Part shown: in pieces, positions 1-64,000 of the stretch
How positions within the stretch are numbered: position 1 is the stretch's first letter
How the letters are laid out: each line of letters starts with the position of its first letter
Origin: Hemiscyllium ocellatum
Taxonomy: Eukaryota
Direction: 5' to 3'
Length of the DNA stretch: 64,000 nt
NCBI RefSeq assembly: GCF_020745735.1
Contig: NC_083409.1
Location: 19,736,341 to 19,800,340, forward strand
Made by a program: the position numbers and the translations under genes
The notes under the pieces: generated by a model
Database searches by the model: none
What the model was told of the DNA's origin: nothing
What the model saw: the letters and a program-made list of their open reading frames with translations, nothing else

Positions 1-764
1 ACCATGGCTTAAGAAGAGTATCACTCTTAGTGGAAGTGCAATGTAGACTTACTGAAGTGATACTTGGGCTCCGAGGCTTAATTTAAGAAGAGAGATTAAA
101 TAGATAACATGTTAGAGTCAGAACATTGAGGTGTAATATTGTGGAACACTTTTACACACAGAAATGGATGAAGTTTGAAACTCCCTTCCACAAACAGTGA
201 TTGATTTGAAATCAGTTACAAATTTTAAATCTGAGATTGGTAGATTTTTAACCAAAATGCTGAAGGATTGTGGGACAAAGACAGGGATTTGTCATGATGT
301 TGAAGATTACCATGATTTGGGTGAATGGTGGAATAGGCTCAAGAAGGTAAATAGCCACCTCCTGGCTAATGTTGATGTAACCATGACACCCTTATTCTCC
401 GTATGTGCAACTCCTATTCTGTTTTTGGTTATTTATCAGAACCTGGCAGCAAATTAGTAACTGGAGTCCTGACCAGAAAATTATCAGTATGAGGGACTTT
501 GCCAGTCTTAATGTGTTTCACAGATGATGAAATGAAACAGTTAGCATTTACTCATCCTGATAAATATTGGGATAGTTTGATGGGATCACTTGTGATGCAG
601 CATGATTGGCATATCTGATGATGCTCCAACTACTTTTAATTGTTGTTGTCGTCGTCTGCACCCAGTCCTGAGGTTTTGTGGATTACAGGACAAATTTTGC
701 TTGGGTCAGGGGAAGCAGATCACCTCACTCTGTACTGTTTGTCCTCCTGTCTTTCACTGTCCAG

Positions 765-952
765 CATGATTTCAGCATGTCCTTCTCGGGAGGTCAAGAC
801 AGTTTCTGTAAATTCACCATGGAGATGGTGCGACAATACGTGGAGGAGGAGGAGATACGTGCACAGCACCGGGTGTCCCTCCTCAAACTGAGAGAACAAG
901 CCATGAAGGAAAAGACCAAAGCAGAGCTGGCTTGGTTGGAACACCAGAAAAA
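765..952 (+). CDS. CEP350: CEP350-like gene, first exon visible in the window (internal exon; the gene starts upstream)
   Basis: Acceptor ctttcactgtccag| and donor |gtgagt (phase 2). Encodes HDFSMSFSGGQDSFCKFTMEMVRQYVEEEEIRAQHRVSLLKLREQAMKEKTKAELAWLEHQK, matching recalled human CEP350 FSGGQDSFSKFTMEMVRQYMKEEE...KEKTKAELAWLEHQKK. Orthologue versus paralogue (CCDC187-like) is unresolved. Confidence 0.93.
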
Positions 953-2469
953 GTGAGTAGCTGACCTATGCAGTGATGGTAAGCTGTATAGCCTTTCAAA
1001 AATGCAATGTAAAAATGTGCAGATCCTTCCAGTAATCCTTTCCGGAGAAGGGGGAAAGCTAGTGTCCTTTCTCATTGCAGTGAGGCTGTTGTGCAGAAGC
1101 TAGGTATTCACGTCATCTTTCCCCTTATCACTGTTTGGATTGAGTAGAATGAAGCCAATTTTGATTTTTTTTTCAAATTTTTAAGTTTTTTCTTTGAACT
1201 TGGGATGTTTGCGGTAATGCTGGTATTTATTTACTCTCCCTCATTCTCGAAATGGTCATGGTGTTGAGCTGCCTTGAGCCACTGCAGTCTGCTTAGTCAA
1301 TATAAACGTATCAACTCGCAAGTGCTATTAGGTTTGGAGTTCAAGGCTCTGGAATAGATTGTTGCAAGACTGTTGTCCTCACCCACAGGTCAGGATTTTA
1401 AACAAATAATTTCAATAGACTTCTTCACTGCTGGTAAGGCCAGTATTGTTGTCCATCCTTCATTGCACTTGGGAAGGTGATAGTGAGTCATTTCCTCAAA
1501 CATCTGCAGTTCACCTGCTACAGGTACAACCACAATGCTGACAGGAAAGGAGTACCTGGGATTTTGATCCTATAGCAGTGAAGGAATGATGTATTCCTAA
1601 GTCAGGACGATGTGTGGCTTGCAGAGGAGCTTACAAGTAATGGTGTTACCATGTTATCTACTGTCTGTGTCCTTTTAGATGGTAGAGGTCACAGGCTTTG
1701 AAGATGCTATTGAAGGAATTGAGTGAGTTTCTGCAGTGCATCATATAGTGCACAAAGCTCTCACTGTAGCAGGTTGCTACATCCTATTTGGTGTTATGCA
1801 TCTTGGGCATGTACTGGGGAGACAGAAAGTAAGTTACTTAGTGAAGAATTTTCAGCTTCCGACCTGCTTTTGTTGACCCAGTATTGTATAGCTGATCCAT
1901 TTTAGTTTCAGGTCGAGGGTAACTCTAATGTGATAATTGTGAGGGAAGCAGTGATGATAATACCACTTCATATCAAAACGATTGCAAGAGATGGTCAATG
2001 ATTGGTCAGTATGGTGTGCATGCAACCATGCTTCCGTAATACTGTAGTCACGTATGCCATATCAGTTGTGGGCAAAAGATTTCCTTCAAAGTCCGTCTGT
2101 GAATTATTTGGTTTTTTACGGCTGCTCAACATCTTTGTGGACATTTTTACTGACACCAACCTTTTATTTCCAGATTTTCTTTCAAAATATCCTTTTTAAT
2201 TTTGTGAGCATAAACACTGTCTTGTTGAAATAAAATTTCTTCAAATTGAGTATGACAAGAATGGAGGGGCATTACAGTTATAAAATATTAAGAAGACTTT
2301 GCTGCTAAACAAAATCTTAAACCCTGATCATTCTCTTTCTGGTTTAGTTGCTAATTCAGCAGTGGTGACACTGTGAGATCTATTTGGGCAGATTTATCCA
2401 AGTTTGTCTGTAAATTTGAGCATCATTATACCATTTGTCGGGAACTGTGGCTTACTAAAGAAGTTGAAT

Positions 2470-4370
2470 CTCTTGTCAAGAGGATGAAGAAAACTTATGT
2501 TAGGATGAGATGTAAAGCTCAGTCAGAGTGCTTGAGAGTTACGGGTTAGCCAGGAAAGACCAAAAGAGAGAGCTAAGAAGGGACATGAGAAATCACTGGC
2601 AGATAGGATCAAGGAAAACCATCAAGTTTTCTATAAATATATAAGGAAGAAAAGAATGATGAGAAAGATTAGGGCCAAACAAGGATAGTTGTGAGGTGTT
2701 GGGCATGGAGCCCGTGGAGATGGGGAAGCACTTAAAGAATATTTTTTGTTCATTTTTACACTGGAAAAAGACAGTGTTGTCAAGGAGAATACTGCGATGC
2801 AGGCTATTAGACTAGATGGGATTGAGGTTGACGAGGAGGAGTTAGCAATTCGAGGAAGTGTGAAAATAGATAAGTCCCCTGGGCCAGATGGGATTAATCC
2901 GAGGATTTTCTGAGAAGCCAGGGAGGAGATTGCAAAACCTTGACCTTTGATCTATATGTCGTCGTTGTCTACAGGAGCAGTGCTAGAAGACTAGAGGATA
3001 ACAAATGTTGTCCCCTTGTTTGAGAAGGGGAGTAAAAACAACCCTGTTATTATAGACGAGTGAGCCTCATTCGGTTCTGGGTAAGATGTTGGAAAAGGTT
3101 ATAAGAGGTAGGATTTATAATCATCAAGAAGGGAATATGTTGATTAGGGATAGTCAACTCATTTTTGTGAAGGGTAGGTCGTGTCTCACAAACCCTATTG
3201 AGTTCTTTTGAGAAAGTGACCAAACAGATGGATGAGGGTAAAGCAGTTGATGTGGTGTATATGGATTTCAGTAAGGCATTTGATAAATTTCCCACTGTAG
3301 GCTATTGCACAAAATACAGAGGCATGGGAGTGAGGGTGATTTAACTGTTTGGATCAGAAATTGGCTCGCTGAAAGAAGACAGAGTGTAGTAGCTAATGAG
3401 AAATGTTCATCCTGGAGTTCAATAACGGGTGATGTAACGCAAGGATCTATTTTGGGTGCACTGCTGTTTGTCATTTTTGACTCAGATGAGGGCATAGAAT
3501 GATGGGTGAGTAAATTTGCAGATGACAAGAAGGTCAGTGGAGTTGTGTATAGTGCTGAAGGGTGTTGCAGGTTACCGAAGGATATAGATAAGCTGCAGAG
3601 CTGAGCTGAGAAGTGGCAAATGGAGTTTAATGCAGAAAAGTATGAGGTGATTCAGTTAGGAAGGAGCAACAGGAATAAGGAATACTGGGCTAATGGTAAG
3701 ATTCTTGGTAGTGTAGATGAGCAGAGAGGTCTCGGTGTCCATGTATAGGTCCTTGAAAGTTGCCACCCAGCTTGATAGGGTTGTTCCGAAGGCATACGGT
3801 GTATTAGCTTTTATTGGTAGAGGGATTGAGTTTCAGAGCCACAAGGACATGTTGCAGCTGTACAAAACTCTGGTGTGGCCATACTTGGAGTATTGTGTAC
3901 AGTTCTAGTCACTGCATTATAGAAAGGATGTGGAAGCTTTAGAAAGGGTTCAGAGGAGATTTACAAGGATGTTACCTGGTATGGAGGGAAGGTCTTATGA
4001 GGAATGGCTGAGGGACTTACGGCTGTTTTCATTAGAGAGAAAAAGATTGAGAGGTGATTTAATTGTGACATATAAGATAATCAGAGGGTTAGATAGGGTG
4101 GACAGAGAGAGCCTTTTTTCCCAGATGGTGATGGCTAGCACAAGGGGACATAGCTTTAAATTGCAGGAGGATGAGCAGATGTTAGAGGTAATTTCTTTAG
4201 TCAGAGTGGTAGTGGTGTGGAACACACTGCCTGCAACAGTAGTGGACTCATCAACTTTCAGGGCATTTACATGCTCATTGGATAAACATATGGATGAAAA
4301 TGGAATAGTGGAGGATAGATGGGCTTCAAATTGGTTCTACAGGTCAGTGCAACATTGATGGCCAAAGTGC
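2470..4370 (+). mobile_element. CR1 LINE, 5'-truncated ORF2 (RT domain and 3' end), degenerate
   Basis: Motifs DVVYMDFSKAFDK (about 3250-3290), QGSILGALLF, SKFAD, and EALERVQRRFTRMLPG...LFSLERKRLRGDLI. Many stops. Lies in a CEP350-like intron. Confidence 0.92.
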
Positions 4371-4433
4371 CTGTAGTGTGCTGTAATGCTCTTTGTTCTA
4401 TGTTCATGTGACTTTGCCATGTCCTGTAACCAG

Positions 4434-4521
4434 ATGCCTTCGAGACAATGGAGAAGATGATAAGATGCCATCCATCCGTAGGAGGCAGCGTGGGCTTCTG
4501 CTCAGGCTGCAGCAGGAGCAG
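4434..4521 (+). CDS. CEP350: CEP350-like exon 2 in window
   Basis: aaccag|A TGC CTT CGA GAC...GAG CAG|gtatga, 88 nt, phase 2 to 0. CLRDNGEDDKMPSIRRRQRGLLLRLQQEQ vs human HLRDKGEDDKMPPLRKKQRGLLLRLQQEK. Confidence 0.93.
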
Positions 4522-5593
4522 GTATGACCCACTGAATGCCAGGGAAAATGTTCATACTTCATGAATGAGCATGCTTCCCCAAGGTTCCGATTTGATTTCA
4601 AACCTTTTATTAATGGTGATCCAGGTTTTCCTTGAAATGCCAATAACAAATGCTACTGAATGTAATGTATATGCTCGGCCTAGGGACAGATTTCCATGCC
4701 ATGGTGTTTCTGAATGCAGTTTTTCTACTGGCAATGCCCACGGCAGCACCCTGGGGCTGAAACATCTGGAGTGTTCTTCGGCCAGTAATTAATCTGCATT
4801 GTCTCTCCAGGCCAGCAGACATCTATCTTTGTTCTCCCCTTTTTTTGTTTGAAAACAAGTTGCTTTTCAAAGTTCAATTCTCAACTTCAGCTCACAGTTC
4901 CAAACCAAAAATGAGAAAAATATAGTGATGGTCTCAACAAGTTGCTGATTTTTGTTGGCAGAGGTGTTGCCAATCACGCAGTGTCAGGCAGTATCACACA
5001 GACTTGGAATGTTACGTTATTTGCTGTTGGACCCACTATAGATTTGTCAGATTCTGTACTCACTCAACCCAGGCAAACTTTCCAACTTGCCCAGCAGCAA
5101 GAACTAATACGCAATTCTCGTGAGTGGAAATCTGCCTATTCATCATCTTTCTCTTCTGCAAAGTACTTGGCAGCTGAGGACAGTTTTTCAGGTTTGAGAA
5201 CTCAGGTTAACTCACCACAGGCCAGGAAGCAACCTCCTGAAATAAAATCAGAAATGCTCACTCAAAGTTAGGCATCAGCTGTTGAAAAAGAACGTGAGTA
5301 ACTCTTTCATGATAATTTTCCACCTTGAGTACTTGACTGTTTGAGTTCGTGTTGACAATACATTTTGTCGAAAAAACCCACAAAGTTTTCATCAAGAACA
5401 AGCATTATAAGTTGTAAAAGTTGCACAGTGCCACCTGGAAACTGTGCAACTTAGAACTTAATGGGTTATGGAGTTGCGTGCCCTGACTTCATTTTTGTCT
5501 GTAGTTTGTCGTCAAAATAAATTTATTGACGACGTAAAGACGGGTTTGGTTGGTCTCTAACATGGTAATACATTGTATACAATTTCACCACAG

Positions 5594-5740
5594 GCTGAAA
5601 TCAGGCATCTTCAAAAAGCCAACAAGGCTGCTCACAGGGAGAGGCAGCTGATCCTGAAACAGCAGGAGGAGATTCAACACATGCTCCAGTCCACCAGGGA
5701 AATTCAGGAGAGGCTCAAATCAGTTGGGGAGAGCAAGTTG
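5594..5740 (+). CDS. CEP350: CEP350-like exon 3 in window
   Basis: ccacag|GCT...TTG|gttagt, 147 nt, phase 0/0. AEIRHLQKANKAAHRERQLILKQQEEIQHMLQSTREIQERLKSVGESKL vs human AEIKRLQEANKAARKERQLILKQQEEI...LKSAGESKL. Confidence 0.93.
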
Positions 5741-6472
5741 GTTAGTATCCCACCATTTGCAAACATCTGAACTGATCAATTCAAGGTTACTATTAAAGTA
5801 AGGAATTACTTACTCTGCAGCATGAATGATGGGTGATCAATTTCAATCCAAACTTGCTATCGGCCAGGTTTCTAGTCTATATTATCATTACAATATAAAT
5901 TAAACTTTTAATATTTTACAGAAAAGATGTAAGAATGGTTTGTCTGCCACTGAGAAACATCAACTTAAGCCTCGGTACTTTTATTAAGTTGATAACATGT
6001 TCACATGTTCCCTTATGTAGAGGCCAAAACTCTGCAACCTAAAATACCAGGAATACCTGCTGCTGCCGAGAATACCATCCTTTGTATTCATCGATATCGT
6101 GTTTTGTTCTGCATTCCGTAGAAGTGACAGCACAAGAAATGGAGCTTTCAGCCCAATGTATCTGTGCTTCTGTTCTTTCCCTCCCTGCAATCTGGCTCCG
6201 ACCTGTTATCAGCATATCCTACAAAGGGGTCAAAACATTTTTGCACTTGATCATGTGCATAGGAATGGGACTAGGTTGTTGAGCCACTCATCTTTTAATT
6301 CAAAGCTCAATTAATTCAAAACTAATGAAACACTCTGCCTCCTGAAAGGAAATGATGTTGCTTAGTTGCAGAAACCTGTCTTTGAATCTCATCTGTGTTT
6401 CACTAATTCTGGAGCTGTTTCCATTTAGGAGCAAACGTAACTTTCCATGCGCCCATCTTGGTATATTCTCAG

Positions 6473-6660
6473 GTTCCAACTCGACAGGAGCAGCGGAATG
6501 CAAAACAACTAGAAGTGCAGAATGTTTCCAAAGTGAGCCCCACTTCCACTCTCCTGGAAACAGATACGGAGACGTGGAGTCCCTCCTCTGTTTCGAATTC
6601 AGGCAGCGAGACCAGCAACATCATGCAAAAACAGAAGATGCGCAGTCATGTGGATGAAAA
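6473..6660 (+). CDS. CEP350: CEP350-like exon 4 in window
   Basis: ttctcag|GTT...GAA AA|gtaata, 188 nt, phase 0 to 2. ...TDTETWSPSSVSNSGSETSNIMQKQKMRSHVDEK vs human TDLETRSPSPISISSSETSSIMQKLKKMRSRMDEK. Confidence 0.9.
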
Positions 6661-7217
6661 GTAATATCTCTTATGGCTTCTTATAAGGCATATTGCTGTG
6701 AAAGACTGGCAAGCCAACCAGCTCATTTGTCAGCTGGTGATGTTATGGAGAGGATGAGAAAGAGAGAGACCGAGTGGCTCTGAGCAGAGATAAATATATG
6801 AAGTCCATTTCACTGTGCTTTTCAAAGGCAGTGTGTTTGCTGCAAATGGTGTTTCTAATGATCCCACCTGAGGTGTTGTCATGTTTGACCCTGCGAGTGG
6901 GGCAGCAAAACATCAATATGGCCTCACTGCTACTGCTCTCCAAGTAGGGGAGCTTTTTTCTTACCCTCATCTTTTTTATTCACACCCATTGCCCTGGAGT
7001 AACAGTCTCAGAATGGGATTGCACTGTGAAAATTTTCACTCGTGCAAAGCTTGCTTTGCCTTTCAGTGGAGTGTGTTAGGAAACTGGAGGTACATGCAAA
7101 TGTTGCAGGAATTGTTTTTCCTGGTGGAATTATCAGCTTGACATCATTGTGTTAGCTTTTTTATCCTATGAAGACAATTGTGTACACTACAGAGGATATA
7201 AACAGGTCTTATTAGGG

Positions 7218-7530
7218 CAGCACCATGGCTCAATGGCAAGCACTGCTGCCTCACAGTGCCAGGAACCCGGGTTCGATTCTACCTTCAGGTGACTGTGTGG
7301 AGTTTGCACATTCTCCCAATGTCTGCATGGGTTTCCTCCCGCTGTCCACAAATATGCAGGTTAGGTGGATTGGCCATGCTAAATTGCCCATAGTGCCGAG
7401 CGATATGCAGGCGAGGTGAATTAGCCATGGGAAATGCAAAGTTACACTGATAGCTTAGGGGAGTGAGTTTGGGTGGGTTGCTGTGCGAGGGGTTATTATG
7501 GACTCAATGGGCTGAATGGCCTGTTTCCAC
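7218..7530 (+). mobile_element. tRNA-derived SINE (HE1/V-SINE type)
   Basis: Head GGCAGCACCATGGCTCAATGG...CCCGGGTTCGATTC, followed by the GGAGTTTGCACATTCTCCC core shared with other copies in the window. Confidence 0.85.
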
Positions 7531-10500
7531 ACTGAGGGATTCTATGATTTGTTCCAATCACTTCACATCAGTGTTACTGCTCCACTTGAGAATCCTGTCA
7601 CCCTTGCTCATCTATTACCCTGACCCTCTATTCCTTTCTCCCTCTAATCTTGTCTATCCTCCCCTTAAACACCCGTATCATATTTGATTCAACTGCTCCC
7701 TGTTCAGTCTTCATTGCTGTAATCCAATTCTGCAGAACTTCCATATCTCCCTGATGGATTTCTTGGTGAATACTTTGTGACCTCAAGGTAGCTCTTCCCT
7801 GTGAAAGGAAACATTCTGTCTGTATCCAGTCTGCTGAACCCTCTCACCATTTTAAAGACCTCTATTATGTCCCTGTTTGGCCTTCTTTCAGAGAAAAGAG
7901 ACATAGCCTGTCAACCCTTTCCTGAGATGTGAACCCACACATTCCTGTGACCAACCTTGTCAATCTTGTCTGTGTACCCACTTCAGTTTCTCCTTTTTCT
8001 ATTTATAGTATGATGATCAGCCTGCACACAGTATCCAAGTGTGGTTTCAGCAAGGTTTGATTCAGGTTTAGCATATTTAATAAATAATTAGATAGGGATG
8101 ATGTGCTAAACTACTGGTGTTTTTTTCTGATCTAATTGATTTCAATAAATGTGAGGTACTGCATTTTGGTAAGGCAAATCAGGGCAGGACTTAATGGGAA
8201 GGTCCTGGGCAGTGTTGCTGAACAAAGAGACCTTGGGGTGCAGGTTCCTAGTTCCTTGAAGACGGAGTTTCAGTCATGAAGAACTGTTTGGTGTGCTTGC
8301 ATTTATTGGTCAGTGCATTAAGTATAAGAGTTGGGATGTCATGTTATGGTTGTACAGGACATTGGTGAGGCCACTTTTGGAATAATGCATTCAGTGCTGG
8401 TGTGTTGTCAAACTTGAAAGGATTCAGAAAAGGTTTACAAGGATGTTGCGAGGGTTGAAGGTTTGAGCTATAGGGAGAGGCTGAAGGGTAACCTTAAAAG
8501 TTTATAAAATCGTGAGGGGCATGGATAGGGTAAATAGCCGTGATCTTTTTTTCCAGGATAGCGGAGTCAAAAACTAGAGACCATAGGTAAGAAAGGAAAA
8601 ATTTAAAAGTTACCTCAGGGGCAACTTTTTCACACATGTATGAAATGATGGTGAAGGCAACAATAATTACCACATTAAACAAACATCAGATGGGCTTGTA
8701 ATCTGTGGTTGGACTGTTCCGAAGGCAGTGCTTGAGACTCTCCCACTATCTAAGTCAGAAGGAGAAATGGAGCTGGGGTTGGTTTTGATGAGCTCTGTTG
8801 CCATTTGAAGTTAATGAATCCGAGCAGAAGGGGTTGTGTTGATGTAGAGGTGTAGGGAAGTTGGTTACAAATGTTTTGATTGAATATTTGTAATTTCTCC
8901 TTCATAATGTGAGGTTTTCTTGAGTATCTAAAGATAAAGCAATTTTGGGGAGATACTCAGCTGTTTTGTTTTTCTTGTTTTGCTCCTTTATTTTGTAAAC
9001 ATCGCTCTCCTGTCACTACTTCTTCTCTGGCTTTACGTCTCATCAGTGGGCTTCTCTCAGTGTCTGTTTTTCCATCCTACATCCCAAATTCCAGATGTAC
9101 ATCTACAACCAGCTGGTCAGGTACTGTGCAACCTCTGCTTCTCACTGATCGAGCATGCTCTGTTTCATCACATGCATGTGGATGATGTGGAGGGTCGGTG
9201 AGGGGTCAAGGGGAAAGGAATTTTGGCTTCACATAGATGCAGCAAGCTGCTAGTTGGCAATATACTGCAGACTTTATAATTAATCTGGAACGTGGTTTTA
9301 TAGGGGCATTACTGTGAAAGCAAGAAGTTGAAGTTACACAAACAATCTTGAGCTGCTCATGCTAACAGGGTACAATAAAGATTGACCTATTTAACGTTGA
9401 GTTGGACTTTTGCAAATAGTCTGGCAGAGTTAGCAGCCCACTAACCTTGATAAATGTAACTTTAAGAAATCTGAAATTTGAGTTGCAAGGTTGAATTTTC
9501 ATATGGCAGTGCCTCTTTAAGAGGGCAAATGTGTCTTTGGTGAACATTTGAGGTATTCTTATGGATATGAAAACTTAATTGGTATGTAACCGTCACAGTA
9601 GACATGAGTATCTCCAACTACATGCAGCTACATGTTGGCTGTACTACATTTCTGAATGAAATTCACCCAAAATTAGTGAAATTATTGAAAAGTATTGCAG
9701 AATTAGAAGTGTAAATTATGTTTGTTGTGTGAATGTTGTAATATTGGAAAGCTAATAGTAACTAGCACATTCTCCCAAGGTGAATTAACTACCACTGGAA
9801 CTTTGTAATAATTATGCTTGTGTAAAGCTTTAAAGAGGCTGTAACAAATAATTAGCTTTTTCTTTTGTGATCCAGATAAGCAATTAACATGTTTTAGAAG
9901 TAATTGTATATTTTTCCTGTTAGTAACATGAAAAGCAAGATAATAATAAGCCCCTTGAGCCTGTTCTGTCATTCATCTGATCATGATGATCCCACTTTCT
10001 CCCCATACCATTTGATCTCTTTAGCCCTAAGAACTATATCTAACCCTTGAAAATATTCAATGTTTTGTCCTGAAATACACTTTGTGGTAGAATATTTTGT
10101 TGGTTCAACACTATCTGGATGAAGAAATTTCTCCTTATCTCAGTTCTGAATAGCCTAACCTATATCCTTTAGACTATGACCACTGGTTCTGGCCTACCCC
10201 ACCATGAAGGCCAACATACCATTTGTCTTCACCACCTGCTGCACCTGCATGCTTACTCTCAGTGACTGGTGTACAAAGACACCCTTTGTTGTAACTCTCC
10301 CTTTCCTAATCTATTCAGATAATCTCGCTGTCTGTTTTTGCAACCAAAAATCTCACATTTATCAAAATTATCTTTCATCTGCCATGCATTTTCCTTATCA
10401 CTCAACTTACGTAAATCACACTTGAAGCATCTCTGCATCCTCCTCACAGTTTACCTTCCACCCAGCTTTGAGTCACCCACAAACTTAGAAATAGTAATAG

Positions 10501-10620
10501 TTCCCTCATTTAAATCATTCGTACATATTGTGAATAACTGGGTCTGAACCATTGATCCCTGTAGTACCTCACTGGTCACTGGCTGCCACTCAGAAAATGG
10601 CCTGTTTATTCCAGCTCTTT
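7530..10620. mobile_element. Several CR1 3' fragments (about 7530-8060 minus, 8130-8640 plus, 9940-10620 minus)
   Basis: Recurring CR1 3' motifs (LGVQV.SSLK, ER.QRRFTRMLP, VTSEVLQGS, SKFVGD). Boundaries approximate. Confidence 0.7.
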
Positions 10621-11402
10621 GTTTCCTGTGTGCCAACTAGCGCTCTGTCCATGCAAATACACTCCTCCTCCTCCCCACCCCACCCAGCACTTTGCTTCTT
10701 CAGTTCAGATGTTCAGCATCTGCAGTTCTTTGTTTTGTTACAAATCCTAAAAAATTGACTTGGGGAGTGAGAGGCAGCAACTGTGATTAACTAGGATAAA
10801 AATCGTCCACCGTGTCAAAAGAACACATAATTCTTTACACTTTACAAAACACTGTACTGTAAATAGGAAATGCAGTTGAGCTAAATACTAGAAGGCATAG
10901 CACCTGACTGGTCTCAAACCTTTTACCAAATTTTGAGGACCAGGCTATCAGAAATTTGTTTGCACGCTTCCTTTGAGATCACAGTCCACAAATGTCCCAG
11001 TGCTAATCCCTGGGCCGGGCCAGGTTACCAATTGCAGTGGGGTGGGGAAATCTGTGTCAGACTGAAGTTTTATTTAAGAGCAGCATTGCAGATTGAAGTT
11101 GTTGGTTTTGACTAATATTACGTCAGCAAACTTGGAGGAAATCCTTCTGAATGTGTTGATTAACTGCACTGAGCCTATTTACATGCAGTAGTGCTGCAAT
11201 GTTCTGGGATGTGTGAAGGGGCCAAGGAGACATTGCCCTGAATTTTGTTTGTGTTGTGAAACTATCACCCAAACAGTGTTGAATTTCAAAAGTAAGAATT
11301 ATACATTTTGAGCTGCAGGTTAATGTCCAATTTTAGAAATGAATATCAGCGCTAGCTGACACTTTCTTTCGCTCTCCCCCGTCCTGCTTGCATGTCCATC
11401 AG

Positions 11403-11599
11403 GTTTCTCACTAAACGGGAGCAGAAACTAATGCATCGGCGACGGCGTGCGGAGGAGCTGCTGGAGTGGAAGCGGCGGCTCGATGCCGAGGAAGCTGCGA
11501 TCCAGCAAATGGAAGAACAGGCTCAGGCTGCTTGGGACAAGCAGCTCAAAACAAACATGATAAAGAGAGAGGCAAGCAAGAAGATTCCCGAATTGAACG
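11403..11599 (+). CDS. CEP350: CEP350-like exon 5 in window
   Basis: catcag|G TTT CTC...AAC G|gtaatg, 197 nt, phase 2 to 1. FLTKREQKLMHRRRRAEELLEWKRRLDAEEAAIQQMEEQAQAAWDK vs human FLTKREQKLMQRRQHAEELLEWKRRLDAEEAEIRQMEKQALAAWDK. Confidence 0.93.
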
Positions 11600-12451
11600 G
11601 TAATGTTAGCCTCTGTTTCTTGTTTGTTTGTTTTTCTTCAAGACAGTAATGCATTTACTGTGGTTCTGACTGCTTTCAAGTGCACTTTGGTATGGCTGAT
11701 TGTCATGGCACGTGTGATGTGATATATTGATGTGTAAATGTCATCAGTCTGCATTAATGCAGAAGAAGCAAGGTGTAAACCTGGCCTTTTATTTTGCCTG
11801 TCTCATTCATTCAAGGAAATAACATTTCCCAAGCATTTGCCGTGATGCATTTAAACAGCATAGGTCAGATGTTGGAATTATCATCTTTCTCAATGGTACC
11901 TTGAAACGATAGCTCAGTGCAGTTTCCCACTCACCCTCTCGAGGGAGACTGAAGTTTCAGATTTTAATTCCTTTCACTGCTGGTGGTTGCGTATCACTTG
12001 CAGAGTTGAGAAGCAGCAAAAGTTGTAATCAGTGTGAGAGCTTGGATGTTGTTTATACAAGACTATGTGGTCACTTTGTTCACACGGAAAAATCTAATTT
12101 TCTTTGCAATATTGATAATTAATTTCATTCCTCACCATTAGCAGCAACATGAAACTATCTCCAGGACTGCACAGAATGTTGTATCGGAGTATTTTGACGA
12201 TGAGCAGATATGTCTGATATTATCTGAGTTGGCTCAAGGTGCTTTTCATCAGTGACCTGTGCATACTTAACTTTCTCTGGTTAACTGTTTCTAACCTACT
12301 CCCCTTATGATATTGTTACATGCATCTGAAGTAAAGAATATATTGAAAGGAGGATGAAGTTGTAAGACAGTCATACTGAATTGTGCATCTCACTTTAAGC
12401 ACTGTTAATCCATTGCTGTATAAATGTTCTAAGTATTGTTATTTTCTGTAG

Positions 12452-12654
12452 ACACAGGCAGTGAGGAAGAATGTCCTGTGCCACCTTGCTCCCAGCCCCA
12501 CGGGGACAGTTTAGTTCCTGAGGAAGTTAGAATTTCAACTGCTCAGTCACTGGAATCACCATCAGCAGCCCTTCGGATGACCACCAGTCCTGACCATCCT
12601 ATTTTCACGGATGGTGTTTATTCCCAGGATTTTGTCGCAACACACAGTAAAATG
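12452..12654 (+). CDS. CEP350: CEP350-like exon 6 in window
   Basis: ttctgtag|AC ACA...AAA ATG|gtaaaa, 203 nt, phase 1 to 0. SEEECPVP...VPEE...SPDHPIFTDGVYSQDF resembles human SEEESPVP...IPEE...SPDHSILTEEMICSQEL. Confidence 0.82.
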
Positions 12655-12769
12655 GTAAAAGATGTTTTGCATTGTCCTTTTTACAAAAACTGTTTCTAAT
12701 GAGTAAAGAATGTCATATAAGGCTGCAGAGAATAGCAAATCCTTGGCTTTGCTCAAAATCAGTCCCAGG

Positions 12770-13040
12770 GAAACAGGAAGTGGAGAGAATGGGAAACAGT
12801 GTGAGAGAGGGGGGTGGGAGATCTGAGGGAATGGAAGTTCTGAGAATGAATGGAAAATATAAGTGTGGGGGGAATGGGAATTCTGAGTGGGGTTGGGAAA
12901 CATGGGAGTGGGATGAAATGGAAATTCTGAGAGGGAATTTGAAACGGGAGTGGCAGAGAATGGGAATTCTGAGGGGGAATGAGAAATGTAATGTGGGAAA
13001 GAATAGGAATTTTGTGAAGGCATGGGAAATATGTGCGGGC
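12770..13040 (+). repeat. Purine-rich degenerate tandem repeat (GGGAAT/GAATTCTGAG units)
   Basis: Reiterated gggaatgggaattctgag-like units. They generate spurious low-complexity ORFs. Confidence 0.75.
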
Positions 13041-24671: not shown

Positions 24672-26880
24672 TTTTTTTAGTAAATATTTATTGAAAAAAT
24701 ATTATATTATAATACTGTAATGTGAATAAACCGCTGGCTATTGTTCAAGATACAGTTGTCTCATATTTGCTTCACTTAAAACAAATCAGCACAAATTCAA
24801 ATTAAATAAAATAACACTAAATTTAATTACAATCCACTAAAAGTAAATTGCACTACATTGTACTATATTACATGACTCCACTCGCTGCACCCTCCATCAA
24901 AGCTCCTGTCCACAGGAGCCACAGTGATTATACTCGTATTTATGAGACCACACCCCCCCCCCACCCACCCACCAAATCCCCGTGATCCCCGGACCACCAC
25001 ATACAGCCCTCATGCCTCTATAAAGGCCCTAATCAGTACTGCCGACAGATCCATGTTGATGTAAATTAGAAAGGGCCGCCATGTCTTATAAAATTGCTGT
25101 ATTCCGTGGTGCCCCATACTGTTAGGTAATCTTGAGTGACGTGCTCCATCACAAGTCTGTGCCACCTTGAAAGACCTGGAGGCTTTGCTGATATTCAATT
25201 CATTAGGATGTCCTTCCTCACATAATGTGTAAGAATGTTGAATAACCTCTTCCCATGCTCACCCAAAGAGGGAAGTTTCGGTCGTTCCCAAAAGGAGAGA
25301 CACCAGATCCTCCCAAACTTCCATTCCCAGGATTGTCTCCAGCTCATTCACTATGGCCCCCCCCAGGATTCACGGATCTTGTAACAGGACCAAAAGCAAT
25401 GTGTAAGGATGTCAATGCTGTTTTTACATTTAGGACATTTCGGGGAAGACCCTTTCTTAAACTTTGCTAACCTCTCTGGCTCCATTTGGGTCCTGGGGAG
25501 GATCTTCAATTGCATTGCTTGTGCCTTATTGTAGATTGAAATTTTCTTTACAGTCCCTCATACATCCTCCCACATTTCCAATGAGATTTCTTCCCTTACC
25601 TCCTGATTCCAAATCTCCCTGACTCTCTCCATGTCCCCCAAGGCATTCTCTCTCTGCAGATGATATGAGGTACTAACTGAAAGAGTGCCCCCTCATCGGA
25701 GAACTCTTCATTCTATATCCAACTTGTTGGGCTTGGTCAAGAACGTAGTCTTCTTCTATATGTAATCCCTAACCTGGAAATATCGGAAAAGATCCCAATT
25801 AGGGATTTCGTATTTCTGACCTAATTGGCGAAAAGACATCAAGACCCCTCCGTCAAATAAATCTCCCAGACAGGGGATTCGATTACGCTCCTATGCTCTG
25901 AAGCTGGAGTCCTTTGATCCCAGTCTAAATCCTGGGGCTCCCATTAATGGGGTAACTACAAATAGCCTCCACCCTGCCGCATTATCCTCCATGCTTTACC
26001 GTATTTATGATAATCAGACTTTCACAATGCGCACCTACCGATCTCATCTTATCCATGAACAGTAAGTTTCTAAAGGGACATCTCACCTGCGAGGCCTCTG
26101 CATCAAGCCACATCGACTTTGAGTCATTACGCACCCATTCACCTACATATAGCAACAGGGTGCTGCTTTGATACTTTTCAGATCTGGGAGGTCCACCGCC
26201 CACCCTCCATATCCTGCGGAAGTTGCAATTTGGTAAATTTAATTAAATTGCGCCGACAGCACAAAATAAATGATGCAAGCCATCCCACAAACCTCCGCAG
26301 CACCTGGTTGGGTAATAACAAAGGGAGCACCCTCACAGGATAGAACCCCCAAGGAACAACATTCACTTTAATCAAGGCTATACGGCCGAGCCATGATCTG
26401 GGTATTCCCTCCCATCGCTGCAAGTCCTGCTTTACCCTCTCAAACAGCGACACAAGGTTAGCTCCATACAGTTGCGGGAAGTGAGGGGTAATAAAAATTC
26501 CCAGATAGGGAAAACCTTTCTGTGACCATCTAAAAGGAAACTCCATTCCATCCTCCAGCTTCAGTACCTGCACCAATCCCCCCACAGGCAGGACTTCTGA
26601 TTTTGGAAAATTTATTCTGTATCCTGAAAGGTTGATGAATAATTTATTTTTTTTTAATTAGCCAGAGTTTTCAGAGTTAGGTAAAAACAAGAGGACATTG
26701 TCCGTGTAGAGAGTGATTTTTGTTTCCCCAACTCCACCTTCGGTGCCGTTATTTCAGGGTCTTTTCAGACAGTCCCTGCCAGTGATTCAAGTACCAAGGT
26801 AAACAGGAGGGGCAACAGGGAACATCCCTGTCAGCTGCCCCTCCCCACACCAAAATTACTCAATTTCATATTATTCTCGA
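24672..26880 (-). mobile_element. L1-clade LINE, 5'-truncated ORF2 with its own polyA signal and A-tail
   Basis: Minus strand: GRGS*QGCSLLPLLFTLVLESLA (RQGCPLSPLLF), LYTDNVLL (YADD), FPYLGIFIT, WLGRIALIKVNVVP, and the C-terminal FYKTWRPFL. AATAAA (plus strand tttatt 24687-24692) is followed by an A7 tail. Confidence 0.88.
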
Positions 26881-29800
26881 TAACGCCATCCAGATTCATC
26901 TCTCCCATCAACCAATCAGGTCATACTCTCTACCTTTCTCAACCTATCCCCACCTCACCACACAGCTCCCCCAACACCCACCCTGAGTCCTGAAGAAGGG
27001 TTACACCTGAAATGTCGACTCCTGAAGAGGTTAGACAGAGAAGGTTGGATTGCAACAAGAGTCACAGGTACTTCATATCTCATCTCATTGAATCAAACCA
27101 TCGAGCCCATCAATCCTGAAAACAGATTCCAACATTGAAGTCCCATTTGCTGGTTGCACATGTAAAGTCTCTCTCAGGCTGATGAAAGGAAGCTCTCCAC
27201 TGAGAAATTAGTGAGCTTAACCCAGATCCTGAACAACAGCATAACAGAATGGAGTGATATAAATCAGAAACAGTATAAATACAGGGCAGCCTTAATACTG
27301 CAGTTAGCACTGAGTGCAGCCAACACAGAGGGGAATGCTGGGTAGTTTGGTCAGTGTGGAAGTTCGGAGAATTCGGGGATGGAGCCTACCTTTGCTTTTC
27401 CAAACGGATTTGGAACTGTCACTTCAGCTGCTGGGAGCCTGCACATGCACTTGGTTTGAATGAAATAAAATGAAAAACAAGAGAATATGAGTCTGGTAAG
27501 CAGATCAGCTGGGAATTGTTAAGTATGAGGGACTGTCTAAATAGATTGCTTCAGGACGTGTCCATTAGGGAAGGTTTATAAATTGAAAGTACTGAAACTT
27601 CAAAACAGAGATTGAAGACAATTACTGGTCCAATGAAGGAATGGATATTTTTCATTTGTAAGTGAGCTCAATATATTTATTTTATTGAAATTATTCAAAG
27701 TAAATACATGTGTAGTGAACGTATAAAACTACCGGAACTCCCACTTGGAGGCTGAGTTGAAAAAAATGATACATTCAGGAGGGGCGGAGATACCTGGAGA
27801 CTTTGTTCCAGAAGGAAGTTATAGGCCTCAGGACCGCACAGTTCAATAAGGTATGACCCATGAGGGAGGCAAATAGGGAGTTGGAGAATACTATGGGAGA
27901 GGAAAACTCTTCACTCTTCTAAACTCCACTGAGAACAAGGCCAGTCTTTCCAACCCTTCCTCATCACACAGCCCACTCATTCCAGGGATCAATCAAGTAA
28001 AACTCCTCTGAAACACCTCCAATGCATTTATATTCTTCCTTCAATAAGGAGACCAAACTACCCTTAGTATTTGAGACGTGGTCACACCAATGTTCAGGAA
28101 AAACTGAAACATCACAGTCTCACTTTCTGGTCCTTAAACACGCCTACTCTTACTTTTCCCAGCCTTTTTACTGTCCATGTCTAATTGCCCTGGACAAGGT
28201 GGTGATTAGCTGCCTTCTTGAACCCCTGCAGTCTATGTGCTGTAGGTATATCCACAATGCATTTAGGAAGGAAATTCCAGGATTCTGACCAAGTGACAAT
28301 GTAGGAACAGTGTTATAATTCCAAGTCAATCTAGTGAATGGCTTGGAGGGGAACTTGCTGGGGTGATGTTCCCATTGTATCTGCTGCCTTTGTCCTTGAT
28401 TTAAGTAATCATGACTTTGGAAGATGTTGTCTCAGGATTTTTGGTGAATCTCTGCAGTGCATTTGTAAATAATACACAGAGCCGTTACTGAGCGTCGGTG
28501 TGGAGGGGATGGATTTGTGTGGATGTGGTGCCAATCAAGCAGGCTAATTTTTTTTCAACGAGATTTAAATAAAATAATGTAAGACAACATAAAATAAAAT
28601 GAAATAAAAATGTGCTGCCTTTTTGATAAAACAAAAAATTAACTCCTCCTCTCCCCACAGAGACTGCACCTGTTCCCTTTCTCCAGCATCGAGCTTCTAT
28701 TTGAGATTTGCAGTATTTTGTTTATTTATCTGTTTTAATGCCATTGGTTATGAGAGAAGCATTGGCCAGCCCACTGGTGAGATTTTCCCTGAGATGGTCA
28801 CAAAGCCCTTATATTCACATCGACCTGAGAGGGCAGATGGCGTCTTTGCCTTTGCCAGCCTCAGGATAGTGCTCCAATGTCTGGAGTGGGGCTTGAAACC
28901 TGCAGGTTCAGGTGACGGTGTTATCACTGAGGCCGTCTATTCTTTTCTGGGATGTGGGTGTCACTGGCAAGACCAGCATTTGTTCTCCATTCCTAACTGC
29001 CCTGAAACTGAGTGGCTTGCTCAATCTTTCAAATGGCATTTAAGGATCAGCCGCATTGCTGGAGTCCTGGCAGAGTCAGACATCTAAAACAGGTCTACAA
29101 GAACAAGGCCCTTCAGCCCAATGAGCCAAAGCCAGTCAAAACAACCACCCACTATTCTAATTCCATGTTCCAGCACTTGGCCCGTAATCCTGTATACTTT
29201 GGCATCACAGCTGCACATCAAATTACATCAATGTTACGGGAGAGCTTCTGCCTCAACCACCCTTACAGGGAGTGAGTCCCAACAGCCACCACCCTCCGGG
29301 TCAAAACGTTTTCCTTATGTTCCCTCTTAACCTTTGGCCATTTATCTTTAATCTGTACCCCTCCGATCATTGATTATAATATAACCCCACGTCAACAAGT
29401 CTCCCTTCATTGACACATGAACAGTCCTTGACTGTAATGCCTCAGAGAGAGTCAGGCACCGGAGGCTCGGGGTCTCTGACTCTCAGCCTGTTTAAGTCAG
29501 TGAACATTCTCCTTGTTTTCTCCTGGTAATGATTTGAGCTTTTCTTGTGAAACCCAGTTGGGATTTCTTTAATGGCATTGAATCTCCCACACGCTCCCAT
29601 CTCTCTTGATGCTCATCCTTGTCTGGTTAATTCTTCCCATTTCCTTCTATTCTGTCAGTTAATTCCATTTCAGTAAAGTCTGTGATATTTCCAGGGAGGA
29701 TGCGCTCTGGAAACTGCTATTGACAAACTCACTGCCCTTCAATAGAAGGAAGGCCAATGTTTGCAGCAAGCCTGGACTGTGCCCTTGTGTACCTTGCCTG

Positions 29801-30109
29801 AAGGATTCCATGTGATCTGTCAGCCTCCATCCCAGCCTGATAACCATCTCAGACATTGGAAGGAAAGGCCCAGGGAGCAGGTTAACATGGTGCAAAAAGC
29901 CTTTCAGCTGAAGCTTCAGTGTTTGCGCTCAGTATGTATTATCACTTGCTCATTGCTCCCCTTTTACATGATAGTGGAGAGAGAACTCTTGCTGGTGCAG
30001 TTTTTTTAATCATCTCAGGATATTGAAAGCTGTGAGCACAGTGCAGTCACTTTCACGGACAAGATGGTGAGTCCCCCAGACAGGAAACAAATGACGAGAC
30101 AAATCTATT

Positions 30110-30680
30110 CATAGAGTCATAGCGATGTACAGCACGGAAACAGACTGTTCAGTCCAACCAGATATCCCAAAACCCAAAGATCCCACCTGCCAGCACCCGG
30201 CCCATATCCCTCCAAACCCTTACTATTCATGTACCCATTCAAATGCCTCTTAAATGTTGCAATTGTACCAGCCTCCATTACTTTCTCTGGCAGCTCATTC
30301 CATGCACATACCACCCTCTGTGTGAAAAATTTGCCCTTAGGTCTCTTTTATATCTTTACCCTCTCACCCTAAACCAATGCCCACTCGTTCTGGATTCCCT
30401 GACCCCAGGGAAAAGACTTTGCTATTTATCCTATCCATACCCCTCATAATTTTGTAAACCTCTATAAGGTCACCCCTCAGCCTCCAATGCTCCAGGGAAA
30501 ACAGCCCCAGCCTGCCCAGCCTCTCCCTGTAGCTCAAATCCTCCAACCTTGGCAACATCCTTGTAAATCTTTCCGGAACCCTTTCAAATTTCACAACATC
30601 TTTCCGATAGGAAGAGACACGAATTGCCAAATATTCCAACAGTGGCCTAAGTAATGGCCTGTACAACTGCTCCATGTCCT
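30110..30680 (-). mobile_element. CR1 3' end
   Basis: LYRPLLRPLLEY...RFTRMLPRLEDLSYRERLGRLGLFSLEHWRLRGDLIEVYKIMRG. Confidence 0.88.
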
Positions 30681-32379
30681 CCCATCTCCTGTACAGAATG
30701 GGATCTTGTTGAGCCTCCTGATGTGGAGTGTGGGTGGTCGGGGAGTGGTGGTGGTGGAGGCGTAAATGATGGTGCCAGAGACTGTGCAACTTTCAGCAGT
30801 GCACCGCAGTCTCAACCTGGATTCTCTGCTCTCATTTCTGAGGTGGCTTTCAATCCGATGACCATTTTGACGATGAGGCAGGAACATTGCCCATGGAGCC
30901 ACGATCCGTAACAATGTAAACTGTGCGGCTCTGAAGGCCTGAATTTGCATCTCAGCTCGGGAGGATATCAGCTCATTCATCAAATCTGTTTCTGCCCCTC
31001 TGCAGGCTGACCAGGCTGCCGGTGCCTTTCCAACACTCCCTCGTTTCCGCTTTTGTCACAGCTCATTCTCCTGAGGAATTGTTGCGCTCAGAGTCAAAAA
31101 GTGTGGCGCTGGAAAAGCACAACAGGTCAGGCAGTTGTGCTCAGGCCGAGAACATGACCTTGTCCCTCTGTCAGATCCTCTTCGAGAAACTCATGGCTCA
31201 CCACCGCCCTCTCCAGGACAGTTAGGGAAGGGCAACAAGCAAGGATAGAGATGGGGACGCGAAGCCTCAAGTGCTGTTCTCTGCAGTTTGGGGCACGCTT
31301 TGACAGCCATTTGTTAGATTTTTGAGTGTAATTCATTTTTTGCTGATCCCAGTGTCAATCTGAAGGACACTCCACCTTCCTGTCTGACAAACCAGGTTCA
31401 CCCATGTCATGGCTCTATTTCTGGCCGAGACTCCAGTCTTTCAAAGAGATGAATTCAAGCCTCAGCAGTTTAATCATTTGAATTATACGCCATTTATTTT
31501 GATTTCTCCTGAGATGGGGAGGGGGGTGCGCATTGATGTGTCGGTCCTTCCATAATTGCCCTGGAGAGAGTGGTGGTGAATCAAATAATACCTAGGAAGC
31601 AACTGACAGGTCATTCCCACTGGAATTCAATGGAGTGACTGTGGGTTTGTTGATGGCCAATGGATGGAGCAATTACCCATAATCCTCAGTTGCAGTGCAA
31701 GTACTCTATAGTTATGCGAAGGCAGCTGTTTCACGATGCCTGAACAATAAAATGTCAGAAATCACACAACACCAGGTTCTAGCCCAACAGGTTCATTTGA
31801 AATCACAAGTTTTTGAAGCGCTGCTCCTTCATCAGGATAACCCCAGCCCCCCATCGGTATCCCTACATTACTGAACAGTACAAATAAACTGGGGCTCTGC
31901 GAGGATCTTCGGACCATGATACTGATCACACCACAATAAAAAAAGTCCTGCATGCTATGGTTTTTTCAAAACGGAAGTGCTTTGATAAGACTTTTGATTG
32001 TCTTCACGGTGTGCTGTTTTGTTCATTCTGTGATATGCATGGACCATGTCAGTATCACAAAGAATAGTTCCTCCATCAAACACTTTCCAGCACACTCTCT
32101 CCATCTTGCTTGACTCCTTATTGATTTTTCGACATTGTCCCTGTTCCCTCACTCCAACACAGTCCCAGAGGAATTGATGGCTGGAGTTCATGACCTCACT
32201 CTGTGTGAAGGTTGGTGTGAAATGAGGCCAGTGTGTTGGAGTTTGGGCTCCTCCCTCAGGCCCAGGTGTAGGGGCCTGTTCAACAATCTGCACATTGTCC
32301 TTTGTCTCTTTCTGAATGAACTGAATCAAGTTGCAGTAGCGATCTGGCAACAAGGTGTCTTGTCTAAAATGTTCCCAGC

Positions 32380-33470
32380 ATTGGATACAGAACTGGCTGA
32401 GTCAGAGGAGACAGAGGGCAGTGATGGGAGGATGGTTTTCAGAATGGAGGACTGTGATTCCGAGTGTCCCACAGGGATCAGTGGGGGAACTCTGCTTTAT
32501 GTGGTCTGCTTGAATTATTTAAAGGAAAGTGTAGCTGGTCTAATTAACTGTTTACAGTTGATACAAAGATTAGTAGAGTTACAGATAATGAGAAGGATTG
32601 TCAGAGGATACAGCAGGATATAGATCACTTGGATGCATGGACAAAAAATGGCAGATGTAGTTTAATCCAGACAAACATGAGGTGATGCATTTTGAAAGGT
32701 GATGTACAGGTGGGAATTATACAGTGAATGGCAGAATCCTTTGGAGTATTGATATGCAGAGAGATCTGGGTGTGTATGTTCACAGATCACTGAAGGTGGC
32801 AGCACAGGGAGGTAAGGTTGTGAAAAAGGCTTATGGCCTGCTTGCCTTCATTGGAAGGGGCATTGAGTATAAGGATAGGCAAGTCATGCTGCAGTTTATT
32901 GACCATTAGTTAGGCCACACTTGGAATATTGTATACAGTTCTGGTTGCCACACCACCAGAAAGATGTGAATGTTTTGAAGATGATGCAGAAAATGTTTAC
33001 CTAGATATTGTCTGGTATGGGGGATTTTAGTTATGAAGAAAGGTTGGATAGACTGGGTTTGTTTTCACCAGAATGAGGGAAAATGAGGTGTGACCTCATA
33101 GAAGTTTATTAAGTTTTGAATGGCATAGGTCGAGTGGAAAGTATGAGGCTTTTTCCCAGGATGGAGGGATCACTTACTCGGGGACAGAGGTTCAAGGTGC
33201 AAGGGGAGGGGGGAATTTAAAAGAGTTGTGCAAGGCTAGTATTTCACACAAAGGGAGTTGAATACCTGGAACACACTGCCAGAGGATGGGGTGGAAGCAG
33301 ACACAATAGAAGTATTCAAAAACTACCTGCACTTATGCATGAATAGGAAGGGAATAGAGGGATACGAATCCTGTAGGTGAAGATAGTTTCAGTATGGAAG
33401 TGCAAAATGTGTCAGCACAGATTTGTAGGGCTGAAGGGCCTGTTCCTGTGCTGTATTGTTCCTTGTTCTT
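32380..33470 (+). mobile_element. CR1 3' fragment
   Basis: RDLGVYVHRSLKVAAQ...KAYGLLAFIGRGIEYK, with a typical 3' UTR. Confidence 0.85.
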
Positions 33471-33509
33471 TGGTCCCTGCTGTTGAATTGGATTCTCGGG
33501 AGCCAGCTC

Positions 33510-33720
33510 CATATGAAGAGCCTGTTCTCATTCTTTTGTTGAAGTTCATGGGGCAGCTGCTGCTTCCTTGCTACGTCACTGATCAAACCAACAATGGGGA
33601 AAGCCTTTTGATATTTTAAATACACTGTCTACAGGAAAATGTTTGGCCGAGGTTTTAATATTGTTTAATAAGATAATGACGTCAAAACACCAGTGTTGTT
33701 TGCGGCTGAGAACATTTAAC
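33510..33720 (+). pseudogene. Degenerate ankyrin-repeat remnant, probably the N-terminal part of the RNase L-like relic
   Basis: With frameshifts it reads LILLLK/HGA.../VTDQTNNGESLLIF and GFNIV**DNDVKTPVLFAAEN, resembling the ankyrin consensus LLxxGAdvn..dxxGkTPL..Aa and RNase L INDTDSDGKTALLLAVE. It contains stops and frameshifts. Confidence 0.4.
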
Positions 33721-34423
33721 ATCATGATCCAAATTTTAAATGGACCCTTACTCGTGATAATACAGTTTTCAATGTTTCTCTCCCCTTATGTGTTGTGAAG
33801 AGTTTGCAAACATGCTTTGATGAGGACAGTGCATCTTCAACACCGTATGATGGATTGGGCGGCTGCTTGAATTCTTACTTGTGATAATACAGTTTTAAAT
33901 GTGTCAGTGTTACTTTCCCCACTCTCTGGGGGAGTGCCGCTGTCACTATCCCCACCCTTCACTCTCGGGGTGATACCATTTTTAGCATCCTTTCTGTCTG
34001 AGAATGTTCCTATTCTTGTCCCCCACTCTCTCAGGGACAGGGTGGGTGTTTCACACGCACCTGGTTTGTTAGCTCCATTTACTCTCTTGTGAAATGGACG
34101 ATCCCTGTTTTACTCTGGTAACAGTGAGTTAAAGCCCAGTAGAGTTCACCCATCATCTCCATCATATCTCAGGGCCTAACGTTGGTCAGCACTCTCATGC
34201 TCCAGCACATCCCACCACTTCCCGCAATTTTCTCTCTTTCCAATCTTTACTGAACACCTTGTATCCAGGAATCCCCAAGGTCAAAAATCATACGACACCA
34301 GGTTATAGTCCAACAGGTTTATTATAAGACACAAGCCTCGCCCCTTCTTCAGGTGTTCAGAGGAGCAAGCAAGGTGAATTCAATCAACAGAGAAAACAAA
34401 CTCTGCTGTTCATTTCCTTCTCG

Positions 34424-34548
34424 GTTGACTCCGTTCTCCTCAATGACATGAACAAGAGACAAGGCAAGAATAAAGAATATAAGGACACTATCAGTGACCT
34501 TCTGAAATTCATAAGAAACCTCATCCAGCACTTTGATGAATAGAAAGA
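34424..34548 (+). pseudogene. RNase L-like (2-5A-dependent ribonuclease) KEN-domain exon relic
   Basis: Translates [41 protein letters not shown], matching recalled human RNASEL INECVMKKMNK...[23 protein letters not shown]. The polypyrimidine tract ends ttccttctcg| (AG lost), the donor |gtatgt is intact, and there is a TAG at 34541-34543. Confidence 0.8.
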
Positions 34549-34859
34549 GTATGTGAACAATAGTTGGTGGCAATATTTTCCTGCTTTTTCAACTTTTAGC
34601 ATTGATTCAAAGGCAGAATGAGCACCTTCCAAACCCAAGGCCATTTCCATTAGAAGGACAAGGGCAGCAGATACACTGAATACCACCACCTTCAAGTTTC
34701 ACTCAAATCTACATAGCATCCTGATATGAAAATATACTACTGTTCCTTCAGTGTCGCCGGGTCAAAATCCTGGACTACCCTCCCTTAGGGCATTGTGGGT
34801 TTATCTACAGCACATGGACTGCAGCGGTTCAAGAAGGTAGCTCACGACCACCTTGCAAA

Positions 34860-35185
34860 GGGCAGCATTGTGGGTCAGTGGTTAGTGCTGCTCCTTCGCA
34901 GCGCCAGGAACCTGGGTTCAATTCCACCCTGGGATGACTGTCTGTCTGGAGTTTGCACATTTTCCCCATGTCTGAGTGAATTTCCTCCACACACTACATA
35001 GATGTGTAGGTTTGGGGGATTAGCCATGCTGAATTGCACACAGTGTCCAGGGATGTGCAGGCAGGGTGGATTAGCCATGGGAAATGCAGCATTACAAGGA
35101 TGGGGCTGATCTAGACGGGTTGCTGTTTGGTGGGTTGGTGTGAACTGGATGGGCTGAATGGCCTGCTTCCACACCATATAATGAT
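34860..35185 (+). mobile_element. HE1/V-SINE-type SINE
   Basis: GGGCAGCATTGTGGGTCAGTGGTTAG...GGGTTCAATTCC head plus the shared core. Confidence 0.85.
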
Positions 35186-35329
35186 TCTATGATTCTCAAG
35201 GGCAACTAGGAATCTGGCCCAAACAGCAACACCCATGTCCTCCAAGTGAGTTTTAAACAAAAACATCATCTGCACTGCTTACTATTCCATCAGTCTTTGT
35301 GTCAATGTGGAACTATGATTCTCATTAAT

Positions 35330-38070
35330 ACATACAGTAAGTAGTTAAGGCCTCACCACAGAATCCTTGTGGAACACCACTCGTCACTTTCTTTCTCTGT
35401 TGTCTGTCACTAAACCAGCCTCTGAACCAAGTCAAACATTCATCTTCAATCCTATGGGTTTTAATATTGGTCAGCAGACTGTTTTGTGGTAAATGATCGA
35501 GTACTTCTGAAAGTTGATAAGCCTATACATTTCCTATTGTCAGCGAGTACAGACCCAGAGTCCCCGAGCACGCCTGATATGATAAGTCCTTCATCGCCTG
35601 GATCATTCTTGTAAACCCCTCCAATGCCAGTCCATGGTTTCTTAGAATATGGGTCCGAAATCTGCTCACAATATTCCAAATGCAGTCTGACCAGAGCCTT
35701 ACACTGCCTCAGCAGTACATCTCTGCTCTTGTATTCTGGCCCTATTGAAATGAATGCTATCATTTCATTTGCCTTCCCAAGCACAAACTGGACCTGCCCT
35801 GTTAACCTTCAGAGAACCCTGAATGAGGTTCGTGCTTTAGATTTCCAAAAGCTTTTCTCATTTAGCCAACAGTCTTTGCATCTCTTCTTCCCACCAAAGT
35901 GCACACCCTCACACTGTCACACATTGTATTCTGTCTGCCACTTCTTTGTCACTCTCCGAGCCTATCCAGGACCTTTTAGAGCCTTCCCACTTCCTCAACA
36001 CTACCTGTCCCTCCACCTATCTCATGTCATCTGCAAACTTAGCAACAATGTCTTCACTTTCTTCATCCAGATTGTTCATGTATAATGTGAATTTTAAGGT
36101 CCCAACATTGACCCCTACAGGACTCTACCAGTCACCAACGGCCATTTTTCCTCACTCTCTGCTTTATGCCAACCTGCCAGTCCTTAGTCCATGCCAGTGC
36201 CTCGGCCCTCACACTGTATGCTCTTATCTAATGTCAAAGGCCTTCTAGAAATCCAAATACATTACTTCCTTTGACTCTCCTTTGTGTGAATGGCTCATTG
36301 CGTTCTCAAAGAATTCTAACAGATTTGCCAGGCATGACCTCCCCTTGATGAAGCCGTGTTGACTCAGCCCTAGTTTACAATTGCACCTCCAAGTCCTCTA
36401 CAATTTCATCCTTAAATTGAAGTCTAAACCCTTACCAACAACTGAGTCCAGGCTAACTAGCCTATAATTTCCCATCTTCTCCCTCCCTCCCTCCCTTCCT
36501 TCTTAAACAGGGCTGTTATGTGAGCCACATTCCAGTCCCTTGCCCCCATCAAATCCCTCCCCACCACACTGTCATACCCTGACTCCATTGATTCCTGAAA
36601 GATCATCTCCAATACCTCCATAATTTACTCAGTGATCTCCTTCAGAACACACTCATGTAGTTCATCTAGTCTGGGTGATTTATCCACATTCAACCTTTCA
36701 GCTTTGATTCAATTCCTCTGCTATTTCTTCACTTCCTCTAATACTTTCTCCAGCCTCATTTTCCGGCGATCCAATGTCTATTTTTGTCTTCCTCTTCCTT
36801 TTTATACATCTGATAAAACTCGTGCAATCTTCTTTTGTATTACTGGCTAACTTACCCCCACATTTCCCCCTCTCCAGCTTTAATGCTTTTTTATTTATCC
36901 TCTCCAGGTTTTTAAAGGCTTCCTAACCGTCTGGCTTCCCACTTTTCTCTATCACATTGTGTGTTTTTTTCTTTTGCTTTTATGCTGTCCGTGACTTCCC
37001 TCACCAGCCATGGTTGCCTTGTCCTCCCCTGCGTATGTTTCTTCTTTTTTGGGATGAATTCCTGCTCTGCTTCCTGAATTGCCCCCATAAACTCTGCTGT
37101 TTGCTGCCCCACCATCTTACCTGCTCGGCTCCCCTTCCAATCAGCTCTGGCCAGCTCCTTCCTCATGCCTTTGTCGTTACCTTTACTCAACTGAAATACT
37201 CATCCATCTGATTGCAGCTTCTCCCTCTCAAACTGCAGGGGGAATTCTATCATATTATGGTCACTTATCCAGAGGGATACTTTAACCTTCAGCTCATTAA
37301 TCAAGTTTGCCTCTTTCCACATAACTGAATCCAGAACTGCCTGTTCCATAATGGCTCAAACACAAGCTGCTCCAAAAACCATCTCGTAGACATCCATGAA
37401 ATCTTTTTCTTGAGACGCGCTACCCAGTCCACCTATCGATTGAGGTCTGCCCTGACATTTTGTATACGGCTTTTCTGTCTCCTGACTGATTTCCTTCCCC
37501 ACACCCTGATTACTGCTTGGAGACCTGGACATAACTTGCATCAGATTTTTTATTTCTGGCGGTTCCTCAACTCTACCCACCCAGATTCTGCACCATTTGA
37601 CTCTATATCACTTCTTGCTTTGATTTAATTTAATTTCGTACTAACAAGGCAACTCTTGCCCCTTTACCCATCTACCTCTCCCTTTCATAGGACATGTATT
37701 CTTGGATATTTAGTTCCCAGCCCAGATTCCCTTACAGCCATGTCTCTGTGATACCCACGACATCGTTCCTGCCAGTTTCAATCTGCACTACCAGCTCATT
37801 GCATATACTGTGTGCTTTTATGTACAACACCTTCAGCCCTGCATTGACTGCCTTCCTTCTCATCATTATCCTCTTATCTGCTGTGCTTGATGCTCGACTC
37901 TTGTTCCTTTCTGTACTCTCTGTTGTAGTATGTCTTATAGAAACTTGAATAACCTCTCTTGAGCCCTCCTCCACTTTAACTAGTTTAAATTCCTTGGAAA
38001 CTCAATTTACCTCGATTTATGGCATCACTTTGTCTACCTTACTTGGAATGCTTTGTGCATTTAGATACAA
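35330..38070 (-). mobile_element. Old CR1 with AP-endonuclease start and internal deletions
   Basis: Minus strand: LKVLYIKAHSICNELVVQIETGRNDVVGITETWL (endonuclease N-terminus), tether KGMRKELARADW, then RT C-terminal motifs towards 35.4 kb. Confidence 0.85.
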
Positions 38071-38459
38071 ACCCTTTACATTTGTTCTATCATTGATTTT
38101 CCTTGCACTTTTATGGTTCCTTTAATATTCAAAAAATCTATCCCTTCCTTTTATTTTCTGGTAACAATCAATCCCATCCGTAACCGGCAATCCTACCTTC
38201 TCCTTTACCTTCCATTTTCTCATTTTCCATCCAACTGAACCAAATTCCTTTCTCTTTGGGTTGAGTTCAGGACAATATTTATCTTGGACCAACATCGTGA
38301 AGAATGCTCTTTGACCTCATTGCTTCTAGTGGGATCTTGTTGTGTAGAAACTGGCTCCCCCTTTCCTGACATTGCAACAGTGACTTGTTTTAAAACAAGA
38401 TGTAAATGTCTTTGGGAGAGCCTGAGGTGTTAGGGGCTCGATTGAAATACAATTACATT

Positions 38460-41110
38460 TATGGAGATGTACAGCACGAAACTGACCCTTCAGTCCAACT
38501 CATCCATCCTGACCAGATACCCTAAATTAATCTAGTCCCATTTGCCAGCATGAGGCCCATGTCACTCTCAACCCTTCCTATACATATACCCATCCAGATG
38601 GCTTTTTAAATATTGTAATCATACCAGCCTCCACCACTCCCTCTGGCAGCTCATTCCAAAAATGCACCACCCTCTGCATGAAAACACTACACCTTAGGTC
38701 CCTTTTAAATCTTTCTTCTGTCACTTTCAATCTATGCCCTCTAGTTCTGGACTCCCCAACTCTGAAGAAAAGATCTACTCTATTCACCGTATCTATTCCC
38801 CTCAAGATTTTATAAACCACTGTGTGGTCACCCCTCAGCCTCCAACAATCCGGGGAAAATAGTCTCAGTCTATTCAGCTTCCTCCGATAGCTCAAACTCT
38901 ACAACTTTGGCAACACCCTTATAAAACTTTTCTGAAGCATTTTAAGGTTCACAATATTTTTCCTACAGCAGGGAAACCAGAATTACACACCATATTCCAA
39001 AAGTGACCTAACCAATGTCTGACACAACCACAACAGCTCCCAACTCCAATACTCAATGCACTGCCCAATAAAGGAAACCATTCCAAGTTACTTCGTCACT
39101 CCCCTACCTACCTGCAACTTCACTTTCAAGGAACTTTTTTTTGGTTGAAATGGGAGTCTTACAGTTGTGAAAGGTGCCATTCCATGGCACTGTTGGATGA
39201 AGAGCAGGCAGTTCCGTCTGGTGTCCTGGTCAATATTTATCCCCCAATAAAAATCACTAAAAATCTATTTCTCTGCTAATTATCATACTGTATTTGGGAT
39301 CTCACTGTGCAAAGTCTGCTGGAAAGAGCCATTGGGACATCCTGAGTTGGGGACAGGTGCTACACAAATGCAGGTCTTTCTTTAAGGTTAGAGTCTCCTG
39401 ATCCTGAACCTCTCCCATTGTCTGCGCACTCTCACCTTCCAGGAGGCATGTGGTCATTAGGAGCAGTGACCCTGCCTGACCCCGGGACACTGAGACTCTT
39501 TGCAGCTTCACCCTTGATCTCAGCCCAGTGGTGTGCAGCAAGGTTTGAAATGTATTCTGGAACATTCTACACAGACACCCCAATGTGACTCCTTCCTGAA
39601 ATGTTTGGATCCAAGTCTGCTGCAATGTTCTCGGATAAAGTTCTCCTCATCTGTGGGTAATCGGAGGTTTGTTGAAAAGGGATCGAGCTCCATCCCACTT
39701 TCCAGCTCTTGCTCCATAGCTCTGGAGGTTTCGCTGTTCTAAGTGAATATCCAGGTGTTTTATCAATGTGATGAGGGTTTCTGCCTCTCCCACCCTTTCA
39801 GACAGTGAGTCCCAGATCCCATCAGCCTCTGGGTGAAAACAATTACTCCTCAATTCCCCCCGAACCCTGTTCCCAATTCATTTCAATCTCTCCCCATGGT
39901 TATTGCCCTCTCTGCTGATGGAAATCAGTCTTTCCTACCAATTCTATCTCGGCCCTCATCATTTTACACGCCTGATCAAATCTCCCCTCAACCTTCTCTG
40001 TTCCAAAGAAAACAGTCCCAGCCAAACCAATCATTCCTCAAAGCTAAAACTCCCCATTCCTGACAAAATCCTCCACTGTCCCCATCACTAGGGGAATCAT
40101 ATCCTTCCTGTAATGTGGTGACCAGAACAGTACACTGTTCTCTCACTGCGCCCTAACTGGGGTTTTATACAGTTCCAGAATAAACAAATTTCTTGCTTAC
40201 ACTCTCAACCAAAAATGAGGTAAGGGAGGTGATGGTCTAATAGTATTATTGCTGAACTGTTAATCCAGAGATCCAGATAATATTCTGGAGACCCGGGTTC
40301 GAATCCTGCCATAGCAGATGGTGGAATTTGAATTCAATTAAAAAAATCTGGAATTAAGAATCTAATGATGACCATGAAACCATCGTTGATTGTCAGGAAA
40401 AAGCCATCTGATTTCCTAATGCCCTTTAGGGAAGGAAACTGTCATCTTTACCATGTGACACCAGACCCCCAGCAATGTGGTTGACTCTAAAATGCCCTCT
40501 GGAGATTAGGGATGGGCAATAAATGCTGCCGATCCAGCAATGCCCTCATTCCATCAAGGGAAAAAGTAAAACAGTTTATCCCATGTGTCTTCTGAACCAC
40601 CTCACTGACCTGCATTCATTAATCACCATGGCCACATCTTCCACCTCCACACACATCTGACTTCCAGCCTCAAGCTGACGAGAGATATTCCTTCATTATC
40701 TGAGAAATGGACAGAAATATTAAACACAGGAGCAGCAGTAGGCCATTCGGCCCCTCATGCCTGCTCCACCATTCAATATGATCATGGCCGATCATGCAAC
40801 ACTGTCCCCTGTTCCTGCTTGCTCCCCACATTCTTTGAACTCATTAATCTTAAGAACTGTATCTAATTCCTTCTTGAACACATACGGCATCTAATTCCCT
40901 CATGCTGGTAAATTGATGAGAAGTATTGAGTTGTTTTTTGACACAATGATCCGTTGGGCCTTTTGGGTCGCTCGGACTCTGACTCTATTATTATATATTA
41001 TGAATAACTGGGTACCAAGGACTGATCCCTGTGGTACCCCAACTGGGAAATATCTGCCATTCAGAAAAAGACTCATTCTTCCTGTCCTGTCTGCCAACCA
41101 GTTCTCAATC
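38460..41110 (-). mobile_element. Cluster of CR1 3' fragments (about 38460-39130, 39720-40170, 40710-41110)
   Basis: LRLFSPDCWRLRGD..VYKILRG and PVGVPQGSVLGTQLFIIY motifs, plus CR1 3' UTRs. Confidence 0.78.
40224..40560 (+). mobile_element. tRNA-derived SINE of a second family (possibly MetaSINE-type; family name from memory)
   Basis: B box GGTTCGAATCC at 40296-40306, core ctaatgccctttagggaaggaaa, and 3' tail gggatgggcaataaatgctg shared with the L2-like LINE. A partial copy lies at about 50450-50690. Confidence 0.7.
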
Positions 41111-41867
41111 CATGTCAGTACCTGACCCCCAATCCTCTGGATTTCTTTGATTTAGTTGGACATAGTTAATCCTGTCTTTGCCTTCCTCAGGTCCTGTTCA
41201 ATGTCACCCCTGCATTTCCAATCCTCCTCTGGGCTTTCTGCAGATAACTCCAGATAACCAACATCACCTTCCCTGTTTGGTCTTCCCTACTCTGGCTGCC
41301 TTTTGACATCCCAGGCTGAGAGTCTAGATTAGGGAGTCCCACCCTTACTCATTGTGGGAACAGATTCTGAACAATCTCTGTCTTTTCTTTTGAGGGATCC
41401 CACTGCCCTGACATTGATTTCACATCATGGCGTTGGTTCCAGTCCACTTTTACTCAATTATCGCACAGTTTAGTAAAATAATTCATTCCCAAATGAAAAC
41501 GTTAACACTTGCTGCATGGTTCTCCATTTCCATCCCTACTCTCAATCTCACTGAGTTCTGATCACTGTCACTAAACTGGTCCCCCATTGAGAGCCCTTGC
41601 AGCTGCCCACATTCATTTCTTAAACAAGAGTCCAAAACTGTTCCTTGTCTTTCCCCATCACCTTCTCGGGGCAATTAGGGATGAGAAATAAATGCTGGCC
41701 CTGCTCGTGACACTCACTCCCAAGAAACAATTTAAACAATACCAGTTTTTTTTTGTCGGGTTTGGTAGGTATTGGATACAAATGTTCAAACATTTTACCA
41801 GTGAATGTTCTGAGAGTTGAAGTTCCTTTAAATGGCAGGGATTAAAACTGTTTCTTTTGTCTTTCAG

Positions 41868-42196
41868 GCCGTGAGAACTCTCAGCCCAAGCTGACCCTGC
41901 TGTCCTCCTCCCCGGAGCAGGTCAATGCCAAGGGCACTGCCACCCTGGTGTGCCTTGCCAATCACTTCTATCCCGATGAGCTGGAGGTGCAGTGGAAGAA
42001 GGACGGTGCAGTCATTTCGGACGGGGTTCAGACCAGCAACTACCTGCGAGCTTCGGACAGCACCAACAGTGTCAGCAGCCTGCTGACCCTCTCTGGGTCT
42101 GACTGGGAGTCCAATGCTCACTTCTCCTGTGCCTTCACCCACGTGACCCTCCCCTCTCCCCTCAGCAAGAGCATCAGGAGATCAGAATGTGTATAG
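41868..42196 (+). CDS. IGKC: Ig light-chain constant exon, shark kappa (type III/NS4-like), open reading frame
   Basis: Acceptor ttttgtctttcag|GC CGT GAG, phase 1. RENSQPKLTLLSSSPEQVNAKGTATLVCLANHFYPDELEVQWKKDG...SDWESNAHFSCAFTHVTLPSPLSKSIRRSECV*. C1-set Cys/Trp/Cys and the penultimate inter-chain Cys are present; close to recalled nurse shark NS4 C. Confidence 0.93.
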
Positions 42197-43089
42197 AGTG
42201 TTTGAGACAGTCCGCAGAGGAGACACAACTTTAAACAGGGCTGAGCTGGCAGGACAAAGGTCATTGTCAGCACTAAATGTCAACGCTCCTCCTTCTCAGG
42301 ACTGGCCTAGGGGATACTTCTGAGGTTCAGGAGTTAAGGCAGTTCATTAGGACAGCGTAGACAGAGCTTTATCCTATGTAAAACCTCATGCTGTCCTTGT
42401 CCTGGGAGTGTTTGACGGGTCAGGGTTGACTTGTGATGCTAAGTAAAATCTCTTGAAGATGCTGAAAAGTGCCAGCTATACAAAACAATGTGAACCTCAG
42501 AAGTCTCTGCTTCAGATCTCCTTCCTGCTCAGCCACCAGTTCCAATTCGGGGTTTTTATCACTGTTTAAAGGGACAGGATTCTCATGTTAATGAGAAAAC
42601 CTCCACAAGTGTTTTCCTCAAGCTCCATTCTGGCTGTGAATTTGAGCAGCTTCCTCTGTCTGGGCTGTTAATTTTAGTGTTTATTCTCCCAAAGCCAATC
42701 AAATCAGATTAAAGTTGAAGAAGATTCAGTCTCTGTTTCTGTGTGCTTTGGAAATGGACCACTCCCTTCAGCTGTTTGGATGCATTTCAGCATAGCACTA
42801 TCACAATTAGCTGTTTGGTCTTTCAATCAGTAAGACTTTCGTTGTAGTATGGACTGACAGCTAACCATCAATCATTTTCAAATGATCCCTTTGATCTTGA
42901 AACTGTGGAGGTTACAAGTTTCCAAACAAAACAGAAACTGCAAGTTGTTGGGACTCAGTAATTACAATCTGAGGCATTCCCTCTTCACTCTTTTGATCCA
43001 GGTAGAGTTGCTGGGATAGTACTTTGCGCTCTCTGCTGCATGCTGGATAGTACCTGTAATGTTCTTAGGCCAGTCACTGAGAATGGAGG

Positions 43090-43640
43090 CTGTGTGTCTC
43101 TCTGAGTGTGAGTGTGAGTGTATAACATAATGCTGCCTGAGGTGTCACTGTGAGTGTGGGTGTGTTATTCAGAGACACCGACATGCAGCACTGAGTAACA
43201 TGTTCACCCTCAGAGAGACACCTCCAGGCAGCATGGACTGTGAGCATGTTACTCAGTGCTCAGAGAGTGTGGTGATGGAAAAGCATAGCAGGTCAGTCAA
43301 CATCCGAGGAGCAGGAGAATCAATGCCTTCATCAGGAAAATTCCTTCATCAGGATGTCTAAAGCATTGATTTTGCTGCTGCTCAGATGCTGCCTGACCTG
43401 CTGTGCTTTTCCAGTACCACACTCTCGACTCTAAGCTCCAGCATCTGCAGTCCTCACTTTTGCCTTGTTACTCAGTGCTGCCTGGCACTCTGAGTGTGTG
43501 TGTTACTCAGTGCTGCCTGGCACAGAGTGTGTGTGTTACTCAGTGTTGCCTGTAGATATCTCTCTGAGTGTGTATGTTATTCTGTACTGCCTGTCAGTAT
43601 CTCATTGAGTGTGAATGTGTTACTCTGTGCTGCCTGTAGG
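43090..43640. repeat. Degenerate minisatellite (gtgttactcagtgctgcctggca...) containing an inverted unit and a palindromic element (43263-43426)
   Basis: The unit recurs at about 43250, 43470, 43500, 43535 and 43620. 43185-43232 is in reverse orientation. Arms of about 64 bp (gagagtgtgg.../...ccacactctc) bound the insert. Confidence 0.72.
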
Positions 43641-44329
43641 CGTCTCTGAGGTATTTGTCTCTTGAGTGATGGATAGAGAATGGGCTTTGTGATGGGAATT
43701 GAAGATTTGGCTTTAATCGTCTCAAATCATGAATGAAAAACAGTTCAGTCTGAAATGGCACTTCAGTGAGATGGCCAAAGTTAAAAATCACACAACACCA
43801 GGTTATAGTCCAACAGGTTTCTTTGGAAGTACACGCTATCAGAGCTCCTTCATCAGGCAGCTAGGATCATAGTTGACAGAATTTCCAGTGAAGTTGATAT
43901 GGCAACTGAGAAAGGTGAATATTGAGAGTGTGTTCTCAGTAAGGGAGGGATTTCAGAGGCAGTGGGCACTGTGCTCCTTAATGTGTTGCCTGATTACAAG
44001 GGGATTTTTTGGATCCAGGGTCATTGCAGTTGTGTCTGCCTGCCCAGCCAGTGCTGACTACCCATAGTCATATTTCAATGGTCAGTTAGCTCTAAACTAG
44101 GTGCAGTAATATTACATTACAGAGAGGGGAGCTGTCTGAACGAGGGTGGTTGAATTCTTACAGCCCCAAGGGGGGTTGCAGTGGATTAATGAAGGGCTCT
44201 ACCAACATGAAGGTGCCACCTTCTCTCCCCCTGCCTCAGCTGTGGTGACCCTTGGATTAAACTCACCACCATTTGGCTCTGTCTGTAATGAGTGAGTGGG
44301 ACTACGCTCCTCTGGGATTAGATTAGATT

Positions 44330-45330
44330 AGATTACCTACAGTGTGGAAACAGGCCTTTCGGCCCAAACAATCCACACCGACCCTCCAAACAGTAACCCG
44401 ACCCATTTCCCTCTGACTAATGCACCTAACACTATGGGCAATTTAGCATGGCCAATTCACCTGATTTGCACATCTTTGGACTGTGGGAGGAAACCAGGGC
44501 ACCCGGAGGAAACCCAGGCAGACACAGGGAGAATGTGGAAACTCCACACAGACATTCACCCGAGGCTGGAATCGAACCTGGGAACCTGGCGCTGTGAGGC
44601 AGCAGTGCTAGCAGGGATGATGACCACGTTGCTGGGTGATGGAGGGAAGGTCAACCTCGCCCAAAGGCAGCACAAGCTGGATTGAAGGGGTATCAAGAGT
44701 AAGCATGAGGAGATTGAGGGTAACAGAAGGAGGGGGTTGGTTGGCAGGTTGTTATTCAGAGTCAGGTCCCAGAGTATCAGTCCTTCTGTCAGCCAAGGCT
44801 CCCTGATTGGACAAGGTTAAACCCCATCAGGGAACTCATATTTTATCAGAAAGAAAATAAACACTTATCGAACAAGGAGCGCAAGAGCTAAAGGACACTG
44901 AACAATATGAATGGTTTGAAAGATTCCTTTACAAACATCGCAAATGAGATTTGGGAAAGTAACTCTTTCACTCAGAGGGTGGTGGGAATCTGGAATGGAC
45001 TGTCATAGAATCCCTACAGTGTGGAAACAGGCCATTTGGTGCAACAAGTCCCGACCAATCCTCCGAAGAGAAATTCACCCGGGATCCACTCCCCTTGGCT
45101 ATTTCCCCTGACTAACACACCTAACTAACACATCCCTGAACACTATGGGCAATTTTAGAATGGCCAGTTCACCTAACCTGCACATCTTTGGATTGTGGGA
45201 GGAAACTGGAGCATACAGAGGAAAAACACACAGACACGGGGAGACTGTGCAACCTCCACACAGATACCCGGGGCTGGAATCGACCTGGGTCCCTAGTGCT
45301 GTGGGGCAGCAGTACTAACCACTGAGCCAC
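44330..45330 (-). mobile_element. Two HE1/V-SINE-type SINEs (about 44330-44610 and 45005-45330)
   Basis: Reverse complements of the SINE consensus seen at 45462; (TAATC)n-type tail at 44320-44335. Confidence 0.85.
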
Positions 45331-45461
45331 CATGCCACCCATAAAAAAGCCCAAAGAGTTGAGATTTCATTCAGCTCCAAGAGTCTGATGTGACACAAAC
45401 TATAAACTCTCAACCCTCTGTCAGGGAAGGTAGTGGAGGGTAGAGACTTTACAACCTTAGT

Positions 45462-45776
45462 GGGCGGCACGGTGGCACAGTGGTTAGCACTGCTGTCTCA
45501 CAGCGCCTGAGACCCGGGTTCAATTCCCGATTCAGGAGACTGACTGTGTGGAGTTTGCACATTCTCCCCGTGTCTGTGTGGGTTTCCTCCGGGTGCTCCG
45601 GTTTCCTCCCACAGTCCAAAGATGTGCTGGTCAGGTGAATTGGCCATGTTAAATTGCCCGTAGTGTTAGGTAGGGGTAAATGTAGGGGTATGGGTGGGTT
45701 GCGCTTCGGTGGGTCGGTGTGGACTTGTTGGGCCGAAGGGCCTGTTTCCACACTGTAAGTAATCTAATCTAATCTA
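45462..45776 (+). mobile_element. Young full-length HE1/V-SINE-type SINE
   Basis: A box TGGCACAGTGG, B box GGTTCAATTCC (45517-45527), and tail (TAATC)3-A9. Nearly identical over its 3' 200 bp to the copy at 18258-18460. Confidence 0.92.
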
Positions 45777-46539
45777 AAAAAAACCCCTTGAATATCATAA
45801 CATTCATGGATTTGGGACAACGGCAGGAAATTGGGATGAAAGTGCCTTCAGTTGTAATTATGTTCGTGCAGACTCAATGGGCCAAAATGCCTTTTCTATG
45901 CTGTATCTATGCTGAGAGGGCTGTGCAGGTTAATGGTGACTACTATCGAAGGTGTCGAAGGTGGCAAATACATGATCAAGGGTCAGAGGAAATGGTTCAA
46001 GCTTCAGTGAAGGCCCAAGTAGGAGCTTGGAAGGAGGGTCAAGACTAATGGAGGCAAGGCCAATGGAGACTAAGCGAGGGCACAGAGTGCTGGCTAGCAT
46101 CTCCAGGGGTTGTCGTGAGAAATATGGGGACAAGAGGGGAGTGTGTAGGGAGCGAGTACAGTTTCAGATGAAATGCGACCTGTGCCAGCAGCAGCATGAC
46201 TTTCAGCACCAGCGGGTGTCCCTGACTGTGTCAGGCTCACTGACTGCTCTCTGTGTGATTCCACACAGCCACTCGTCTGGTCAACACGCAAAGTCTAGCA
46301 CATGTTTATACTACTGGCTGCAGCACAGTCTGCACCCAGCATCTGCATCTTCTGTAGATGCCACTGTCTATACACACCGTCTGCACGCTCCGTTTACACC
46401 CCGTGTCCAAACCCACTGTCTACACCGCTGTCTGCACCCTCCATCCACACCTCCCATCTTTATGCTGTTGTCAGATTGTATCCAATGATTCCATTGAGCT
46501 TACTGCAACAGAAGCCTGAATTTTAGAACTGGCAATGAT

Positions 46540-48280
46540 TGTCCTCTCACCCTGACCTTCAAAGTCTGTCTTCCATAATGAGGTGATTAATATTAATTAC
46601 TGAATGCCATTTGATTTCTGTGATGGCAGGACTGATGTATAAAGAGAGGTTGAGTTGGTGAGGATTGTATTCATTGGAGTTTAGAAGAATGAAGGAAGGG
46701 AATCTTGTACAAAGGTATAAAATTGGAACAGGACGAGACACGTTAGATGGAGGAAGGATGTTCCAAATGGTGGGGAAGTCCAGAACCAGGCTCATAGTTT
46801 AAGGTTAAGGGGTAAACCCTATAGGATAGAGATGAGGAAAAATGTTTTTACCCAGAGAGTGGTGAGCCTGTGGAATTCGCTGTCACAGAAAGTTGTTGAG
46901 GCCAAAACATTCTGTTTTCAAGAAGGGGGTAGAGATAGCTCTTGTGGCTAAAGAATCAAGGGATATGGGGTAGGGAGGGATTACATTGTAGTGCTCGATG
47001 ATCAGCCATGACCATAGATAGATTCTTGATGACTGAAGGGATGAAACATTATCAGAGAATGTAGAGTTGAGGTTAAAATCAGATCAACCATAAGGGCCGA
47101 GTGGCCTACTTTTGTTCCTTGCCCATATGTTGCCTCATACACTTTCACACAATCGAAGACTGTCATTTGTATATTCTACCTGCAGATTAAACACCTTGTG
47201 CAATAGGCCTCATCTGTACAGTGTTTTCTACAGCCTTTCACCATGATATGTTTAAGATAATGGTCCCATAATCAATCCATTAACTTTGTAAGTTAGTTTA
47301 GTTAAAGCAATAAAACACATTACAATCATGAAGCAGACATTACAGCAAGCAAGAATGGACTGCACTGAGGCTCAGTTGTCAGCACTGCTGTCCCACAGCG
47401 CCAGGGACACAGGTTCGATTCCGGCCTCGGGCAACTGTCTGTTTGGAGTTTGCACATTCTCCCCGTGTGTCTCTGTGGGTTTCCTCTGGATGCTCCGGTT
47501 TCTTCCCACAGTCGAAAGATGTGCAGGTTCGGTGAATTGGTCCATGGTGTTCAGGGGTGTGTGGATTAGGTGCAGTAGTCAGGGAATATGTAGAGTAATG
47601 GGGTGGGGGAGTGGGATGGATGCTCTTTGGAGGGTCAGTGTGGAGGCCTATTTCCACACTGTAGGGATTCAGCGAATTGATCTTGGTCTGTGCAGCTTGC
47701 AGGCTGACAGATGACTAACTGGTGGGTAGAGTTCAACACTGTACATATACAGGGGTGGATTTTCTTAAAGGTAATGTGTGCACACAGCACACAGTTACTG
47801 AATATCAAGGCAAGATAGTTACATTCTCTCTTGTTGGAGACAGTCATTGCCTGGCAGCTGTGTGGCACAAATGTAACCTTATTCACGTTCCAAACCCACA
47901 TCTCTATCAGTAAAATGCTTTGGAACATCCTCTGGTGACAAAATGTGCAATACATTTGGGGTGGCACGATGGCTCAGTGGTTGGCACTGCTGCCTCACAG
48001 CGTCAGGGACCCGCCTCAGGCAGGTCTGTGCGGAGTTTGCACGTTCTCCCTATGTCTGCGTGGGCTTCCCCCGGGTGCTCTGGTTTCCTCCCACAGTCCA
48101 AAAGATCTGCAGGCTGGTAAACTGGCCATGCTAAATTGCCTATAGTGTCCAGAGATGAGCAGGCTAGGTGGATTAGCCATTGGAAAATACAGGGATAGCA
48201 TCGGGGTCTGGATGGAATGTTCTTTGGAGGGGTGGTGTGGACTCGATAGGCTGAATGGCCTACTTCCATACTATAGGGAT
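46540..48280 (+). mobile_element. CR1 3' fragment (about 46540-47120) and two SINEs (about 47365-47670 and 47958-48280)
   Basis: CR1 ...FTQRVVSLWNSL... motif; SINE heads and cores as above. Confidence 0.8.
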
Positions 48281-48829
48281 TCTGTGATACAAATGTAAGT
48301 TCCTTCTTTCCATTCTAGCCCTGAAGCAAGTGGTTCTGTCTCATATCCACTCAAGAGATGTCAACCCTTTGAAAACAGGAGCAGTCTCTATTCTTTTGGA
48401 AAGTACTTCTTCCACTCTGTGTCCTTCATAGCCTTGTAGACAGCAACAATGAGATCGGGAAATAACCCAAAACTATAATCTTCTGGACTCTTCATTAAAC
48501 TGTGGAACCTGAAAAGTACAATTAATGTCCAAGTCAATGAAGATATTTCTCAGCAATCCCTAAATGCTGAGTTTTAGTACTCAGCAGGCCCCAGGAGTCA
48601 AAATAACCAAGTAGATCATTGCTCTGAATTGCTCATAAATGTCACCTTCACATTTCTGGAGGCTTTGATGAAAAAGATTGCTTACTCCTCTCCAATATAC
48701 AGCTTAAAATCAGCTCCAACTCCCAACCATCCAGCTGAGAGCAGAGCCCTGTACAAACTGGAACCTGGTCAGTGGGAGCACTGTCACCTCTGTCTCAGAA
48801 GCTTTGTCTATTTAAACCAGTGTCTTAGT

Positions 48830-51800
48830 CAGAGAGTCATTCAGCACGGCAACAGACCCTTCGGTTCAACTCATCCATGCCAACCAGACATCCTAATCTA
48901 GTTCCATTTGCCATGATTTAGCCCATATCCCTCTAAACCCTTCCTATTCATGGAGCCATATAAATGATGCAATTGTACCAGCTTCCACCACTTCCCCTGG
49001 CAGCTCATTCCGTGCATGCACCATCCTCTGCATGAAAAGTTGCCCCTTAGTTCCCTTACAAATTCTTCCTCTATTACCTTAAACCTATATCCTCTAGTTT
49101 TGGACTGATATACCCTGGGAAAAAGACCTTGGATATTCACCTTATCGATGCCCCTCATGATTTTATAAACCTCCATAAGTTCACCCCTCAACCTCCAACG
49201 CTCCAGGAAAGTAGCCCCAATCGATTCAGCCTCTCCCTGTAGCTCAAACCCTCCAATCCCGACAACATCCTTGCAAATCTTTTGTTTGCCCCCTTTCAAG
49301 TTTAAAAACATTGTTCCTAGAGCAAGAAGACCAGAACTGAGCCCTGTATTCTCAAGGTGTCCTCACCAATGGCCACTTTGGTGGACAGCCAGAACATGAC
49401 ATCCCAACTCCTATACTCAATGTACAGACCAATCAAGGTGAGTGTACCCTGTTTACCCATGGCTTCACTTTCAAGGAACTGTGAGTCTGCACTCCAAGGT
49501 CTCTTTGCTCAGCAACACTCTCCAGGAATCTGCCCTGATTTGCCTTCCCAAAAAGCAATGCCTCACACTTATCTAAATTAAACTCCATCTCCCACTCCTT
49601 GTCCATTGGCCCATCTGAACACACATTGATCATACATTACAAACTGGAACATATGGAAGGCATTGGTGAGACACAACAGCAGTATTGTGTCCAATTGTGT
49701 TCTGCTTATTAGATTAGATTACTTACAGTATGGAAACAGGCCCCTCGACCCAACAAGTACACACTGACCCTCCCAAGAGCAACCCACCCAAACCCAATTC
49801 CTTCCACCTAACACCATTTGAGGAAGGATGTGGTGGGACTGGAGGCTGTTCAGAGGATTTTCCCCAGACTGATTCCAGGGATGAAAGGGTTGTCTTATGA
49901 GGAGCAGTTAAATAGATTGGGCTTGTACTCACCGGAGTTCAAAAGAACGAGGAAGGATCTGATTGAGGGATAGAAAATGTGAAAGGGGATTGATAGGGTG
50001 GATATTGAATAGATGCTCCCCCTTGCGGGACAATCTGGAACAAGAGGTCATCGATATAGAGTGAGAGGAGGTAGGTTCAAAACTGGGATGAGGTGAAACT
50101 ATTCTCCCAGAGGGTTGTGAATCTGTGAAACTCAATGCCTCAGAGTGCAGTGGAGGCAGAATCAATCAACAGGTTCAAGAAAGATATGTTTCTGATTAAA
50201 CGTGAGATAAAGAACAAAGGCAACAGGCAGGAGAGTGGAGTTGAGACCAGGATAAGATCAGCCACAGTCATGTTTAATGGCGGAGCGGGCTCAAAGGGCT
50301 GAATTGCCTCCTCCCGTTCCTAATTCCTATGTTGAGCACACAGTCAAGGCTGACACTGCAAAACTGAGGGAGCTGTTGTCTTTCAGGTGAGATACAAAAC
50401 AGAGGTCCTGCCACAATCTATCGAACTGTACTATCTCCCCCAGTGACAAATGCTGGAATTTGAATTCAAATCACAAAGCAAGTCTCATTCATGGGGACCA
50501 CGATAATGATCCCTGAATGCTGTCCAGCCTCAGCCTTACCCAGTCTGGACTTCATGTGACTCCAGCCCCACAGCAATCTGGTTAACTCTTAGGTGCCTTC
50601 TGAGAGGCCACAGCAAGGGCATCAGTTCAAGGGCAATTAGTCTTGGGTCACAAATGCTGATCTATGCCAGTGACACCCACCTCCCAGAAAACAGAATGCA
50701 ACAGAGATTGGTGTCAGCCAAAATTGTCAGATCAGACTCCCAATGAGATGGGGAGATGGTTAAAGATGTGTATTCAGCTCAGTATGGAACAGGTCCCCAC
50801 TTGTTAGCACATCGTCGCTGATAAAATAAGTGAGAGAAAACGGAAAACTAAAGGTGAGAACACTCAAATGTGGGAATATCAGTGAGAATTCAGGCAACTG
50901 AAGGAAGATATGAAGAACTGCAAAGGAAGACAAAAAGGAAGCACGAGTTACAAAGCAAGTGATGGAGAAAGAGACCTGCAAGGGGTCACAAGAATAACAC
51001 AAGTGCTTTACACGAAAATTAGAAAATCATGGGGGCTCCAGTGCAATGTGAGCCCATTAAAAACAAACTGGGAATTCCATGAATGAGACTAAGGGAATGA
51101 CCGATGTGAACAATAATTAGTTGTGTCAGTCTTCACGGTCAAGGAACAGGATAATGCAGCTTTCATTCCAGGGAGGTTAGTAATGAATGGAAGATTGGAA
51201 TTCACGAAACTTGATACTTGCCATGAAACAGCATTGGAGAGTGAGCAGCTCTAAAGGCTGACAGATCTCCAGGACCTCAGAGGTTTAAAGGAAGAGGGGA
51301 AAGAAGTTTCAGAGGCTTTTCCCATCAGATTCCGAAGCAGCAACGATTCCTTTAGTTTGGAAAATGTCTTGCTGTAACCCCACAGATTGAAGAAAGATGA
51401 GTGAGGGAACCAAGGAAATTATATCCTGGTCAATCTAACATCTCTTTAGGGGCTTCATAGGAATCTATAATTAACAGCCGAGAGAATGAGCATGTAGAGA
51501 ATTGGAAATAGCCCACATAGATTTGTGATGGGTAGGTTTTAACTAACAAACCGAATGCATTAAATAAAATAGGCTTATAGGATGAGGAGGGATCTTATTG
51601 AAATTTACTGAATACTGATAGGCCTGGAAAGAGTGAATGTGAAAAAGATGTTTCCAAAAACAGGAGAGACTCGGTAACTAAGGCACAGCCTCAGAATGAA
51701 GGGCCAACCCTTTCGAGCTGAGATGAGGAGGAATTTCTTCAGCCAGAGGGTGGTGAATCTGTGGAACTCATTGATACAGAGGACAGTGGAGGCCAAGCCA

Positions 51801-51960
51801 CTGAGTGTATTTAAGACAGAGATAGATAGGTTCGTGAGAGTTAAGGGGATCGAACGTTCCTGTGGAGTTGGCAGGAGAATGGGGTTGAGAAGCATATCTG
51901 CCAAGATCAAATGGCAGAGCAGATTCAATGGGCTGAATGGCTGATTTCTGCTCCTATTTC
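48830..51960. mobile_element. CR1 3' fragments in both orientations, with SINE pieces
   Basis: ERWRLRGELMEVYKIMRG (minus), RAEMRRNFFSQRVVNLWNSL (plus), and a SINE tail at about 49715-49820. Confidence 0.75.
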
Positions 51961-52119
51961 TTAAGGTCTTCTGGACAGTTTCCCCAAAACCCTGGAACAC
52001 TGAACCCACTGGACTGTGAGCCCTGCTGGAGCTGTTTTTCATCAGAACTTTGCCAAGAGATGACCAAAGGGTGAAGAGAGTGTGCATTTAGGTGGGAACT
52101 TAAGAATGCTTCCTAGCTC

Positions 52120-54140
52120 CTGGAATACCATGAGTGCAGGAAGTGTGGTCAGTGACAGCAGTTGGAACTCCGGGTTCCGGAGGTTGACCAGTAGCTGGCG
52201 TCAGTGCGGAGCGTCCGTGAGGCTGAGAGCTCTGTGGAGAGCATGTATCTAGATGTGGTCACTCTGCAGCTTCAGCGAATGCAGGGTGAGAGGGAATGGG
52301 GGAGCAGCAGACAGTCCAAAAGGGCCAGGCAGCTAGTAGAGGAATCCCCTGAGTGCATCGCACTCTCCAACCAGGATTCAGTTCAGAATCCTGATGAGAA
52401 TGATGGTTCATCTGGGGAGTGCAGCCAGAGCCAAGCCCATGGCACCAAGGTGGAGGGTTCAGCTGTACAGGGGGTACAAGGAAGAGGGAGAGCGAGAGGA
52501 GATTCGAGAGTGAGGGCAATCGATAGGTGTTTCTGCAGTTGCAGATGGGAATCCAGGATGGTGTGTTGTCTCCCTGGTGCCAGGGTCAAGGATGTCTCTG
52601 AGCGGCTGCAGAGCACCCTGAGGGGAGAGGGGGAACAGGCAGCAGTCGTGGTCCACATCGGTCCCAGTGACAGAGGGAGGAAAGGGATGTGGTCCTGCAG
52701 TCAGAATTTAGGGGGCTCTGGAGGGAATTAGCACTGGGATCTCAAAAGTTGGAATCTCCGGATTTCTCCCAGTTCCCCATCCAAGTGAGAATAGGAACAG
52801 GAGGATAACACAGGTGAATGTGAAGCTGGAAAGAGGATCCAAGTTGGAGGACTTTAGATTCTTGGGACATTGAGACTGGGTCTGGGGGAGATGGGACCTG
52901 GACAGACCAGACAGCGTTGTTCCTGAACCGAGCTGGGACTGAGTTCCTTTGGGGTGATTTACTAGTGCTGTTGGCGAGGGTTTAAACTAACTTGGCAGGG
53001 CTGTGGGAGCCAGGAGGGAATAACAGAGAGGAACACCAGGGACCACAGAATCCTCAGAACAGTCAACAAGTCACCACCCAATGGGAAGGATGCAGAGGAA
53101 TACAAATGCAAGGAATTTACAGATACATGGAAACGTGTTAGAGTCATTATAAATGGCTCTTTAATTTTTGAATATAGACTGGGGTAGTAGCAGTGTAACA
53201 GGCAGGGAGGGGCCAGAGTTGTGAGAGACTGTTCAGGTGAATTTTCAGGTGGCATTGTGGCCAGTGAAGAAGGCTGTTTAAGAGTACAATGGGATATTGA
53301 CCAACTGGGCCAGTGGGCTGAGGAATGGCAGATGGAGTTTAATTCAGATAAATGTGAGTGCTGTACTTTTCAAAGCCAAACCAAGGCAGGACTTTTATGG
53401 TTAATGGTAGGGCCCTGCGGAGTGTTGCTGAACAAAGAGACCGAGGGGTGAAGGTGCAGGTGCATTATTCCTTGACAGTGGAGTCACAGGTAGACAGGGA
53501 GATGAAGAAGGTGTTGGGTATGCTTACTTTTATTGGTCACTGCATTGAGTAAAGGAGTTGGGACATGATGTTGCAACGGTACAGCAGCTGGTGAGGCAAC
53601 TTTGGGAATAATGTGAACAATTCTGATCATCCTGAGATAGGAAGGATGTTGTTAAACTTAAAAGGCAGCGGAAAAGATTTACAAGGATGTGGCCAGGAAT
53701 TGGAGGGTTTCAGCTGTCGGGAGAGACTGAAGAAATGGGCCTATTTTCCCTGCAGCATCTAAGGCCTCGGGGTGACCTTATGGATGTGCAGAAAATTATG
53801 AAGGGCATGGACAGGGTGTATATCCAAGGTCTTTTCCTTGGTAAGGGGAGTCCAAAACAAGATAGCATAGGTTTAAGGTGAGAGGCAAAAGATTCAAAAG
53901 GGACCTGAGCGGTAACTTGTCACTCAGTGGGTGGTGCGTATCTGGATCGAGCTGCCAGAGAAAGCGTTGGAGGCGGATAAAATTACAACATTTAAAACAC
54001 ATTGGGATGGGAACATGGATAGGAAGGGTTTAGAGGGATGTAAGCCAAATGCTGGTTAATGGGATGAGGTCATTTAGGATATCTGGTTAACTCAGGCAAG
54101 TTGGACTGAAATGTCTGTTTCCACACTGTATGACTCCATG
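52120..54140 (+). mobile_element. CR1 retaining ORF1 (SGNH esterase-like) joined to the RT C-terminus; endonuclease and most of RT deleted
   Basis: RMVCCLPGARVKDVSERLQSTLRGEGEQAAVVVHIGPSD (CR1 ORF1 esterase, GTND-like motif), then DIDQLGQWAEEWQMEFN from about 53290. Confidence 0.85.
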
Positions 54141-54807
54141 ACTATGAGGGGCTGGAAAAGCTGAGACTTTTTTCCCTCAAGTGTAAGAGTCTGAGGAGTG
54201 ACCTTATAGAGGTTTATAAAATCATGAGGGACATATATCATGTAAATCATTCAGGATGCAGGTGAAATTTTGTAGAAATGGCAAAAATATTCCCAAAGAT
54301 CATTCCAGGGATGAGGAACATCAGTTATTAAGATAGTTCGGAGAATTTGGGAATGACTTCTTTGGAGAAGGCTGAGAGGAGATTTGTTGGAGGAATTAAA
54401 ATCAGGAGGGGCCTGGATACAGTAAAAAGGAAGAAAATGTTTCCAATTGACAAAGAATTGAGACCGAGAGACCACAGATTGAAGTCAATTGGGAAAACTC
54501 ACAAAAGTGAGATGGGGAACAACATTTTGGCCAGTGAGTGGTTAAGGTGTGGAATGCACTGCCTGAGAGTGTGGTGGAGGCAGCTTCAATTAAAACATTC
54601 CGAAGGAAATGAGACTGATATTTGAAAAGCAACAATGTTCAGGGTGACAGGGAGAAGGCTGGAGAATGACACTCAGTGAATTGCTCATTCGGAGAACCAG
54701 TACAGACAGGATGGGCAGAATGGCCTCCTTGTGCACTGTAACAATTCTGTGATTATGTGATTGAGCAGAATTAAAGCTGGGGGAGGTGGGAGCTCGGTGT
54801 CTCACTG

Positions 54808-54839
<32 letters not shown>
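54808..54839. repeat. (TGC)10 trinucleotide repeat
   Basis: An uninterrupted run read directly from the sequence. Confidence 0.95.
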
Positions 54840-55198
54840 AGTTAATGAGATCAGAGACTGGGACAGGGAGCCAGAGCTCACATCAAACTCTGCCCGTGTC
54901 CGTCACACTGAGACTGGCAGGAGGCTACTCACTGATTTCACTCCATGCTGCAGGAATGGGACCACAGGCTGCAAATGGACAGAGCTCCTCCACACGGTGA
55001 GTAAAACTTACTGACTTATACCTTGCTGTTTAATGGGGTTATAGGACTAAAGAAATACAGGTGTACACCATATGGGACACGGTGTTCCTCAATCAAACAT
55101 TTCCTTTACTGCAACACTTTAACAATTCAGTATTTGTGTTTTATAAATTGTGTTTAGAGATTGAAAGGGTTAATAATAGAGGATTGAGGTTTACTTCC

Positions 55199-55233
55199 TC
55201 AGTCTGAGCTTGGTTCCTTTACAGAACGTAAGC
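55199..55233 (-). pseudogene. IGKJ: Ig kappa J segment (defective)
   Basis: The minus strand reads G CTT ACG TTC TGT AAA GGA ACC AAG CTC AGA CTG A|ggaagtaa = LTFCKGTKLRL. The FGxG motif is altered to FCKG, and the phase-1 donor gtaagt is changed to ggaagt. Confidence 0.9.
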
Positions 55234-55272
55234 CACAGTGAGAGCTCCCAGTGCAGAGGCTGTACAAAAAAC
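55234..55272 (-). other. 23-bp-spacer RSS of J
   Basis: Plus strand: CACAGTG (55234-55240), 23-nt spacer, ACAAAAAAC (55264-55272; consensus ACAAAAACC). Confidence 0.92.
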
Positions 55273-55668
55273 TCTGCTCTCTGCTTCCCTCCATCACTCT
55301 CAACCGCTCTCTGTCTCTCTCTCTCTGTCTCTTACTTAGTCTCACCCTCTCCCTGACCTCCCTCTGTCTCTCTTGGTAGCGTTCAGCTGGGCTTGTGCAG
55401 TTTGTGAACTTTATTTTTCGATGTTAAATCTTGCAGCTGCTCTTCACATGTGGCCATGCAATGCAAGAGGGAAACTTGAGGCCTTCAGTGATTGGTGGAC
55501 ACCAGAGGGACTGGAGTGTGTCATGTACAGTGACAATCCCGGTATGGGGTAATTTGTTCAATTTCATTTACATATAACTGTGGATGTATCAGTGCAGGAG
55601 GTGGAACTGTGTGTATGTCACAAAAATGTGGAATGTGTTAGTACAGGTGGTGGTGCTGTGCATATTGA

Positions 55669-55696
55669 GATTTTTGGATGGCTCTGTATCACCGTG
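55669..55696 (-). other. 12-bp-spacer RSS of V
   Basis: Minus strand directly after V: CACGGTG + ATACAGAGCCAT (12 nt) + CCAAAAATC. The V-12/J-23 arrangement is kappa-type. Confidence 0.88.
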
Positions 55697-55972
55697 AAGG
55701 CCAGCTGTAATACTGCTGACAGTCATAGTCAGCGACATCCTCATTCTGAATGTTGCTGATTGTCAGGGTGAAACTGGTCCCGGTGAATCGCTCGGAGATT
55801 CCTCTGAGTTGAGTTGCTGCAGCATAGATCAGGAGAGAGGGTTTCTGACCTTCTCGCTACTGGTACCAAGCAAGGTAGCTGCTAATGGCCCTACAGGTGA
55901 TGGTTGCAGTCTGGCCCAGTCCCACTGACAGCAGTGGGGGAGACTGGGTCATGATGATGTCCTCACTGATAC
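55697..55972 (-). pseudogene. IGKV: Ig kappa V exon (pseudogene)
   Basis: ccctcag|GT ATC AGT GAG GAC ATC...: [90 protein letters not shown]. There is a TAG at 55857-55859, about 3 codons are missing in CDR1, 4 codons (GSGS) are missing in FR3, and YYC is changed to YDC. Confidence 0.95.
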
Positions 55973-56158
55973 CTGAGGGATCAGCGAGAAACACAGTGAA
56001 GTCAGAACTTTCACACAAAGAGCCTGTCAAATGAGAGATTGTTGGAGACACTGAGCATTCCTCTGGTTTCAGCATTTTCCCTTCAATCACAAGTCATTGG
56101 AATTGGAGTGAAATGGAGAGCAGCTAAAGATTCAAGGTGGAAGGAGAGAGATTTGTAC

Positions 56159-56207
56159 CTGCGACACAGAATGCCAGGGGCCAGATCAGCTGGATGTGTG
56201 AAATCAT
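56159..56207 (-). pseudogene. Ig kappa leader exon
   Basis: ATG ATT TCA CAC ATC CAG CTG ATC TGG CCC CTG GCA TTC TGT GTC GCA G|gtacaa = MISHIQLIWPLAFCVAG, an NS4-type signal peptide. The intron to V is 186 nt. Confidence 0.92.
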
Positions 56208-56267
56208 GGTGTGTGCTCCTGTCCCTGTGCGTGGTTCCTGATAAACTCTCCCTTCACTGGGCTCTGC

Positions 56268-56321
56268 TTTATAAAGCTGCAGCCTGTGAGAGTCTGACTG
56301 GGTGTTCCTCAGTATGTAAAT
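56268..56321 (-). promoter_or_regulatory. Ig V promoter: TATA-like box and variant octamer
   Basis: TTTATAAA at 56268-56275, about 60 nt upstream of the ATG. ATTTACAT (minus strand, 56314-56321) has one mismatch to the light-chain-oriented octamer ATTTGCAT at the expected position. Confidence 0.65.
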
Positions 56322-57319
56322 GGCATCAGGCAGAGAGAGCCACGTCAGCCCCTCACACTTCCTCTTCTCTCTCTCTCTCTCTCTCTCTCTGTCTCAGAGA
56401 ATCATTGATGTGGACAGCACTGAATGAGGCCATTTGGCCCATTGTGTCTGTGCTGTTAAACAAAGATCTGATGATCCTCCAGCTCTTGGCCCATTACCCT
56501 GGAGCCTACAGCAACACAAAGGAATATCTAAACACTGCTCCAATGTCATGAGAGTTTGTGACTCAACCAGCCTTTCAGGCAGTGAGTTCCAGACTCCCAC
56601 CACCCTCTGGATGAAAACATTTCTCCCTAACTCTTCTCTCACTCTCCAACTCGATTGGGCCTGGACTCAGAAGGATAAGAGGGGATCTGATTGAAATGTA
56701 TAATATTCTAACAGGGCTGGGCAGGGAGGAGGTTTCCCTGGTTGGGGAGTCTGGAACCGGGAGACAGTCTCAGGGGGATATGGGGTAGACTATTTCAGAC
56801 TGAGATGAGGAAACATTTCTTCACTCAGAGGATGGTCGATCTGTGGAATTACCTTCCACTGAAGGCTATGGAGGACAAGGAACTGAATATATTCAAGAGA
56901 AAGAGAGAGATATTTGGTTTGCATTTGAACAGCATGAAGGGAATGGGAGAAAGTAGGAAGGTGACTTTAAGAGAGAGGATCAGCCATGATCATACTGAAT
57001 GACAGAACAGTCTCAAAGGGCCGAATGGCCTACTTCTGCAGCACTTTCTTTGTGTCCATGTCTGTTTTTCCTTCAATCTCTGTCCCTGGTTATTGAGTCC
57101 TTGACTCTTGTAAAAAGTACCCTATCACTGCCCTGAATAATCTTATCCCACTCTATCAGTTCCCCTCTCAGCCTTCACTGCTGCATGGACAAAAACCCCA
57201 TCCATTCCAATCTTTCCCCACAGCTGACCCTCCATCCCAGACAGCATCCTGGTAAATCTCTGCACCCTCTCAAGTATAATCACATCCTTCCAAAGAATGT
57301 GGTGACCAGGACTTGTCCC

Positions 57320-57850
57320 TCTGTCTCTCTCTCTCTCTCTGTCTCAAAGCCACTCTCTCCAACTTACACTTCCTCACTCCGTCTCATAATCTCTATTTCT
57401 GCATCTTTCTCTCTCACCATCACTCGCTCCATTGCTCACTTCAATTGAAAACCTCCAAATGTTAATTGCCCCTCTCTATCCTTCTCTCTGTCTCTCCCTC
57501 CCTCTCTGCACCCCAATCTACAGTCTCTCTCCCTCCATCTCTGCCATTCTGTCTCTTACCATACTCACGTCTCTTTCTCTCTCACACACTCAACCCTACC
57601 CACTCTCTCTTGATTCCCTTCACCCTTGGTATCACACCCATCCTATCTCTTTTTCTCTATCCATCCCGATCAGTCACATCTTGTTTCTCTCTCTCTCTAT
57701 CCCTCAATCACACCACTTCTACCTCCCTCTACCTCTCTCTTGGCCCCTTCACATATCTCACACTGTCTCAGATGCCCCTCCCTCTATCGCTCGATCACAC
57801 ACACAATTTGCATCTACCTCTCTCTTTGTCTTGCTTCTCTGTCTTTCTCA
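57320..57850. repeat. CT-rich low-complexity tract
   Basis: Pyrimidine-rich degenerate (CT)n producing three overlapping Ser/Leu-rich pseudo-ORFs. Confidence 0.85.
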
Positions 57851-58319
57851 CAGTGTCCCAGGTGGTGAAAGTCAAATTCAGGATAAATCTCCCTCTGCTC
57901 TGCCCCACTAATGGATGTTAACCCTTGACCCAAAAGCATGTCTTTTCCTGGAGTAACTCCCCATTTCTCACATTGACCAGGGATTGACCTCATTCAGGAC
58001 GATGGACAGATTCTTGTCAAATGAACGGCAGTTCTGTTCTGTTGCCCTATTCTCACTGGGGACTGGTTTGGACACAAACCTCATTCCATGAAGGCCCAGC
58101 AGAGAGAGGAGATCCTCAGACCATCAGTGTGAGCTGGAGGGACAGGACAATTTCTGACCCAGTGACCCAGCCTGTCCATCCACAACATGTTCCAATCCTT
58201 TTCCCTTTCCTTCCCCTTCCATGATCAGTCTCTGAATCAGGCTGTTTGACTGGGATGAGGGCTGGAGCATAACACAGTTACAACAGAAAGGAACTGACCA
58301 CACACCCACCATGTGTTCA

Positions 58320-59965
58320 TGACGTACTGGACTCTCCAACAGAGTCCACTAAACATGGAATTTAGTTCACAAGGCTGCTCGATAGAGAGACATGGGCTTC
58401 CTTCCCATTGAAGTTCCCAGAAGAGACCAGTAAACATGGGCTCCTTCCTGCTGGAACCTCCAACAGAGACCAGTGAACATTGGCCTACTTCTGATTTGAT
58501 CCTCCAAGAGAGATCAGTAAACATGGGCCTCCTATTCATTGGACTTTCCGATTCAGACAAGTAGATGACTGAGTTTTTGAAGAAGTAATCACAAACCTAG
58601 ATAAAGGTAGAGCAGTACACTCTGTCTACTTGGAATTTAGCAAGGCCTTAGACAAGGTTCCTCATGGTAGATTGCTCAGTAAGATTATATCACATAGGAT
58701 CCAAGGAGAGCTCGCCAATTGGATATAAAATTGGCCTGATGATAGGAGGCAGAGGCTGGTGAGAGAGGGTTGTTCTTCAGACTGGAGGCCAGTGACCAGC
58801 CGTCTGTCACAAGAATCGATCCTGGATCCACTGTTGTTCATCATTTATATGAACCATTTGGAGAGAAAATAGCAGGAATGGTCAGGAAGCTTGTGGCTGA
58901 CATTAAAATTGTTGGCATCGTGGACAGGGAAGAAGGTTATCGAAGAGTGCAATGTCATCTTCATCAACTGGGCCAGTGGGTCAACAAATCCAGATGGAAA
59001 TTCTGATAAATGGAAGGAGTTACATTTTGGTAAGACAAACGAGGGCAGGAATTACACAATTAATGGTAGAGCCATGGGGAGTGTTGTTGAACAGAGAGAC
59101 CGAGGGGTACAGGTACATAGTTCCTGGAAAATGGTGTCACAGGTAGACAGGGTGGTGAAGAAGGTATTTAGCACGCGCACCTTCACTGGTCAAAGCAGGG
59201 AGTACAGGAGCTGGGACATCATGTTACAGCTGTACAAGGCATTGGGAAGGCCACATTTGGTCACTGTGTACATTTCTGCTTACCCTGCTATAGGAAGGAA
59301 GTCATTACGCTGGTTTGAATAAAAGAAAGATTAACAGGGATGTTACCAAGATTGGAGGGTTTGAATTATAAGGCGAGGATGGATATGCCAAGATGTTTTT
59401 TCCAGGGAATGCAGGAGATTGAGGGGTGACCTTATATAGGTTTATAGAATCATGAGGGTCATAAATAAGGTAAATAGCCAAAGTTTTTTCCCCAGGGTAG
59501 GAGAATCCAGTACTAGGAGGAATAGGTTTAAGTTGAGGGTGGAAAGGATTAAAAGGAAACTGAGAGACAACCTTTTCACACAGAGTTCGGTGTGTATGTG
59601 TAATGAGCTGCCAGAGGAAGTGGTAGAGGGGAGTACAGTTACTACATTTCAAGGAGATTTTTACAGCAACATGTATAGGAAGGCTTCAGAGAGATTTGGG
59701 CCAAACACAGGCAAATGGGATTAGTTCAGTTTTGGAAACTTGGTCGGCATGGATGAGTTGGGCTGAAGGGCCTGATGCCATGCTGTAAACCTCTATGACT
59801 CTATGATGATGTATACATGAGCCACCTTCCCATAGAACCAGTAAACATGGACCTCCGTCCCACTGGAACCTCCAACATACACCAATAAACATGGACCTCC
59901 TTCTCACTGGATGCTTCAGGAGAGACCAGTAAACATGGGCCTCCTTCCCACTGGACTGTCCAGTA
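58320..59965 (+). repeat. About 44-bp minisatellite split by a CR1 3' fragment (about 58550-59810)
   Basis: Unit ccagtaaacatgg(g/a)cctcc..ccactggaacctccaacagaga starts at 58427, 58470 and 58514, then again at 59838, 59882 and 59926. CR1 RT motifs lie between the two arrays. Confidence 0.85.
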
Positions 59966-61984
59966 CTTGAGCTGCAAACCCAAAATCCACTCCATCATGA
60001 AGGTCTCTTCTTTCAGTCTCAACAACACTGTCTGTCTCTGCACGACTTCAGTCCCCTGACCACAGAAACACTAATTCCTGCTTGTCCTAACTATTGATTC
60101 CAATGTCCTCTCCCACCTTCCTGAAGTCACATTCCATAAACCCCAACTTGTCTGATATGGAGTGGTCCCTTCCTTGTCTGACATCTGAAGTCGTTCAAGA
60201 ATGAACTCACTGCCAGCCAATTGCCTCCATGGCCTCCCTCCTCCCTCAATCTGTGTCCTGCTGCAGACTCACATTCCCTCCCTCCCCTTTCCATCTTTTG
60301 TCTCTCGTCTCCTGTCCATTGCTGCTTCCTCCATCCCACCATTGACAGCAGAGCCTTAAGGCCCCTACAGCATGCTCTCTGACCTCCTGCCCTTCATCCC
60401 TTCTCCTCTCAATTGTTGTGTTACTGAATATATTGTTCAGTCCCATTGCTTTTGGTTTACTGTTCCCTTGTCATTGATTTGCTGACTTTCGTAAATCTAA
60501 TCTGGCCTGTTCCCTGAGTTGTCAAGAGTGTTTGAGAAAGCATTCTTCTGTAAACTGGGTTGTCTGTTTCTCCCAGTCTTTGTGTAAAGGTGAGACTAAG
60601 TGTGTGTAAGTTCTTATACAGCACAGACAGAGGTCATTGGGCCTATTGTGACTTTTAGTCAAATTAGTCGAATTAGTTCCATTTACCCAGCCCTTCCTGT
60701 ATAACCTTGCAATTATTTCCTTTTCAGCTATTTCTCCAAAGGCCCTTTTGAAAGTTGCTGTTGAATCCACTTCCACTCACCTTGCAGACAGACATCATGA
60801 ACTCGCTGGATAAAAATGTTCCTATCTTCTCTCTTGTTCTTCAGACCCTTTCTGAAATGTGTGCCCTCTGGTTACTGACTCTCCTGCCTGGAGAAACAAT
60901 TTGTCCTGTATTTACTGCATCCAGACTCTATAATTGTGAACTCCTCATTGAGTGAGACCTATTTCCAGCACAGGGGGAGAACATTCAGCCTGTCAGGTAA
61001 ATGCTGTCATTTCATGGAGCAATCCAGTCAGTCCCACCCCCTCCCCTACTCAACCCCCAGGGCCTTGCAGGTTTATTTCCATCAAGCGCCCACCCAATCT
61101 GCCATTGCAATAACTGAGTGTCTTCACATGCCTCACCTGAATGGGCACTAATTTCCAAGTCATTACCAATTGCTGTTCAAAACAAAGTTCTTCCTGACAT
61201 CCCGAATCTCTTGCCCAACAAAATGTAAGGTAACTTAAATGTGAAGATGGGATTTTGTCTCCACACGGACTGTGCGGTGGTCACCCTTACTGATACTGTC
61301 ATGGACAAATACACCAGCAGCAGGCAGGTTGGTGAGGGTGATAATGAGTATGTTGTTCCCTCTTGTTGGTTCCCTCACCACCTGCCCCAGGTCCAGTCTA
61401 GCAGAGGAATCAGGTGGAACCTGACCAGTTTGCTCAGTAGTGATGCTTCTGAGCTGCTCTTGATGGTGGACTTTGAAGTCCCTTACTCAGGGTATTTCCT
61501 GCGTCCTTCATTCCCTCAGTGCTCCCTCCAAGTGTTGTCAAACATGGAGGAGGACTGACTGCTCAGTTGAGGTTGGAGGGGAGGGTGGTGCTATGTGGTA
61601 ATCAGCAGGAGGTTTCCTCCCCATGTTTGACCTGCTGTCATGAGGCTTCATGGGTTCCATAGTTAATGGTGAGGACTCCCAGGGCAACTCCCTTCTGACT
61701 GTACACACCACTGTGTTGCTTCCCCTGCTTGGTCTATCCTGCCAGTTAAAAACTGAATGAGGGAACAATTCTGTGCAGGTTTCACAGCTTGGAGACAGAG
61801 CTGCTGCTGGATTCTGTTTCTGATCTCCAAGTGCAGGCGTGTGTGTTTGTGAGAGAGTGACTGACACTTTTTCCATCACTGTGCTGTTTCTGAAAAGAAA
61901 AATCCCAGAGCCAGCCTCCTGTGCTGTCAGGTTCCAGGGAGAGCAGACAGTTCACAGTTTTCTCCCATATCAGTAACAAACACC

Positions 61985-62080
61985 CAGCTGCTCCGAGCTC
62001 CTTCTTTCACTTCCTCTTTTGGTGAAGTTTCAACCTTGTGCTCTGGCAGCCTTTGCAGTTATTTTTTACACTGGGGCTTT
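61985..62080. promoter_or_regulatory. Candidate B-cell enhancer motif cluster (E-box, ETS-IRF composite element, RUNX)
   Basis: CAGCTG at 61985-61990; TTTCACTTCCTCTTTT at 62005-62020 (reverse AAAAGAGGAAGTGAAA, a PU.1-IRF GGAAnnGAAA site); TGTGGT at 62075-62080. These lie in an apparently non-repetitive island. Motif evidence only. Confidence 0.3.
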
Positions 62081-62649
62081 CTGCTGTGGTCAGAAGTTCT
62101 AATAATAAGTGTCCAATCAGTGACAATCACAGCAGCTAAGAGCTGTCAGGACTGAGAAGCCCGGACTCACTGTGAAACATATTGGGAAGATCAAAGCCAT
62201 CCTCTTCATCTCCTGGTCCAAACTCCATCCCTCTCCCTGGGGGTCTGCTGCACAACCAGACTCTTTACAAATGTGGCCACATCTCTGAGAATGATCTGAG
62301 CCCTATATCCTCCATATTGTACAGACCAGCTACTGAAAATCTCAATCATGTCTGTGGGACTCCAAACATGACCATTCCAATGTTGTGCTAGCACACATCA
62401 CAGCAACCGCCCTCCATAACCTTCAGTTCATCCCAAATTCTGATGCCTGTATCCAAACTTACATCAAGTCCTGTTCCCCCAACCCCCTGCACCCTGTGTC
62501 TACATTGGCTCCTCTCCAGCAACTCGTTGATTTCCAAGTTCTCATCCTTGTTCGCAAAACCCTCTCTGCCCTCCACCCTCCCTACCTCTGCCTCAGTCAG
62601 TGTGATCAGCAATCTTGGATGTACAGCTCTCTGTTTCTTCATCCAAGTC

Positions 62650-63965
62650 ATTGAGAAATATCATAAAAAGCTGAGCTCCCAGCACAGATCCCTGGGGATA
62701 CCACTATTCACATCTTCCTCACTGGAGGATGCACTCACTATTCTTCCTCTCTGCCTCCTACCTCCAAACTAATTCCTGACCAAAGACAAATACTTTTCTC
62801 TAATTGGTTTGATGGTAGAAAGCAGTGGGTAACAGTGGAAGGATGCTTGTCAGACTAGAGGCCTGTGTCTAGTGGAGTGCCTCAGGGCTCGGTCCTGTGT
62901 CCATTACTCTTTGCTAACTACATCAATAATTTGGATGAGAATCTGCAAGGCATGATTGGTAAGTTTGCAGATGACATTACAATAGACATTGAGGGAGGTT
63001 ATCAGAAATTGCAGCAGGACCTTGATCAGCTGGAGAAAGGACAAAATGAGTTCAGAGAGATAATTGTGAGGTCTTGCACTTTAGGAAGTTTAATCGAGGT
63101 GGGAGTACCATGGTGAATGGTAAGGCCTTAAGGACTGTAGTGAAACAGAGAGATCTTGGAGTTCAGGTACACGGTTCTCTGGAAGTTGAGTCACAGTTCG
63201 ACAGGGCAGTGAGGAAGGCTTTTGACACACTGGCCTTCATCAGTCAGGGCATTGAGTATAGAAGTTGAGAAGTTATGTTACCATTGTACAGAACGTTGGT
63301 GAGGTCGCACTTGGAGTATTTGGTCACCTTTGTTATAGGAAGGACATTATTAAACTGGAACAATTTCAGAGGAAATGTACAAGCATGTTGCCAGGACTCA
63401 ACAGTCTGAGTTTTTGTGAGAAGTTGGACAAGCTAGGACTTTTTTCGGAGAATGTAGGAGACTGAGGGTTTTTTTAAAGTGTATAAGACCTTGAGAGACT
63501 GGATAGGGTGAATGCACTCAGTCTTTTTCCCAGGGTTGGGGAATTGAGGATGAGATGGGTTTTAGGTTAGAGGAGAAAGAATAAAAGGGAACCTGAGGGA
63601 CAACTTGTTTACACAGAGGGTGGCACACATATGGAATGAGCTGCCAGTGGAAGTGATTGAGGTGGGTATAATAACAACTTTAAAAAGGCATTTGGACAAA
63701 TACATGGATAGGAAAGGCTCCGAAGGATATGGGCCAAGTGCAGGGAAATGGGGTTAGCGTGGATGGACATTTTGGTCAGCATGGACCAGTGTGGACCAAA
63801 AAGCCTGTCTCTGTGCTGTAGGACTCGATGACTCTTTGACTCTATAATTCCATAGGTTTCCATATTTACAAACAATATCTCAAACACAGAAACAAAGGAA
63901 CGAGCAGCAGGACTAGGCCATTCAGCCCTTCGAGTGGGGTCTGCCATTAAATATGACTATGGCTG
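62650..63965 (+). mobile_element. CR1 3' half (with a short minus-strand CR1 piece at about 62650-62800)
   Basis: SSGVPQGSVLCPLLFANYINNLD...GKFADD, RDLGVQVHGSL, and a typical 3' UTR. Confidence 0.88.
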
Positions 63966-64000
63966 ATCATTCAACTTAGTCCCCTGCTCCCACTTTTTTC

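Follow-up and report, generated by a model that had tools for sequence, protein, structure and literature searches.

The 125-nt unit that we analysed in the genome of Hemiscyllium ocellatum is genuinely a copy of the second-to-last coding exon (exon N-1) of shark RNase L, but a dead one. In the reading that we favour, with a probability of roughly 0.8, it is the non-functional exon of an unprocessed, truncated two-exon RNase L duplicate that adjoins an immunoglobulin (Ig) kappa cluster and that one inferred inversion has split. Only this two-exon tail of the gene is present in the window, by which we mean the whole 64-kb stretch of DNA analysed (contig NC_083409.1, positions 19,736,341 to 19,800,340), and nothing in it is able to make a ribonuclease, since the 2-5A-binding ankyrin domain, the dimerising pseudokinase and the first third of the KEN domain are all missing. 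The features on which this reading is built are collected in Table 1.

Table 1 RNase L and Ig kappa features in the window (window positions; for features on the minus strand, individual elements are given in reading direction)
Feature	Position	Strand	Evidence and remarks
RNase L homology island: end of preceding intron, exon N-1, 74 nt of last intron	34186-34622	+	blastn against the functional C. punctatum locus (L001)
Dead penultimate RNase L exon (N-1): middle third of KEN domain, FIRN..H motif	34424-34548	+	Pfam, tblastn, DNA alignment
Ig kappa constant (C) exon, open	41868-42196	+	Pfam C1-set, E 7.8e-20; acceptor and reading frame read
Block collinear with 3' end of RNase L locus: 613 nt of last intron, last exon, downstream flank	43960-49122	-	blastn
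Last RNase L exon (N), intact	48509-48388	-	tblastn, E 6e-19, 95% identity to C. punctatum RNase L
J-like segment	55233-55196	-	J scan; F-C-K-G where FGxG is expected
RSS23	55272-55234	-	RSS scan
RSS12	55696-55669	-	RSS scan
Kappa V	55972-55697	-	Sequence read; TAG at 55859-55857 in FR2; short FR3
Kappa leader (L)	56207-56159	-	Sequence read

A dead penultimate exon of RNase L

The Ribonuc_2-5A profile search proposed in an earlier note on this DNA gave a match of exon N-1 to PF06479 (E 1e-5, profile positions 44-78 of 127) at 26.1 bits, above the curated Pfam cut-off of 23.3 bits, and tblastn against the window aligned the exon with RNase L of Chiloscyllium punctatum at 93% protein identity (E 1e-18). 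Taken together, these two results place the match far beyond chance. The 12-residue ..FIRNL..H.. motif, in which the same note had recognised the catalytic-region signature of RNase L with its histidine, was found to be identical in all of the shark RNase L proteins fetched. Its arginine and histidine have established roles in human RNase L; in the copy, the motif is a likeness at the level of sequence and implies no activity.

The state of the exon became apparent from DNA alignment with the functional C. punctatum gene (locus L001, an old-assembly contig in which N gaps, left unfilled, cover most of the last intron). Copy and functional gene share the same exon borders, that is 125 nt with a phase 0 start and two extra bases at the end, and the phase comparison with an intact shark RNase L that had been suggested thus came out the same. 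The donor GTATGT, starting at 34549, is kept as it stands in the functional gene, whereas the acceptor is destroyed, with ...TTCTAG in the functional gene replaced by ...TTCTCG in the copy (A to C at 34422, leaving CG at 34422-34423). Within the exon itself, four of the 125 nt differ (96.8% DNA identity): beyond the lost acceptor, a lysine codon AAG has become TAG at 34541, one change replaces T with I, and two are silent. Translation therefore runs for 39 amino acids (34424-34540, plus strand) before it meets the TAG at 34541-34543. Every element of the exon shape that had been read from the letters (125 nt, phase 0 to 2, gtatgt donor, lost acceptor AG, late TAG) is accordingly seen against the functional gene. 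The description of the unit as a decayed duplicate also holds, given the two disabling lesions and intron flanks homologous to those of the functional gene. It was reported as absent from the open reading frame track; at a minimum of 20 amino acids, however, the mechanical list does contain a 31-aa frame at 34448-34543, the only form in which the stretch appears there.

Extent and parentage of the RNase L material

A second piece of RNase L, the last coding exon (exon N), lies about 14 kb away on the opposite strand. It has an intact acceptor (TTTTCAG at 48516-48510, minus strand), opens with the one base that completes the GA left over by exon N-1, and ends in a TAG stop (48390-48388) that coincides in position with the stop of the functional gene and proteins. 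Of its 122 nt, 5 are changed relative to the functional C. punctatum exon, and on its own it is too short for a Pfam match. When 11 RNase L proteins were compared with the 64-kb window by tblastn at E values up to 0.5, no other RNase L exons (ankyrin, kinase or first third of KEN) were detected. Exon N-1 begins at residue 793 of C. punctatum RNase L, whose KEN domain occupies residues 751-872; of this domain, the two window exons together supply no more than about two thirds. No candidate came from a search with residues 793-873 of P0019, the RNase L tail.

Exhaustive searching of 1.84 billion representatives, done without a profile, brought up a full-length RNase L from the shark Mustelus asterias (P0002), and a word-based search with the KEN region of this protein returned the RNase L proteins of ten further species. 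Among the resulting 11 tblastn queries, C. punctatum RNase L (XP_072429488, P0019) was much the closest to the two window exons, at 93% and 95%, compared with 65-84% for other sharks and with 40-84% when rays are included. We also compared the RNase L tails of C. punctatum, Chiloscyllium plagiosum and H. ocellatum, and a mere three changes (T to I, K to stop, V to M) set the two window exons apart from the C. plagiosum protein. Because the C. punctatum protein is the closest and the C. plagiosum tail differs so little, the parent, as judged from sequence comparison, is a hemiscylliid RNase L gene.

The assignment to RNase L, and not to IRE1 or a transposon, was likewise upheld by the profile match and the 93% identity, and pig and human RNase L were the only credible relatives among solved structures. 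IRE1 (ERN1) shares with the window exons the Pfam family PF06479 and a general LL..RN..H motif; unlike IRE1, however, these exons are 93-95% identical to shark RNase L, and an IRE1 origin was rejected on that ground and because no IRE1 chain appeared among solved structures even at E values up to 10. A transposon origin of exon N-1 was ruled out by the RNase L matches obtained in the solved-structure search and by tblastn.

Homology to the functional locus

The sequence around exon N-1 that is homologous to the functional locus forms an island of 437 nt with transposon sequence on both flanks. Its larger part (window 34276-34622) aligns with L001 37241-37597 by blastn at 90.5% identity, or 93.6% counting substitutions only, and its first part (34186-34275) matches L001 36692-36780, with a 460-nt indel between the two matches. 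The intron stretch concerned, L001 36781-37240, is present in the functional gene and absent at window 34275/34276, which may reflect an insertion there or a deletion here. No homology to L001 was found by blastn beyond the island to the left or right, and exon N-2 and the first 980 nt of the preceding intron were unmatched; the boundary of the copy thus falls inside that intron, at window 34186.

The block around exon N is longer. Three segments of it (window 45785-49122, 44785-45458 and 43960-44791) match L001 42275-50766 on the minus strand, at 88.9-90.9% counting substitutions only; to the left the match stops where L001 itself ends, and to the right at an N gap in L001. Identity rises to 94-95% over some 450 nt around the last exon (48381-48830, minus strand), taking in about 320 nt of intron, compared with 82-91% in the rest of the block. 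Such a tract could be due to gene conversion involving the functional gene, or the rate of change may simply vary locally. On substitution counts, the divergences of island (93.6%) and block (88.9-90.9%) would be compatible with one age for both.

A stretch of the parent intron, L001 37598-37925, had no counterpart anywhere in the window by blastn. Two further blastn matches were set aside, namely L001 38298-38448 with window 40224-40375 and L001 36456-36623 with window 53046-53207; both look like dispersed repeats, with 74-75% identity as against 89-94% for true homology.

The surrounding Ig kappa cluster

A window-wide scan found exactly one kappa C exon, one V, one exon N-1 and one exon N, arranged as exon N-1 (+), C (+), exon N (-) and J-V-L (-). 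The kappa C exon is therefore inverted relative to L-V-J, and it converges tail-to-tail with exon N, with 6.2 kb between the end of C (42196, plus strand) and the RNase L stop (48388, minus strand). The C exon is open while its V and J partners are dead, and both recombination signal sequences (12 and 23) still look canonical.

Three side observations concern this region. When the kappa C exon was used as a protein query, all of the matches were short entries carrying bacterial labels. Two of these, P0021 and P0022, share 78-82% identity with it and come from contigs of 507 and 990 nt that are assigned to Aeromonas veronii and Salmonella enterica; host or sample DNA has probably contaminated the bacterial assemblies in these cases. 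Between the island and the kappa C exon, at 36000-40000, the sequence is CT-rich and of low complexity with a strong excess of C over G (GC skew down to -0.39). Finally, a putative piece of a CEP350-like gene lies at 12452-14670; CEP350 and RNASEL are both located on human 1q25, and the piece hints at a region duplicated from an old CEP350 / RNASEL / Ig light-chain neighbourhood.

Origin of the arrangement

The present order can be derived from a simple one. If the middle pair is flipped, the window reads exon N-1 and exon N on the plus strand facing C, J, V and L on the minus strand, that is, an RNase L tail convergent with a kappa unit. A single inversion would thus have flipped a block that contains kappa C and exon N; one breakpoint would fall within the last RNase L intron, somewhere from 34622 to 41868, and the other within the kappa J-C intron, somewhere from 49613 to 55196. 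In one step the inversion would have parted exon N-1 from exon N as well as C from J-V-L, so that both the split of the RNase L tail and the inverted position of C are explained. The part of the parent intron that would be informative on the breakpoints is an N gap in L001, and searches for inverted repeats, by self-comparison and for split transposons found neither inverted repeats flanking the candidate breakpoints nor a transposon split across them. As the breakpoints are not placed, we hold the single inversion to be probable, less firmly than the duplicate origin as a whole. The parent-intron stretch that lacks a counterpart means that at least one deletion would be needed besides. A scaffolding error is unlikely because the window contains no N; it also has no long inverted repeats that would invite misassembly.

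The same layout might have arisen with no inversion at all, from two unrelated fragments, in which case the island (+) and the block of C plus exon N (-) would come from different copies whose remainder was lost by deletion or transposon insertion. The small size of the island (437 nt), the transposon sequence on either side of it and the failure to find a breakpoint signature speak for such an origin. It would, however, require four independent losses (exon N and C from one copy, exon N-1 and L-V-J from the other) in place of one inversion event, and it sits poorly with the finding that every part is represented by a single copy in the canonical order, that the exon phases fit, and that the two pieces diverge from the parent to a similar degree. 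We therefore regard two unrelated fragments as rather unlikely, if worth keeping in mind. Considerably less likely is a whole-gene RNASEL paralogue that decayed in place and lost its upstream exons: both terminal exons are present, and the CEP350-like piece lies upstream in the window, in line with the shared location of CEP350 and RNASEL in human, but the 64 kb hold no trace of the 565-codon ankyrin/kinase exon or of any other exon, and the match to the parent breaks off sharply within the preceding intron.

That exon N-1 might be live, or an alternative exon of an expressed RNase L-like or KEN-domain gene, is barely credible. Its donor is intact, as are the acceptor and stop of the last exon, and RNA-like runs hold about 0.10 of the island's sampled words; this share, however, equals that of a 65-nt stretch identical to the functional mRNA and says nothing about the window copy, which has lost its acceptor, carries an in-frame TAG, has no upstream exons and finds its partner exon on the other strand.

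Returning to the truncated duplicate split by an inversion, the RNase L tail is consistent with a piece that travelled together with an antibody light-chain cluster, because it comprises the last two exons only, its homology starts within an intron and its partner exon is tail-to-tail with kappa C. For the same reasons, the gene duplication and turnover of RNase L that the earlier note had drawn from the relic found no support. Full-length RNase L with ANK, kinase and KEN domains is annotated in C. punctatum, C. plagiosum and H. ocellatum, and no turnover of the gene is therefore indicated. It is a rather far-fetched extension that the stretch between kappa C and the RNase L 3' end might hold an item required by the cluster, such as a 3' enhancer or boundary element, which would make duplication units reach into RNase L, with frequent flipped blocks then reflecting recurrent germline Ig rearrangement.

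Relation to known genes and pseudogenes

With the hemiscylliid RNase L gene (XP_072429488), the window copy shares the borders and phases of exons N-1 and N, 93-95% protein identity and about 89-94% DNA identity in intron and 3' flank. It differs from that gene in having only two coding exons, placed on opposite strands, with a lost acceptor and a premature TAG, and in having no ANK, pseudokinase or first third of KEN. Its homologous intron flanks, a boundary within an intron and disabling lesions are the features of an unprocessed partial duplicate. Pseudogenes of this kind in segmentally duplicated immune loci are similarly truncated, keep their introns and carry disabling point lesions, here within an amplified and rearranged Ig region; in contrast to them, the window copy is additionally split by an apparent inversion. 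No publication dealing with fragments of RNase L in the light-chain loci of sharks came up in a literature search.

The exon N-1 copy is ordinary duplication debris, not a working gene, and for annotation this means that KEN-domain matches in the H. ocellatum kappa region are not to be scored as RNase L genes, nor taken to show expansion or loss of the family. The useful by-product is that one inversion would cover both the RNase L exon and the kappa C exon inverted relative to L-V-J; otherwise the relic matters little.

RNase L itself is known in cartilaginous fishes, where the enzyme of Callorhinchus milii is functional with its OAS partner, and it has undergone recent lineage losses within jawed vertebrates (PMC10400998). 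An earlier paper recorded RNase L in the elephant shark survey and noted that teleosts are without it (PMC1845163). A side observation from our searches concerns the latter group, reported to be without RNase L: a hypothetical protein of 449 aa from the teleost Larimichthys crocea (TMS01848.1, P0001) contains three tandem KEN-like units (..LLRFIRNL.EHY..) and no kinase or ankyrin part.
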